Source: a virus (taxonomy: Duplodnaviria; Caudoviricetes). Taken from it: a stretch of DNA of 64,000 bases. The translations under genes and the position numbers were made by a program. The notes below the pieces were generated by a model, which made no database searches, was not told the origin of the DNA, and saw nothing but the letters and a program-made list of their open reading frames with translations. This document shows positions 1 through 64,000 of the stretch, piece by piece (position 1 is the stretch's first letter; each line of letters begins with the position of its first letter). The stretch spans positions 35,128-99,127 of the IMG/VR virus record IMGVR_UViG_2920551333_000002; one strand, written 5' to 3'.

Positions 1-9473: not shown

Positions 9474-9946
9474 TACGCTCCTGTCTGCAGAAGCGCCCGC
9501 TGCTGTTCCAGGCGCGTGGCCGCGGCCTTCACCGGGTCGATCCGCACGTACGACCGCAGCGGGGCGAGCACGTCGGCTGCCTTCCGCGCGGCCGCCGTCC
9601 GAGCCTTCGGTACGGCTGTCGCGACCGTCGCGTGGTCGCGACGGCATCGCTCGACCCGCTCCAGCACAGCGGCGCGGGCTTCCTCTCCCGGCATCTGCCA
9701 TGGGTTCGTCTCGGGCAAGTTCGGCTCGTAGACGGGATGGACAGCGCGGTGCATCAGCACGTCGATCACCTCGTCCGTCGACGCCAGGCCGCACGCCACA
9801 GCGGTGGACTCGATCGCCACCTTCGGCAGGAACACCCCGACCGTGACACCGTCGCTGGCCCGGGTCAGCATGATCTCCCATGCGTCGATCCGCCCGGACT
9901 CGTCGGCGGTGTCGGTCACCTCCGTGACCTGCCATGCGTCCGGCAT
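9473..9946 (-). CDS. Tail-associated protein (partner of tail-tip copy 1)
   Basis: MPDAWQVTEV...; paralogous pattern to 5910..6581; RBS GGAGG. Confidence 0.65.
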   Translation of the reverse strand: MPDAWQVTEVTDTADESGRIDAWEIMLTRASDGVTVGVFLPKVAIESTAVACGLASTDEVIDVLMHRAVHPVYEPNLPETNPWQMPGEEARAAVLERVERCRRDHATVATAVPKARTAAARKAADVLAPLRSYVRIDPVKAAATRLEQQRALLQTGA

Positions 9947-9948
9947 CG

Positions 9949-12693
9949 TCACCTCCAGGCCCAGATATGGAACGTCCGGCTCGGCGCGGGAGACCCAGCG
10001 GCCGGATCGTAGAAGAACAGGTCGCCGTTGCTGCGGGAATACAGCTGCATGTTCGTGGTCTGCTCGGCCGTGAACACCACCTTCGGCACGGTCGGGAAGC
10101 TGTACCCGAGCACCACCTGGTAGTAGGTGGCGCCCTTCGTCGCCGTGACCGAAATCATGATCAGACCGGAGTCGTCGGCGTACATCCACGTGCCCCGGTG
10201 AAGCGTCCCCGCCTGGTCGAGCACAAGGAGCTGGTCCTGCTGCGTCGGGTGCGTCCACCCGATCGACGCCTGCCCCTCCACCGCCGACACCGCGCCGCCG
10301 CGCTGCTCACCGTTCGACGGGTTCAGGATCGCTGCCTGCCAGAAGCCGGCCGCGTGCGTCAGGCGGCACATCGCGGTGCCCGGCTGGTTGGTGCCCGACT
10401 CCATGATCAGGGTCGCCTCCCCTGTGAAGCGGCTACCGTCGCTGTAGATACGCGACTGGTTGATGCCGCTGCCAGGGATGAACCGGATCTCAGGGGCCGC
10501 CGCGCCCGCAGGGTTGACCACCACCCGCGCGCCCGTCACCCCGGACGCGAGCTGACCCACGATGGACACCGCCCCCGTGGCGGCCGAGATGCTGGCGGTC
10601 TGCTGGCCGGAGCCGTTGAACGCCGCCAGGCCCGAGCTGTTGAGCTCGACCCGAGAACCGGACGCGCTGCCCGCGACGACGCGGGTGGACAGCGTGAGCA
10701 CCGCGGCGAGCTTGTCGGCCACCACCGCGCCGGCCTTGATGTGCTGCGCATCGACCGCGCCCACCGCGAGCTTGTCAGTAGTGACCGCGTTCGCGACCAG
10801 CGCGCCCGTCGTGATCGACTCGTTCGCGGCGTCGCCCTGGACGAGCTGCACCGCGGCGATCGTCGCCGACGCGGACGGAGCCGACTCGTTACCAGACCTG
10901 TCACGAGCGGTGAACCGGAACTGCCTGTCCGCGCCGTACGAGAGGCCCGGCACGAGAATCGCCCCGGCCTCCCCCAGCACGCCGATCTCCGACCAGCCGG
11001 GCGCAAGCGGGTCCTGTATCCACACGCGGACGTGCAGGAAGTCCGGCGGCATCGGCGCCGAGCCGACCCCGAGCCCGGACCAGGTCACCCGGACCACGCC
11101 GAGCCGCGTGGAGAGCTGCGGGGCGGTCGGTACGGGCGGCGCTTCGTCGTCGTCGGGGATCGTCACCGCCACCTGACTGGAGAACGGGCCGGTCTTGCCG
11201 ACGTTCACCGCCCGGACCTTGAAGGCGTACGACTCGCCGCTGACGAGCGGCGAGTACGTGGCCGTGGTGTCGCCCGCCGGAGTGGAGGTGACGAGGAACC
11301 ACGGCTGCCCCTGCTGGTTGATCCGCATGAACAGCTCGTAGCCGCCCACGGTGAGCGCGACCCCTCCGGCATCGGTGGTGACTGCGCCCCATGAGACCGT
11401 CACCTGCCCGTGCGGCAGCCCGTGCTCATCGATGTACGGCAGCGGGTTCACCAGCAGTCCGGTCGGGGCCGCCGGCGTGCGCGGCTCGGGCGCTTCCGGG
11501 CTCGGTTGCGCCCCTGACCCTCCGTCCGCCGTCGAACCGCCGACGATCCCGGCCGTCCGGCGGGCCAGCCGGATGTCCCGCTCCAAGAACCGGTCGTTGA
11601 GGACGAGCGACCCGCCGAGCACGCCTGTCGAGGTGCGCGCCAACGTCACCTGCCGGACGCGCAGCGGCTCCAGAACTCCGCCGTCTCCTGGCGCGAGCAC
11701 CCGGTCACCGGGCTGGTAGTCCTTCAGCGGCAACCAGCGTGCGCCGGGGATGACGATGCCTCGCGTTCGCTGCACCCGCTCGCGCCCGGCGCGCTCGAGC
11801 GCGGATTGCGCGAGGATCGTCGCAGTGCCCTCGTCGGCGATGCCGCCCGCGCCGACGTACTGCTCCCACCGCCCCCACGGCTGCGCTGCAGCGGGGTTGG
11901 TGAACGTCTTCACCAGGCCGTGGTCCCCGACGAGCAGCACCGACGACGCCAGATCCTCCAGCGTCGCGTCGTCCGGCGCCTCCGCGATGTCGCGGCCGTA
12001 TCGCAGGTCCACCGGGGCAGGTCCGGCCGCCAGGTCGTCGTTCAGCGTGTCAGGGTTGAACACCTGCAGCGTGCGGCCAGCCATGCGGAAGTCGCACACG
12101 CCCTGCTCGGCAAGGTTCTGCAGCGCCGTCAGCGCGTCCATGCCGGGCTGGTAGTAGATGTTGATGACCTTGTTCCAGGCGTGCCCTGCGCTGTCCTCGT
12201 CCGGGTTGAAGTCCCAGTTCAGGCCGGGTACCGCTTCGCGGCCCGGGGCCTTGGCCTCGGCGATGAACGTCTGCAGGATCTCGCCCGCCGTCGCGGAGAG
12301 GAACGCCCTCTTGCCGTCCACCAGCGGCACCGCACCGGGGTGGAGCACCACCTTACGGAGCATCCACACGAAGCCGGGCAGCTCGAACCTGAACAGCCCA
12401 GTCGAGTCGGAGCTGTCACCGCGGCGCTTGATGCGCAGGAACCGCGAGTCGGGCCCTTCGGTCCAGACGGTGCCGTCGACGCTCCACTCGACGGCGATCT
12501 CGCATGGCTGGTGGAGCAGGGCGGCGCCCACCGCGGTGGTGGTGTAGGTCAGCTTGAGCGACGGCACATCGTTCAAGGGCAAACCCGCCTCGAACGTCAG
12601 CGGGTGCGGGAGCACACCGAGCCGGCCACCGAAAGGCGCGTAGGCTACGAGTCGAAGATCAAACACCGGCCCCCTTGCCCATTCGATGGTCAC
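9949..12693 (-). CDS. Large minor tail/tail-tip protein with fibronectin-III-like domains (copy 1)
   Basis: 914 aa, collinear with 6593..9328; the alternative GTG start at 12666 has the better RBS. Confidence 0.85.
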   Translation of the reverse strand: MTIEWARGPVFDLRLVAYAPFGGRLGVLPHPLTFEAGLPLNDVPSLKLTYTTTAVGAALLHQPCEIAVEWSVDGTVWTEGPDSRFLRIKRRGDSSDSTGLFRFELPGFVWMLRKVVLHPGAVPLVDGKRAFLSATAGEILQTFIAEAKAPGREAVPGLNWDFNPDEDSAGHAWNKVINIYYQPGMDALTALQNLAEQGVCDFRMAGRTLQVFNPDTLNDDLAAGPAPVDLRYGRDIAEAPDDATLEDLASSVLLVGDHGLVKTFTNPAAAQPWGRWEQYVGAGGIADEGTATILAQSALERAGRERVQRTRGIVIPGARWLPLKDYQPGDRVLAPGDGGVLEPLRVRQVTLARTSTGVLGGSLVLNDRFLERDIRLARRTAGIVGGSTADGGSGAQPSPEAPEPRTPAAPTGLLVNPLPYIDEHGLPHGQVTVSWGAVTTDAGGVALTVGGYELFMRINQQGQPWFLVTSTPAGDTTATYSPLVSGESYAFKVRAVNVGKTGPFSSQVAVTIPDDDEAPPVPTAPQLSTRLGVVRVTWSGLGVGSAPMPPDFLHVRVWIQDPLAPGWSEIGVLGEAGAILVPGLSYGADRQFRFTARDRSGNESAPSASATIAAVQLVQGDAANESITTGALVANAVTTDKLAVGAVDAQHIKAGAVVADKLAAVLTLSTRVVAGSASGSRVELNSSGLAAFNGSGQQTASISAATGAVSIVGQLASGVTGARVVVNPAGAAAPEIRFIPGSGINQSRIYSDGSRFTGEATLIMESGTNQPGTAMCRLTHAAGFWQAAILNPSNGEQRGGAVSAVEGQASIGWTHPTQQDQLLVLDQAGTLHRGTWMYADDSGLIMISVTATKGATYYQVVLGYSFPTVPKVVFTAEQTTNMQLYSRSNGDLFFYDPAAGSPAPSRTFHIWAWR

Positions 12694-12947
12694 GGCTTCG
12701 GACAGCCGACGTCTCGCCCTGATTTCTGCAGATTCTCACGGAGATGACTCGCAGCGGCGTACGCTGATCGACAAAGCAGGTTGCGCGCAACCTCACATCG
12801 ATGGACGCTTCCCTGAGATCATCACCTGCTTAGCGGCTATCAGGTGGTGAAGCTTCTAATTGCACACTTCGGCCGGGTCGGCACATCCGGCATTCTTCGT
12901 TGCTCAGCCTTGATACTGCATATCAACGATAGGAGGATCCTCCTGAG

Positions 12948-13925
12948 ATGGCTTCGCCCCACGACTTCATCGCCGCTATCCGGCGCGAGTTAAACCGCCT
13001 CGATGCCCACTCCCTCAGCGCCACACTTCTCGCGCATCAGTACAAGATTATGAATCTGGTCGAGAATCCGCCTCTATCGGAGATCTCCGAGGTGGAGGTG
13101 ATCGAGAATCTTGAGGAAATCGAATGGACTATCTCAAAGGTAGATAGTTCCGCCGCCGATTACGCCAACGAGGTCTCCCTACTACCCGGGTTTGGAGACC
13201 GTGACGTTCAAGCCCATCGCTATTCAGCCATCCTCCTAACCCAGAACCTGTTCCGACTCAAGCAGCGGACAGCCAACCTGCTGAATGTGCTGGGCGTTAC
13301 AGACCATACTGGGCTGCTGGTGCCCGAGACAGAGTGGCTGCACTACCGTCCGCAATCCCAGCCTCCTGCAAGTACGATCGAGGATGAGTTTGCAGATGCG
13401 CTAGACGAACTTAGCATCGGCTTCCCGGAAAACATGGCACGGCATGTCCCGTTAGTTCTCTATATCAAACACGGAGACCATCTGGCAGCGCGCCAAGCGA
13501 TGAGAGACCTTGCTGAGGAGTACGGCAGCACCGAGGAGTTCCCACCCTTAGAAGGGTCGTTCTTTCAGCGGTTCCGCCTCTGGACGCAACGCCGGGGCGC
13601 TCAGGAACTTGGCGACGCCATGCGCCGCGTAGCCGAACTACCGCTAGAAGAACAGCAGGCCAACGTTAACTCTCTGAATGCCGAAGCAGTCAGCAAGCTC
13701 ATCACCGCCCTCGACAACACCGAAACGGCCGCCGGACTCGTTGGCTCCATACTGGTGATCAAAGTCAACGGCGCCATGAACTTTCGCACCTTGACCAATC
13801 GCGAGATTATCTACCTCGGCCAGCATCCTGGGCTCATTCGGGATCCCGCGAGCATGCAGGTAGCGCTCGACGCGCTAGCGATTGAGGCTAACGACCCTGT
13901 CGAAAGCCGATGGCTGCAAGATTGA
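12948..13925 (+). CDS. Moron gene, hypothetical 325-aa protein
   Basis: Antisense to the tail operon, visibly lower GC, RBS AGGAGG, own AT-richer upstream region. Confidence 0.8.
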   Translation: MASPHDFIAAIRRELNRLDAHSLSATLLAHQYKIMNLVENPPLSEISEVEVIENLEEIEWTISKVDSSAADYANEVSLLPGFGDRDVQAHRYSAILLTQNLFRLKQRTANLLNVLGVTDHTGLLVPETEWLHYRPQSQPPASTIEDEFADALDELSIGFPENMARHVPLVLYIKHGDHLAARQAMRDLAEEYGSTEEFPPLEGSFFQRFRLWTQRRGAQELGDAMRRVAELPLEEQQANVNSLNAEAVSKLITALDNTETAAGLVGSILVIKVNGAMNFRTLTNREIIYLGQHPGLIRDPASMQVALDALAIEANDPVESRWLQD

Positions 13926-14135
13926 GTCAGTAATCAATGCCGATGATCTTGAGCCACAACCTATCCTGCCTCACCATAATCGAGGGCATCGTGATCCTCC
14001 CTCTTCACGGCCCAAGCGACCTCCACATGACTCCGCCAGCGTCATGCTCGCCGCCGTGTGACCGCCAGAGCTCGACGCCGACCTCCTGGCGGAGCGGCTG
14101 ACGGTCGCTGCTGCGCAGAGCCCCGCGCGAGCCGG

Positions 14136-15005
14136 TCATAGGTAGGCGCGCCGCGCCCTGATCTCCACCTTCGACGAGGCGTTCGTGCTCGTGGCGGCTG
14201 TGGAGACCAGCACCGCACGGGAGAACGGGTCGTTAACCGCAACGGATGGCGTCAGGTGCAGCCAGCGGAACTGTGAGCCGGGGCCGATTGCGTCGATCTC
14301 CCCGGTCACGTCGTCCCCGCTGGCCAGGTTCCACGTGTCCGTGGTCACCTTCGCGGCCTGCATGCGGCCGCAGTCGATGATCAGCCGCTCCCCCGCCAGC
14401 AGGCCACCTGCGCGGAGCACCCATCCGCCCGTTGCGACGTCTCCGATGGACGGCTGCACGGCCGGGCCTGTGAAGCGCAGCAGCGCGTCCACGATGGGCC
14501 CGGTCGAGCCGGCGAGGCTGGTGACGGCCTGGGCGAGCTGGTTGGGCGCGCCCTCCCAGGTGGACTCGGTCTCGTCGCGCCACAGCGCGCCCGGCACCTC
14601 GACCACTGCGGTGAGTCGGGCGGTTGCGGCGCCGGTGTTGACCTCCGGTTCGGTGCTGGCCGTGATCTGCACGTCGGCGACGCGGACGAGGTTGCCCGCC
14701 TGGTAGCGGAGCTTCATCAGTCGGTGCCGCGTCCCAAGGAGCGCCGACAGCGCTTCCAGGTTGCGCTCCATCTGCTCATATCCGCCGTCCGCCCCCGCGG
14801 GGGTGGCCGAGCTGACCTTGAAGGCCAGGCCGAACGTCGTGGCCTCCAGGTCGAGGCCGACGACCGGGATGTCCCCGTGCCTGCCCGGCACGCTGACCTT
14901 GACGGCCCGCGCGCCGGGCAAGGGCCGCCTCTGCGTCCCCTTCTTGAGTCTCCAGCAGCCGGCCGGATGGTCCAGCGGCACGCCGTCGAGCGAGTAGCTA
15001 GGCAC
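14136..15005 (-). CDS. Distal tail (Dit-like) protein
   Basis: Directly after the tape measure; VSVPGRHG motif; ends RRAYL. Confidence 0.75.
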   Translation of the reverse strand: MPSYSLDGVPLDHPAGCWRLKKGTQRRPLPGARAVKVSVPGRHGDIPVVGLDLEATTFGLAFKVSSATPAGADGGYEQMERNLEALSALLGTRHRLMKLRYQAGNLVRVADVQITASTEPEVNTGAATARLTAVVEVPGALWRDETESTWEGAPNQLAQAVTSLAGSTGPIVDALLRFTGPAVQPSIGDVATGGWVLRAGGLLAGERLIIDCGRMQAAKVTTDTWNLASGDDVTGEIDAIGPGSQFRWLHLTPSVAVNDPFSRAVLVSTAATSTNASSKVEIRARRAYL

Positions 15006-15006
15006 C

Positions 15007-17376
15007 TCAGATCACTCCTATCGCGCCGACGTACTGGAGCGACCGGTTCACGCTCACGCTCGTGGGTTCGGCCTGCGGATAGTGGTTGGTCACGTTGACC
15101 ACCGTGCGCGACAGTGCCCGGCCGCCGCCGAGTCCTTCGGGCACGTTGACCCCGGGTACTGACAGGTCTGGCATCGCGGTCTTCGCAGTGAGCGCCGCCG
15201 CCTTCTTCACGGAGGAGACGACGAGTCCGCGGGTCTTGTCGATGCCGATCGACATGCCACGCATCATGAAGTGCCCGATCTGGGCAAACACGCGTGATGG
15301 TGAGTTGATGCCGAGGGCGTCCTTGGCGCTCTTGACGATGTTGGAAAAGAAGCCGCTGACCTTGGCGTACAGGTTGGAGGCCAGCGACTGGAGCTTGCCC
15401 CAGAAGCCGTCCACGACCGACTGGGCTACGCCCGCCATTACCGAACCTATGTTCGATACCGCGTTCTTGATCTTGCCTGGCAGATCACGGAAGAAGCCGA
15501 CCAGCGTGGTTCCGAGCCACCTGCCAATACCGTTGACCAGGTCCGGAATGATGCTGTGCCCGATCAGCACGTTATAGAACCACTGGAACTTGGCGACCAC
15601 ACGTTCGATCCAAGGAACGATGATGTTGATCACTTCCGCGACCTTGACGGCGAAAGTCGCAAAGCCTTGCGTGAGCTTCGTCAGGAGGCCGATCATCGGG
15701 GACGACTTCAGGACCTGCTCGACGAACTTGACCGCCAATTCGGTAAAGATCGGGAGAAGAGGCTCAATTGCCTTAAAAAGGGATGAAAAGGCAGGAAAGA
15801 GCTGATTCTGGAGAATTGGGACAAGTTCCAGGAAAGGCGGCAGCAATGCGGTGATCACCGTGGCCGCCAATTGTCCCAAAAGCGACAAAACGGGCTCCAT
15901 GATCGGAGCGAGCGTCGCGAAGGCGGTCGAGATCAGCGACAGAACGGGAGCCAGCGCTTCCGCCAGCGCCGCGATCAGCGGCCCAAGTAGTGCCGCCAGA
16001 TTCGTGAGCGCGACACCCAGGGCCTGGCCGATAATGCCCGCAAGCTGGCCAATTACAGGAAGTAGTGGAGCGACTGCGGCGAGTGCTGTCGACAGTCCCT
16101 GACCCAGCGCGAGCAAGCCCGCCTGCAGCTCAGGCGAAGCGAACGCCTTTGAAAGCATTTCCGCAATTAGCGTCAGTCCAGGACCGAGCGCGGCCAGAGC
16201 CGGCCCGAGCGCCGAGACCGCAGCCGCCAGCCCCGGACCCAAGGCCGTCGCGATGGACGCGATGTGCGGCGCGACCTGCGCTGCCGCACCGGCCAGCGCC
16301 TTGAAGATCGGCATCAAGGCACTTCCGACAGCCGAAAGGCTCTGGAAGATCGTGACCAAGATCTTCTGGCCCTCAGCGCTCGACAGGAAGGCGTTGAGCT
16401 GATCAAGGAGCTGGCCCACCACGCCGAGCGCACCCTGCCCGCCCGACGACATCGCGGTGAAGATCGACTTTATGATGCCGACGACGTCACCAGCGACCTG
16501 GCCGAGCTGCCGAAACACATCGACGGCGGTCTGCATCCAATTAAAAGCGGAACCGCTTTTAGCAGCATTTGAAAGAAACTCGCCGAACCTCGTCGCCGCC
16601 GAAGCGATACCAGGGGCCAGCCCGGACGAGAACTGGGCACCCACAACCGCGATGTCGCGAAAGCCCGCCAGGACGGGCTCAATGGCAGGCCGCAGCGCGG
16701 CGACCGCCGACCGCAGCGACCCGAAGACACTCGTGATCGCCGACACCGTCGCCGAGGAGGACGCGAACCGTGCCACTGCCGCACCAGCGAGACCGAACTC
16801 CCCCGCAACGCCCTGCATCCCGCTGCGCAGCGGCCCAACCACGGCGTCCGCGACGGCCCGGATCTGCCCAGCCAGCGGCGCGAAGAACGCGTCCTGCACG
16901 GCGGACCGCAGCCCGTCCACGGCCGGCTTGACCGTGCGCAGCTCACGCGCAGCCGCCTGCGCCGCAGGTGACAGCCCCTTCAGACTCTCCTCGAACTTCT
17001 TCGGGTCGTCCCCCAGGGCCGCAGAGAAGGCGTCACCGACGCCGGTCAGCGCGATCTTGAGCGTGGCCAGCGCCGCCTGAGTCAGCGCGATCGCACCCGG
17101 CAGAGCAGCAACGATCCCGCCCGCCGGGGCCAACGCTGCAGCGAGACCGACCGCGCCCTGCGCGGCCGTCGCCATCGAGGCCGCCAGGAAGGCAGCCTTG
17201 AGCGCCGCGCCGGTGAACTGTAGGCCCACCGACCCCGCGCGCTTGGCGAGGCCGCCGATGTCGATGTCGACCTTCTTCGCGGCCTCCCGGACAGAGGACA
17301 TGAACCGGCGCACCGTGTGCGTGCCCCGATCCCGCACCTCGATCGTCGCGAACAACTCGCCGACATTCAGCGCCAC
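15007..17376 (-). CDS. Tape measure protein
   Basis: 789 aa, Ala/Gly/Leu-rich helical; LNVGELFA start; LIGHSIIPDLVNGI and LGINSPSRVF motifs. Confidence 0.92.
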   Translation of the reverse strand: MALNVGELFATIEVRDRGTHTVRRFMSSVREAAKKVDIDIGGLAKRAGSVGLQFTGAALKAAFLAASMATAAQGAVGLAAALAPAGGIVAALPGAIALTQAALATLKIALTGVGDAFSAALGDDPKKFEESLKGLSPAAQAAARELRTVKPAVDGLRSAVQDAFFAPLAGQIRAVADAVVGPLRSGMQGVAGEFGLAGAAVARFASSSATVSAITSVFGSLRSAVAALRPAIEPVLAGFRDIAVVGAQFSSGLAPGIASAATRFGEFLSNAAKSGSAFNWMQTAVDVFRQLGQVAGDVVGIIKSIFTAMSSGGQGALGVVGQLLDQLNAFLSSAEGQKILVTIFQSLSAVGSALMPIFKALAGAAAQVAPHIASIATALGPGLAAAVSALGPALAALGPGLTLIAEMLSKAFASPELQAGLLALGQGLSTALAAVAPLLPVIGQLAGIIGQALGVALTNLAALLGPLIAALAEALAPVLSLISTAFATLAPIMEPVLSLLGQLAATVITALLPPFLELVPILQNQLFPAFSSLFKAIEPLLPIFTELAVKFVEQVLKSSPMIGLLTKLTQGFATFAVKVAEVINIIVPWIERVVAKFQWFYNVLIGHSIIPDLVNGIGRWLGTTLVGFFRDLPGKIKNAVSNIGSVMAGVAQSVVDGFWGKLQSLASNLYAKVSGFFSNIVKSAKDALGINSPSRVFAQIGHFMMRGMSIGIDKTRGLVVSSVKKAAALTAKTAMPDLSVPGVNVPEGLGGGRALSRTVVNVTNHYPQAEPTSVSVNRSLQYVGAIGVI
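16540..16563. promoter_or_regulatory. Dispersed 24-bp inverted-repeat motif copy (intragenic)
   Basis: ATTAAAAGCGGAACCGCTTTTAGC. Confidence 0.7.
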
Positions 17377-18068
17377 CGGGATTCACCTCCTGAGGTCTGG
17401 ACTGGGGTGAAGCCAGCGGAACGCTGGTCAAGGACAGCCCGAGCGATGAACTCGGTGTAGGCGGGAGGAATCGCCTGCCGGATCTCCCGGCGGGCGCTGG
17501 TCCAGTCGATGCCCATGGCCTGCTGCCACTCGGCGACGGACCCCTTGCCACCGCCTTTGCCGTACACCGCGATGTACGGGCCCTGGTGCCACTCGCCATG
17601 GCGGTAGCCGGCGACACGGCCGCGGTGCTGCGGATGCTCGGGCTGCTCGACGCGGATGCCGCCGAGCTCGAACCATCGGTGCCGCAGCACCGCCAGCTCG
17701 GGGAACATCGCGCCGCACAGCATCAGGTCCCGCTTGATCGGCGCGGTCGGGACGTTCTCGATCACCCACGGCCGGCCGGTCGCCTCCAGAGCCCGCCGCG
17801 TCTCCGCGATGAGGTCCGGGTAGACACGGCGGCCCTGGTTCGTGCCGGTCGTCAACGTCGCGAACGCCTGACACGGCGGCGACGCGTGGATCAGGTCAAA
17901 CTCATGGCCGTGCGCGGCGATGTACTCGATCGCGTCGCCGCGCACGAACTCATCCCCGCAGTAGCGCGGCATCGGCCGGATATCCACGCCGACGACGTGG
18001 ACCCCGACGCGCTGGTAGCCGCGAGTCGCCCCGCCCACACCACAGAACGCGTCAAGGACACGCCTCAC
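17367..18068 (-). CDS. DNA cytosine-C5 methyltransferase
   Basis: LDAFCGVGG (motif I), SPPCQ (IV), IENV (VI), QAIPP (X-like). Confidence 0.88.
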   Translation of the reverse strand: MRRVLDAFCGVGGATRGYQRVGVHVVGVDIRPMPRYCGDEFVRGDAIEYIAAHGHEFDLIHASPPCQAFATLTTGTNQGRRVYPDLIAETRRALEATGRPWVIENVPTAPIKRDLMLCGAMFPELAVLRHRWFELGGIRVEQPEHPQHRGRVAGYRHGEWHQGPYIAVYGKGGGKGSVAEWQQAMGIDWTSARREIRQAIPPAYTEFIARAVLDQRSAGFTPVQTSGGESRWR

Positions 18069-18385
18069 CGCCGCCCCTCGGGGTCCAGCGAGCGGGCCAG
18101 CCGCGAGTCACACGTCAACAGTCCGAGCAGCCGCGCCCGCAGCCACCGCCACGACCGGGTCCGCAGCACGCCCGGCTCGCCGACGTCGATGCCGAACGTC
18201 TCGTGCAGGTCCGGCTCGACGAGCGCCCAACGGTTCAGGATGTCGTGCCAGGAGACGGTGCGGCCTTTCGAGACCGAGAGGCCGTCGTCCGGGTCGTAGT
18301 AGTCGCGGATCCCCGAGATCGGGTCGATTTCGCCGCCGCGGCTGTCGCCCGGCGCGTCGCCCGATTCGGGGCCGGGGCTTCCCCC
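18065..18385 (-). CDS. Tail assembly chaperone, -1 frameshift extension (gpGT-like)
   Basis: Frame entered at GGGGGAA; W..VE.DL...FGID...RSWRWLRARLLGLL typical of actinophage gpT. Confidence 0.75.
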   Translation of the reverse strand, partial: GGSPGPESGDAPGDSRGGEIDPISGIRDYYDPDDGLSVSKGRTVSWHDILNRWALVEPDLHETFGIDVGEPGVLRTRSWRWLRARLLGLLTCDSRLARSLDPEGRR

Positions 18386-18759
18386 GTCGTACCGCCCGAG
18401 GCCCACACCTTCGCGGCAGCGTCCTTACCGGCCGCGATCCACACCAGCGCGGTCGCGCCGACGTGCTGGATCTTGGGCCAGCTCACCCCGTCCGCGCGCA
18501 GCTCGTCCCAGGTCGGGCCGAGGATGCGCTGGTACAGGTCGCGCTCCTCTTCGTCGTTCAGCACGACCTCGACCAGCTCGGTGAGCTTGGGGTCGTCCAC
18601 CGCCTGGCCCTGCTCGGCCGCCAGGCCGGCGTGCATGAGCCGCTGGCACAGCAGGCCGACCTCGGCGTCCGGGGCGGGGACGCGATACCACTTCCCGCCC
18701 ACGGGGAGCGGCAGCGAGTCGTCGAAGAAGTCGTCGAGGTCCTGGAACTGGGTCGTCAC
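18235..18759 (-). CDS. Tail assembly chaperone (gpG-like)
   Basis: Between the major tail and tape measure genes; GTG overlaps the upstream stop; ...TGEA.APNRA.RR. Confidence 0.8.
   Translation of the reverse strand: MTTQFQDLDDFFDDSLPLPVGGKWYRVPAPDAEVGLLCQRLMHAGLAAEQGQAVDDPKLTELVEVVLNDEEERDLYQRILGPTWDELRADGVSWPKIQHVGATALVWIAAGKDAAAKVWASGGTTGEAPAPNRATRRATAAAAKSTRSRGSATTTTRTTASRSRKAAPSPGTTS
18379..18385 (-). other. Programmed -1 ribosomal frameshift site GGGGGAA
   Basis: G GGG GAA (Gly-Glu) in the chaperone gene; the -1 frame is open to 18065. Confidence 0.75.
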
Positions 18760-19238
18760 GGAGTGGCCACCGGGTTCTCGATCTCGATCGGTGCACCCTG
18801 CCCGAGGAGGGTGAAGTTGAAGGGCTCCAAGTCGGTGACCGACCCGCCCTTGGTGAACTCGCTGACGGTGCAGACGCCCCGGTAGGCGTCCGGCGCGCCG
18901 TCCCGGCGGTACCACCTGACCGGGATGTTCGCGCCGAAGCCCACCTTCCGGGCGGCCTGCCGGATGGCTTCCTGACCCGGGTCGGCGGTGAACACCGCGG
19001 CGTCGGTCCGCTTGCGGCGGCCTTCGGCCTCGATCTGCCAGGTCCGGCCGGTCACGACCGAGGAACCCCAGCCCTCTTCGTCGTCGAAGTCGCCGTCGTC
19101 CTCCGTGTTATCGTCCGTGGTCTCCTGGAAGCTGGTGAGGCCCCGCACGGGGAGCCACGTAGGGTTCTCCAGGTCGGGCCCAGTGCCGACGTCGAGCTTC
19201 CAGTCCTTCGCGAGCAGGGAACGCAGCCCCATGATCAC
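18756..19238 (-). CDS. Major tail (tube) protein
   Basis: 160 aa, acidic; W.PVRGLT, D.GQE, F.FTLLGQG; RBS AAGGAG. Confidence 0.85.
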   Translation of the reverse strand: MIMGLRSLLAKDWKLDVGTGPDLENPTWLPVRGLTSFQETTDDNTEDDGDFDDEEGWGSSVVTGRTWQIEAEGRRKRTDAAVFTADPGQEAIRQAARKVGFGANIPVRWYRRDGAPDAYRGVCTVSEFTKGGSVTDLEPFNFTLLGQGAPIEIENPVATP

Positions 19239-19261
19239 TCCTTAAATGGGCATGCAAAAGC

Positions 19262-19285
19262 GCTGAAAGCGGAACCGCTTTCAGC
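19262..19285. promoter_or_regulatory. Dispersed 24-bp inverted-repeat motif copy
   Basis: GCTGAAAGCGGAACCGCTTTCAGC (11-bp perfect arms), intergenic upstream of the major tail gene. Confidence 0.75.
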
Positions 19286-19297
19286 AGATGCGTCAGG

Positions 19298-19741
19298 TCA
19301 GCCGCGATGCGGCGACGGGCGATGAGCCATCAGGTCGAAAGAGTCCGCCCGCTCCCACCGGCCCGAGCTGTCGCGGCCGAGCGGAGCGACCAGCGTGCGG
19401 CGCGCGAGCAGCACGTGCACGCCCGTCGAGAGCGTGTGATTGGCCAGGCCGTGGATCGCGTCGAACACGTCGTCCGCGAGATCATCCACCAGCCGTGGGT
19501 CCGTCTTGGCGCGGAATCGGGCCTGCATCTGCACGGCCGAGTCCGGCTGCTCAACGTCGTCACCGTCCTGGCCCACGCCGTAAACCGCCAGCGCAATCGC
19601 GGTGTCCGGCTTGGCCGGAAGACCACCTATGGTGATCGCCGTCTGCTCGTCGGCGTAGATGCCGTTCGGGTTCCAGTCGGCTACGCCGGCCTCGCCGAGC
19701 AGGACCGCGAACCCGGTCAGCAGGTCGCGTGTCCAGCTCAC
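19298..19741 (-). CDS. Tail terminator / minor capsid family protein
   Basis: Position before the major tail gene; PLGRD..GRWE motif. Confidence 0.75.
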   Translation of the reverse strand: MSWTRDLLTGFAVLLGEAGVADWNPNGIYADEQTAITIGGLPAKPDTAIALAVYGVGQDGDDVEQPDSAVQMQARFRAKTDPRLVDDLADDVFDAIHGLANHTLSTGVHVLLARRTLVAPLGRDSSGRWERADSFDLMAHRPSPHRG

Positions 19742-20091
19742 TTCAGCACCTCGCGGATCGGCTTGGCGATCAGCAGCTTGACCACCTCCGCCTCCTCCCG
19801 GACTGCGCGCTCCAAGAACTTCGGCGTCCGGCCTTCCTTGTGGTGGAGATACAGATCTTCGTGCTGCACCTTCGCGTAGGGCGTGTTGTAGCGGACGACG
19901 GCGAGCAGGCTCCTGCGTCGAACGAGGGCCTTGCCCGACCGCTCCAGCGCGCCCTTGTCATGGGGGACGCGCTGGTTGGACACCGCCAGCACATGCTCAG
20001 CAGCTAGCCGCAGTCCATCGGCGGCTGCGTTCCGGATCAGCTCGGTGATCTCTTCCTCGCTGATTCGCGAGTTGAAGTCGGCGTTGGCCAT
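19738..20091 (-). CDS. Neck/tail completion protein (HK97 gp10-like)
   Basis: VP.D.G.LERS, YNTPYA..QHE and KFLE motifs. Confidence 0.8.
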   Translation of the reverse strand: MANADFNSRISEEEITELIRNAAADGLRLAAEHVLAVSNQRVPHDKGALERSGKALVRRRSLLAVVRYNTPYAKVQHEDLYLHHKEGRTPKFLERAVREEAEVVKLLIAKPIREVLK

Positions 20092-20402
20092 CAGCGGCAC
20101 ACCACCTCAACGTGATCCGGCGTCGGCAGCCCGCCGCCGTCGCGGGAGAAGGACGTGATGACGGTGGTCTGCCGTCCGTTGACGGTGACCCTGCTCCCTT
20201 CCGGGCAGATGGTGCCCGGTGGGAGAAACACGGTCGTGTCGGAGACAACCTCGGCCCCTTGGGCGTCCCTGACCAGCCTGCGCTCGTCGTCCACGAGGCA
20301 GCGGGACTCGAACGCCGGCCCGAACACCGGCCCGTACGCGCCATCCCCCTGAAACGGTTCGATGGTCGCCTTGTGACGCAGCAGCCACTCGGGCAGCATC
20401 AC
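20091..20402 (-). CDS. Head-tail joining (stopper) protein
   Basis: LVRD..G.EVVS motif; synteny. Confidence 0.75.
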   Translation of the reverse strand: MMLPEWLLRHKATIEPFQGDGAYGPVFGPAFESRCLVDDERRLVRDAQGAEVVSDTTVFLPPGTICPEGSRVTVNGRQTTVITSFSRDGGGLPTPDHVEVVCR

Positions 20403-20788
20403 CACACGCTCCCGTCGAGGATGTAGCCGGGCAGCAGCCCGGCCCGCTGCAGAATCGACGAGGCGTCCGGGGAGTACCGCGGGGGCGGCGCGTCACCGGC
20501 GCCGCCACGTTCCAGCCGGACCGAGCCGATGCTGACCGATTTGAACGCTGCGGCTACGCCGAACTCGTCGCCCACGGCGATCGTCCACGCGACCTGCGCG
20601 CACGTCGCCCGCTTCATCGCCGCAGCGTCCTCGGGCCGGGTCGGCAGGCCGGCGTCGTCGGTCGGGTAGATCGAGGCGAACAGCAACTCGTCGACCCGCT
20701 CCGACGCGCGCTCCAGCCGCCGCTCGATGTCGTCGGGCGCGGCCTGGCCCGTGTATGCCGTGTAGTCGGCGGCGTTCGCGTACGCCAT
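20399..20788 (-). CDS. Head-tail adaptor
   Basis: YA..ADY, L.RAS..VD, A.CAQV, SVSIGSV. Confidence 0.8.
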   Translation of the reverse strand: MAYANAADYTAYTGQAAPDDIERRLERASERVDELLFASIYPTDDAGLPTRPEDAAAMKRATCAQVAWTIAVGDEFGVAAAFKSVSIGSVRLERGGAGDAPPPRYSPDASSILQRAGLLPGYILDGSVW

Positions 20789-20790
20789 AG

Positions 20791-21135
20791 CTACACCGGC
20801 AGTTCGAGAACCACGACCGACACGCCGACCGGGTCGGAGTAGTCGATGTAGACCTTGCCGTTGGTCTGCCGGTAGATCGGCTTGAATGCGGGGATCAGCA
20901 CGTCACCCGTGTTCGCTGGGATGACGTAAGGCTTGTCCACGATGTCCTGGCCGTCCACGGTCGCCGGGATCTGCACCGTCACCGTGCGCGCCGACGCATT
21001 GGTGTTCTTCACCCGCAGCATCCGCCGCTCCGAGTGGACGAACATGTGCCCGTCCGCGATGGCCGGCGTGAGCGCGGTGGTGAGGTCCAGTCCCGTGCGC
21101 GGCACGGGGACGGCAGTCAGGTCAGTCCTCGCCAT
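20791..21135 (-). CDS. Virion structural protein (possible decoration)
   Basis: Beta-rich 114 aa between capsid and adaptor genes. Confidence 0.65.
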   Translation of the reverse strand: MARTDLTAVPVPRTGLDLTTALTPAIADGHMFVHSERRMLRVKNTNASARTVTVQIPATVDGQDIVDKPYVIPANTGDVLIPAFKPIYRQTNGKVYIDYSDPVGVSVVVLELPV

Positions 21136-21400
21136 TGGGTTCTCCCCCGAATTCCTCGATGAGCGCGGCCTTGCTCAGCGACTTGGCGTCGGCTTCGGGC
21201 ATGCCGCAGGCGACCGCGTACTCGACCCACACGGCCTTGATGTCGTGATCGGACGGGCGGCCCAGCCCAGCCGGGCCGGGCTCGTCGGCGGGCTCAGGCC
21301 CGCCGACGATGCTCCAGTTGTCCAACATGTCCAGGCAGGGGTCCCGCTGTTCGAGCGGGACCACCTGCCCGGTGTTGGAGTTGCGGTAGACGAACGTCAC
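21122..21400 (-). CDS. Hypothetical protein after the major capsid gene
   Basis: C-terminal K..WVEYA...SKAALI (HeH-like) motif. Confidence 0.65.
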   Translation of the reverse strand: MTFVYRNSNTGQVVPLEQRDPCLDMLDNWSIVGGPEPADEPGPAGLGRPSDHDIKAVWVEYAVACGMPEADAKSLSKAALIEEFGGEPNGED

Positions 21401-22338
21401 GCCGCCTGCACCCCGTGGATGAGGACGGCCCGGTGGGGGTCGAGCGTCTTGACGCCGTAGAGGCAGTCCACGCTGACGATGTCTTGCTTCTTCGAGATGT
21501 CGTAGTCCATCACCACGCGGACGCCGAACCCCTTGTAGCTCTCCACCGCGGCGTTGGCCGCGCCCTGCGGGAGGACGAGAGGCCTGGTCACGAGGGCGAA
21601 CGCGGTCCTGTGGAAGCCCACGCCGATCTCGGTGTTCGGCTGACCCACCGGCGGCGCCGCGGTCGGGGCATCGATGTTCTGGGTCTGGAAGGCATCGAAC
21701 CCGAACACGCGCCTGCCCAGGCTCGCCTCACGCAGACCGTCCGTCGTGCCCGACGTGTCAGCCTGGTGGAACAGCGGGTCCGACAGCCACTTCGCCTCGA
21801 TCTCCGGGCCGACCACCAGGTGACGGTCCGCCGCCGGGACGTTGCGCTGGTTCAGCACGCGCCTGGCGTCGATGGCCGTCTTCGGGTCGTCGTACGGGTG
21901 GATCGCGTTGCCGGTCACGCCCGTGATCGGCGCGTTCGCCACGCCGACGCGCTGCACGATGTCGGCGCGCAGCGACAGGATGTCCCGGTCGATCTTCTGG
22001 CTGATCGCCTCCATCGCGGGGTTGAGGAGCTGCGTGCCGAAGTCCTCGATCTCCAGCGTGAGCTCTTCCGACGTCACGCTGAAGCTGACGTCGGCGAAGT
22101 GGTTCAGCGTGATCGGCACGCTGCCCTCGGACGCGTTCTGGATCTGGATGCCGGTCGCGCGATCGAACTCGTTCGCCGTGAAGACGGCCGGCTTCCGCAC
22201 GGAGATCGTGTCGCCGACGCGAGAGACGAACTCCTCCTCATAGTCGCGGTGGACGAGCTGCGCCATGACACAGGTCTCGTACAGCGTGGCCAGCGCCGCC
22301 TTGGCGATGATCGACGGGGTCAGAAAAGTGTTAGCCAT
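21397..22338 (-). CDS. Major capsid protein (P22 coat-like family)
   Basis: MANTFLTP..IA, V.RDY..EF..GDTI.VRKP, D.LYGVK.L.P. Confidence 0.92.
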   Translation of the reverse strand: MANTFLTPSIIAKAALATLYETCVMAQLVHRDYEEEFVSRVGDTISVRKPAVFTANEFDRATGIQIQNASEGSVPITLNHFADVSFSVTSEELTLEIEDFGTQLLNPAMEAISQKIDRDILSLRADIVQRVGVANAPITGVTGNAIHPYDDPKTAIDARRVLNQRNVPAADRHLVVGPEIEAKWLSDPLFHQADTSGTTDGLREASLGRRVFGFDAFQTQNIDAPTAAPPVGQPNTEIGVGFHRTAFALVTRPLVLPQGAANAAVESYKGFGVRVVMDYDISKKQDIVSVDCLYGVKTLDPHRAVLIHGVQAA

Positions 22339-22362
22339 TCGGGCCTTTCAACTCCTTTGGAA

Positions 22363-22386
22363 GCTAAAAGCGACTCCGCTTTCAGC
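22363..22386. promoter_or_regulatory. Dispersed 24-bp inverted-repeat motif copy
   Basis: GCTAAAAGCGACTCCGCTTTCAGC, overlapping the scaffold stop and upstream of the capsid gene. Confidence 0.7.
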
Positions 22387-23215
22387 GGTCAGACGAGGCG
22401 CGCTTCCTACGCAGGGCGCGGAACTCGTCGATGGAGGGCTCGGAACTCGGCGCTCGCTCACCAGGCCCGCCGGTGAACTCACCCCCCGAGCGCGCGGGCG
22501 GCCCCGCCTGGGAAGCCGCCTTGAACTTCGGGTTGTTCTCCACCGCCGTCTGAATGGTCTCGGCCAGGCTGGTGGAGAAGTTGTCGGCGTCCGGGTCCAT
22601 GTCCCGGACCGCCTTCAGAAAAGACCTGGAATCGAGCAGGGCGTCCGGGTCCGCACCGACCTTCTGGCTGGCGCGATGCACCGCGAGCTCGATCAGCGCG
22701 CGGCGGTGCCGCTCACGCTCCTTGTCGCGCTCGGCCGCCGTGGTGTCCCGCTCGGCCGTCAGCGTCTCGATCACCTGCTCGGGCGAAGGCGGCGTCTCCT
22801 CAGCCGCCAGACCCAGGGCCTTGGCGATCTGCTGGGCGAAGTCCGACTTCACCTGGTTGGTGATCTCCTCCTGCGACGGCCCCTGCTGCTTGGTGGCCTC
22901 GTCGGCCGACTTCTGCGCATCGGCCAGCCGGGTACGGTAGTCCCCAGCCTCCTTCCGCGCGTCCTTGATGAGCTTCTGCGCCCACGAAGGAAGTTGGTCC
23001 ACGCGCCGGGCGTCCGGGTTGACCGGCTCGTCGACCGCGGGCTCCTCGGGCGGCGTGACCCCGGTCTCGGCAGGCGAGATCTGCGCATCCTGCTGCTCCG
23101 ACTGGCCTTCGCCGTCCTCGGGTGCGCCACCAGCGATCAGGTAGATCGGGGTGACGCCGTCCTTGCGGTAGCCGAGCAGCGCGCCAGGCGTGGTCGGCAG
23201 GGTGTTTTCGAGCAT
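22382..23215 (-). CDS. Capsid scaffolding protein
   Basis: PIYLIAGGA, LPSWAQK.I..AR.EA, ALLDSRSF; upstream of the capsid gene. Confidence 0.85.
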   Translation of the reverse strand: MLENTLPTTPGALLGYRKDGVTPIYLIAGGAPEDGEGQSEQQDAQISPAETGVTPPEEPAVDEPVNPDARRVDQLPSWAQKLIKDARKEAGDYRTRLADAQKSADEATKQQGPSQEEITNQVKSDFAQQIAKALGLAAEETPPSPEQVIETLTAERDTTAAERDKERERHRRALIELAVHRASQKVGADPDALLDSRSFLKAVRDMDPDADNFSTSLAETIQTAVENNPKFKAASQAGPPARSGGEFTGGPGERAPSSEPSIDEFRALRRKRASSDR

Positions 23216-23290
23216 GACGAGATCGCCCTCCTGGAGCGTGTCGTCGGACAAGGGAAAGGCCCGCGCCAGGCGGGCCTTGAGAGGGGGCGT

Positions 23291-23461
23291 CTACGCGCCC
23301 GCGTTGTATCGCACGTACGTGCGCATCCACAGCAGCCGCAACGCACGCTGCCGAGCATCACCACGCGCCCGGTACGGGCAGGCGGTGACCGGCATGCCGC
23401 GCTCACCGGCCAGACGACCGAACGTGATCGCGGCCCGGCGGTCGGTCTCAGTGATGGTCAT
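23291..23461 (-). CDS. Rmf/CrpP-fold small protein (56 aa)
   Basis: GRLAGERG.PVTACPY...W...Y motif; ATGA overlap with the minor capsid gene. Confidence 0.7.
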   Translation of the reverse strand: MTITETDRRAAITFGRLAGERGMPVTACPYRARGDARQRALRLLWMRTYVRYNAGA

Positions 23462-25935
23462 ACGCCGAACTCCCTCCCGGCGCCGCCCGCGCGGATCTGC
23501 TCGGCCGCCCGCCGGTCGGACTCCCGCCCGAGCCACTGCGCGCGGAACTCTGTGAGTGTCAGCCGCGGGCTGTCCTGCCAGAACCGCAGCAGTTCCTCCG
23601 AGGCGTACTTCCGAGCGCGTGCGCCTGGCCCGGAGAACAGCGACCGCTCGTTGATCCCGGCCGCCCGCCCTTCGGCGTTCAGCATGAACCCGTTCGTGTC
23701 GGCCTCGGCCCGCTCGTACGCCCGGTCGAGCCATTCGGCGTACAAGCGGCGCACCGCCTGGTCGATGTCCTCGCCCGGGCGACGGTCAGCCTCCAGCAGC
23801 GCCCGCCGCTCCTGACGCTCCAGCTCGGCCGGGTCCAGCCCGTGAACCTCGGCGTACGCCTCCATGTAGGAGTAGCGGCCCGACGCGATCAGGTCCGAGA
23901 TCTGCCGGTCGGCGTCGGTCTCTTCCTCGCGCCAGTTCCACGTCCAGACGTCGCGTGTCTCCCGCTCGATGCGGTCCAGCTCGTCCAGCAGGCGGGACAT
24001 GCCGTCGTCGTCGTCCTGGTACCGCTCCATCACCGCCATCACGTCGTCGTCGCTGAGATCGTTGATGTTGTGGATCTCCCTCAGCGCCGCGATCGGGTCG
24101 TCGGCCCTGGCCGGGCTCTGCCGCCGCTTCGGCTCCTCACGCGGCTTGGCCGGCTCGGGGCTCGGGGTCGGCTTCCGCGTGGTGCGGCGGCCACCTCGAA
24201 CCGCCCGAAACAGCGACTTGTAGTAGCCGGGCCGGTGGTCGGGAGTGGCCTCCTCATACCTGTCGGCCGCCTCCATGATCGCCGCCGCGAACGTATCCGG
24301 ATCAGCGTCGCGCCGCTCCTCGTCCCAGACGTCGAAGATCTCACTATCGGACGCCGCCGCCGGGTCGATCCCGTACTTGGACTGGAGCCGAATCCGGATC
24401 CAGGCGGCCAACTGCTCGGTCACCTCGGTCTTGGTCATCCGCTTGTCGGTGCCAGGCTTGACCGGCGGCTTCCACGCCTCCTCCTCCACCTGGCGCGCGG
24501 TCTCCTCGACCTCGGCCGCAGCCTCGTCGCGGCGTTTGACCTCCTGTTCGAGCCGCGCCATAGCCTGCTCGTCGGTGGCGAACTTCGCTGCCTGCTCGGC
24601 GAGCTGCTCGTCGGTCAACGTGTCCAGGTCCCTCGGCGGAGCATCGGCCTTCTCACGCTCCCGCCTGCGACGAAGCGACGTCACCTTCGGCAAGGCCCGA
24701 AGCTGCTCCTCGTACTCGGCCGCCTTCGCCTCAGCCTTCGCCCGAGCTTCATCGTCCTCTGCCTCGGCAGCACGCCGGCGTGCGGCGTTGATCTTCCGCT
24801 GCAGGTCAGATCCCGCCGTCAGCTCCGAAAGCTGCCCCTCGTACTGGGCCACCTTCGCATCGGCCTTCGCCCGAGCGCCATCATCGAGCGCGACCGCTGC
24901 TCGCCGCCGGTGCTCGCGAACCTTGCGTTCGAGATACCGCTGCCGCTGCGCATCCTCGTACGTCGTGTCCGACCGTACGACCGGCGCCGGCTTGGACACG
25001 CCCGGAAGGTAGGCGTTCAGGCTGTGGCCGCAGGACGGGTGCAGCAGCCCCTCCCGCCGCGCCTGCTCGACCACCCCCGCCACCTTCACGAACACCTGCA
25101 CGCCAGTCGCAGGGTTCTCCTCCACGCGCATCCCAGCCGCACCGGACAGCGCCAGCACTTCGCCCTCCCAGGGGGCACACTGCTTGCAGGTGTACGGCAG
25201 CCGGGACACGCTGACGAGGGTGATCCCCGCCTCACGCAGGGTGGACAGGTGCCCATCCACCGCCGCCCGGGCGGTCGCCGTGCGCATCGCCATCTCGACG
25301 TAGGCGGCCATGCTCCACGTGCGGGGCGGCTTCGCCCCGTCGACGAACCCGCTAATGCCCTGCGCAGCGAACTTGTCGAGCGCCCGCTGCGCTGCCTCGT
25401 CCAGAGTCTCTGCACCCACCAGCACCCGACTGGCGGTCTCGGCGACCACGCTGCGGTACATGTAGTCGACGGCACGAAGCGCGCCTTGGCTCACCGCCGC
25501 AACCATCTTGGCCGAGTAGGCGGCCAGCTCGGCGACGCCCTCACCAGCGTTGATGCCCTGCTCCGCGCCGAGATTCTTCGCATCCTGCAGCACCTTGGCC
25601 AGCCGCTTGCGAAGCTTCGCGTCATGGACCTGCAGCACCGCGCCGCGCACCGCGGCGTCCATGCCTTCGGCCCAGGTGTCCAGCACCGCCCGCTGCGCGG
25701 CCGCCTTCGCGGCCGCCTCCAGACGGCGGACGATCGACTCGGCTTCCTTGCGGAGCTGGGTGACCTCGGCGAGCCTCTGATCCGCCCAGTCGGCGCCGTC
25801 GCTGGTGTCGAGGTCCTTGCCGACCCGCGCGGCGATGCGCTCCAGGAGCGCCGTCTCCGCGTCGACGTACATGGCTGCGATGAGCCGCGCCTGCTCCAGC
25901 CCAGCCTCGATCGCCCCGGCTGGAGTGATGGTCAT
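23458..25935 (-). CDS. Minor capsid protein (MuF-like) with long C-terminal extension
   Basis: YVEMAMRT, C..CAPWEG.VL, GLLHPSCGH, QRQRYLER; follows the portal gene. Confidence 0.85.
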   Translation of the reverse strand: MTITPAGAIEAGLEQARLIAAMYVDAETALLERIAARVGKDLDTSDGADWADQRLAEVTQLRKEAESIVRRLEAAAKAAAQRAVLDTWAEGMDAAVRGAVLQVHDAKLRKRLAKVLQDAKNLGAEQGINAGEGVAELAAYSAKMVAAVSQGALRAVDYMYRSVVAETASRVLVGAETLDEAAQRALDKFAAQGISGFVDGAKPPRTWSMAAYVEMAMRTATARAAVDGHLSTLREAGITLVSVSRLPYTCKQCAPWEGEVLALSGAAGMRVEENPATGVQVFVKVAGVVEQARREGLLHPSCGHSLNAYLPGVSKPAPVVRSDTTYEDAQRQRYLERKVREHRRRAAVALDDGARAKADAKVAQYEGQLSELTAGSDLQRKINAARRRAAEAEDDEARAKAEAKAAEYEEQLRALPKVTSLRRRREREKADAPPRDLDTLTDEQLAEQAAKFATDEQAMARLEQEVKRRDEAAAEVEETARQVEEEAWKPPVKPGTDKRMTKTEVTEQLAAWIRIRLQSKYGIDPAAASDSEIFDVWDEERRDADPDTFAAAIMEAADRYEEATPDHRPGYYKSLFRAVRGGRRTTRKPTPSPEPAKPREEPKRRQSPARADDPIAALREIHNINDLSDDDVMAVMERYQDDDDGMSRLLDELDRIERETRDVWTWNWREEETDADRQISDLIASGRYSYMEAYAEVHGLDPAELERQERRALLEADRRPGEDIDQAVRRLYAEWLDRAYERAEADTNGFMLNAEGRAAGINERSLFSGPGARARKYASEELLRFWQDSPRLTLTEFRAQWLGRESDRRAAEQIRAGGAGREFGV

Positions 25936-27509
25936 CAGTCCTCGCCGGTCGCATCAGGGATCCACGTCTCGCCCAGTGTTGCCGGGTCGGGCACGTTCAG
26001 GCCGAGCTCGTCGCGGAGCCGCGTCTTCTCAGCTTCGACCTGGACGTCGTCCCAGTCGGGATGCACCCACCTGATTTTCGTGTCCAGGCTGACGGCTTGG
26101 GCCCGGTTCAGCAGGTCCAGCGTTCGCCCGATCGACTCCGGGTCCGGCATGACGCCGTCCGGCCATTCGACGGTGGCACGCTCAGCCACGACCTTCGTCC
26201 CGAACACAGCATGATCCACTGCCAGCATCGCCTCCGCCAACCAGGCCAAGCGCGGCGTCCAATAGCCGATCTTCCGACCGCGCGTCGAGTACGAGCGGTG
26301 CTTCTCCATGTGGATCTCGGTCGCCGTCTTGGCCTGGCCGTTGCCGCCCTCAGCGAACGACTGCAGCGCGTATCCTGCGCCGCGAACGATCTGCTCCACC
26401 AGGCCTTTCGACGTGTCGGCGTGCTCCTGCACGCGGATGGAGAACTGGCTGAGGGTGATCATGCTGCCGGGGTTCTGCGGCGACGGCAGCATGCCGCCCA
26501 GCGCGCTGTAAATCTCCCGGTCCGGATCCCAAGACGCGGCCTGGCCACGCCCGGCCGTCGTCAGGTACACCTCCGGGACGATGATCCTGGCTTTGCCGAG
26601 CCGCAGGTCACGCATCCAGCTCGTCCACGTCTCGTCCAGGGCGTCCATCAACGGCTCGACACCGGCGTAGTCGCTGCGGCCGACCGCCGTACCCCTGATG
26701 AGCCTGTGCGGCCTCATGTTCGGGACGTAGTCGACCAGCAGGCCACGCCCGTACCCGCTGTCGAACCCGCCGTCTTCGTCCACCAGCGGCGCGAACTCGG
26801 CGGTGGCCGGGTGGTCCTCCAGCGGCATTTGCCTGCCCAGGTGGTCCTCGTCGCCGAGGTACAAGCCATGGAAGACGCGGCCGATCTCGTGCTTCTCCAG
26901 GTGTCGCCACACCTCGCCGGATCGGGCGTCCTCGTGCACGACCCGCCAGAAAGTGACGGCCTTGAGCCGGCCATGGTGGAACTCCGGCACCGCGGCGTCC
27001 GGCGGCAGCGCGTCCACGACCGGGTGATCAGCCATGGTCGTGTCCCAGCCCACCCTGAGGTAGACGCCGCCGTACGCGGCTGCCAGCTCTGCGGCTTCAA
27101 GCAGGCTGCCGTACGCGCCTGCCTCGTGCAGGACGGAGTCGAGCCGCTGCTGTCCCTTCTTGCCCTTCAGCTTCAGAGTGGGCGGCTCGGAAAACAGCAG
27201 GTCAGCCGAGGTGGCGGCGATGTCAGCGGCGAGCGGGATGTGAAGCTTCGTCGCCCGCGACTGCGCGGCCGGGGTCGGCGTCCCCCAGAAGTACCGAACC
27301 ATCCGGCCGAGGTAACCGCCCGCACGAGTGATCGGACGGTCCCAGCCCTTCGGGTCCATGCCCATCCTGGGCTGTGCCTGATTGCCGCCGTACACCTGCG
27401 CCAGCTTGTCCGGGTCACCGGCGTACCAAGCTCCGTGGGTGTCGTAGAGCCGCATCTCCTGACGGATCGCAGGCGGCGGCCACTCCACATTACGATCGGG
27501 AAGCGGCAT
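25935..27509 (-). CDS. Portal protein
   Basis: 524 aa; LH.PLAADIA..SA.LLFSEP, GRSDY, TATEI, HPDWD. Confidence 0.9.
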   Translation of the reverse strand: MPLPDRNVEWPPPAIRQEMRLYDTHGAWYAGDPDKLAQVYGGNQAQPRMGMDPKGWDRPITRAGGYLGRMVRYFWGTPTPAAQSRATKLHIPLAADIAATSADLLFSEPPTLKLKGKKGQQRLDSVLHEAGAYGSLLEAAELAAAYGGVYLRVGWDTTMADHPVVDALPPDAAVPEFHHGRLKAVTFWRVVHEDARSGEVWRHLEKHEIGRVFHGLYLGDEDHLGRQMPLEDHPATAEFAPLVDEDGGFDSGYGRGLLVDYVPNMRPHRLIRGTAVGRSDYAGVEPLMDALDETWTSWMRDLRLGKARIIVPEVYLTTAGRGQAASWDPDREIYSALGGMLPSPQNPGSMITLSQFSIRVQEHADTSKGLVEQIVRGAGYALQSFAEGGNGQAKTATEIHMEKHRSYSTRGRKIGYWTPRLAWLAEAMLAVDHAVFGTKVVAERATVEWPDGVMPDPESIGRTLDLLNRAQAVSLDTKIRWVHPDWDDVQVEAEKTRLRDELGLNVPDPATLGETWIPDATGED

Positions 27510-27533
27510 CGCCCACGCTCCTCATCTGCATGC

Positions 27534-27794
27534 TCATCCAGCAGCCGCCGGCCAGTGCCAGGTGCCGGGCTCGGAACCGGGTGGGATGTTGTGCTCGGGG
27601 AAGCCGCCCGCTGCGCCAGGGGTGAACACCCACAGGTGCACGTGGAAAGCGGAGTCCAGCGGAGGGACTGCGCCCACCTGCACTCCGGCGGGGTCGAGGG
27701 TGTCCACGTCAGCGGTCACGATGGCCGCTCTGATCGCGTGGAGGCCCTGCGTGCCCCGGTAGCGGACGATCCGACCGGTCGTCGGGCGATCCAT
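27534..27794 (-). CDS. Hypothetical protein (PTTGRIVRY...WHWP family)
   Basis: RBS AAGGAG; paralogous motif to 4250..4546. Confidence 0.75.
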   Translation of the reverse strand: MDRPTTGRIVRYRGTQGLHAIRAAIVTADVDTLDPAGVQVGAVPPLDSAFHVHLWVFTPGAAGGFPEHNIPPGSEPGTWHWPAAAG

Positions 27795-27803
27795 GAAGAC
27801 TCC

Positions 27804-28103
27804 TTAGATGACGTCGATCAGCCCGGCGGGAAGGACTGGCTTCTCAAGCTGGGCGGTCACCCGCACCCACGCCTGCCAGGTGCCGTCCGGGCGCGAGGCG
27901 GTACCCCCAGGGCCGAACAGGATCCGCGCCGTCGCGCCCTTGTCGGTCACGGACCCGGGCTTCCACTCGGCGGCGTGCCAGTCCCCTTCAACGGGCTCGG
28001 CCCCCGGCGCGGTGAACGCGATCTCCACCTGCTCCGTCGCCGTCGCGCCGCGCACGAAGATCGGCAGCCACTCTCGCGACAGCGACGAGATCGTCTCTCC
28101 CAA
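27804..28103 (-). CDS. Small beta-rich virion/fibre-associated protein
   Basis: TTG start with AAGGAG RBS; LFGP...G.WQ.WV.VT motif. Confidence 0.65.
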   Translation of the reverse strand: MGETISSLSREWLPIFVRGATATEQVEIAFTAPGAEPVEGDWHAAEWKPGSVTDKGATARILFGPGGTASRPDGTWQAWVRVTAQLEKPVLPAGLIDVI

Positions 28104-28113
28104 GTCGGGCTCC

Positions 28114-29544
28114 TTACGTGTATGCGGACCAGGCACAAGCCGGCGGCTCAGCGCCCCACCCGCGTGGGGCCAGCTCGGCGCCCCAACTCCTGTGCGGCCC
28201 GTCGACGCCGGTGATCTCGTTGCCGAGGTCCACGACCAGCGCGGTTTCGGCGAGCCCGGCCGAGTCCGACGCGCCAACGGGCTGGCCAGCCACGGCGGTG
28301 TCAGCAGCGGTGAGCGAGTCGGCGCGGGTGATGAGTACGGTGACGCTGGCCGTCTCAGCAGCGCTCACGCTTTCGCCGGTGAGCGGTCCCGCTACGGCCT
28401 GGTCAAGCACGGTGGCCGACTCGGACGCCGAACGCCCCACGTCGATCCGCGCCATCTCCTCCAGGGCGGCGAAGTCACCGCCGGCGACAGCCGCGGCCAG
28501 CGTTGCTGCCTCGACCGTGCTGGCGGCGTCGCTGGTGACCGGGCCGAGCGTTTCCTGTTTCGACGAAGTGTCGACCAGCGCCCCATAGTCGGAGGCCGTG
28601 AGCGCGACCGCAGCCGACTCGGAGAGCACACCGGTGTCGGCGCGGCTGGTCGTCGAGGTGATCTGGACGGTTTCGGAGGCCGCGGCGGTCTCCGCCCGAG
28701 ACGCGGTCCCGGCCGCGGCCGCGATGTCGCTGACTACCGCCGTGTCCGTGCGCTGGGCCGACGCTGTGACCGCTGACGTTTCCGCGACCGCGCCCTGCTC
28801 AGAGACGAGCCGAGCCGCCTGCCCTGTGTCCACCACGGCGGCAGAGTCGGAGCGGGCGAGGACCGCCCGCACATTGGCCTGCTCACCCACCGCTGCCGTG
28901 TCACTGCCGTTCACCGCGACGTCCGTGATGGAGTTGCGGACGCGCATCACGATCGTGTGTGCGATCGGCGTATCGCCGGACAGGGTGAACGTGGCCAGTC
29001 CCGTATCGCCACCCGCGCCGAACAGCATGCTGACGAGACAGGCGACGGTGAAGTTGCCCGACTGCCCATCAAACAGCGGAGACCAGCCCGGCGGTTCGGC
29101 CCAGGTCTTGGGACTGCCACCGCCGGCACCGGCGGTCCAGATCAAGGCGACATCCCCGGCATCCCCGAGGGTGCCGATGTTGACCACGGTCGTGTTATTG
29201 CTGGTGTCGACTCCCGACCAGGAGTCAGCCGGGTTGTACTGGGCCGCCGACAGGGACAAGATCGCGCCCACGCCATCGGCGTTGCTGGCTTGGTAGAGGG
29301 TGACCGTCGCAGGCTCAGACGGGCCAGCAGACTTCATCCAGACGCGGGTGAACAGACCGCTGCTGTCGAGCGGCGCCACTGCGTCGGTCCAGCCCGTGCC
29401 GCTGATCTGCATCTGGCCGGTGCTACCGGTGTCGCACGAGTGGCAGACGATCAGGACATCACCCGGTGCGACGGCTGGCATGGTCAGCGCAAACGAGCCG
29501 CCTGTCCCGGAAATCGCCGACTTGTAGTCGCGGATCTGCGCCAT
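28114..29544 (-). CDS. Fibre-like virion protein with C-terminal repeats
   Basis: N-terminal beta domain (PGDVLIV, ..PPGWS) followed by S/A/T/V-rich repeats of about 19 aa. Confidence 0.65.
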   Translation of the reverse strand: MAQIRDYKSAISGTGGSFALTMPAVAPGDVLIVCHSCDTGSTGQMQISGTGWTDAVAPLDSSGLFTRVWMKSAGPSEPATVTLYQASNADGVGAILSLSAAQYNPADSWSGVDTSNNTTVVNIGTLGDAGDVALIWTAGAGGGSPKTWAEPPGWSPLFDGQSGNFTVACLVSMLFGAGGDTGLATFTLSGDTPIAHTIVMRVRNSITDVAVNGSDTAAVGEQANVRAVLARSDSAAVVDTGQAARLVSEQGAVAETSAVTASAQRTDTAVVSDIAAAAGTASRAETAAASETVQITSTTSRADTGVLSESAAVALTASDYGALVDTSSKQETLGPVTSDAASTVEAATLAAAVAGGDFAALEEMARIDVGRSASESATVLDQAVAGPLTGESVSAAETASVTVLITRADSLTAADTAVAGQPVGASDSAGLAETALVVDLGNEITGVDGPHRSWGAELAPRGWGAEPPACAWSAYT

Positions 29545-29587
29545 CAGCTGCTACCCCCTGGGGTTCGAGGCGCGCTGCATGTGCAGG

Positions 29588-30121
29588 TCAGGCCAGCGAC
29601 AGGGTGACCGTCAGCACCCAGGAGGCCGCCGGCGTCTTCGTGCCGAGAGCTTCCTGCTTGCGGTTGAGCATCCTGCCGCCGCTGGCCGCGTTGAAGATCG
29701 CCCACTCGTTCCAGGCGAAGTTGGCGTCGCCTGTCCCGAACGTGCCCCGGAACGTGATGGTCGCGTTGCCGCTGGCGGTGCCGTCCGCGTGCTGCGGGTA
29801 CGTCGCATCCATCGGCTTGCGGACCTTGCTCGCCCCCTGGAGGTCGGTCTGCGTAGGTGCCGCCGCCGCGGTGCCGTCACCGACGCCGAGGTGCGCGTTC
29901 GCGTTGTTGAAGTAGGTGAGCGGCTGCCCGGCCGCAGCGCTACCGTTGCCGAGCAGCATCTGCCAGATCGCGGACGCGCCTCCGTGCATCAGGGCGTTGC
30001 CCTCGCCCTCGATCGCGTCGAACGGGATCGCGTCGGGGCCGACGTCGCCCCAGTACTTCTCGACCTTCCACGCGACGCGCCAGGTGATCGGGTCGTGCGT
30101 GAGCGTGCTCTCGGCAGACAT
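29588..30121 (-). CDS. Fibre-base-like virion protein
   Basis: GVGDGT, ANFAWNEWAIFNAASGGRMLNR motif typical of phage fibre N-terminal domains. Confidence 0.7.
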   Translation of the reverse strand: MSAESTLTHDPITWRVAWKVEKYWGDVGPDAIPFDAIEGEGNALMHGGASAIWQMLLGNGSAAAGQPLTYFNNANAHLGVGDGTAAAAPTQTDLQGASKVRKPMDATYPQHADGTASGNATITFRGTFGTGDANFAWNEWAIFNAASGGRMLNRKQEALGTKTPAASWVLTVTLSLA

Positions 30122-30292
30122 ATCGGCTCCCAGGTCAGGGTGATCATCACAAGTCAGCGGTGCGGCCCCGGCCCGCGCTGCCCCTCAACAGCAGAGGCCG
30201 GGGACCGCACCGGGTGCTCAACGCGCGTACGGGGAAGCCGCGCGGAGCGACGCACCCCGGCCCGCCACAGAACGGGGGTGCGCGTCTTGAGG

Positions 30293-31579
30293 TCAGAAGG
30301 CCGGCTGCAGCAGCGGCAGCCACGCCGCCTGCGTGGTGTGCAGGCCGTACCGGGCGGCGTCCAGAGCGTGGTCATCCAGCTTTACGGGCACGTCATCGCC
30401 CTTCTCGGCCTTCTTGTCGTCCCACGCGTACGAGCCGACCTCGTCGAGGAACCCGGACACCGAGCGATGCACCCGCAGGTGGTCAGCACCGAGCAGATTG
30501 CTGACCGTGCGGATGCCGTCGTTGACGGAGTTGTCGCCCATCGTCGGCGTGAAGCCGTCACGCTGAAGCTGCGTGATGAAGCTCGCGGCGGACGGGTCCA
30601 CCACCACCCACTGCGGCCGCACCCCGCGGGTGCCTGGCCCGTAGGTGTCGGGGAGGTTGTCCAGCCAGTCGGCCAACTTCAGGCTGTACTCGGCGTCGGT
30701 GAGCTGCCGCCGCTCCGCACGAGAGTCCCAGCGGAACTCGCTGGCCAGGTAGATGCGGCGCTGCCCCTTGTCGTCGGGGACGGACACGCCGATGAGGATC
30801 GCGTCGAACGGATTGACGGTGCCGTAGTCCACGCCCAGGGCCAGCCACCGCTCCATCGGCGGGAGCACGTCGACGACGTGCCGGTCCGGGTCGAACATGT
30901 CGTAGATCGCGCCTTCGGCCATGACCCAGCGACCCTCGATGAACCGCTTGTACCACAACCCGGTGTACTCGGCCTTGAGCGCCTTGACGTACGCCGGGTC
31001 CAACGACGTGTTGTCGTCCAACCTGAAATGCCAATGGCGCAGATCCAACTCGTACTTGCGGTCGAGGAACTGCCGCTTCAGCCAGTGGTTAGGCGCGTCC
31101 GGGTTCGTGGTCCCGAAGAGTTTGGCGTTCTTGACGCTGAGCCGGGCCAGGAGCTGGTCCCAGAACTCCCGCTCGATCAGCGTGATCTCATCGACATACG
31201 CCCCGGCACAGGTCATGCCTCGCAGCCGGTTCTCCGACCGGGCGTCGTTCGACGAGATGATCTCGATGCGCCGCCCGAGAATGTTCGCTGTGGGAGCACC
31301 GCGCGTGTAGATGATCCGCCGCGCGATCGGACCTGTGATCGCAGGGTCTTGCAGCACGTCGAACACGTTTCGGGCGATCGTGTCCGACGTTTTGCCCACG
31401 ATCACTAGCGAACCGCCCCGGGGCGCGTTGGCGACGTACATGACCCAGCGCAGAAGGCTGGCGATGGTCTTGCCCGAGCGGATCGCGCCGCTCCAGATGT
31501 TCAGGCGGGCAGTGGACTCGCCGATCGACCTCAACTGCTTGGGAGACAGATTCAGCGGCGTCGGCGCCGGCGTGCTCAA
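30293..31579 (-). CDS. terL: Terminase large subunit (PBSX-like)
   Basis: Walker A GAIRSGKT, Walker B AYVDE, TTNP, GVDYGT.NP, DHALDAARY; TTG start overlaps the terS stop. Confidence 0.93.
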   Translation of the reverse strand: MSTPAPTPLNLSPKQLRSIGESTARLNIWSGAIRSGKTIASLLRWVMYVANAPRGGSLVIVGKTSDTIARNVFDVLQDPAITGPIARRIIYTRGAPTANILGRRIEIISSNDARSENRLRGMTCAGAYVDEITLIEREFWDQLLARLSVKNAKLFGTTNPDAPNHWLKRQFLDRKYELDLRHWHFRLDDNTSLDPAYVKALKAEYTGLWYKRFIEGRWVMAEGAIYDMFDPDRHVVDVLPPMERWLALGVDYGTVNPFDAILIGVSVPDDKGQRRIYLASEFRWDSRAERRQLTDAEYSLKLADWLDNLPDTYGPGTRGVRPQWVVVDPSAASFITQLQRDGFTPTMGDNSVNDGIRTVSNLLGADHLRVHRSVSGFLDEVGSYAWDDKKAEKGDDVPVKLDDHALDAARYGLHTTQAAWLPLLQPAF

Positions 31580-32061
31580 ACGTCGCCCCCCGACTCGATC
31601 TCGCCGATCACCTCGGCCTCGAGGATGCTGTCCGTGTCGGGGTCGGGGATGGCGTGCCGCTGCTGGATCTGGATCAGCAGGTTGCCCAGCAGCGATGCCA
31701 TGTCGCCGTCCGCGACGCCGTTCCGGTTGATCAAGTCCAGACCCAGCAGCGACGCACGCCGGTTGATGCACTTCAGCGCGGTCTCGCAGGCCTGAACTTC
31801 GCCCTTGATCACCTTCGGCCACAGCGACGCCATGATGCGGTCGAGCCGGTCGATCTCCAGACGGAGAAGCTGCTCCGACGCCAACTGCTCCTGCTTGGCG
31901 GCCTTCTGCAGCGCTCGGTCGATGTCCTTGCTGACCGAGGCCGGGCCGGAGTAGCCCAGCCGCTCCGCGATCACCGTGGGGCTGACGCCGGCGATCCGCA
32001 TCTGCACTGCTTGGTAGCGCCGCTGGGAGATCTCGACCTGGCGCGCCTTGCCGACAACCAT
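31576..32061 (-). CDS. terS: Terminase small subunit
   Basis: N-terminal HTH (IAERLGY), E..RLD, RRA.LLGLD; directly upstream of terL. Confidence 0.8.
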   Translation of the reverse strand: MVVGKARQVEISQRRYQAVQMRIAGVSPTVIAERLGYSGPASVSKDIDRALQKAAKQEQLASEQLLRLEIDRLDRIMASLWPKVIKGEVQACETALKCINRRASLLGLDLINRNGVADGDMASLLGNLLIQIQQRHAIPDPDTDSILEAEVIGEIESGGDV

Positions 32062-32079
32062 GAGGGGCCTCCAGGTCTG

Positions 32080-32796
32080 CTAAGCGGCATACGCCTGCAG
32101 CGCAGCCAAGATGATCTGTGCGGTGCTGGCGTGGCCGTCGCGGGCTCGGATGCGGCCGAGCAGGGCGTTCAGTTCGTCGTGCTCGGCGGCGGTCAACGTG
32201 ATGAGCAGGTCAGCCGTCAGTCCGGCCTTCGGACGGGGCGGCGGCGCGTCCTCGTCGGAGCCGTAGTCGTCCAGGTCGTCCTCGTCCTCGTCGTCGTCGA
32301 GGTCGATCCGCGGCCGCCGCCGCTCCTCCTGGCCGTCATCCCCCGCGGCGGGCCGCGCGCCAGCCGGGGTGTCGCTAACGATTGCGATATCGCTGTCGAG
32401 GTCGGCGAGCAGGTCGTTCAGGTCGTCATCGGTCCAGCCCGTGCCGTCGAGGTCATCGAGGCCGCGCAGCAGCTCGGCAAGAGTCGAGTCGTCGTACCCG
32501 CCGATCTCTGCGGTGCGGTTGTCGGCGAGGAGGATACGTAGCGCGGCGTCGTCGTCCACGTCGAGGATCAGGGCGGGCACCTTGCCCAGGCCCTTGGCCT
32601 TCGCTCCGCGCCAGCGGTGCTCACCGGCGATGATCCGCATCCGGGACTTCTGGACCAGGACCGTCCCGTAGAAGCCGTTCTTCTCGATCGACTCGGCGAT
32701 CACGTCCACGTCGCCGCAGTGCGGGTTGTCCGGGTGTGGTTCGAGGTCGGCAACCGGGACCATCCGGTATGTCTGCTGGACAACGGCGCCTGGCAC
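32080..32796 (-). CDS. ParB-like nuclease-domain protein
   Basis: PHPDNP, SI..NGF, IIAGEHR, LADNRTAE; GTG start with GGAGG RBS. Confidence 0.85.
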   Translation of the reverse strand: MPGAVVQQTYRMVPVADLEPHPDNPHCGDVDVIAESIEKNGFYGTVLVQKSRMRIIAGEHRWRGAKAKGLGKVPALILDVDDDAALRILLADNRTAEIGGYDDSTLAELLRGLDDLDGTGWTDDDLNDLLADLDSDIAIVSDTPAGARPAAGDDGQEERRRPRIDLDDDEDEDDLDDYGSDEDAPPPRPKAGLTADLLITLTAAEHDELNALLGRIRARDGHASTAQIILAALQAYAA

Positions 32797-32860
32797 GGCA
32801 CCTCCAAACAAGGGACTATGAGGGCGTGGGGGTAGCGCAGGACGAGGTCCGAGGAGCGCC

Positions 32861-33250
32861 GTGAACGACGACGATTTCGACATCGAGGCCGTCGCCCAGG
32901 CCGCCAGAGCGCGGGGGTATGACCACATGGATGTGCTCCGCGCTCAGCAGGAGGCCGCGAAGGCACCGCCTCCACCGCCGACTGTCATCCCTGAGCCCGA
33001 GTTCCCGTATCCTCCGCAGCATGCGCTTGGCGGAGTCGTCCGGTTCCGCTGTCCGTTCGGCTGTCCCTGGTACCACGACGAGAACCCCGGCGCTGAGGCA
33101 CCCGGAAGATTCATGCTGCCTGCGGACTTCACGCAAGAAGACGTGACATCCGCGATCAGTCTGGAAGCCGAGGCTCGGCGCAACGCTCTACTCGTCCGGG
33201 TCGAACGAGCCATCACGGTTCACCTCGCCGTCGACCACCCCGACCGCTAG
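32861..33250 (+). CDS. Hypothetical protein (C-x3-C ... H-x3-H, possible Zn site)
   Basis: RBS GAGGAG; GC3-rich; divergent from the late operon. Confidence 0.65.
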   Translation: MNDDDFDIEAVAQAARARGYDHMDVLRAQQEAAKAPPPPPTVIPEPEFPYPPQHALGGVVRFRCPFGCPWYHDENPGAEAPGRFMLPADFTQEDVTSAISLEAEARRNALLVRVERAITVHLAVDHPDR

Positions 33251-34293
33251 GACCTCGGCCGGTAGTCGTGTTGAGCCCGCATCTGCGACATCTTCGCCCC
33301 GAGCGCGATCAACGCGGCGGCCTGCCAGGTACCGTTCTGGACGACCTCGTCGCTCACCTGGACGGACCAGCAGTCGATGGACCGGCCGTTCCGGTAGGGG
33401 ATGCCGGGGGTGGCCGTCCACTGCACCGACCAGGACAGGCGGTCACGCCAGCGAAGCCGTGACCGGCCGAGACGTTCGCGCTGCAGCAGCAGACGGACCT
33501 CGTGCTCGTCACCCTCAGGCATCCGGACGACGCCCACCTGCTCGTCGCCGGCTGGCTCGTAGGAGTACCGCTTGGGCCCGAACAGGCGCTCCATCAGGTC
33601 GAAGCTGAAATGGCCCTGCTGCCAGCGCGGATCGGTGGACGACCAGGCGTTGACGCGGTTCCAGAGCGCCCACCGGATCTGCCAGCTCTCGACGGCCAGG
33701 CGCACCTCGCGCGAGTCGTACCCGGTCGGATTGAGTCGGCGCTGCACCCACGTGCCGAACCCTTCGGTGTGCACGTAGACGGCCAGCAGCCAACCGAGCC
33801 GCAGGTGCACGTTCAGCTCGTGCTCGCTGCCCGCGTTGCCCACCTCGATCCCGATGGAGAAGCCGGGCAGAGCTCGACTCCCAACGACGACCTGTCCGCC
33901 GAGTCCGCCCCGCGGGCTTTCCGGCCACGGGCCAGGCGTGCCCCGGTCATCGTCGTGGACCGGGGTCGTGCGCAGCCCGAACAGGTCCAACATCGCGTTG
34001 GCCGCCAGCACCCGCGTCAGCGGGATCCACGGCCCGGTGTACGGGTCGCCCACCTGGTACGTCTCCGGGTTGAGCGAGCCTTGCGGGCTGGGCCGGACTC
34101 CGCACCGGTCGCAGGCGACCCACCGTGCCGCGTGCTTGCCGGCCTCGGCCGGGCCGTACCCGTCCACGACCGGCCGGTGCCCGCGCAGGCGGCAGACGAG
34201 CATGAGTCGTGGCAGGTCCGACAGCCACCATCCGCGATCGACGAGTGATCGGCTGTTGTCCTCTGCCTTGTAGTTGACGCTGTGCCAGCGCAT
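33247..34293 (-). CDS. Hypothetical Trp-rich protein
   Basis: 348 aa; RBS GGAGG; CRLRGH...CDRCG. Confidence 0.75.
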   Translation of the reverse strand: MRWHSVNYKAEDNSRSLVDRGWWLSDLPRLMLVCRLRGHRPVVDGYGPAEAGKHAARWVACDRCGVRPSPQGSLNPETYQVGDPYTGPWIPLTRVLAANAMLDLFGLRTTPVHDDDRGTPGPWPESPRGGLGGQVVVGSRALPGFSIGIEVGNAGSEHELNVHLRLGWLLAVYVHTEGFGTWVQRRLNPTGYDSREVRLAVESWQIRWALWNRVNAWSSTDPRWQQGHFSFDLMERLFGPKRYSYEPAGDEQVGVVRMPEGDEHEVRLLLQRERLGRSRLRWRDRLSWSVQWTATPGIPYRNGRSIDCWSVQVSDEVVQNGTWQAAALIALGAKMSQMRAQHDYRPRS

Positions 34294-34358
34294 GGCCGTG
34301 ACCTCCGAGGGGTGAAGAGGGAATCCGGTCGCTGCCGGAACTGGCCAGCCAGGAGACT

Positions 34359-34556
34359 GTGCGCGTGAGCGAACTGGATGACATCGCGCGCCGCCTCGAC
34401 GCCGTGGCGGGCATCGACTGGTGTGACACCAGGCGTTTGTTCGAGGACGAGCAGGCCGCGGTGGCCGAGTTCGTACGGCACGCGGCCGCCGACATCACCT
34501 ACCTGTTGACCCAGATCGACTCGACCGCCATGGTGCGAGCCTCCGACGACGCCTGA
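34359..34556 (+). CDS. Small hypothetical protein
   Basis: RBS AGGAG; AEFVRHA..DI..LL motif; 3' end overlaps the Dam gene. Confidence 0.55.
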   Translation: MRVSELDDIARRLDAVAGIDWCDTRRLFEDEQAAVAEFVRHAAADITYLLTQIDSTAMVRASDDA

Positions 34557-35278
34557 CGCACCCGATAGTCGATGCGGCGCCACCCCGACAGCAGCTCGTC
34601 ATACAGCTGCGACCGGTAGCCGGACAGGACGACCGCGCCGCGGCAGGAGTTCAGCAGCTCCAGCAGGTCGCGGTGCTGGTCGTCGGCGTCCATCTCCTTG
34701 ACGTAGCCGCCAGCGCTGGTCCGCGTGCTCCGCAGGTACGGCGGATCCAGGTACATCGCCGTCTCGGGCGAGTCCATGCGGGCGATCAACTCCAGGGCGT
34801 CGCACTGCTCGATGAACGCGTTCTTGAGCCTTGCGGCGTGCCAGCGCAGCGCCGCGCCGGCGCGTTTCGTCCGGGCGGGGTCGGAGATCCGGGAGCGGGA
34901 CGTCGGCCGCCGCCACGACGCGCCGGCCTCGCCCGAGCGGGACTGGGTGCATTGGATCCACCAACGGCGGGCCCGCTCCAGGTCGGACGCTGCGGTGTCG
35001 CCGAGCTTCGCGGCCTGGTGCTCGGCGCGGGAGTACGGGGTGAGCTGGATGGCACGCTGCAGCTCGCGGGGCTGGTCGCGCAGGGCCCGCATGAAGCACA
35101 CGAGGTCGCCGTTCAGGTCGTTGATCGTCTCGATCTTCGCGGGCTGCTTGGCGAAGAACACTGCCGCGGACCCGGCGAAGGGCTCGCAGTACACCTCGTG
35201 CTTGGGCAGGAGGGAGGCGAGGAAGGGGGCGAGCTTTCCCTTGGCGCCGTAGTACGCGAACGGAGGGCGCAGCGCCAC
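34499..35278 (-). CDS. DNA adenine methyltransferase (D12/Dam class)
   Basis: F.YYGAK, YCEPFAGSAAV, INDLN, YLDPPY, LSGY; GTG start with GGAGG. Confidence 0.92.
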   Translation of the reverse strand: MALRPPFAYYGAKGKLAPFLASLLPKHEVYCEPFAGSAAVFFAKQPAKIETINDLNGDLVCFMRALRDQPRELQRAIQLTPYSRAEHQAAKLGDTAASDLERARRWWIQCTQSRSGEAGASWRRPTSRSRISDPARTKRAGAALRWHAARLKNAFIEQCDALELIARMDSPETAMYLDPPYLRSTRTSAGGYVKEMDADDQHRDLLELLNSCRGAVVLSGYRSQLYDELLSGWRRIDYRVRQASSEARTMAVESIWVNR

Positions 35279-35365
35279 GGGCGGTCCTCCTGGATGGCCG
35301 GCCTGTACGTCGGGGCACAGGTGTTCGATAATGGGGTGGTGATCGTGGCACCCGGAACCTGCACC

Positions 35366-35673
35366 ATGTGGCACCAGGACCCGCGCCCGATGCTCAGGCC
35401 GGCCACCCTGAACGAGGGCGGCCCGCAGCGGAGCGTCCGCCCGCGCCAGGTGATCGAGGTGTTGTGCGACGACGGTCGGTGGCACGCGGGCGTGCTGGAG
35501 TGTGCTGGCACGAGGGGGTGCTGGGCTGGGAGTGCCTGATCTCCTGGCACTCGTCGCCGCTTCGCGGATATACGGGCTGGTACGGCTACAGTCCGACGGC
35601 GATCCGTCCGGTAGGCGGTGAAGGCGAGGCCGTCTCGCACGTCGCCGAGGAGGTCGCGGCGGAGCGCCGGTGA
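35366..35673 (+). pseudogene. Small gene apparently split by a 2-nt (TG) insertion near 35501
   Basis: ...IEVLCDDGRWHAGVLEC continues as WHEGVLGWECLISW...GWYGY in another frame. Confidence 0.45.
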
Positions 35674-35890
35674 CTTGTTCGTGGCGGGTCACCGGCTCCC
35701 GCGTTTTGTCGTTATGTCGGTGACCTGCGAAAACGTCTCAGATCCACGCTGACAAGATCACCATTGAGGGTCACTCCGAGACCTTCGTACGGACATGATC
35801 GTGCGTCAGCGTTGATCTCAGACGCGCGGATCCCGCGTGATCAGCGTCCCGAACGTCCCAGAACGCGACGAATGCGAGGATCCACGCTGA

Positions 35891-36055
35891 TCACCACACG
35901 CGCACGAGCCGGAACTGCTCCACGTCCTCGGCGTGACCCACCGCGTACTGGCAGCCGCCGCACACCGCGCGGTCGGTCCACGTGCCCAGGTTGATCGCGC
36001 CGCAGTGGTGCAGCCATGCCGCCTTGTCCAGCGCGCTCGTTCTCGACCTGGGCAC
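35891..36055 (-). CDS. Small Cys/His-rich protein (54 aa, not in the ORF track)
   Basis: GTG with AGGAGG RBS; ..WLHHCGAIN...VCGGCQY...RVW. Confidence 0.6.
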   Translation of the reverse strand: MPRSRTSALDKAAWLHHCGAINLGTWTDRAVCGGCQYAVGHAEDVEQFRLVRVW

Positions 36056-36064
36056 CTGAACCTC

Positions 36065-37045
36065 CTACTCGACCGCCGACGCCACCAACTGCGAAGGGTC
36101 CTTCTCCAGTTGGTCCCGAGAATGCAGATAGATCAGAGTCGTCTCGAACGACTCATGGCCCAATGCCTCCTGGATCTCCCGCGGCTTCGCACCCCGCGCC
36201 TCCGCGATTGACGCCCAGGTGTGCCGCAACGTGTGCGGGGTCACCTTCGACTCAATCCCGGCCTGGCCGGCGATCCGCGCCACCAGCTCCCACGCCTTCT
36301 CACGCTTCATCGGCCGACCCGAGCCCGTGGCGAACAGCGGCCCACGCAGGTCCCGCAGCTCCACCTTGGCCCGGCGCGCCCGCTCGGCGAGGTACTGGTC
36401 CAGCGCATACGCCGTCTCCACCGGCAGCTTCCGGTAGTGCGGCTTGCCACCCTTCAGCGTCAGCCGCAACGTCCGATACCCGCGCGAGAACCCCAGGTCC
36501 TCGATGTCCGCGCCCACCGCCTCGGTGATCCGCACCCCGAGCTGGACCAGCATCCGGATCAGCGCCGCGGTGCGCAGCCGCTCCCGGCCGTGGTCCTTGT
36601 CGGCGGCCTCGACCAGGGCGTGCGCCTCGTCTTCCGTCAGCGCCGTCGTCTCGGAGTGACGTCGAGGGATGTTCGGCCGGTCCGCCTCCGCGAACGGGTT
36701 GAACTTGGCGGCGTCGTTCTTGATCAGGTACTTGTACCAGGCCGACACCGCCGACATCCGCTGCGCGATCGTCTTCTGCGACGGCGGATCGCCCCCGGCC
36801 TCGACCGCGGTCTCCACCATCCACCGGGCGTACAGCTCGGCGTGCCGTACCGACATCTCCAGCGGGTCCAGCCCGGTGCGCTGGCAGTAGGTGAACCAGG
36901 GCCGGATCGCCCGCCGGTACGCGTCGCGGGTGTTCGGCGACCGGCGGGTCTCCAGCCACATGTGCGTGATCTCGATGACGAGCGGTGGCAGGTCGAGCGG
37001 AAGCGCGAGGTCGCCGCGCGGCGCCTCGACGAGCTCTTCCGTCAT
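36065..37045 (-). CDS. Tyrosine recombinase, XerC/D-like
   Basis: SPNTRDAY core-binding start; catalytic R (GVRITE), K (KGGK), HTLRH, LGH, TTLIY. Confidence 0.92.
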   Translation of the reverse strand: MTEELVEAPRGDLALPLDLPPLVIEITHMWLETRRSPNTRDAYRRAIRPWFTYCQRTGLDPLEMSVRHAELYARWMVETAVEAGGDPPSQKTIAQRMSAVSAWYKYLIKNDAAKFNPFAEADRPNIPRRHSETTALTEDEAHALVEAADKDHGRERLRTAALIRMLVQLGVRITEAVGADIEDLGFSRGYRTLRLTLKGGKPHYRKLPVETAYALDQYLAERARRAKVELRDLRGPLFATGSGRPMKREKAWELVARIAGQAGIESKVTPHTLRHTWASIAEARGAKPREIQEALGHESFETTLIYLHSRDQLEKDPSQLVASAVE

Positions 37046-37533
37046 CGGCCACCGCCGCCGGAGGTCGCGATGATGATCCCGCAGCCGCCGCAAGAGTAGT
37101 GCCCAGCCCAGCCCGTAGTGGGCTCGCACGGTTCACCCGTCTCGGTGCACGGCTGGAAACCGTCCCGCTCGGGCGTGTTCCCGCACCGGCAGGTCAGCTC
37201 GGCCCAGTCGTTCACGGTGACGCCGGTGCCGTTGAGCGCGCGGCGCATCTCGCGGACGAGCTTGTTGTGCCCTGCCATCTCCAGACCCCAGTGGGGTTCG
37301 ACGCTCCAGTCGCCTTCGGGCCAGTCGCGGACGATGAGCATGGCGTTCGGGGCGATGCGCTGCTTGGACTGCCAGGCTCGCACGCTGTGTGCCTTGCGCG
37401 CGGCCAGCTCACGGTCTTCGCGGTCGAGGGCGTGCCAGCGGAACTGGACGTTGTCGTACTCATCTGTGTAGATGACCGCGTACTCGGAGCGAGCGGCGGC
37501 CGGGTGGAGCCGGTCGCTGCTGGGGTTGCTCAT
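37042..37533 (-). CDS. Hypothetical protein with a C-terminal Cys cluster
   Basis: RBS GAAAGG; CRCGN...CGGCG; coupled to the recombinase gene. Confidence 0.7.
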   Translation of the reverse strand: MSNPSSDRLHPAAARSEYAVIYTDEYDNVQFRWHALDREDRELAARKAHSVRAWQSKQRIAPNAMLIVRDWPEGDWSVEPHWGLEMAGHNKLVREMRRALNGTGVTVNDWAELTCRCGNTPERDGFQPCTETGEPCEPTTGWAGHYSCGGCGIIIATSGGGGR

Positions 37534-37584
37534 GGGAGCACCTTTCGCGAGGGAAGTGGATCACTCGCGACGGTAGCACACGAA

Positions 37585-37612
37585 GGGGAACATAACTTGG
37601 ATTATGTTCCCC
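37585..37612. other. dif-like recombination site (11-6-11)
   Basis: GGGGAACATAA-CTTGGA-TTATGTTCCCC: perfect arms with the CATAA-N6-TTATG core of dif sites, next to the recombinase operon. Confidence 0.8.
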
Positions 37613-37739
37613 TCCCTGTGATCATGAAGCGAGACGAAACAAGAGTCTCCCCGCCGACGATTTACAGCCGAATCTCCCTCGGCCACCGCTGAGCATGCGA
37701 GACCATCAGGAGCCACCAACTCCCCGCGAAAGGCCCACC

Positions 37740-37961
37740 ATGAAGATGGACGGCGTCGTGTTCTCCTTCGAGCACAACAAGACCCGATACCAGCTCGACT
37801 ACAGCTCACCCGTGGAGCCGGGACGACCGGGCACGTACGTCGTATACCAGGCCGTGGCCACGTTCCAGCACACCCCGTACGAGGAATTCGCCGATCGATA
37901 CGACTTCCAGGACGAGTTGGAGGCCATGGCACTGAAGGCGATCGACGCCCGTCAAGCCTGA
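37740..37961 (+). CDS. Small hypothetical protein
   Basis: RBS GAAAGG; GC3-rich. Confidence 0.6.
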   Translation: MKMDGVVFSFEHNKTRYQLDYSSPVEPGRPGTYVVYQAVATFQHTPYEEFADRYDFQDELEAMALKAIDARQA

Positions 37962-38188
37962 GCCTGCGCAGCGTCCACGCGGGCCGGCCTCTGGTTGCCG
38001 CCCCGCGGCCGCAGGTCCACATCCGACTCCTGCAGCAGCCGATGCACCAGCCCGTACGAGCGGCCCGTCGAGATCGACAACGCCCGGATCGACTCACCGC
38101 CGAGGTAGCGCCGCTTCAGGTCCGCCTTCAGCAGCTCCCGCTCCTCGCCCGCCACCCGCTGATACTTCCGAACCAACGCCACAACCAT
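37952..38188 (-). CDS. Small helix-turn-helix protein
   Basis: Y..G.SIRAL...TGRSYG.VHR.L.E..V.LR.RG actinobacterial HTH pattern. Confidence 0.85.
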   Translation of the reverse strand: MVVALVRKYQRVAGEERELLKADLKRRYLGGESIRALSISTGRSYGLVHRLLQESDVDLRPRGGNQRPARVDAAQAQA

Positions 38189-38203
38189 TCCCCGTTCCCC
38201 GTC

Positions 38204-38443
38204 TCACGCCGCCGTCGCCAGCCGAGCCCGCAACGCATCTCGGTCCTCCGGCGTCTCCGGGACCTCGTCCCCGCGCCAGATACAACCCTCGATCGTCGCC
38301 AGATCAGCGAAGTCGTACACAACCTCACGGCCGGCCCGACCCAGCACCCGCACGCCATACCGGCGCGCCCACTGCCGGATCGTCACCGCCTCCCGGCCCA
38401 GCCGGACAGCAGCCAACTTCGCCGTCAAGGGGACCACAAACAC
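38204..38443 (-). CDS. MerR/BldC-like HTH protein
   Basis: AA.RLGR...TIRQWARRY...YD..DL. Confidence 0.65.
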   Translation of the reverse strand: MFVVPLTAKLAAVRLGREAVTIRQWARRYGVRVLGRAGREVVYDFADLATIEGCIWRGDEVPETPEDRDALRARLATAA

Positions 38444-38538
38444 CCCCAGACAGCAGAAAAGCCCCGAACCAAGATCGGTCCGAGGGCACAAATGTCTCCG
38501 TCGCCCGGAAGTGTTACACACCCATCAGCCCGGCGCAA

Positions 38539-38562
38539 GCCAACAGCGGAACCGCTATCGGC
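38539..38562. promoter_or_regulatory. Dispersed 24-bp inverted-repeat motif copy
   Basis: GCCAACAGCGGAACCGCTATCGGC, intergenic. Confidence 0.6.
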
Positions 38563-38646
38563 GACAAGGCGAGGGCCCCCCGCTGCAACAGGGAGCCCTC
38601 TTCCATCCGGTCCTCTAAGGACATGGACAACACTAGCGGCCGGTCT

Positions 38647-39432
38647 TCAACCCGCACCGCCAACACGCACATGACCGCTACCGGACTCCGACTCCACCCG
38701 CGACTGAGCCTCCCGCTCCGAAACGTGCGTCCCACACGCGGCACACACGTAGAAGCCCGCCTTCACCTCCCAGTGGAACCGCCGCTCCCCACACGAGCAT
38801 CTGGCCGGCGTCCACGCAGGCGGCTCATCCCCCGCCATCCGCTCCAACAGCAGCCGCCACGACAGAGCGAACTCCACCAGGCCCACCAGCTCCCCCGCAG
38901 CCAGAACCGACTCCAGCCGGCCCGACTCCACCAACCAACCCACCGCCCGCGACCGAGCAACCGCCGACCTGGCGCCCATCATCCGCGACCCCGACCCCGA
39001 CCCCAACCACACCCGAGCCCGATCCTCGAAGTCGAGCAGCCCACCCGTCAGCTTCTCCAGCAGCTCCCCCACCGGCGACACCGCAGGCTTCGGCCTCGAC
39101 CCCGACACCCTCGACCACCTCGACGGCGGCCGGAACCCATCAACCTCCCGAGCGAGCTGCGCAGCGAACCCATCCACCTCCAACAACGCCGCCCGCACCG
39201 ACCCGGTACACCGACCGCACACCAACGGCTCCCCCGGCCGCCACCGAACCTCCGGAACCTCCGGCTCCGCAGGCGGCTCCCCCTCCTCGCCGCCCTTCAC
39301 CCACTCGTCCACCAGATCAGCATGCGCATCACGAGCCGCCACAAACGCCGCCCACGCCCGCCGCGACCGCCCGTTACACGGACCCACACAAGCACCCGCC
39401 ACCGCCGACACCCTAGAAGCAAGACCAGACAC
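38647..39432 (-). CDS. Cys-rich hypothetical phage protein (Zn ribbons)
   Basis: CVGPCN, VCGRC, CSCG...CAACG; G/T-ending codons. Confidence 0.7.
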   Translation of the reverse strand: MSGLASRVSAVAGACVGPCNGRSRRAWAAFVAARDAHADLVDEWVKGGEEGEPPAEPEVPEVRWRPGEPLVCGRCTGSVRAALLEVDGFAAQLAREVDGFRPPSRWSRVSGSRPKPAVSPVGELLEKLTGGLLDFEDRARVWLGSGSGSRMMGARSAVARSRAVGWLVESGRLESVLAAGELVGLVEFALSWRLLLERMAGDEPPAWTPARCSCGERRFHWEVKAGFYVCAACGTHVSEREAQSRVESESGSGHVRVGGAG

Positions 39433-39556
39433 GGCACCCCCGACCCAACACGAGACGAAACGCCACCAGGCTACAAGATCAAAAACTTTGCGCAGGCACC
39501 AAGCCACAAAGGGTCACGGCCGGCCCCCCGGCCGGACCCCCCTGGGGGCATGCCAA

Positions 39557-39584
39557 AGCGCCGGACCGACGTCGGTCCGGCGCT
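39557..39584. terminator. Perfect 28-bp palindrome, probable terminator
   Basis: AGCGCCGGACCGACGTCGGTCCGGCGCT, just 3' of 39602..40288 and followed by T residues on the minus strand. Confidence 0.55.
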
Positions 39585-39601
39585 GGTCGGCGCGGTGCGC
39601 G

Positions 39602-40288
39602 TTACACGCGAACCGTCGCGCGGCTCGCGAGCTTGGCCGCGCTCTCCACGTCGCGCGCTACCTCGTGCCATTCCTTGCGCATCGTGTGCGCGCGTAGGGC
39701 CTGCAACAGGTAGAGCGCTGCCGCGATGTACTGCCCGGCCTGCGTCGCGCTCTCCTTCTCGGCGCGCTGTTCCGCGCCGATGAACTCGGCGCTACTCCAG
39801 GTGACAAGTACGGTGCCGGTCTCGGTGCGTTCGGCACGTACATCGACCGTAACGCGCTGCTGCGCCAGGACAGCGCAGCACTGCTCTACCGCGCGCTTGA
39901 TGGCGTCGAACTGCTGACGCTGCCGAGTCTCCCGACTGCTCGGGTGCACGCTCGGGAGCGTGGCGAAGAACGGGCGTCCCCCGTGGGCGCGAAGGATGTA
40001 CCCGTTCCATGGCCTCTGATCGTCCAGACCAACCACGGTGTACACGCGGCCCTGGTACCCCTCGTTGCTGCCCGAGTAGGTGACCTCCGTGCCGGGCGGA
40101 AGGTAGGCGGCCAGGGCGTGAGCGGCTTCCCGACAGATCTTGCCCGCGCCGCGTTGCAGCGTGCTGCCCAACTCGCACGGCACGCCATCCTTGGCGCACG
40201 GGCGGCACCTGCTTGCGTGGTCGGCGAGTCCCCGACGCGCGCTAAGGGCGTAGTCTCGGGCAACTTCGGCTTGGTTTCTACGGATCAT
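39602..40288 (-). CDS. Hypothetical protein
   Basis: 228 aa; RBS AGGAGG; H...C..C...C motif. Confidence 0.7.
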   Translation of the reverse strand: MIRRNQAEVARDYALSARRGLADHASRCRPCAKDGVPCELGSTLQRGAGKICREAAHALAAYLPPGTEVTYSGSNEGYQGRVYTVVGLDDQRPWNGYILRAHGGRPFFATLPSVHPSSRETRQRQQFDAIKRAVEQCCAVLAQQRVTVDVRAERTETGTVLVTWSSAEFIGAEQRAEKESATQAGQYIAAALYLLQALRAHTMRKEWHEVARDVESAAKLASRATVRV

Positions 40289-40375
40289 GGCAAGGGCCTC
40301 CTACGACGTTGCGGTGTGGTTGAGGGGGTGGGGCGGGCGCGCCCGTGGTGGCGTCACGAGCGCGCCCGTAGGGGG

Positions 40376-41029
40376 TTAGGCGTCGGCCTTGGCCTCTGCG
40401 GCGGCGTCAGCCTCCGTCTTGGCGTCGGCCTCCTTGGCGAAGCCAGCGATGATCTCCGAGACCTGCGCCCACGTGAGATCGCGCTCCGACATGGCCTCGT
40501 CGTAAGCGGTCTCGTCGTGGGTGACCTTGAACTTCTCGGCGAACTTCCACACCAGCCGGACGGCGGCCACGTCAGCGGCGCGCTTCGCGGCGGCCTTACG
40601 ACGGGCCTCGATCTCCTTGCGGTACTCCGCCATTTCGGGCAGCTCCGCAAGGAAGTTCTGCACCTTGCTGGCGCTGGTGCCGGGGACCTTGCCCAGTTCC
40701 TTGAGAGTGGCCTCGCCGAAACCGACCTGCGCGGCGACGTGCATACCGATCAGGGCGTAGGTGGAGAACTTGACCGCCTGCTTGCCGGTTCCCAGCGTGG
40801 CGACGCACGCGGCGGGAAGGTCGGCGATCTCGTCGCCGGTCATGATCCGGTCCGCGACGCTGCTCTCGGAGTCGGCCTTAGCCATCTCGTCGAGGCGGCC
40901 CGATGCGGCCAGACCGATCACGTGAAAGCCGGTCGGGCGGGAGACGCCCATGCGGACGAACGTCTTGCCGTGGGAGATCGTCACGCGCTCGATGGCGTCG
41001 AAGATCTCGGCGGGGTTGGTGCTGATCAT
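40376..41029 (-). CDS. Hypothetical protein
   Basis: 217 aa; RBS GAAAGG; strong codon bias. Confidence 0.75.
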
Positions 41030-41089
41030 GGTCTTGCCTTTCGTGGTGTTGGGTGCCCGCCCGCACGGTGCGGGCGGGCGGGTTATCGG

Positions 41090-42094
41090 TTACTGCTCGC
41101 TGACTGCGCTACCGCTTTTAGCAGCGCTACCAGCGGCGTTGCTGGCGGACCTGCGGCGTCGGCGTCGCCGGACGGCGATGCCGACACCGATCGCTGCGGC
41201 TACGGTCCCGGCGGCCGACCAAGCGGCCAACCAGCCGAGTCCGGCCGTGTCGTCCGAAGCGTTGGCCGCGCTGATCGGGCCGGGCTTGGGACTGTCGGCG
41301 GGCTTGCCCTGGTCGCCCTTGGGTCCGGGCTGTCCGGACTGGCCGGTCTTGCCGGACGGTCCGGGGCTGCCCTGGGGGCCGGGCTGTCCGGCTGGCCCGG
41401 TCGGTCCGGGCTCGCCGGTCCCTGCGGGGCCGGTCGGTCCGGGCTGCCCGTCCTTGCCGGGGTCGCCCTGGGGTCCGGGCTGCCCGTCCGTACCGGGCTG
41501 CCCATCCTTGCCGGGCTCGCCCTGGTCGCCCTTCTCCCCCTGGCTGCCCTGGTCGCCCTGGTCGCCCTTGCCGCCCTGGGGTCCGGCGTCGCCCTTGGGG
41601 CCGGTCGGTCCGGGGACGGCGGTTGCGGTGACCACGGGGCCGGGGCTGCCCTGGGGGCCGGGGTTGCCCTGGGGTCCCTGGTCGCCCTTGTCGCCCTGGC
41701 CGCCCTTGGGTCCGGGCGGGCCGGTCGGTCCGGGGTCACCCTTGGGTCCGGGGTCGCCCTTGTCGCCCTTCTCTCCCTGGTCGCCCTTGGGGCCGGGTGA
41801 GCCGGGCGTGCCCTGGTCACCCTTGGGCCCCTCAGGGCCAGGCGAGCCCGGAAGACCCTGGGGTCCCTGCGGCCCCTGGGGTCCCATCGGGCCGACTGGC
41901 CCGGCGGGTCCGGGGTCGCCCTTGGGTCCGGGCGGGCCGGTAACCGCAACGGTCACGGTTGCGGTTGGGGCAGGTTCGGCAGCGACCAGGCGCATGGTGC
42001 CCGTCGTGCCTCCTGCCAGCGTGTACGCGAGTAGGAGCGCGCTTGCCGCACCGGCGGCGGCCCACGCTGCTCTCTCGCTCGTATGTGTCTGCAT
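41090..42094 (-). CDS. Collagen-like (Gly-X-Y) membrane-anchored protein
   Basis: About 68 GXY triplets; N-terminal hydrophobic segment; C-terminal TM helix followed by poly-Arg. Confidence 0.85.
41099..41122. promoter_or_regulatory. Dispersed 24-bp inverted-repeat motif copy
   Basis: GCTGACTGCGCTACCGCTTTTAGC at the 3' end of the collagen gene. Confidence 0.65.
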
Positions 42095-42664
42095 GTGACA
42101 AACAGTAGACCGACCAGGACATGTAGGAACCCCAGGTGCGATAACGATCTCTCGGCGGTTTTATAACGCTTAGGTCACAAAAAGGGCCGGCCAGGGGGCA
42201 AATCGAACGCCTGTTCGAGTGTTCGATAGTCCGGCTGATCTTCTGCTTTGGCACCAAATCGGACATATCGCCGACCGGCGTCGAGACTCCCGGCCTCGCT
42301 TCGCCGCTTGCAATGATGATCTTGCTGTAAAGCTCTCAGATCGACGTAGAGTGCTTGGACTCTCGGAGGGTACTCCCAAGTACCGACCGACCGGTGATCG
42401 TCCGTCTCCGTTGATCTCAGAGCGTCCCATGCGGTGCGTCGTGTCTCCTGTGACGCGTCCGACGCGTCAATGACGTCACCCGAGCATGCGGAAACCCATC
42501 AGCGACGAGGAGGTGGCTTTGCCTCGTTCTGATGGGTTTCCGGCTCGTTTTCGCTGCTCTTTGGCCTGTTTTCGCGTGGTTCCGGCGGCCCCTCTCCCGG
42601 TCGCCTGCCGCGTTTGTGCTGGTCAGAGGCTTGCGGACGCTTGGGCTATCTGCCAACGAGGTGG

Positions 42665-43633
42665 TCAGGTGTCGGGGATGGCCTTCGCGTCGGCTGCGCA
42701 CCCGATGCAGGGCAGCGGCTGGTAGTGGATGGGGCACCGGCCGGCTGGGCGGGTGGTGCGTGCCGCCTTGACCTGCTCGCGTGCGTCGTGTTCGCGTGCG
42801 GTCTCTCGCCAGGTGCGGAGGTCTGGCGCGGGGATGCCTGCGACGTAGGTGTGCAGGGCGCCGCGAACGCGGTTCTCGCGGGCGATGGTCTGGGCGATGT
42901 GTTCGGCTTCGTCGAGGGGTACCCCGATCCGCTTGGTGATGATGCGGGCGGCTCGGCTCGGCGGGGGTTGGGTCTTCTCCTCCTTGTTGATCTTGTCGTC
43001 GTCTTCTGGATGGTGGTCGGCGGCGGGTCGGTGCGGTTCCTCCTCGACCCCGTGCGGAGAAGAAGAGGATTGAAGTTGAGGAGTGGAGAGAGGATTGGGG
43101 GGAAGTCCAGACTTCCCCCTTTTGGCCCCAAACTTCCCCCTTTCGGTCTCAGACTTCCCCCTTTCGGTCGCGGAAACGGGGAAGTCCAGACTTCCCCGTT
43201 TCCGGTCGCCGTCGCAGTCGTCCACAGCGTTATCCACAGGAGAAAGGGGGAAGTCCAGGCTTCCCCCTTTCTGGCCGTCCGGGTCCGAAACGGGGAAGCC
43301 TGAGGGTCCCGCTTCAAGCTCCAGATCGAGCGGCTGCGGCGGCTGCCCAGGCAGGTACCCCGGCATCGGAGGGATGTAGAACACCGTCGCCTTCCGGCGG
43401 CCGCCCCCGGTTTCGAGCACGACGAGCAGCCCAGCCTCGACCAGCCGCTCCCGCATCGCCTTCACCGACCGCACGTCGATCCTCGCCCAGTGGGCGATCT
43501 CCTCGCGGGTCAGCCAGCCGGTGCGTGTCGCGTCGTTGATCCGCCGGGCGATGGCGATCAACGCGAGCAGGTCCCTCGGGGGTGTGCTCTTCGGCGCGTT
43601 GATCGCCACCTCGTCGGCCAGTCTGTAGCCCAT
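42665..43633 (-). CDS. Phage replication initiator (N-terminal winged HTH)
   Basis: LLALIAIA...GW...EEIA......V......L.EAGLL......GG.RKATVF; internal iterons; C-terminal CPIH...CIGC. Confidence 0.8.
   Translation of the reverse strand: MGYRLADEVAINAPKSTPPRDLLALIAIARRINDATRTGWLTREEIAHWARIDVRSVKAMRERLVEAGLLVVLETGGGRRKATVFYIPPMPGYLPGQPPQPLDLELEAGPSGFPVSDPDGQKGGSLDFPLSPVDNAVDDCDGDRKRGSLDFPVSATERGKSETERGKFGAKRGKSGLPPNPLSTPQLQSSSSPHGVEEEPHRPAADHHPEDDDKINKEEKTQPPPSRAARIITKRIGVPLDEAEHIAQTIARENRVRGALHTYVAGIPAPDLRTWRETAREHDAREQVKAARTTRPAGRCPIHYQPLPCIGCAADAKAIPDT
43098..43298. repeat. Replication origin: palindromic iterons plus DnaA boxes
   Basis: GGGGAAGTCCAG(A/G)CTTCCCC at 43099, 43178 and 43247; ACTTCCCCCTTT half-sites; TTATCCACA at 43230 and TCGTCCACA at 43218. 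Confidence 0.8.
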
Positions 43634-43692
43634 CAGGCCCCTTCACGTGCTGCGTTCTTGCAAGGGAGCCACCGAGGGAAGAGGCGTCCAGC

Positions 43693-43716
43693 CACGATAG
43701 CGGTACCGCTTTTAGC
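43693..43716. promoter_or_regulatory. Dispersed 24-bp inverted-repeat motif copy
   Basis: CACGATAGCGGTACCGCTTTTAGC, intergenic upstream of the initiator gene. Confidence 0.7.
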
Positions 43717-43718
43717 GT

Positions 43719-44255
43719 TCATCTCGCTCGTGGTGGCCTGCCAGTCCGGTCGTACTCCGCGCGGCGGCGAGGGTCGGACAGCACGTGGTACGCCTCCCCG
43801 ATCTCCTGGAACCGTCTGGCCACCTTCGGGTCGGGGTTCACGTCCGGGTGGAGCTGGCGGGCCAGCCGGCGGTACGCCCTCGTGATGTCGTCCTGCGTAG
43901 CGGCCCGGGTGACTCCGAGCAGGACGTACAGCAGCCCGGCCGGCGGCGGCGCAGGCCTGTGCGGCTGCCTGGGTGGAGGTTGGGACGACTCCGGGACGCG
44001 CGGCTTCCCGGGGCAGGTGACCGCGTGAGGCATCATCCGCTTCTCCGGCGGGACGAGCGGCCGTTCCTCGGTGATGCGGCGGGAGCGGAGGACTCCGTGG
44101 ACGTCTCTCCAGACGGCGGTGTTGCCGTCCTCGTGCGGGGCCAGGTCCACCGCGAAGTCCACGCCCGCCACGGTGCGGGTCCAGCGGACCGCCCGGCCGC
44201 ACGGCAGCTTGTCCTTGCTGCCCCGGCACGGCTTGACGTCAGCGCGGGAGAGCAC
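43719..44255 (-). CDS. J-domain (DnaJ-like) protein
   Basis: LYVLLGV...[19 protein letters not shown]...FQEI.EAY.VLSDP.RR.EYD with an intact HPD. Confidence 0.9.
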
Positions 44256-44484
44256 GCCGCTCCCCTGTTTCGGGATCGACTTCGGCGACCATCATGAGGT
44301 GGCACGCGTGGCCGAGCTCGTAGCACGGCGAGCACCTCATGAACCCGTTCGCGAGGGTGTCGAGGTGTTCGGCGCAGGCCGCCTCGTCCTGGAGGTGTTC
44401 GTGAACGCACACGGTGGTGCGGACCGCTACGGCCTCGGCCGGGCACTCCATGATGAACATGATGCGGGTGTCGCAGGTCCTCAT
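44239..44484 (-). CDS. Small Cys/His-rich hypothetical protein
   Basis: CVHEH...C..H...C..C; ATGA coupling. Confidence 0.6.
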
Positions 44485-45620
44485 TGGGCGCCGCCGTACC
44501 GGGCGAACACGGCGTTGATCGCGTCGAGCTCTGTCTTCGCCCGGTCACGGTCGGCCTTCATCTCGTCCAGCTCGCCGAGGAGGCCGGCGTGGGCGGCGCG
44601 GGCCTCGTCGCGCTCGGCGCGGGCTTCGTCGCGTTCGCGGATGGCCTGGTCTCGCTCGGCTTCGGTCCGCTGGATGGCCTGCTCGAACCCGATCAGGGCG
44701 CGGAGCGCGGGCCCTGCGGTGGCCGGTGGCATGGCCGGGGCCGGTGCGGGTGCCGGGGTCTTCTTGGCGGGTGTCTTCCCGGCGGCCGCGGCCGCGACGG
44801 CGCGGGGATCGGGCGTTGGCATCTTGGTGATCGTCAAGCCTCCGTCGTTCCATTCCAGGGCGATCCACCAGACGGGCGGGTTGGCGCGGGGGCGGTGGCA
44901 GCGGGTGTGCTCGGTCCGGTTCAGGTACTGGCGGACTTCCTGCTGGTAGGAGGTGTCCCAGTCGGGGCAGGCGCCCTTGATGATCTGGGAGAGCGCGCCC
45001 TGCCACTGCACGCCGACGACTCCCCCGTTGGTCAGCGGCTTGTCCCCTTGATCGCGGGCGGCGTCGCGGAGCAGCCCCCACAGGGCTTCGGCGTCGGCGA
45101 AGATGTCGCGGGGCTTGCTGCGGGTGATTGTCGCGGTGTCGCCGATCTTCGGCACGGTGGTGTCTCCTTCGGTGGCGGCGGTGTTGGTGTTCTTGGTGAG
45201 GTAGGCGATCACCTCGGCCTCGCGGGCGTGCAGCATGTCCGCGTACGACTTGGACTCGACGGGGCCAGGGGTGTGGAGGAGGCCGCCCGACACGTACGGC
45301 TTGATGCCGTTCGCGAGGGCTGCGCCGACGAGTTCGTCAACGCTCCACCAGGTGTCACGGGGCATGGTGTCGGCTTTCTCGGGGGAGGGGTCGGTGGCGG
45401 CGACCATGGGTGAGGGTTTCGTGGGGTGGTCGTTCAGCAGGGATCGGATCTTGGTCTTGTAGTTGTCGAGGCCGCGGCCCATGGCCTGCAGCGGGATCTC
45501 GCCCGTACGGCCGTTGGCGGGGTTGGTGATCAGGAACTTGCCGTTGGCGAGCTGCATCGTGAAGCCGAGGCGTTCTGTCTCGGCTTCGACGAGCTTCTTG
45601 ACGTCGGACTTGTTGGTCAT
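44481..45620 (-). CDS. Hypothetical protein with a C-terminal coiled coil
   Basis: ATG at 45620 overlaps the upstream stop; RBS AAGGAG. Confidence 0.7.
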   Translation of the reverse strand: MTNKSDVKKLVEAETERLGFTMQLANGKFLITNPANGRTGEIPLQAMGRGLDNYKTKIRSLLNDHPTKPSPMVAATDPSPEKADTMPRDTWWSVDELVGAALANGIKPYVSGGLLHTPGPVESKSYADMLHAREAEVIAYLTKNTNTAATEGDTTVPKIGDTATITRSKPRDIFADAEALWGLLRDAARDQGDKPLTNGGVVGVQWQGALSQIIKGACPDWDTSYQQEVRQYLNRTEHTRCHRPRANPPVWWIALEWNDGGLTITKMPTPDPRAVAAAAAGKTPAKKTPAPAPAPAMPPATAGPALRALIGFEQAIQRTEAERDQAIRERDEARAERDEARAAHAGLLGELDEMKADRDRAKTELDAINAVFARYGGAQ

Positions 45621-46159
45621 CTGGCGGGCTCCTTCCTGATGCGCAGGCCCATGTGGTCGGCGTAGGCGGCGGTGCCTGCTGCGCCTCGACTGGCGGGGTG
45701 CAGGTGGGCCAGGACCTCGAAGGCGCCCCCGCGGCCGGCGGCGAGGCCGAGCATGTAGCCGTTGCGGTACGGTCCGGCCGATTTGGACAGCTCCCGGATG
45801 TGCCACGGCGCGGGATGCGTTTCGACGGTCACGCCGGGCGTGTTCATGGCCCACTCGTACGTCCACCGGTCGCCGCCGGGCGGGTCGTCGGTATCCGGGT
45901 TGTAGCCGACGATCACGTGGAGGCGTCCACCGGCTCGCGCCAGCGTGGTCTCGAGGTCGGCGCGGACCCGGTGACGGGCGGCGCCCCGCCACCCCGTGTA
46001 GACCAGGGTGAGGGGGCGCGGCCGGGCGAGGCTTTCGAGCTTGTCCCGGAAGACTTTCCGAATGTAGTCGGCGGCTTCTGGGGTGATTCGTTCGTCGTCG
46101 AGGACGTGGGCGAGCAGCAGGCGTAGGTGCGCCCGATCTGATGGGGTTAGGTCGAGCAT
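45617..46159 (-). CDS. SLOG/YspA-like (DUF2493-like) protein
   Basis: VYTGWR, G.D...WA, HPA.W...KSAGPYRN..M, SRG. Confidence 0.7.
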   Translation of the reverse strand: MLDLTPSDRAHLRLLLAHVLDDERITPEAADYIRKVFRDKLESLARPRPLTLVYTGWRGAARHRVRADLETTLARAGGRLHVIVGYNPDTDDPPGGDRWTYEWAMNTPGVTVETHPAPWHIRELSKSAGPYRNGYMLGLAAGRGGAFEVLAHLHPASRGAAGTAAYADHMGLRIRKEPAR

Positions 46160-46539
46160 CAGCCGCCAACTCCGCCCTTGCTGCTGCTGCCGAACCCTCC
46201 GCGTATGACCGTGCCGGTGCGGCTGGTGACGTTCGTGTTCGCTGGCAGGGTGCGGGTGCCCCCGCGCACGTAACCGGGCCGGTTGGTGGTCGACGAGCCG
46301 TACAGCCAGTGGTAGTAGGCGGCGTGGGAGCCGCCGTTGCAGAACCGGTCGTCCACCACCTGGTACGTGCCGTCCACCTGCTGCGTGGCGATCACGCAGT
46401 CAGCGACGACCTCCGGCACCTCCTCCTCGTCACTACCGGACGCGGCGATGGCAACGGCGATGGACAGCACCGCGACCACGCCGATCCCGACGACGCATCC
46501 TTCGTTGTCGCTGCGGCGCCGGTAGGTACGGCTAGGCAT
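46159..46539 (-). CDS. Membrane-anchored Gly/Ser-rich protein
   Basis: TM segment, C...VDDRFC, terminal RGGFGSS. Confidence 0.65.
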   Translation of the reverse strand: MPSRTYRRRSDNEGCVVGIGVVAVLSIAVAIAASGSDEEEVPEVVADCVIATQQVDGTYQVVDDRFCNGGSHAAYYHWLYGSSTTNRPGYVRGGTRTLPANTNVTSRTGTVIRGGFGSSSKGGVGG

Positions 46540-46957
46540 TGGCGGCCGCCTGGTGGGTGCAGGTGGCGACGGTGACGTTCTTGACGATGGATAGCGTGAC
46601 GGGCTTGGCGGGTCCGGTCTCCTCCCACATGGGGTGCCCATCCTCGTCGCGGACGACTTCGCCGTCTCCGTCGCGCTTCAGGTCCATGTTGCTGCGGATG
46701 GTGTCGCGGCTGGAGCGTCCGGTCGGCTGCACCTTCACGCGGGTCTCGCGCTTCAGGTCCTGGTGGGCGGGGTTGTCCGGGTCGAGTCGGGCCCACCGGA
46801 AGTTGCCGTACTCGTACACGGCCTCATAGATGTCGAGGACTTCGCCCTCCTGCATGTCGCAGAGCCCGCCGTTTCCGCGCGGGTACAGGATGAGCGCGCC
46901 GACCGTGTACGGGTTGCCCCGCCAGTCGGTGAGCGTCATCGGCTGCTGCTCGGTCAT
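46532..46957 (-). CDS. Hypothetical protein
   Basis: LTDWRGN...G..ILYP...EG.VLDI; RBS AAGGGAG. Confidence 0.65.
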   Translation of the reverse strand: MTEQQPMTLTDWRGNPYTVGALILYPRGNGGLCDMQEGEVLDIYEAVYEYGNFRWARLDPDNPAHQDLKRETRVKVQPTGRSSRDTIRSNMDLKRDGDGEVVRDEDGHPMWEETGPAKPVTLSIVKNVTVATCTHQAAANA

Positions 46958-47466
46958 CGGTTGTCTCCCTTGTGAGTGCAGGTGTCGACGGTCTCGCCGT
47001 GCAGGGCGAGGTGGTCGGGGCAGGGCCAGGTGGGGCAGACGTCGTTGGCGCAGACGGTGACGGGCCGGGTCGCGCACATCGAGCACATGGTGATGAGCGC
47101 GTGGACCCACTGCTTTTGGTGGGCGGGGCAGTTGACCCATGTCTCGGTCGTGGTGGGCTGGTGGCGGGCGTCGACGCGGTCGAACGCGGCGCGCAGGTCG
47201 ATGCCGCCTTCCTGGCGTGCGGTGTCGGTAGAGGACATGTCGGTCCTTTCGGCGACAGGCCAGTTCACGGCCTCATCGGTGATCACGAGAGAGGCGCGCT
47301 GCCCCTGCAGGGTCCGGCGCGCCTTCATGCGTTCCTTGATCTGGTCTTGGGTGGGCGGGATGTAGAGGTGCCAGCCGGCCGCTCGTGACCACCGCTGGAA
47401 GTGGTCGCGCTGGGCGAGGCCGCACCAACGGCACCCGGCCGGCGGCGCGACCACCCGCTCATCCAT
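46954..47466 (-). CDS. Cys-rich hypothetical protein (internal start at 47238 also has an RBS)
   Basis: GCRWCG; C...WPC; GAAAGG before the internal ATG. Confidence 0.55.
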   Translation of the reverse strand: MDERVVAPPAGCRWCGLAQRDHFQRWSRAAGWHLYIPPTQDQIKERMKARRTLQGQRASLVITDEAVNWPVAERTDMSSTDTARQEGGIDLRAAFDRVDARHQPTTTETWVNCPAHQKQWVHALITMCSMCATRPVTVCANDVCPTWPCPDHLALHGETVDTCTHKGDNR

Positions 47467-47821
47467 TGCCGCGCCGCACCTGACGCCGCTCCCGCCGCGA
47501 CATGTACAGCTGAATCCCGTAGGCGCCGCCGCGGCGGTGCGCGATCCATTCGGCTTCGGCGTAGCCGCCGGGCTCGACGCCCACCGTGCAGACGGTCTGG
47601 ACGAACTCGGTCATGGACATGGGGAACATGCGGGTCTGGTCGTCGAGCCACATGACGTAGCCGGCGGCGCGGCCGCGCGCGAACTGGGCGAGCTGGAGTC
47701 GCGCGGTGAACGGCTCTGGGGAGCGCCACACGATCTCCCCTTCGGGGACCCATGACTGCCGCAGCAGGTTGCCGAACTCGTCGAACGGCACCAACGCCTT
47801 GTCGTCGAGGTCATCGGCCAT
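47459..47821 (-). CDS. Hypothetical protein
   Basis: RBS GGAGG; coupled to neighbours. Confidence 0.65.
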   Translation of the reverse strand: MADDLDDKALVPFDEFGNLLRQSWVPEGEIVWRSPEPFTARLQLAQFARGRAAGYVMWLDDQTRMFPMSMTEFVQTVCTVGVEPGGYAEAEWIAHRRGGAYGIQLYMSRRERRQVRRGNG

Positions 47822-48071
47822 CGGTACCTCCCTCCTTGTTGCTTGCGGCCTGGGCCAGGGCGTGACGAGCGATGGCCGCTCCGCGCAACCCCTTCGGAGG
47901 GACCACCGGGGGCGCGGGCGGGGTGTGGCTCCAGCCGTTGGCGCGGAGCCAGGCGATGACCCCGAACGCGAAGTCGATCGTGCTGGCCCGTTCGCTGGTG
48001 TCGGTGTGGTCTCGGTCGTAAGCGCGGCTGGCGATTTCCCGTATCGCCTTGTCGTCGGCGTCGCTGGTCAC
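47811..48071 (-). CDS. Hypothetical protein
   Basis: GTG overlapping the WhiB stop; RBS AAAGGAG. Confidence 0.6.
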   Translation of the reverse strand: MTSDADDKAIREIASRAYDRDHTDTSERASTIDFAFGVIAWLRANGWSHTPPAPPVVPPKGLRGAAIARHALAQAASNKEGGTDGR

Positions 48072-48358
48072 GACGTTCTCCTTTCTCGTGCTGCTTTGCG
48101 TTGCTGGCTGCGCCGGTAGGACCTGCGTTCGTCTTCGTCGAGGCCTCCGGCGACGCCGTACTGCGCTGCGCTGGCTTGCAGGTGGAAGTCCAGGCATTCG
48201 GTCTGGACGGGGCAGGAGCGGCAGAACTGCTTGGCCCGCTGGATGCGGTTCTCCTTCTGCTTGGGCGTCTCGCGGTCTTCGCCTTCGCCTGGGCCGAAGA
48301 AGAGGCGCACGTCTTCTCCCTTGCAGACGGCGCGGTTCCGCCACCCTGAGCCGGGCAT
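48068..48358 (-). CDS. WhiB-family transcription factor
   Basis: W...AVC...FF...AK.FC..CPV..EC...YGVAGGL.E.ER. Confidence 0.92.
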   Translation of the reverse strand: MPGSGWRNRAVCKGEDVRLFFGPGEGEDRETPKQKENRIQRAKQFCRSCPVQTECLDFHLQASAAQYGVAGGLDEDERRSYRRSQQRKAARERRTS

Positions 48359-48651
48359 CAGCGGCTCCGCTCGGTAAGTCCCATTTCGCGGGCGGCGGCG
48401 CTGTACCTTTCGGCCTGCCGCAGGGACATCCGCGTCTCAGCGGCGACCTGCTGCAGCGTCTTGCCGCGGTTGATCAGGTCTGCGCACTTGATCACCTTGG
48501 CGAGGCTTTTCTGGGTGCGTGGCATCCAGGCCGGCCCGGTCTCGGGTCGGATGACGTGGTATCCGGCGTGGTCGAGGGCGTCGAGGATGCCGTCTGCGGT
48601 GGGGGTGCTCGCCAGGGCGTCTGTGATGACGTCGCTCAGGGTGTCAGCCAT
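48358..48651 (-). CDS. HTH-containing protein
   Basis: GKTLQQVAAETRMSLRQAERY. Confidence 0.65.
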   Translation of the reverse strand: MADTLSDVITDALASTPTADGILDALDHAGYHVIRPETGPAWMPRTQKSLAKVIKCADLINRGKTLQQVAAETRMSLRQAERYSAAAREMGLTERSR

Positions 48652-48672
48652 GGCATTTCTCCAGTTTGACAG

Positions 48673-48696
48673 CCTGATTGCGGTCCCGCTTTGTGT
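48673..48696. promoter_or_regulatory. Dispersed 24-bp inverted-repeat motif copy (degenerate)
   Basis: CCTGATTGCGGTCCCGCTTTGTGT, intergenic. Confidence 0.55.
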
Positions 48697-49626
48697 TCAT
48701 ACCGACTCGCGCAGCTTGCCGAGGTTGAGCTCCGCTCGGTTCAGCAGTCGCTCCAGCGCTTCCCAGGTGGTGCCGAGCCGTGCGGCGAGAAGTTCCCCGT
48801 CGATCTCCTGCGTCTGCGGGTTGATCGGCGGTTCGGTCGCGACGATAAACCGCGCATCTTCCAACAGAGCCTGGCTGTTCCGCATGAGGCGGGCCCCTTC
48901 GAGGGTGCCCTTCTTCTTGAACAGCTTGAGGTGGCTGGTGCACAGTCGGCGCTCGTCCTTCGACCCGTTGACGCACATCGGATAGGAGCAGCGGACCATC
49001 TGCCACGGCTTGACTCTCGGGTCGTCGATTGCGTCTGCCCACGCCTCCGCTGGGTGCCACCCCCGCTCCCGTGCTTGTTTACGAAGCCCGGTGACGGTGC
49101 CCTTCCGCAGGCCAGCGGCGTACGGGTCGGCTCCGATGAGGACGTCGAACGCTTCGCGGATGCGCCGGTTCAGCGCCACGGTCACTCGTGGTTTGGTCCC
49201 GATGCGCAGCGCCTTCAGGCCAGCAAGCTGAGCGTCCGCGACGTCGGCGATCTCCGTGGTCGGCCAGCCCTGCACTGCGAGAGCGCGTAGGCGGCGTGTC
49301 GCTCCGACGGGGTTGATGAGGTAGGCGTCGGGAAGGTCGTCCACTGTGACAGTGAGCAGCGCGTCCGACATGCGTGCGCCGATCCGCGCTGGCGGCGGCA
49401 GTTCCCGCGCAGGGGTGCCCTCGACCAGGTGTTTTACTCCGGTGGCGGCGACTTGCGCAGTGCTCGCGATGGCGGCATAGCTCGCCAGCCATACCGTTCG
49501 TAGCTCTTGGACGTGCTGGCGAGCTGGCAAGGCGTCCACCATTCCGCGCCACGTCCCGAGCTTGATCTTCTGCTTGCGCTCCCGCATGGCGCGACGTCGA
49601 GCGAGAACGACTTCTGAGACCGTCAC
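48697..49626 (-). CDS. Multi-HTH hypothetical phage protein
   Basis: VDA.PAR.HV, GATRRL.AL...GW, GW.P..AW...IDDP. Confidence 0.7.
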   Translation of the reverse strand: MTVSEVVLARRRAMRERKQKIKLGTWRGMVDALPARQHVQELRTVWLASYAAIASTAQVAATGVKHLVEGTPARELPPPARIGARMSDALLTVTVDDLPDAYLINPVGATRRLRALAVQGWPTTEIADVADAQLAGLKALRIGTKPRVTVALNRRIREAFDVLIGADPYAAGLRKGTVTGLRKQARERGWHPAEAWADAIDDPRVKPWQMVRCSYPMCVNGSKDERRLCTSHLKLFKKKGTLEGARLMRNSQALLEDARFIVATEPPINPQTQEIDGELLAARLGTTWEALERLLNRAELNLGKLRESV

Positions 49627-50183
49627 TGGCGCACCTCCGGCCAAGTCAGCTTGTCCAGCGCCGCCCGGTGCGCCTTCGGCATGTCTGCGAGGGGCTGCCC
49701 GAGGTGGTCGGCTCCCATCGCGGCGAGCACCGCGGCGTCGGCCATGTCGTGCTTGCCGCCGGTGTGGAACATCGGTAGGCGGCGGGCGACCGAATCGACG
49801 ATCTCGTTCTTCTCGCCGCTGCCCTTGCCGAGCGCGTACGTCTTCAACGTGCTCTGCGGCACTTCGACGACGGGCACTCCGGCGTCGGCGATGATGCCCA
49901 TCGTCCGGTAGTAGAGGTAGGAGCGTTCACCGGCGCCGCCGCGGCCGCCGTCCTTCCGGTTGAAGACCAGCTTCTCAACCAGGACGAGGTGGGCCTTCTC
50001 GGCGTTGGTGAGCACGATGATGCGGCTGGCCAGCTCGTTGAGCGTCCGGTACTTCGCGTGCAGGGGCATGTTGGTGATGCCGTCTCGGCCGACTTTCTCG
50101 CACCAGCCGAGGCCGGTGGCCATGCCGGTGCTGGTGAGGGAGAGGTCGAGGCCGACGACGTGGAAGGGGATCATGTTTTCCAT
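49623..50183 (-). CDS. RuvC-like Holliday junction resolvase
   Basis: VVGLDLSLTSTG, VLVE, P.TLK.YA.GKG, D.ADA. Confidence 0.85.
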   Translation of the reverse strand: MENMIPFHVVGLDLSLTSTGMATGLGWCEKVGRDGITNMPLHAKYRTLNELASRIIVLTNAEKAHLVLVEKLVFNRKDGGRGGAGERSYLYYRTMGIIADAGVPVVEVPQSTLKTYALGKGSGEKNEIVDSVARRLPMFHTGGKHDMADAAVLAAMGADHLGQPLADMPKAHRAALDKLTWPEVRQ

Positions 50184-50413
50184 TCCTTCGGGCGTTTGAG
50201 GACCTTGTGCAGGCCGTGGTCGAGGAAGAAGTCAGACCACAGGGCGGGGTCCGTGGCGACCTGCTCGGCCGGCCGGGCGGCCCTGTGGTGGCGGTGTCTG
50301 CGGAGCCGTCGCCGTTCGGCTCGGAGCGCGAGCAGGGAGAGGAGGAGCAGCCCGGCGGTGAGCAGCACGGAGAGCGCGCCGATCACCGCCAGGATGTTCT
50401 TCACCACGGTCAC
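50171..50413 (-). CDS. Small membrane protein
   Basis: N-terminal TM; GTGA coupling. Confidence 0.55.
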   Translation of the reverse strand: MTVVKNILAVIGALSVLLTAGLLLLSLLALRAERRRLRRHRHHRAARPAEQVATDPALWSDFFLDHGLHKVLKRPKEWKT

Positions 50414-50790
50414 ACCGTGCCGTCCACCTGGATGGCGTCGAGCTTGTGGCGCAGCGAGGTCTTCTCGGCTGCGGTGGTGAGCAGATCGCGTTCGGCCGAC
50501 TCGGCACGCTGCACCTGGGCGTTCAGCTCCTGGTTCAGCTTGTACGCCAGCTCGGACGCGGCTTCGTACTGGGAGCGGAGCACGGTCATCTCGTCGGCGA
50601 GGTCGCGTCGCATCAGTTCGGCGCCGACGATCAGGCCGAGCATGATGCCGACGAACAGGCAGACTCCGGCGATGACGAGCGCCCACATCCCGCCGAAGAT
50701 GACGAGGCCGCCGAAGAACGCGATGGCCGCGCCGAAGACGATGGCCTTGTGGTACGGCTGGGTCTTGGCTGCGAGTTCGTCGAACGTCAC
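50410..50790 (-). CDS. Two-TM coiled-coil protein
   Basis: Hydrophobic hairpin then coiled coil; GTGA coupling. Confidence 0.6.
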   Translation of the reverse strand: MTFDELAAKTQPYHKAIVFGAAIAFFGGLVIFGGMWALVIAGVCLFVGIMLGLIVGAELMRRDLADEMTVLRSQYEAASELAYKLNQELNAQVQRAESAERDLLTTAAEKTSLRHKLDAIQVDGTV

Positions 50791-51140
50791 TTCGTGACCT
50801 CGCTCTCGATGGCCAGGATGTTCGGGTAGGACGAGGTGACTTCGACGCGCCATCCGTTGACCTTGAGCCGGTAGGTTTGGCCGACCTTGAGTGCGCCGTA
50901 GATGTCGGAGCTGTTGAACTTCAAGCTCAGCCAGGCGTCGGTGTTCTCGTAGACGCCGCGGTCGGTGAAGATCAGGTAGCGGCACTCGCTGCTGCTTTCG
51001 CAGACGCGTTCCTTCGATTCGACGGTGGCGGTCTCGATGCGGTTGGTGCTGGTCTTGGCCGCCGCGATGCCGATGATGACCAGGAGCGTGATCGCGAAGA
51101 AGGCGAGCCCGCCGATGACCTCGACGTCGTTGCGTCTCAT
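50787..51140 (-). CDS. Secreted/membrane OB-fold-like protein
   Basis: TM then TV..KERVC...YLIFTD.GVYENTD...KFNSSD...GWR...YPNI. Confidence 0.7.
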   Translation of the reverse strand: MRRNDVEVIGGLAFFAITLLVIIGIAAAKTSTNRIETATVESKERVCESSSECRYLIFTDRGVYENTDAWLSLKFNSSDIYGALKVGQTYRLKVNGWRVEVTSSYPNILAIESEVTK

Positions 51141-51520
51141 CGCGCACCACCTTGCAGGGCGGCGTCGATGCGCGCCTGCTGGTCGACGGAGACGTGGGGG
51201 CGGGTCATCTCGGCGATGAGCCTCGTAGCGGGCCGACCCGCGAACTGCTCCCCCTCGATCGGCTTGTCCGCCCGGAGCTTGGTCAAGGTGGAGGGCGGGA
51301 TCTCGACGCCGTGCTCGCGGAGCGCGGTGACGAGGCTTTCGACGTCGGGCAGCGCGCATGGGGTGTATCCGATCCAGAAGACCTCGACGTCGTCCTCGGC
51401 GCCGGGGGCGGGAGGGTCGAACGCCGTGGCCCAGTAGGTGTTGAGGGGTGCGTCCCAGCCGACCGTGGTCACCCGCTCGTCGGGCGAGCCGGGGGCGTTG
51501 GGAATGGTGTAGCGGCTCAT
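51137..51520 (-). CDS. Hypothetical protein
   Basis: MSRY...VGWD.PL.TYWA. Confidence 0.7.
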   Translation of the reverse strand: MSRYTIPNAPGSPDERVTTVGWDAPLNTYWATAFDPPAPGAEDDVEVFWIGYTPCALPDVESLVTALREHGVEIPPSTLTKLRADKPIEGEQFAGRPATRLIAEMTRPHVSVDQQARIDAALQGGAR

Positions 51521-51771
51521 GATCTTCCTTGGGGGTCGTTGTCGGCGTGGGCCTGGAGGACCGCGACGCCGTCAGGGGTGTACTTGGCCAGCTCGTACGC
51601 GGCGGCGTAGTCGGGGAACGCAGCGGCGAGCTGGACGCGCTCGTGCGCGATGGCGGCGTCGAACGTGGCGAGGAGCCTCTGCACGAACGGGCTGCCGGGC
51701 CTGCCGCCGCGGCCGAGGTGGAAGAGGACGTGGGCGGCGATCGTCGGGGTGATGTGCGGGTCGCGGTGCAT
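51517..51771 (-). CDS. Hypothetical protein
   Basis: A.HVL.H.G..G..G..F...L...AFP.Y. Confidence 0.65.
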   Translation of the reverse strand: MHRDPHITPTIAAHVLFHLGRGGRPGSPFVQRLLATFDAAIAHERVQLAAAFPDYAAAYELAKYTPDGVAVLQAHADNDPQGRS

Positions 51772-51809
51772 GCGAACTCCCTGGGCGGTGGTGACGATCG
51801 GAGGCCGGG

Positions 51810-52064
51810 TCAGGTGGTGGCGTTCTCTCGGGCGTACTGCTCGTTGTCGAGCTTCTGCAGCGCTGCGACGATGTCGCCACGCCAGCCCACGACGGAGGCG
51901 GACAGCTTGTCGGCAATGTGCAGGGCCTCCAGCAGGCGGGCCCTGTCGGTGAGCGCGACGGGGTATCGGCGGTTGCCGATCGCAAGGACGGTCTCCTGGT
52001 CGGTCAGCCGGTGCTCGATCGTGGCACCGGTGACGTCGTCGTACTCGACGGTGATGGTCTTCAC
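51810..52064 (-). CDS. Hypothetical protein (weak Lsr2 N-terminal-like pattern)
   Basis: RBS AAGGAG; DDVTG...ETV.L....Y.V.L. Confidence 0.55.
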   Translation of the reverse strand: MKTITVEYDDVTGATIEHRLTDQETVLAIGNRRYPVALTDRARLLEALHIADKLSASVVGWRGDIVAALQKLDNEQYARENATT

Positions 52065-52122
52065 GGACTCTCCTTGAGGGGCGGGCCGGCGCCCGCGGGG
52101 CTGCGGGCGCCGGGCCGGGGGG

Positions 52123-52545
52123 CTAGTTGAGGTGGTCGGGGGACAGGGGGGCGTAGGGGTCTTCGACTTCCTCGCCGTGCCAGGCGGTGGAGAGTCGGAC
52201 GAGGACGACCCATGCGGCGTCGTGGACTGTGCGCGCGAGCGGTGCGCCGAGGCGGGCGTTCTCGGACAGGTCCTGATGGACGTCGCGGATCCGCTCCAGG
52301 CGCTCTTGGAGCTCGGCGAGCTGGTGGCGGGCCTGCTCGCGCTCCTCGCGGACGGTGGGCTCGAACGGCACGTACTCGGCGAGCAGCCCGAACGCCCTGC
52401 AGGTCAGGCAAGCGATGCTGCCGCAGACGCCCGCGTGCTGCGCGATCTCCGCAAGGAGGGCGGCGCGGTGCTCGCGCTCGCGCTTGGTGCGGGCGAGCCG
52501 GTCGGCGCGGACTGCTGCGCGCTGGTCGTTGGTCAGACGCATCAC
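52123..52545 (-). CDS. Hypothetical coiled-coil protein
   Basis: Coupled to the upstream gene; CGSIACLTC. Confidence 0.55.
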   Translation of the reverse strand: MMRLTNDQRAAVRADRLARTKREREHRAALLAEIAQHAGVCGSIACLTCRAFGLLAEYVPFEPTVREEREQARHQLAELQERLERIRDVHQDLSENARLGAPLARTVHDAAWVVLVRLSTAWHGEEVEDPYAPLSPDHLN

Positions 52546-54245
52546 TGGCTACCGCCGGGGGTGACCTCGCCCTGGTTGAGCTTCTGCAGGAACGCGGCGT
52601 AGTCGGCGTTGGACGCCTCACCGGCCGGCTTGCGGATGTCGGCCTCGAACGCGACCGACAACTGCTGGTTGGTGCCGCCGAGGTCGCCCCAGACGTTGGA
52701 GATGCGCTGTTGCAGGTCCTTGCGGTAGGCGGCGGCCTGCTGCATGAGCAGCTTGACACCGGTGTCCACCCGCTCGGCGCTGAGGTCCTTCGTCGAGGTC
52801 ACCTCGACGCCCAGATGCTCGACGATCCAGGCGAACCGCGCATCGTCGTTCTTCGCGGCCGATCCCTTGCCTGTGTGGATGGTCACTCCGGCATCTCCGA
52901 ACCACACGCCGAGGTCGCGCAGCGCCTTGGCGGTCGGCTTCGGCTGCTCCTCGTCCTCGACGACCTCCCCGTCCACGATGTCGCCGTCGTCGGCCGCCGC
53001 GCTGTGCTGCTGGCGTGCGGCCTCAAGGAGCGCTTCCGCCCGCTCGGACGCCTTGCGGGGTTCGTCCGCGATCGGGCCTGCGGCGGGCTGGCCGAGCTGG
53101 TCGGCGAACTCGCCAAGCTGCTGCAGGGTGGCGGCCTTCATCGTGGTGCCGGTGCGGTCACGGAACGCGGTGTGGAGCTGGCTCGTCGTGCCTGCCCACG
53201 CGGTCATGATGTGCTGGCGGACCCGATCAGCCTCGGGGTCGCTCGCCGCTGGCGGCGTGTCCGACTCTTGCGAGTGCGGAGGCTCCCCTCCGTGCGGCGC
53301 CTTGGGTGTCTCCGCTTGCGGAGCCTCCGGGGCGGCCTGTCCCTGCGTCGCGTTCTTGTCCTGCTGCGGAGGGAAGGTGGCGACACGGGCCTTGGCCGCG
53401 GCCTCCACTTCCTCCCCTCGGCCTTGCCAGGCAGGGTCGAGCTTGGACGTCCTCCAGATGGCCACGACCGCATCTCGGTCCGTGGCCGCTTCGATCATCG
53501 CGAGGTAGTCGGTCGCAGACCCGGCCTCGATCGCTCGCTGACTCTCACCAGCGCGGGCCAGCTCGGCGCGGCGTCGTGCCTCGCCCGACATCAGCTCGTC
53601 GAACCCGATGCCCTCGATCGTCAGGCCGGGCACCATGTACGTCGTCGGCTTCGGCTGCTTGGTCTTCGGGTCGATAATCGTGCCGTTGCGCTTGGCCAGG
53701 TACAGCCAGGCGTCCACGTACGTTCCCGCGTGGGCCAGGAACTCGGCGGCGTTCGGGAGTTCCGCCGCGGCGTTCTCGCCCTTGCTGTCGAGTCGCCATA
53801 GGCCGAGGCTGGGCACCTTCTTGAGGAAGACGCCGAGTCGCGTGGTGGGCTTGCAGAGGCGGCTCTTGATGTCGCGGTCAGCGCCGCACAGGCACGGGCC
53901 GACGAACGGGGGCTGCATCGTGACGCCTGTGCAGCGGCGGATGCAGACCTTGGCCTCCCATGCCTCCATGTTCTGCGACAACCCGTTGGGCGGGACGATG
54001 ACGGGGATGCGGGTCGCGGTGGTGATGACCTCGAACTGCGGGCCCTCGGGCGACTGCCACGGCTTTGCCTGGCCGCCGTACAGCTCGGCGACACCCCGGA
54101 TCATCTCCTCGGACGGCGAGGTGAACCGGAACGTCTCGATCTTGCTGGGGTACTCCTTGCCGTTCTGGCTGGTCTTCTTGATGCCGAGGCGGATCCGGCC
54201 GTCCTGCCAGTGGCGGCGCTGCAGTACGGAGGGGTCGATGGGCAT
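52542..54245 (-). CDS. Gp3-like (recombination directionality factor-like) protein with C-terminal extension
   Basis: GRIRLG, TFRFTS, LYGG...W, RRC.G...PC.C...CKPTTRL.V.L...G.WRL.S.G.NAA.EL; adjacent to an exonuclease. Confidence 0.75.
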   Translation of the reverse strand: MPIDPSVLQRRHWQDGRIRLGIKKTSQNGKEYPSKIETFRFTSPSEEMIRGVAELYGGQAKPWQSPEGPQFEVITTATRIPVIVPPNGLSQNMEAWEAKVCIRRCTGVTMQPPFVGPCLCGADRDIKSRLCKPTTRLGVFLKKVPSLGLWRLDSKGENAAAELPNAAEFLAHAGTYVDAWLYLAKRNGTIIDPKTKQPKPTTYMVPGLTIEGIGFDELMSGEARRRAELARAGESQRAIEAGSATDYLAMIEAATDRDAVVAIWRTSKLDPAWQGRGEEVEAAAKARVATFPPQQDKNATQGQAAPEAPQAETPKAPHGGEPPHSQESDTPPAASDPEADRVRQHIMTAWAGTTSQLHTAFRDRTGTTMKAATLQQLGEFADQLGQPAAGPIADEPRKASERAEALLEAARQQHSAAADDGDIVDGEVVEDEEQPKPTAKALRDLGVWFGDAGVTIHTGKGSAAKNDDARFAWIVEHLGVEVTSTKDLSAERVDTGVKLLMQQAAAYRKDLQQRISNVWGDLGGTNQQLSVAFEADIRKPAGEASNADYAAFLQKLNQGEVTPGGSQ

Positions 54246-55222
54246 CAGGCAGCGTCCTTCCGGGTGGTGGTCTTGCTCGGGGGCTGGATGGGCTTGAAGC
54301 CGCGCATTTCGAGTCCGTGGACGTAGTGCGCGAGCGGGAGCAGCCCGCAGAACGCGTCAAACGCGTCCTGGTCGGCCGGGAGCGGCACGAACCCGTAGCC
54401 GTTGGTGCGGAGGTTGAGGATCGCCGTCCCGACGAACTCCGGGATGGCGAATTCGTGGCTGGCGTCGTGGTCGTCGGTTTCGCCGTACCTGCACGACGGC
54501 GGGCACACCAGGGCGACCTCCGCGTTCCGCAGCGCGGCGAGCTGCAGAAGGTAGTCGTCGTAGACGGCGCTGGCTGGCTTGGTCAGCGAGGTCTTCATGT
54601 CGATGAGCCACAGCCCGGACGGAGTCGGGATCGGGTCCGCCGGAACCGCACGCGGTTTGAACCTCGGCATGATCGGCGACGTCGGGCCGGGGAACCGCAG
54701 GTTGGCCCAGATGTCGCTCGTGCCCCCGTAGGGGATCGTGCGGTTCAGGACGGTGCACTCAGCCGCCACGATGTCGCGGCGCAGGTCCACTCCGAAGTCG
54801 GCGAGGAACTGCCGGTAGGACTCGACGAACGGTTCTGCTTCCTCGTCGGGGATGTACGCCTTGCCGAGGTTGATCGCTTCGCCGATGGCGTGGACGCGGG
54901 AGCCGAGGTCGGCCTTCTTGTCCCACTGGACCCGGTACTGCTTCTTAGCTTCCTTGATGAACGCCTCGACGTCGTCCGGGTCCATGGCCGCGCGGTTCGC
55001 CGCAGGCAGGTTGTCCATCAGCCAGATCGCGGTGTCCCTCGCGGCGGCCGGGGCCAGGGCCTCGATCATGTGCTGGTCGATGGCGTTGGTGACGGAGATT
55101 TTCATCCGGTTCGGGTCGTCCGGGCCAAGCATGGGGTCGCAGTAGTAGCGGCCCGCGCTGGTGGGGACGGCGTGGCTCGGGTCGTACTCGTCGCGCTCGT
55201 CCTCGTGGATGACGATGCTCAC
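54245..55222 (-). CDS. PD-(D/E)XK exonuclease (RecE/Cas4-like)
   Basis: SVT, G..VH, E......YGGT.D, LIDMKT, QLAA. Confidence 0.8.
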   Translation of the reverse strand: MSIVIHEDERDEYDPSHAVPTSAGRYYCDPMLGPDDPNRMKISVTNAIDQHMIEALAPAAARDTAIWLMDNLPAANRAAMDPDDVEAFIKEAKKQYRVQWDKKADLGSRVHAIGEAINLGKAYIPDEEAEPFVESYRQFLADFGVDLRRDIVAAECTVLNRTIPYGGTSDIWANLRFPGPTSPIMPRFKPRAVPADPIPTPSGLWLIDMKTSLTKPASAVYDDYLLQLAALRNAEVALVCPPSCRYGETDDHDASHEFAIPEFVGTAILNLRTNGYGFVPLPADQDAFDAFCGLLPLAHYVHGLEMRGFKPIQPPSKTTTRKDAA

Positions 55223-55416
55223 GCGTCACCGCCGAGGTGCCCGTCATAGTCGGCCTGTCCGAACCAGCCGAAGCGGTATTCGTCCTCGATCATCGGGTCG
55301 AGCGCGGGGCCTCCGCGGTGGCTCGGCCGGCTCGGCTGCTGCTCGTCGTCCTTGAGGGCGCCGAGGTAGTCGAGCAGTTCAGGGTTGGTGGGGGGCGTGA
55401 TGGTCGGTGGGGTCAC
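55219..55416 (-). CDS. Small hypothetical protein
   Basis: GTGA coupling on both sides. Confidence 0.55.
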   Translation of the reverse strand: MTPPTITPPTNPELLDYLGALKDDEQQPSRPSHRGGPALDPMIEDEYRFGWFGQADYDGHLGGDA

Positions 55417-55619
55417 TGGGGGTCCTCTTCGTACTCGGCGGCCAGGAGCTTGCGGCCGGTCTCCTCGATGAGCTGGGCGGCGGTCTCGTAGTCGCCGAGG
55501 ACGTCGGCGAGCAGACGAGTGAGCTCGGACCGGACGTCCCAGCTCCAGTGCTTGGCGGCTCGTGTGGCGATGAGCTGCGCCAGGTCGTCGGTTGACGCCG
55601 CTTGTGTGGTGTTGGTCAT
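55413..55619 (-). CDS. Small hypothetical protein
   Basis: Early operon; coupled to the next gene. Confidence 0.6.
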   Translation of the reverse strand: MTNTTQAASTDDLAQLIATRAAKHWSWDVRSELTRLLADVLGDYETAAQLIEETGRKLLAAEYEEDPQ

Positions 55620-55643
55620 GCTGATTGCGGCTTCGCTTTTAGC
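55620..55643. promoter_or_regulatory. Dispersed 24-bp inverted-repeat motif copy
   Basis: GCTGATTGCGGCTTCGCTTTTAGC, spanning the stop-to-start gap between the first two early genes. Confidence 0.65.
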
Positions 55644-55941
55644 TGTGTGGGACGTACTGGACGTAGACCAGGACGGCCTTGGTTCCGTCGTCTCTGGCGA
55701 CGGTGCGGGTGGTGACCTGGAACGTCCCGGTGGGGTCGTGGCGGAAGCCGCGGTAGCCCTTCTTGACGCCGTTGAACAGGCGGTTGGCGTTGCGCCTGCC
55801 TTCGACGGTGTCGGGGTTTTCTGCGATCACCGCCCACTTGTGGGGGTTGGCGCGGAGCGCGGCGGCTACTTGGGCGTACTCGTCGGTGGTGCGGGTTTCT
55901 ACGCGGGCTGGGTCTTCCCAGCGGAGGATGCCGGTGGGCAT
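55639..55941 (-). CDS. First early gene, probable DNA-binding protein
   Basis: LRWEDP...VA.ALRANP.KWA...VYVQYV; divergent from the repressor. Confidence 0.7.
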   Translation of the reverse strand: MPTGILRWEDPARVETRTTDEYAQVAAALRANPHKWAVIAENPDTVEGRRNANRLFNGVKKGYRGFRHDPTGTFQVTTRTVARDDGTKAVLVYVQYVPHS

Positions 55942-56040
55942 GGCGATATGACGCTCCGTGGCGTTGGGGGTTTGGTTTGCCGGGCGTTTCGTCGGTGCGC
56001 TCCGTTTTGGTCGCGCACGATCGAACCGACATAACCGACA

Positions 56041-56195
56041 CTATCGCGTCTTGACGCGTCTTGCAACGCGTGACGCGTCAAGCGCGTCACGCATACTACC
56101 TTGGAATTGTTACGGAGAGTAGTTGACTGTTTGGGGATGTATCGGACGCGCTCGCGCGTCAGTTGATACCGTTGCGCCCAACCCGTATGACGCAT
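56041..56195. promoter_or_regulatory. Immunity/divergent promoter region with GACGCG(TC) repeats
   Basis: TTGACGCGTC at 56051 and palindrome TGACGCGTCA at 56071; TTGAC elements; lies between divergent genes. Confidence 0.6.
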
Positions 56196-56224
56196 CAGAC
56201 GCCACGAAAGGACATGGACGCGCC

Positions 56225-56752
56225 GTGGCTGACATCAGCACCCCATCAGAAGTGGTTCAGTTCATAGTTGAACGACGAGAACACCCAGGCGGTCTGCGAC
56301 GACGCATCTCCACCCGAGCCGCCGCCAAACGCGCCTCCGAGCTCGCCGGCGGCGAGCAAATCTCCGAACCCACCTGGCGACGCATCGAGGCCGGCGGCAG
56401 AGAGCCGGAGGATCGAGAGATCGTCCTGATGGCGGTTGCGATCAACGATCTGGCAAACGAAGTCATCATCACCCCCGATGACTTCGACCAACGAGACCGG
56501 CCCGCGGCAGCCGAACTATTCCGCAAATGGATCCGCGAGCGGAGCCGGACCGATCCAGCCCTTGCAGCTTTCGACCCTGACCTCACGCCCGAGGTCCTGC
56601 AACAGAATCTCCAGATGATGCTCAGCGAGATACGTGCACTGAAGCGTGTCTCACCCGAGCAGAAGGCCAAGATGGAGAAGGCCCTGCTGCAGAACCTCGG
56701 ATCAACGTTGGACGCATATCGAACCCAACTGCACATCATGCAGCCCGAGTAG
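56225..56752 (+). CDS. Probable immunity repressor (XRE HTH)
   Basis: S.RAAAKRA......ISEPTWRRIEAG; divergent from the early operon. Confidence 0.75.
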   Translation: MADISTPSEVVQFIVERREHPGGLRRRISTRAAAKRASELAGGEQISEPTWRRIEAGGREPEDREIVLMAVAINDLANEVIITPDDFDQRDRPAAAELFRKWIRERSRTDPALAAFDPDLTPEVLQQNLQMMLSEIRALKRVSPEQKAKMEKALLQNLGSTLDAYRTQLHIMQPE

Positions 56753-57155
56753 ATCAGTTCATCCAACAGCGCGACGCGCAGGCGTCGCGTCAGCACGGGA
56801 CGCCGCAGAGTGAGTCGCATCTCGCTGGCGTCGCGACCTCCGCACGGTACTCAGAGGTGTCATCGCCATGCGTCACGTCACCAAGGAGCCAGAGCAGCGG
56901 CCTGCCTACGAGCCCATCTACCGTTGCGGGCCGCTGATCGTCAGGTTGACCGACAACGCCCCTCCACTACGTACGACGCGACATCACATGCGATGGTTTA
57001 CACGATCCTGAACCTTTTGCGGGTCGACCCGCTCGCGACCGTCAACAGGGTAAGCGCCCGATCAGGCCGCGAGCAGGTGCCAGTCGAGCCGTCTCGCCCA
57101 GGGCCGAGGCCTGCCGAGCCGTTGCGACTGGTCCGTCTTCCACCTCGACAACGTC

Positions 57156-57488
57156 TCAGCGGCGAATAGAGCGGATCTCGTCCTGAACAGCTTCAAACGA
57201 ACGTTTGTGTTTCTGGCCAAGGCGCGAGACATGCCGCCCCATGCGGACCCGCCGCCACCACCGGACGGTCTGGAACGTGACAGGTACAGGGACAACGGCA
57301 GTCCACACGGCCAGCAGCACGAACACGATCACGCTGAAGGCTTCGTTGGAAAGCAGGAGCAGGAGTGAGGTAAAGGTCGCTGCCCAGCTCACAGCCGACA
57401 TCGCGGTCAGCCCGAGCAGCCAAACACGAATGGCGCGGCAGATCATGGTTTGGTGGATGATCACGGGAATCCTCGATTGCTTGCTCAT
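57156..57488 (-). CDS. Two-TM membrane protein
   Basis: Two hydrophobic helices and a basic tail; possible exclusion function. Confidence 0.55.
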   Translation of the reverse strand: MSKQSRIPVIIHQTMICRAIRVWLLGLTAMSAVSWAATFTSLLLLLSNEAFSVIVFVLLAVWTAVVPVPVTFQTVRWWRRVRMGRHVSRLGQKHKRSFEAVQDEIRSIRR

Positions 57489-57600
57489 GGAGCGTTGCGC
57501 TCCGGCACGTGGGCGAGGAGTTATCAGCCTCTATGCTTTCTTGATCACTAGTTGATGCGTGATGCCGAGCGGCCCGTCACGATGATGGAGGTCACCGGTG

Positions 57601-58377
57601 CTATCGACGGGTCAGGATGCCGACGCCGGCCACGTTCTCCACGGCGTGGTCGGGGAACAGGTCGTTCTCGACCGGCCGCCACTCCGCGACCGGGACCAGG
57701 CCCGGGTCTAGAACGCTCCACCCGTCGAAGAGAGCCGTGATCTCTTCGAGAGAGCGGATCCTGACCGGGTCCGAGGTCTGCTGGTACAGGGCTTGAGCCG
57801 CCTTGACGTCCTTAGGCGGCACGAACGCGTTGCAGGCGTGGGAGAGGGCGAGGTAGCTGCCAGGCGCCAGGGCATCGCGCAACTGGGCCAAGTAGGCGCC
57901 GGCCTCGTCTTCGGGGACGAAGTGCATCACGGCGACGGCGATCAACCCGACCGGTCGGGACAGGTCGAGGAACCCCGCCGCATGGAGAAGGATCTCGGCA
58001 GGATCTCGGACATCTCCCAGCAAACTGGATATACCCGGCTGGCGCGTCAGCGCCTTGCAATATGACACCACCGTCGGGTCGGCGTCCACGTAGACCACGC
58101 GAGCGTCGGCGTGAACCGTGCGCGCCACGTCGTGCACGTTCGGAGCGAGGGGCAGCCCGGCGCCGATGTCGAGGAACTGGTCGATTCCTGCGTCGGCAAG
58201 CGCCTTGACCGCGCGGAGCATGAAGCCGCGGTTGGCTCGTGCTGCGGCTTTCACCGTGGGACGGTGCGCCAAGAACGTATCGCCGGCTTCTCGATCGATG
58301 AGGTAGTGGTCCGTGCCGCCCAGGAAGTAGTTGTAGATGCGAGCGGAGCTGGGCGCGTCAGGGGGTGACTGAGTCAC
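57601..58377 (-). CDS. Actinobacterial SAM-dependent methyltransferase (Methyltransf_19 type)
   Basis: PSSARIYNYFLGG.DH..DR, GIDQFLDIGAGLP, VVYVD.DP, PGSYLALSH. Confidence 0.92.
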   Translation of the reverse strand: MTQSPPDAPSSARIYNYFLGGTDHYLIDREAGDTFLAHRPTVKAAARANRGFMLRAVKALADAGIDQFLDIGAGLPLAPNVHDVARTVHADARVVYVDADPTVVSYCKALTRQPGISSLLGDVRDPAEILLHAAGFLDLSRPVGLIAVAVMHFVPEDEAGAYLAQLRDALAPGSYLALSHACNAFVPPKDVKAAQALYQQTSDPVRIRSLEEITALFDGWSVLDPGLVPVAEWRPVENDLFPDHAVENVAGVGILTRR

Positions 58378-58421
58378 GGGGGATCCTTCCAGGGGGGTAG
58401 GGGTGAGGCTGTGCGGTAGCT

Positions 58422-59303
58422 CTAGAACGCAGACAGGCGTTCTCGGATCTGCAAGAGAACCTCGGCGGTGTCGTCTGCGGGACAGGCCACGCAGACCACC
58501 TGCTCGAACAGTCGGCCGTGCGTCTCGCTGTCCGGTAACTCAACGATCTCATCGCCGACTGGTCCGTGAATGGCGAGGATTTGGGGTTGCCCGGCACTCC
58601 TGTAGATGGTGAACGGCCGGGTCATGGGCACGAAGCTGCTGCCCATCGGGTTGATCTGGATCGTGACGCTTCTGGTCTCGGTGGCGCGGATCAGGGCGTC
58701 GAGTTGCGACAGGTGCGTTTCCAGGTCGCCTCCGAGCACCCGCCAAAGAGCTGGTTCCTCGATGGCCGCCCACAAGACGGGGGTTCCGTCGTCCTTGGAG
58801 AACAGCGCCTCCTGACGCAACGCCAGGTTCGCGACATGAGCGTCGGTCGACGCAGTCGGCGGCGGCGGGTAGTGGGTGGCTTGGTGAGCTGCCCGCGCGT
58901 ACTCCTGGCTACGCAACAGCTCCGGAACCAAGGCCGGCTGATAGCAGCGGATCAGGTCGGCAGTCTGCTCGTAAGTCCATAGGGTGGTGTCTCGCAACGG
59001 GACGGCCGAGACGTCCCACCAGGCGGGTTCCCTCCTTCCCAGCGCCAGCGACACGAGCACCTTCTGCTGAAGCGGGTCGGTCACACCGTAGAGCGCCAGC
59101 AAATCGAGCAAGTCCTGCCGCCTGATGGGCACGTGCCCGTTCTCCAACCGGCTGATCTTTGACTCTGAGACGCCAAGGGCCTCGGCGGCGGTCAGCATCG
59201 TGAGCTTCCGCTCCCGACGTAGCTGACGGAGTCTCGCGCCCACCAACGCGCGCCCCGAACGCTCTTGGTCCTTGCTCACGGCGTTCTGGTATCCCCCGAC
59301 CAT
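58422..59303 (-). CDS. XRE HTH plus DUF5753 (WhiJ/Scr1-like) regulator
   Basis: GARLRQLR...SESKISRLENG...LL.LYGV; LVPELL.S.EYARA; WA.IEE.AL.R. Confidence 0.88.
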   Translation of the reverse strand: MVGGYQNAVSKDQERSGRALVGARLRQLRRERKLTMLTAAEALGVSESKISRLENGHVPIRRQDLLDLLALYGVTDPLQQKVLVSLALGRREPAWWDVSAVPLRDTTLWTYEQTADLIRCYQPALVPELLRSQEYARAAHQATHYPPPPTASTDAHVANLALRQEALFSKDDGTPVLWAAIEEPALWRVLGGDLETHLSQLDALIRATETRSVTIQINPMGSSFVPMTRPFTIYRSAGQPQILAIHGPVGDEIVELPDSETHGRLFEQVVCVACPADDTAEVLLQIRERLSAF

Positions 59304-59320
59304 CTGAGACAGGAAGCTGC

Positions 59321-59410
59321 CCACGGCTCGATCAACTTGCACGCGACATGATCGCATGCAAGTTGCCACGGATTGATCAACTTGCACGCGACAAGATCGA
59401 GTGCATGCAT
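59321..59410. repeat. 45-bp tandem duplication in a divergent promoter region
   Basis: CCACGG.T.GATCAACTTGCACGCGACA.GATCG..TGCA twice; internal inverted repeat CAACTTGCA...TGCAAGTTG. Confidence 0.8.
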
Positions 59411-59636
59411 GGAGTGGAGAGATTACGCGCAAAGATCCGTATTCGTCTAGTTTTCTGGCTCGCGATGCGCGAGGATCGCAGCTCGGAAAACTTGCACGAA
59501 GCGGGAGACATCCGGCCGAGGGGGCCCGCGAAGCAAGATGTCAGGGTGAGCCGCAGCAGTTGACTGCAGGCGGGTGCGCGACTGTCGGAGCGAGAGAGTA
59601 CGTTTACCGACACGTTCGTCCAGAAAGGGCAGAAGC

Positions 59637-59876
59637 ATGAGACTAGCGATGGCGGCCCTCGCAGCGGCCTTCATCGTCGGCACCGCGGCGTTCACCGCAG
59701 CCGTCGTCCATATAGTCCGCATCGACGAAGCCAGTGCCTCAGGCGTCGCCATCATGGCGGGAGCCTGCGTTGTCGTAGGCGCGACGGTGATGCTGGCCGT
59801 CCGCCGCCGGCCGCATATCGCCGCCCATGCGGACATGTACGAGTCCGCATTGGCGCAGGTCAGCGCTGATCGCTGA
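59637..59876 (+). CDS. Small two-TM membrane protein
   Basis: RBS GAAAGGG; two hydrophobic helices. Confidence 0.6.
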   Translation: MRLAMAALAAAFIVGTAAFTAAVVHIVRIDEASASGVAIMAGACVVVGATVMLAVRRRPHIAAHADMYESALAQVSADR

Positions 59877-59886
59877 TGGCAAAAGA

Positions 59887-59926
59887 CACGCGATGCAGCC
59901 CCGCTTGCTGCGGGCTACATCGCGTG
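59887..59926. terminator. Hairpin between convergent genes
   Basis: CACGCGATG.AGCCC...GGGCT.CATCGCGTG with AAAA on the left (T-tract on the minus strand). Confidence 0.6.
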
Positions 59927-59942
59927 ACTGCGGACACTCGGG

Positions 59943-60443
59943 TTAACGCGGTTCCGGCCACTTGTCGCGGCTCGCGACGAACGTGCCGATCGCGGGCACG
60001 GTGTACGCCCAGCCCTGCTCACGCAGCAGATTGACAGCCGCTCGGACCGTCTTCTTGGCCGCGCCGAACTCCTCGATCATCACCGACTCGGACGGCAGCA
60101 CCTCGTCCGGCTTGTAGGTGCCCTTCCTGATGCCCTCGATGATGGCGTCTGCGATTCGCTCGAACGCCAGCGGCTCGCGGATCTTGGGAGCGTCGGGCGG
60201 GCCGACGTAGGACCCTTCGGCGCGGATGGTGTAGATGAGCCCCGCTTCACGCAGGTCAGCCAGGGCTCTGCGGACGGTCTGCCGCGACGCGTTGTGGGCC
60301 TCGCACATTTCGGCTTCTGTGGGCAGCGACTGGCCGGGCTTGAGCCGGCCGGCGTCGATGTCGGCCTTCACGGCGTTGAAGACCAGTTGGTAGACCGGCA
60401 CGGGCCCGCGGGGGCGTCGCTTGTTCATGGCCAAAGCATACAT
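59943..60443 (-). CDS. GntR-family regulator with two tandem wHTH domains
   Basis: LPTE.E...SRQTVRRAL..L...G...GSYV and LPSE......TVR.A...L..GW...GTFV; no effector domain. Confidence 0.88.
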   Translation of the reverse strand: MYALAMNKRRPRGPVPVYQLVFNAVKADIDAGRLKPGQSLPTEAEMCEAHNASRQTVRRALADLREAGLIYTIRAEGSYVGPPDAPKIREPLAFERIADAIIEGIRKGTYKPDEVLPSESVMIEEFGAAKKTVRAAVNLLREQGWAYTVPAIGTFVASRDKWPEPR

Positions 60444-60596
60444 CTTGGATACCTACACGCACATTTAAGGAGTCAGTTGGTGGGGGTAGGAGAGCGGTGA
60501 TCCCCAGAAGCCAAGAAGCCCCGACGCCAGCGGCATCGGGGCTTCTGCGCGGGTTTGCAGACACACACGCACAGCTAGCTTACGCCGCGCGTCCTG

Positions 60597-61100
60597 TCAG
60601 CGTCGTCGGGTGGGAGAGCGGCGCCGCGGCATGACGACCTCGCCGACCACGGTGAAGTTGGCCCAGAGGCCGCCGTCCTCGTCATCCACCAGCACGAGGG
60701 TGTATCGCAGGCCGTCGAACGGGCACACCAGATCGGTCTCTAGTCCGTCCCTGGCCTCCACCGTGATCCGCCGTTCGCAGCACGGCACGTCGGTCCTGAC
60801 CTCCTCCCCCGCCTCCTCGGTGTACCGCTGCACCAGCCTGCCGGGAATGAGCTGGGCGAGCGTCACGGGGTTGCCCGGCCAGATCGGCGGGATCTGGGCG
60901 GGCTCCGGCTGCGGGGTCCGTGTCGGCTTCTCCGCTACCTGCAATCCGACGTCGTTCACCGCCTCCAGCATCCGTTCGGCCAGCGCCAGCCGGTCGTGCT
61001 CGCTCGCGATCGTGGACAGGCCTGCTCGGGCCATCACGTACGCCGCCTGAAGTCTCGGGCTCAGCATATGCAGCGGCATGCTGCGGCCGTCGCCCATCAC
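60597..61100 (-). CDS. Hypothetical protein
   Basis: GTGA coupling; PCC...CPFDG. Confidence 0.6.
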   Translation of the reverse strand: MMGDGRSMPLHMLSPRLQAAYVMARAGLSTIASEHDRLALAERMLEAVNDVGLQVAEKPTRTPQPEPAQIPPIWPGNPVTLAQLIPGRLVQRYTEEAGEEVRTDVPCCERRITVEARDGLETDLVCPFDGLRYTLVLVDDEDGGLWANFTVVGEVVMPRRRSPTRRR

Positions 61101-61303
61101 ACGGTCCCGTACTTGTCGTCGATCCGGTCCCACGCGGCCGCGCCGACTTCGACCAAGTCCTCGGCGTTCTCGATGAAGTCGAGCGCCCAGTGCATCGGGT
61201 TCGCCTCCTGCCAGCTCTCGCTCCTGCAGGCGGCCGCGGCCAGCTTGACGAGGTCTCGGACCTGGTCGTCGGTGAGGCCCAGGTGGCTGAGGTCTACGGC
61301 CAT
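61097..61303 (-). CDS. Small hypothetical protein
   Basis: TAATG coupling to the upstream gene. Confidence 0.55.
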   Translation of the reverse strand: MAVDLSHLGLTDDQVRDLVKLAAAACRSESWQEANPMHWALDFIENAEDLVEVGAAAWDRIDDKYGTV

Positions 61304-61515
61304 TACTTGTCCCCGTCCTGCGTGCGCTCGGGCGCGGGCTGGTCGGCTGCCAGGTCGGTGACCCAGTTGCCCATGATCAGGACCGCGAGGAGGCCGAGGC
61401 CGAGGATCCACGTGATCAGGCCGCTGTCCCGCATCAGGTAGGCGAAGGTCAGCCACATCGCCAGGATGAGCAGCAGCGTGACCAGGCAGACGACGACGCG
61501 GATGGTGGGCTTCAT
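61303..61515 (-). CDS. Small two-TM membrane protein
   Basis: RBS GAAAGG; two TM helices. Confidence 0.65.
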   Translation of the reverse strand: MKPTIRVVVCLVTLLLILAMWLTFAYLMRDSGLITWILGLGLLAVLIMGNWVTDLAADQPAPERTQDGDK

Positions 61516-61564
61516 GAGGGGTTCCTTTCGGTGGAGGGAAGGCTGGGGAGGCCGACGCGCTGTC

Positions 61565-61900
61565 TCACGCTCGCCTCCGCGTACTGGTGTGGGCCAGGCA
61601 TGAGCCCTTCGAGCAGGTGGGCAGCGGCTCCCGCCCAGCGAGCCTGCGGAGAGCGGGCTGGAACGGCTTGAGATACCAGATGTTCGCCTCCAGCAGCACC
61701 ATCACCGGCCCGCCAGCGGCACCCAGGAACTCGAACGTCATGCCCTCGTGCATGACGTTTCTGCGCTCATCCCTGCAGCCCTGGCACAACTCGATGGGGT
61801 CGCAGGTGGTGATGAGGGACAACCGCTTGAGAATGCGTGGCGCGTGGTAGGCGACGCCGACTGCCCAGATCAGAAGTAGGACGTCCGGCCCGGTGATCAC
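61565..61900 (-). CDS. Hypothetical protein
   Basis: GTG with GAAAGGG RBS; N-terminal hydrophobic segment. Confidence 0.5.
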   Translation of the reverse strand: MITGPDVLLLIWAVGVAYHAPRILKRLSLITTCDPIELCQGCRDERRNVMHEGMTFEFLGAAGGPVMVLLEANIWYLKPFQPALRRLAGREPLPTCSKGSCLAHTSTRRRA

Positions 61901-62052
61901 GACGTGCTGTCCCTTTCGGGCCGGTAGGCGATCTCGTCGCGGACTGGGTCCTTCCAGGCGTCCACGTCGAGCGCGTCGAGCGCTGCGTGCGCCTGCTTCA
62001 TGGCCTCGGTCCAGTGGGCGACCCGCTCGCGCTGCGACTGGCGGGCCATCAC
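61897..62052 (-). CDS. Small hypothetical protein (51 aa, not in the ORF track)
   Basis: GTGA overlaps at both ends; MARQSQRERVAHWTEAMKQ... Confidence 0.5.
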   Translation of the reverse strand: MMARQSQRERVAHWTEAMKQAHAALDALDVDAWKDPVRDEIAYRPERDSTS

Positions 62053-62759
62053 CGGCCGCTGCGGACGGCGTCGTACACGTCGCGGTCGAGTCGGGCGTCG
62101 CCGAGCGCGGTGTGCCTGGTGCCCGGCTCCTGCGTGATGCCGACGATCTCCCAGGCCGGGCTGTCCATGTAGCCGTCCAGCCAGTCCTGAACGTACGGGA
62201 CGGCTTCGGGCTCGAACGCGTCCTCCACCTTGCCGTCGAAGGCGGACAGCCGACCGTCAACGTAGCCGATCAGCAAGGCGCGGATGTCAATCATGCGGTG
62301 GTGGGCAGTGAGAAGCTGCCCGTTGGCCCGGAGGAACTTGTCCAGGAACTTCCGGTCGAACGACGGGTTGTTCGCGACGATCGTGGCGCCGTCCAGCATG
62401 GGCGCGAGCGTGCGGGCGATGCCAGCGGCGGTCGCGTTCTTGTAGTGGTCACCCTCGGCCGGAGGCCCGCCCGTGAAGCTCTTGACCCAGTTGCCGCCTT
62501 CGGGGACCTGGATGTCCGGCGAGAGCCGGCGGGCTCCACCGATCTCCTTGTGCTGGACACGGCACCGGTCGTAGTACCGGCCGGTCTTGAGCGCGGTGGG
62601 GTCGGCGTGCGTGAGGTCCGGCCGGACCTGCCACCAGTATTCGACGTCGGTCCTGACCGGCTCGCGCAGGTCACGCATGATGAGGCCGATCTCCCACAGG
62701 TCGCCGGTGCGGTCGTCGAGGGAGGTCGTTTCGAGGTCCAGAATGGCGAGCTTCTTCAT
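62049..62759 (-). CDS. DEDDh 3'-5' exonuclease
   Basis: LDLETT, WEIG, NPSFD, HTALGDA. Confidence 0.88.
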   Translation of the reverse strand: MKKLAILDLETTSLDDRTGDLWEIGLIMRDLREPVRTDVEYWWQVRPDLTHADPTALKTGRYYDRCRVQHKEIGGARRLSPDIQVPEGGNWVKSFTGGPPAEGDHYKNATAAGIARTLAPMLDGATIVANNPSFDRKFLDKFLRANGQLLTAHHRMIDIRALLIGYVDGRLSAFDGKVEDAFEPEAVPYVQDWLDGYMDSPAWEIVGITQEPGTRHTALGDARLDRDVYDAVRSGR

Positions 62760-62813
62760 CGGTTCCTTCTGTTCGTCTCAGGGGGCGCCTCCTCGCCCGA
62801 GGTGGGCGAGGAG

Positions 62814-62837
62814 GCAGATTGCGTTTCCGCTTTTAGC
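62814..62837. promoter_or_regulatory. Dispersed 24-bp inverted-repeat motif copy
   Basis: GCAGATTGCGTTTCCGCTTTTAGC, overlapping the stop of the ParB-like gene. Confidence 0.65.
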
Positions 62838-63216
62838 GGTAGTGACCAGGTCCTTTGTCGCCTCCGTACATGCGGACGCGATGCTCCTCGTCGGGCGTGA
62901 GGAGGACCGCGGGCAGGGTTTCGACGCCGGCCTTCCGGGCTTTCCAGATGCGGTGCCAGCCGTCGATCACCAGGGTCCCGAGTTCGGGCACGGGCGCGAC
63001 GATCAGGGGCTTGCTGAGATCCACGGTGGCGGCGTGGTCCTCCTTGACGTAGACCAGCCACAGCATGGGGGCGACGTCCGCGACGCGCACGACGTCGGGT
63101 TCACGGCCTTCGACGATGCGCTCGGCTGCGGAGATGTTCCAGCCGAAGAAGCCGAAGCGGAACACCTCGCGCATGCGCGGCCTGCCCTGCTCGGCCGGCT
63201 GGGCGGTCACCTCCAT
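62833..63216 (-). CDS. Stand-alone ParB/Srx-domain protein
   Basis: DLSKPLIV...LVIDGWHRI.KA. Confidence 0.75.
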   Translation of the reverse strand: MEVTAQPAEQGRPRMREVFRFGFFGWNISAAERIVEGREPDVVRVADVAPMLWLVYVKEDHAATVDLSKPLIVAPVPELGTLVIDGWHRIWKARKAGVETLPAVLLTPDEEHRVRMYGGDKGPGHYR

Positions 63217-63413
63217 TTCTCCTCGTCGACGGCGTCGGTGAGGCTGGCGATGAGGGCTAGGGCCTCTCCGAGGGTGATCTCCTTGAGGCTGGCTTCGACG
63301 GTGCGACTGCCGGGCAGGGCGGCGATTTCGATGGCGTTGCTGCCGTCGACGCGGAGGACGGCGACGGGCGAGCCTGCGCAGGTGTACTCGTGCGGGTCGG
63401 GTTCGGCGGCCAC
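63207..63413 (-). CDS. Small hypothetical protein
   Basis: GTG with AGGAAGG RBS. Confidence 0.55.
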   Translation of the reverse strand: MAAEPDPHEYTCAGSPVAVLRVDGSNAIEIAALPGSRTVEASLKEITLGEALALIASLTDAVDEEKWR

Positions 63414-63652
63414 GGCTTCCTTCCTGGGGCTGTGTGGTGTTGGTGCTGGTAGCGATGTGCCACCAGGTGGCGAAGGGAAGTTGATCTTGATGTTCGCGAT
63501 CAACCCCAGAATAACATAGAGGGAACCGTTACATACAAACAGGGAACCAGTGGTTTGGTTCGCAGAACGAACGTCCCGCACGCGTCTGAGACGACAACAC
63601 GAACCAAGACCCGTACGGTAGGAACCAACGCCACACCGCCACAGGAAGCCAC

Positions 63653-63981
63653 ATGCCGCGCAAGCCAGAACCGCCGCAGCGCCCCACACTGTTCGACGAC
63701 CCCACCTCCGAGCAGCAGCAAAAAGCGGGACCGCAATCCACCCGCCGAACCGGACCCCGCAGGATCCGGGCGCCCAAGTGGACCGACCTCGTGCCCACCA
63801 GCGTCTACCTGTACGCCGACATCGACAGACGCCTCACCCAGGCGCTCACCGACGCCGGCATGGGCCCGCAAGAAGCCTTCGAGATCGCTATTAACCGCTA
63901 CTGCGACGCTTTGCAGCCGCCGATCCAGACCGAGTTCCCCGAACCGCTCACCAAGGCCGACCTCGCGCTGCCCCGCGACCC
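63653..63981 (+). CDS. 3'-truncated protein, ribbon-helix-helix/ParG-like
   Basis: MPRKPEPP..., then TSVYLYADIDRRLTQAL...PQEAFEIAINRY (strand-helix-helix); RBS AGGAAG; no stop before the window end. Confidence 0.5.
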
Positions 63982-64000
63982 CTGTCTCTTATACGCAGCT
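63982..64000 (+). other. Probable Tn5 mosaic-end/Nextera adapter remnant
   Basis: CTGTCTCTTATACGCAGCT matches CTGTCTCTTATACACATCT at 17/19 positions, exactly at the sequence end. Confidence 0.8.

Follow-up and report, generated by a model that had tools for sequence, protein, structure and literature searches.

A putative Xer-type recombinase and its linked palindromic site in the middle of an actinophage that integrates through a separate integrase

Introduction

The locus described here raises the question of why a phage that already possesses a normal integrase should carry what looks like a second, Cre-like recombination system where its early and late genes meet. It lies within a stretch of 64,000 nucleotides of phage DNA (hereafter the window; coordinates given without a contig name refer to it) and consists of a gene for a Xer-like tyrosine recombinase and a palindrome with the geometry of a dif site. 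The initial annotation, which was made from the sequence of the window, interpreted this pair as the dimer-resolution system of an extrachromosomal circular phage-plasmid. Here we analyze the site, the enzyme, their homologues and the genome assembly in which the phage is found.

Results

The phage and its host

The window comprises the last 64 kb of contig C11 (99,127 bp, GC 0.68), which belongs to an 11.67-Mb assembly of 580 contigs; the other contigs inspected are mostly near GC 0.72. C11 is a temperate siphophage-like phage of ~99 kb from a Nonomuraea-type actinomycete, with phage genes on both sides of the recombinase, late genes at lower coordinates and early genes at higher coordinates. 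To the left of the palindrome, on the minus strand, are the genes for an endolysin, two large tail proteins, the major head protein, a MuF-like protein, the portal and TerL and, between TerL and the recombinase, those for a ParB_N protein and a D12 (Dam-class) methylase, such that the ParB-like gene adjoins both terS/TerL and the Dam-like methylase gene. To the right are the genes for an HTH_58 protein, an O-like initiator, a J-domain protein, a Gp3-like protein and other early genes. The portal protein is only 44% identical to that of the nearest isolated phage, Streptomyces phage Hiyaa, so that the phage has no close cultured relative, and a megablast search with the recombinase region found no relatives among isolated phages. 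The combination of a portal of the SPP1_portal family with a MuF-like protein suggests headful packaging.

Contig circularity, one of the checks proposed in the initial annotation, was not found: the ends of C11 show no terminal overlap, and both carry remnants of Nextera adaptors. The ends map to adjacent positions in the prophage of a relative (G263, see below), so that C11 corresponds to a single genome length with one break. The break (window 63960-64000/C11:1-40) falls in the early region, ~32 kb from the terminase genes, and could be either an assembly artefact or a physical end.

Elsewhere in the window, a 567-aa protein (52542-54245, minus strand) has an N-terminal Gp3-like domain; Gp3 acts as a directionality factor for serine integrases, that of phiC31 among them. 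Both recombinases identified on C11 are tyrosine recombinases. Outside the window, C11 encodes a 1079-aa C5 cytosine methylase (L001:4038-7277) that is split by Hint and LAGLIDADG domains, i.e. by an intein. The host-like contig C176 (GC 0.72) ends in a 127-bp exact overlap with C11:27063-27189, inside a 629-aa phage gene (C11:26169-28058), and this third branch of the assembly graph could reflect a paralogue elsewhere or a rearranged subpopulation. The same genome also contains a degraded relative of the phage (C541), with a TerL fragment that is 75% identical and no recombinase, and a second cytidylate-synthase/radical-SAM/exonuclease operon (C277), with 82% nucleotide identity over 3.3 kb.

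A perfect 11-6-11 palindrome upstream of an arm-less recombinase

The palindrome is located in a 207-bp intergenic region between divergent genes, 52 bp upstream of orf163, and an operon of two genes, orf163 and then the recombinase, follows it:

37585..37612, no strand assigned: dif-like palindromic core site, arms GGGGAACATAA / TTATGTTCCCC, asymmetric spacer CTTGGA
37042..37533, minus strand: orf163, first gene of the operon; Cys-rich C-terminus, no family match, not kept in relatives
36065..37045, minus strand: 326-aa arm-less Xer-type tyrosine recombinase; R172 K201 H271 R274 H297 Y306
35891..36055, minus strand: 54-aa ORF directly 3' of the recombinase; conserved, no family match

The dif geometry with perfectly symmetric arms that the initial annotation described is present exactly as written: GGGGAACATAA-CTTGGA-TTATGTTCCCC is a perfect 28-bp palindrome with two inverted 11-bp arms, the inner ATAA/TTAT of dif-type targets and a centre within their 6-8 bp range. 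Equivalent palindromes occurred in none of 100 shuffled sequences, and the minimal pattern ATAA-N6-TTAT is found eight times in the whole 11.7-Mb genome. No second copy of the 28-bp site was found in the 11.67-Mb assembly, with up to two mismatches allowed per arm, and neither was an attB-like site for the palindrome. An inversion switch was ruled out because the phage has one site only. In a pattern search of 401 genomes of the family, sites of the GGAAC type were present once per genome in six, in four of these six beside such a recombinase; the same search detected no recurrent empty chromosomal site of this type, which argues against a second attB.

The recombinase ORF extends from 36065 to 37129 (minus strand), and the most likely start codon is the ATG at 37045; it forms an ATGA overlap with the stop codon of orf163 and yields a protein of 326 aa. 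Pfam detects a SAM-like core-binding domain (PF02899) and a Phage_integrase domain (PF00589), with nothing N-terminal to them, and the closest solved structure is that of E. coli XerD (1a0p, full-length alignment, E = 6e-24); XerA and XerH come next. Given that the XerD alignment begins at residue 27, the recombinase lacks an arm-binding N-domain, as was initially claimed, and has the two-domain architecture of Xer proteins. The catalytic R-K-H-R-H/W-Y signature of the Xer family is intact in the form R-K-H-R-H-Y (R172, K201, H271, R274, H297 and Y306), and these residues align with R148, K172, H244, R247, H270 and Y279 of XerD. The hexad does not vary across the phage clade, which indicates selection for catalysis and not for binding alone.

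Among isolated phages, the best tblastn matches of the recombinase are ~32% identical and are annotated as integrases. Homologues of the recombinase carry names from Nonomuraea and other Streptosporangiaceae, and a search of IMG/VR returned a single fragment, from a relative already in the set. The 54-aa ORF downstream of the recombinase is 57-78% identical to its counterparts in two related prophages.

The host has a dif candidate of its own (C396:822-849, on a 3-kb contig), TTGCTTGATAATGGACATTATGTCAAGT, i.e. TTGCTTGATAA-TGGACA-TTATGTCAAGT, which shares the inner TTATGT with the palindrome but differs from it in the outer arm. The host XerD-like gene (C538:39913-40728) adjoins a ParA-like gene, and its product is ~30% identical to the recombinase. 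Action of the host XerCD on the palindrome was rejected on account of these outer arms and of the low identity of the XerD-like protein, and, judging from this comparison, a host Xer protein is unlikely to be the enzyme for the palindrome.

Site and recombinase vary together in homologous loci

A protein search of the 401 family genomes led to the retrieval of 30 loci, to which one further assembly locus (L006) and three plasmid hits were added. At 17 homologous loci, which include prophages, chromosomal islands and actinomycete plasmids and in which the recombinase is 34-100% identical, a palindrome is present 30-2000 bp upstream of the recombinase gene, and wherever this was mapped, i.e. in eight phage-family loci and three plasmids, the palindrome heads the recombinase operon. 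The layout is 11-6-11 with one exception (11-5-11 in L032), 16 of the 17 loci have exactly the same inner ATAA/TTAT, and the spacers vary from locus to locus and are asymmetric in all. The outer halves of the two arms change in step (GGAAC/GTTCC, GTAAC/GTTAC, TGGTC/GACCA, ACCCC/GGGGT, ACACG/CGTGT). When this co-variation was quantified, with the mis-aligned site of the Streptomyces platensis plasmid excluded, seven of the 11 arm positions were altered on both sides (39 cells, compared to 4-11 cells in slid controls and 0 of 500 shuffles), a statistic that is inflated inasmuch as the sites had been picked as palindromes. The rarity of ATAA-N6-TTAT (eight per 11.7 Mb) is evidence that is independent of this selection.

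Within the phage family, TerL remains 75-86% identical, whereas the recombinase falls to 54-63% identity exactly where the arms have changed; thus, site and recombinase behave as a cassette. The ORFs that separate the site from the recombinase are unrelated among the relatives, and the gene for the neighbouring HTH_58 protein is absent from the non-phage loci, so that the recombinase is the sole constant partner of the palindrome. These patterns suggest that the adjacent recombinase very probably has the palindrome as its target.

The plasmid homologues, from Micromonospora, Streptomyces and Pseudonocardia, are 33-39% identical to the recombinase and in some cases reside on circular plasmids; in the three plasmids examined, the palindrome heads the gene or the operon of the recombinase. 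In the 93-kb circular plasmid of S. platensis (L057, NZ_CP108975), which also carries DUF6011 and WYL genes, the recombinase homologue is headed by TAACAGCGATT-ATGGAG-AATCGCTGTTA, with GATT/AATC in place of ATAA/TTAT as the inner arms. In a 32.9-kb contig (L062, G270:C32) that also encodes a ParA-type protein and a GH25 lysozyme, the homologue is headed by ACACACGATAA-TGCACG-TTATCGTGTGG. Both of these elements are better candidates for phage-plasmids than the window.

The linkage of site and recombinase is not universal in the wider family. A well supported sister clade of 15 loci (L014-L028; G200, G162, G044, G167, G291 and others) encodes recombinase homologues that are 46-50% identical to the one studied here and nearly identical among genomes of two genera, and no convincing dif-like palindrome was found within 8 kb on either side of these genes, nor were phage genes found nearby. 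This clade may represent a chromosomal paralogue or an integrase with a split site. A lone site, GGAACATAG-TCCACG-TTATGTTCC, occurs at G114:C44:49610-49633 (L074:9911), without a recombinase homologue within 10 kb; it lies at a step in GC content, with a broken transposase of the Tn3 family, an IS fragment and a serine resolvase as neighbours.

The palindrome overlaps a probable promoter

Alignment of eight phage-family loci revealed a constant order of elements around the palindrome, namely, a CAAGATCGCTAAGAC motif, the palindrome, TGn-TAnnnT, a leader inverted repeat and the ribosome-binding site. In the window, the elements flanking the palindrome are:

37613..37627, minus strand: conserved motif just upstream of the palindrome, CAAGATCGCTAAGAC in relatives and TCATGATCACAGGGA here; contains GATC
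37570..37579, minus strand: extended -10-like element GTGC TACCGT (TGn-TAnnnT), 9 nt after the right arm; inferred promoter
37546..37569, minus strand: leader inverted repeat CGCGAG..CTCGCG, including a second GATC; directly before the ribosome-binding site GAAAGGTG

TAnnnT is kept in all eight aligned relatives, with TGn-TAnnnT placed 7-10 nt past the right arm. A scan for strict sigma-70 consensus promoters and terminators gave no match, so that it is the conservation of the element that argues for a promoter. With a -10-like element just past its right arm, the palindrome would cover the -35 region of the probable operon promoter, an arrangement that suggests autoregulation by the recombinase.

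The two GATC sequences, at 37559-37562 and 37620-37623, flank the palindrome together with the promoter, and their positions are mostly conserved in the relatives. The D12 (Dam-class) methylase is encoded three genes downstream, in the same operon as the recombinase. The cre promoters of phage P1 are methylation-sensitive, and the pair of GATC sequences with a Dam-class methylase is reminiscent of these.

Integration at the 3' end of glnA through a separate integrase

A search beyond the window, which the initial annotation had proposed for an integrase or parA, identified a 457-aa tyrosine integrase with a long N-terminus and a Phage_int_M domain at C11:19500-20873, 15 kb outside the window. 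Immediately 3' of this gene, at C11:20916-20928, is the attP core, TACGACGT(G/C)TGA, and at this point the assembly graph forks: the terminal 131 bp of C170 are identical to C11:20798-20928, and the first 127 bp of C348 are identical to C11:20916-21042. C348 has the structure host-core-phage, with the 3' end of a gene for glutamine synthetase (PF00120, E = 2.7e-139) on its host side, and C170 (phage-core-host) contains the other junction. Integration at the 3' end of glnA restores the last codons of the gene (..YYDV*). Together, the two junctions imply a prophage integrated at the 3' end of glnA via the 457-aa integrase; the initial annotation had named two things that would jointly refute it, integration via another integrase and a site that the adjacent enzyme does not recombine, and the first of these is what the junctions show. 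The assembly contains no contig with an empty attB. The continuity of C11 across attP means that copies of the phage that are free or in tandem were likewise abundant in the sequenced DNA. No tRNA gene, sought as a sign of a tRNA-type attP, is present on C11.

The relatives show the same organization. In the single-contig 10-Mb genome of G263, a colinear 94-kb prophage extends from the homologues of C11:21103 onward to an integrase homologue at the far end, i.e. the gene order is the permutation expected for integration at attP; its recombinase, 72% identical to ours, and an intact palindrome are both in the middle of the prophage. In two other relatives, within contigs of 11.69 Mb and 741 kb, the recombinase is also mid-phage, with phage genes on both sides and the palindrome intact. 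Both here and in G263, recombinase and palindrome are ~50 kb from either prophage end. The claim of a mid-genome recombinase with an intact site, unlike an integrase at a prophage edge, is thus corroborated, and extends to integrated relatives: the properties of an integrase with its attP, namely, a gene at the prophage end and a site split into attL and attR, are not those of this recombinase and palindrome.

The plasmid part of the original proposal finds no support. C11 displays neither of the hallmarks of a phage-plasmid, a partition system and the lack of chromosomal integration; it has a separate integrase with an attP, the junctions in C348 and C170 are present, and its relatives are integrated. 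No ParA-type ATPase (PF13614, PF01656) was detected on C11, and the ParB-like gene, which had been taken as a plasmid sign, belongs to the packaging cluster next to terS/TerL, on which grounds a ParB-based partition system was rejected.

Discussion

A proposed single-recombinase module for the free phage genome

We favour the view that the locus is, with reasonable probability, a self-contained Xer-type module with a single recombinase, comparable to Cre/loxP or XerS/difSL, that monomerises or circularises the free phage genome. The part of the earlier Xer-like interpretation that stands is that the adjacent enzyme is distinct from the integrase and very probably acts on the palindrome; the plasmid setting lacks support. 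In the proposed mechanism, two recombinase monomers would bind the two identical 11-bp arms and strand exchange would take place at the palindrome, with the asymmetric 6-bp spacer making the site directional. As there is one site per genome, the substrate has to be two copies of the phage genome, which might be joined as a dimer or multimer of the excised circle that arises by replication or recombination, or else be the two ends of a virion DNA with terminal redundancy. Recombination would then yield monomeric circles, as in P1 Cre/loxP or in plasmid multimer resolution, and recombinase bound at the -35 region would regulate its own expression.

Several observations weigh against such a module. 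A conserved palindrome at a promoter also fits an operator; dimer resolution is of no obvious use to an integrating phage; if packaging proceeds as in P22 and SPP1, it would proceed in the direction away from the site and keep the site out of the terminal redundancy; and the sister clade (46-50% identity, 15 loci) lacks the palindrome. Strand exchange at the palindrome, autoregulation and the role in monomerisation or cyclisation are all inferred.

The palindrome could instead be purely an operator, i.e. the control site of the long operon that runs leftward from orf163 through the recombinase, methylase, ParB-like and terminase genes to the structural genes, bound by the recombinase as a pure repressor or by another regulator, with no strand exchange. 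Its overlap with the -35 region of the conserved TGn-TAnnnT promoter, between divergent genes, would be in keeping with this role, and so would the divergence of the neighbouring HTH_58 protein, which is about as fast as that of the recombinase. However, the inner arms correspond to the universal Xer-binding sequence, crossover sites have this 11-6-11 geometry, no residue of the catalytic hexad varies, and the same layout of site and recombinase is found on plasmids and islands that have neither the HTH_58 gene nor the phage promoter context; we regard regulation without recombination as quite improbable. A related question is whether the recombinase is a second integrase. Arm-less tyrosine integrases are known in actinophages (Brujita Int), and the palindrome might be a simple attP of this type, for a second chromosomal site or for other hosts, as could be surmised from the integrase annotation of the nearest isolated-phage matches (~32% identity) and from the lone site without a nearby recombinase in G114. 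Yet every integrated relative examined has an intact palindrome at its centre, the assembly that contains the phage has no partner site, the 401 family genomes contain no recurrent empty site, and the lone site of G114 lies in Tn3-family debris, not in a conserved locus, all of which makes a second integrase very improbable.

The same holds for maintenance of the prophage as a circular plasmid, with the module as its dimer-resolution system. The continuity of C11 through attP, with the abundance of free or tandem copies that it entails, the fact that C11 is one full genome length and the presence of the phage's own O-like initiator are what such carriage would predict, but both integration junctions are present without a contig for the empty attB, a classical integrase sits beside attP, ParA is missing and the ParB-like gene is part of the packaging cluster. 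Moreover, the fully mapped relative in G263 is a chromosomal prophage bounded by the integrase, and two others lie inside very large contigs, so that plasmid carriage is highly unlikely. Given the points against each of them, a mere operator, an arm-less integrase and plasmid carriage are all less likely than the Xer-type module. A more far-reaching version of the Xer-type module, which we consider rather unlikely when taken as a whole, is that actinophages of 95-100 kb lead a double life, integrating at glnA via Int/attP and also being able to persist or to amplify as free circles that are kept monomeric by the Xer-like module, and that at least five mutually orthogonal recombinase/site pairs (with arms GGAAC, GTAAC, TGGTC, ACCCC, ACACG and others), native to high-GC actinomycetes, could be used as Cre-like tools.

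Linked modules of the Xer/Cre type are a known kind of system, to which the phage module adds one more; a literature search for precedents in an actinomycete plasmid or phage retrieved only general Xer reviews. If the pair recombines as predicted, it would be part of a natural series of simple recombinase/site pairs with 28-bp sites and co-evolved arm specificities, and such recombinase tools are scarce for the antibiotic-producing high-GC actinomycetes.

Comparison with known systems

The arrangement resembles Cre/loxP of phage P1 (and Cre-type pairs found by mining, e.g. Dre/rox, VCre/VloxP and Vika/vox) in that a single tyrosine recombinase without an arm-binding domain is combined with a site that has symmetric arms and an asymmetric spacer; as in P1, there is one site per phage genome of ~95-100 kb, a few hundred base pairs upstream of the gene, and the proposed role is cyclisation or monomerisation of phage DNA. 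In contrast to loxP, which is a 13-8-13 site, the palindrome is 11-6-11, and the recombinase is Xer-like by sequence and falls outside the Cre subfamily, Cre being absent from the matches to solved structures at E <1e-5. Furthermore, P1 is a plasmid prophage with ParAB, whereas the phage analyzed here integrates via a separate integrase.

In E. coli XerD, the best full-length match, the two domains and the catalytic residues are the same, and the TTATGTT in the right arm of the palindrome is shared without change by the inner XerD arm in the dif site of E. coli (TTATGTTAAAT). The phage module differs from the E. coli system in that it lacks a XerC partner, has two identical arms and is not in a chromosomal setting.

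In XerS/difSL, XerH/difH and the archaeal XerA/dif, a lone Xer-type recombinase and a dif-like site of its own are genetically linked as a module (PMC5357621). The phage module shares with these the single recombinase and the linked site, which, at 28 bp and 11-6-11, is like the dif of XerA, and the best matches of the recombinase among solved structures include XerA and XerH. These systems resolve chromosome dimers at the replication terminus, XerS and XerH in an FtsK-dependent manner, whereas the module described here is borne by a prophage in a host that has a distinct dif candidate and an XerD-like gene of its own; difSL also differs in being 31 bp long, with an 11-bp centre and imperfect arms, compared to the perfectly symmetric arms of the palindrome. 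A further likeness is to the uncharacterised recombinases of the multimer-resolution type on actinomycete plasmids, which are 33-39% identical and, in the three plasmids examined, have a palindrome in the same place, at the head of the gene or operon.
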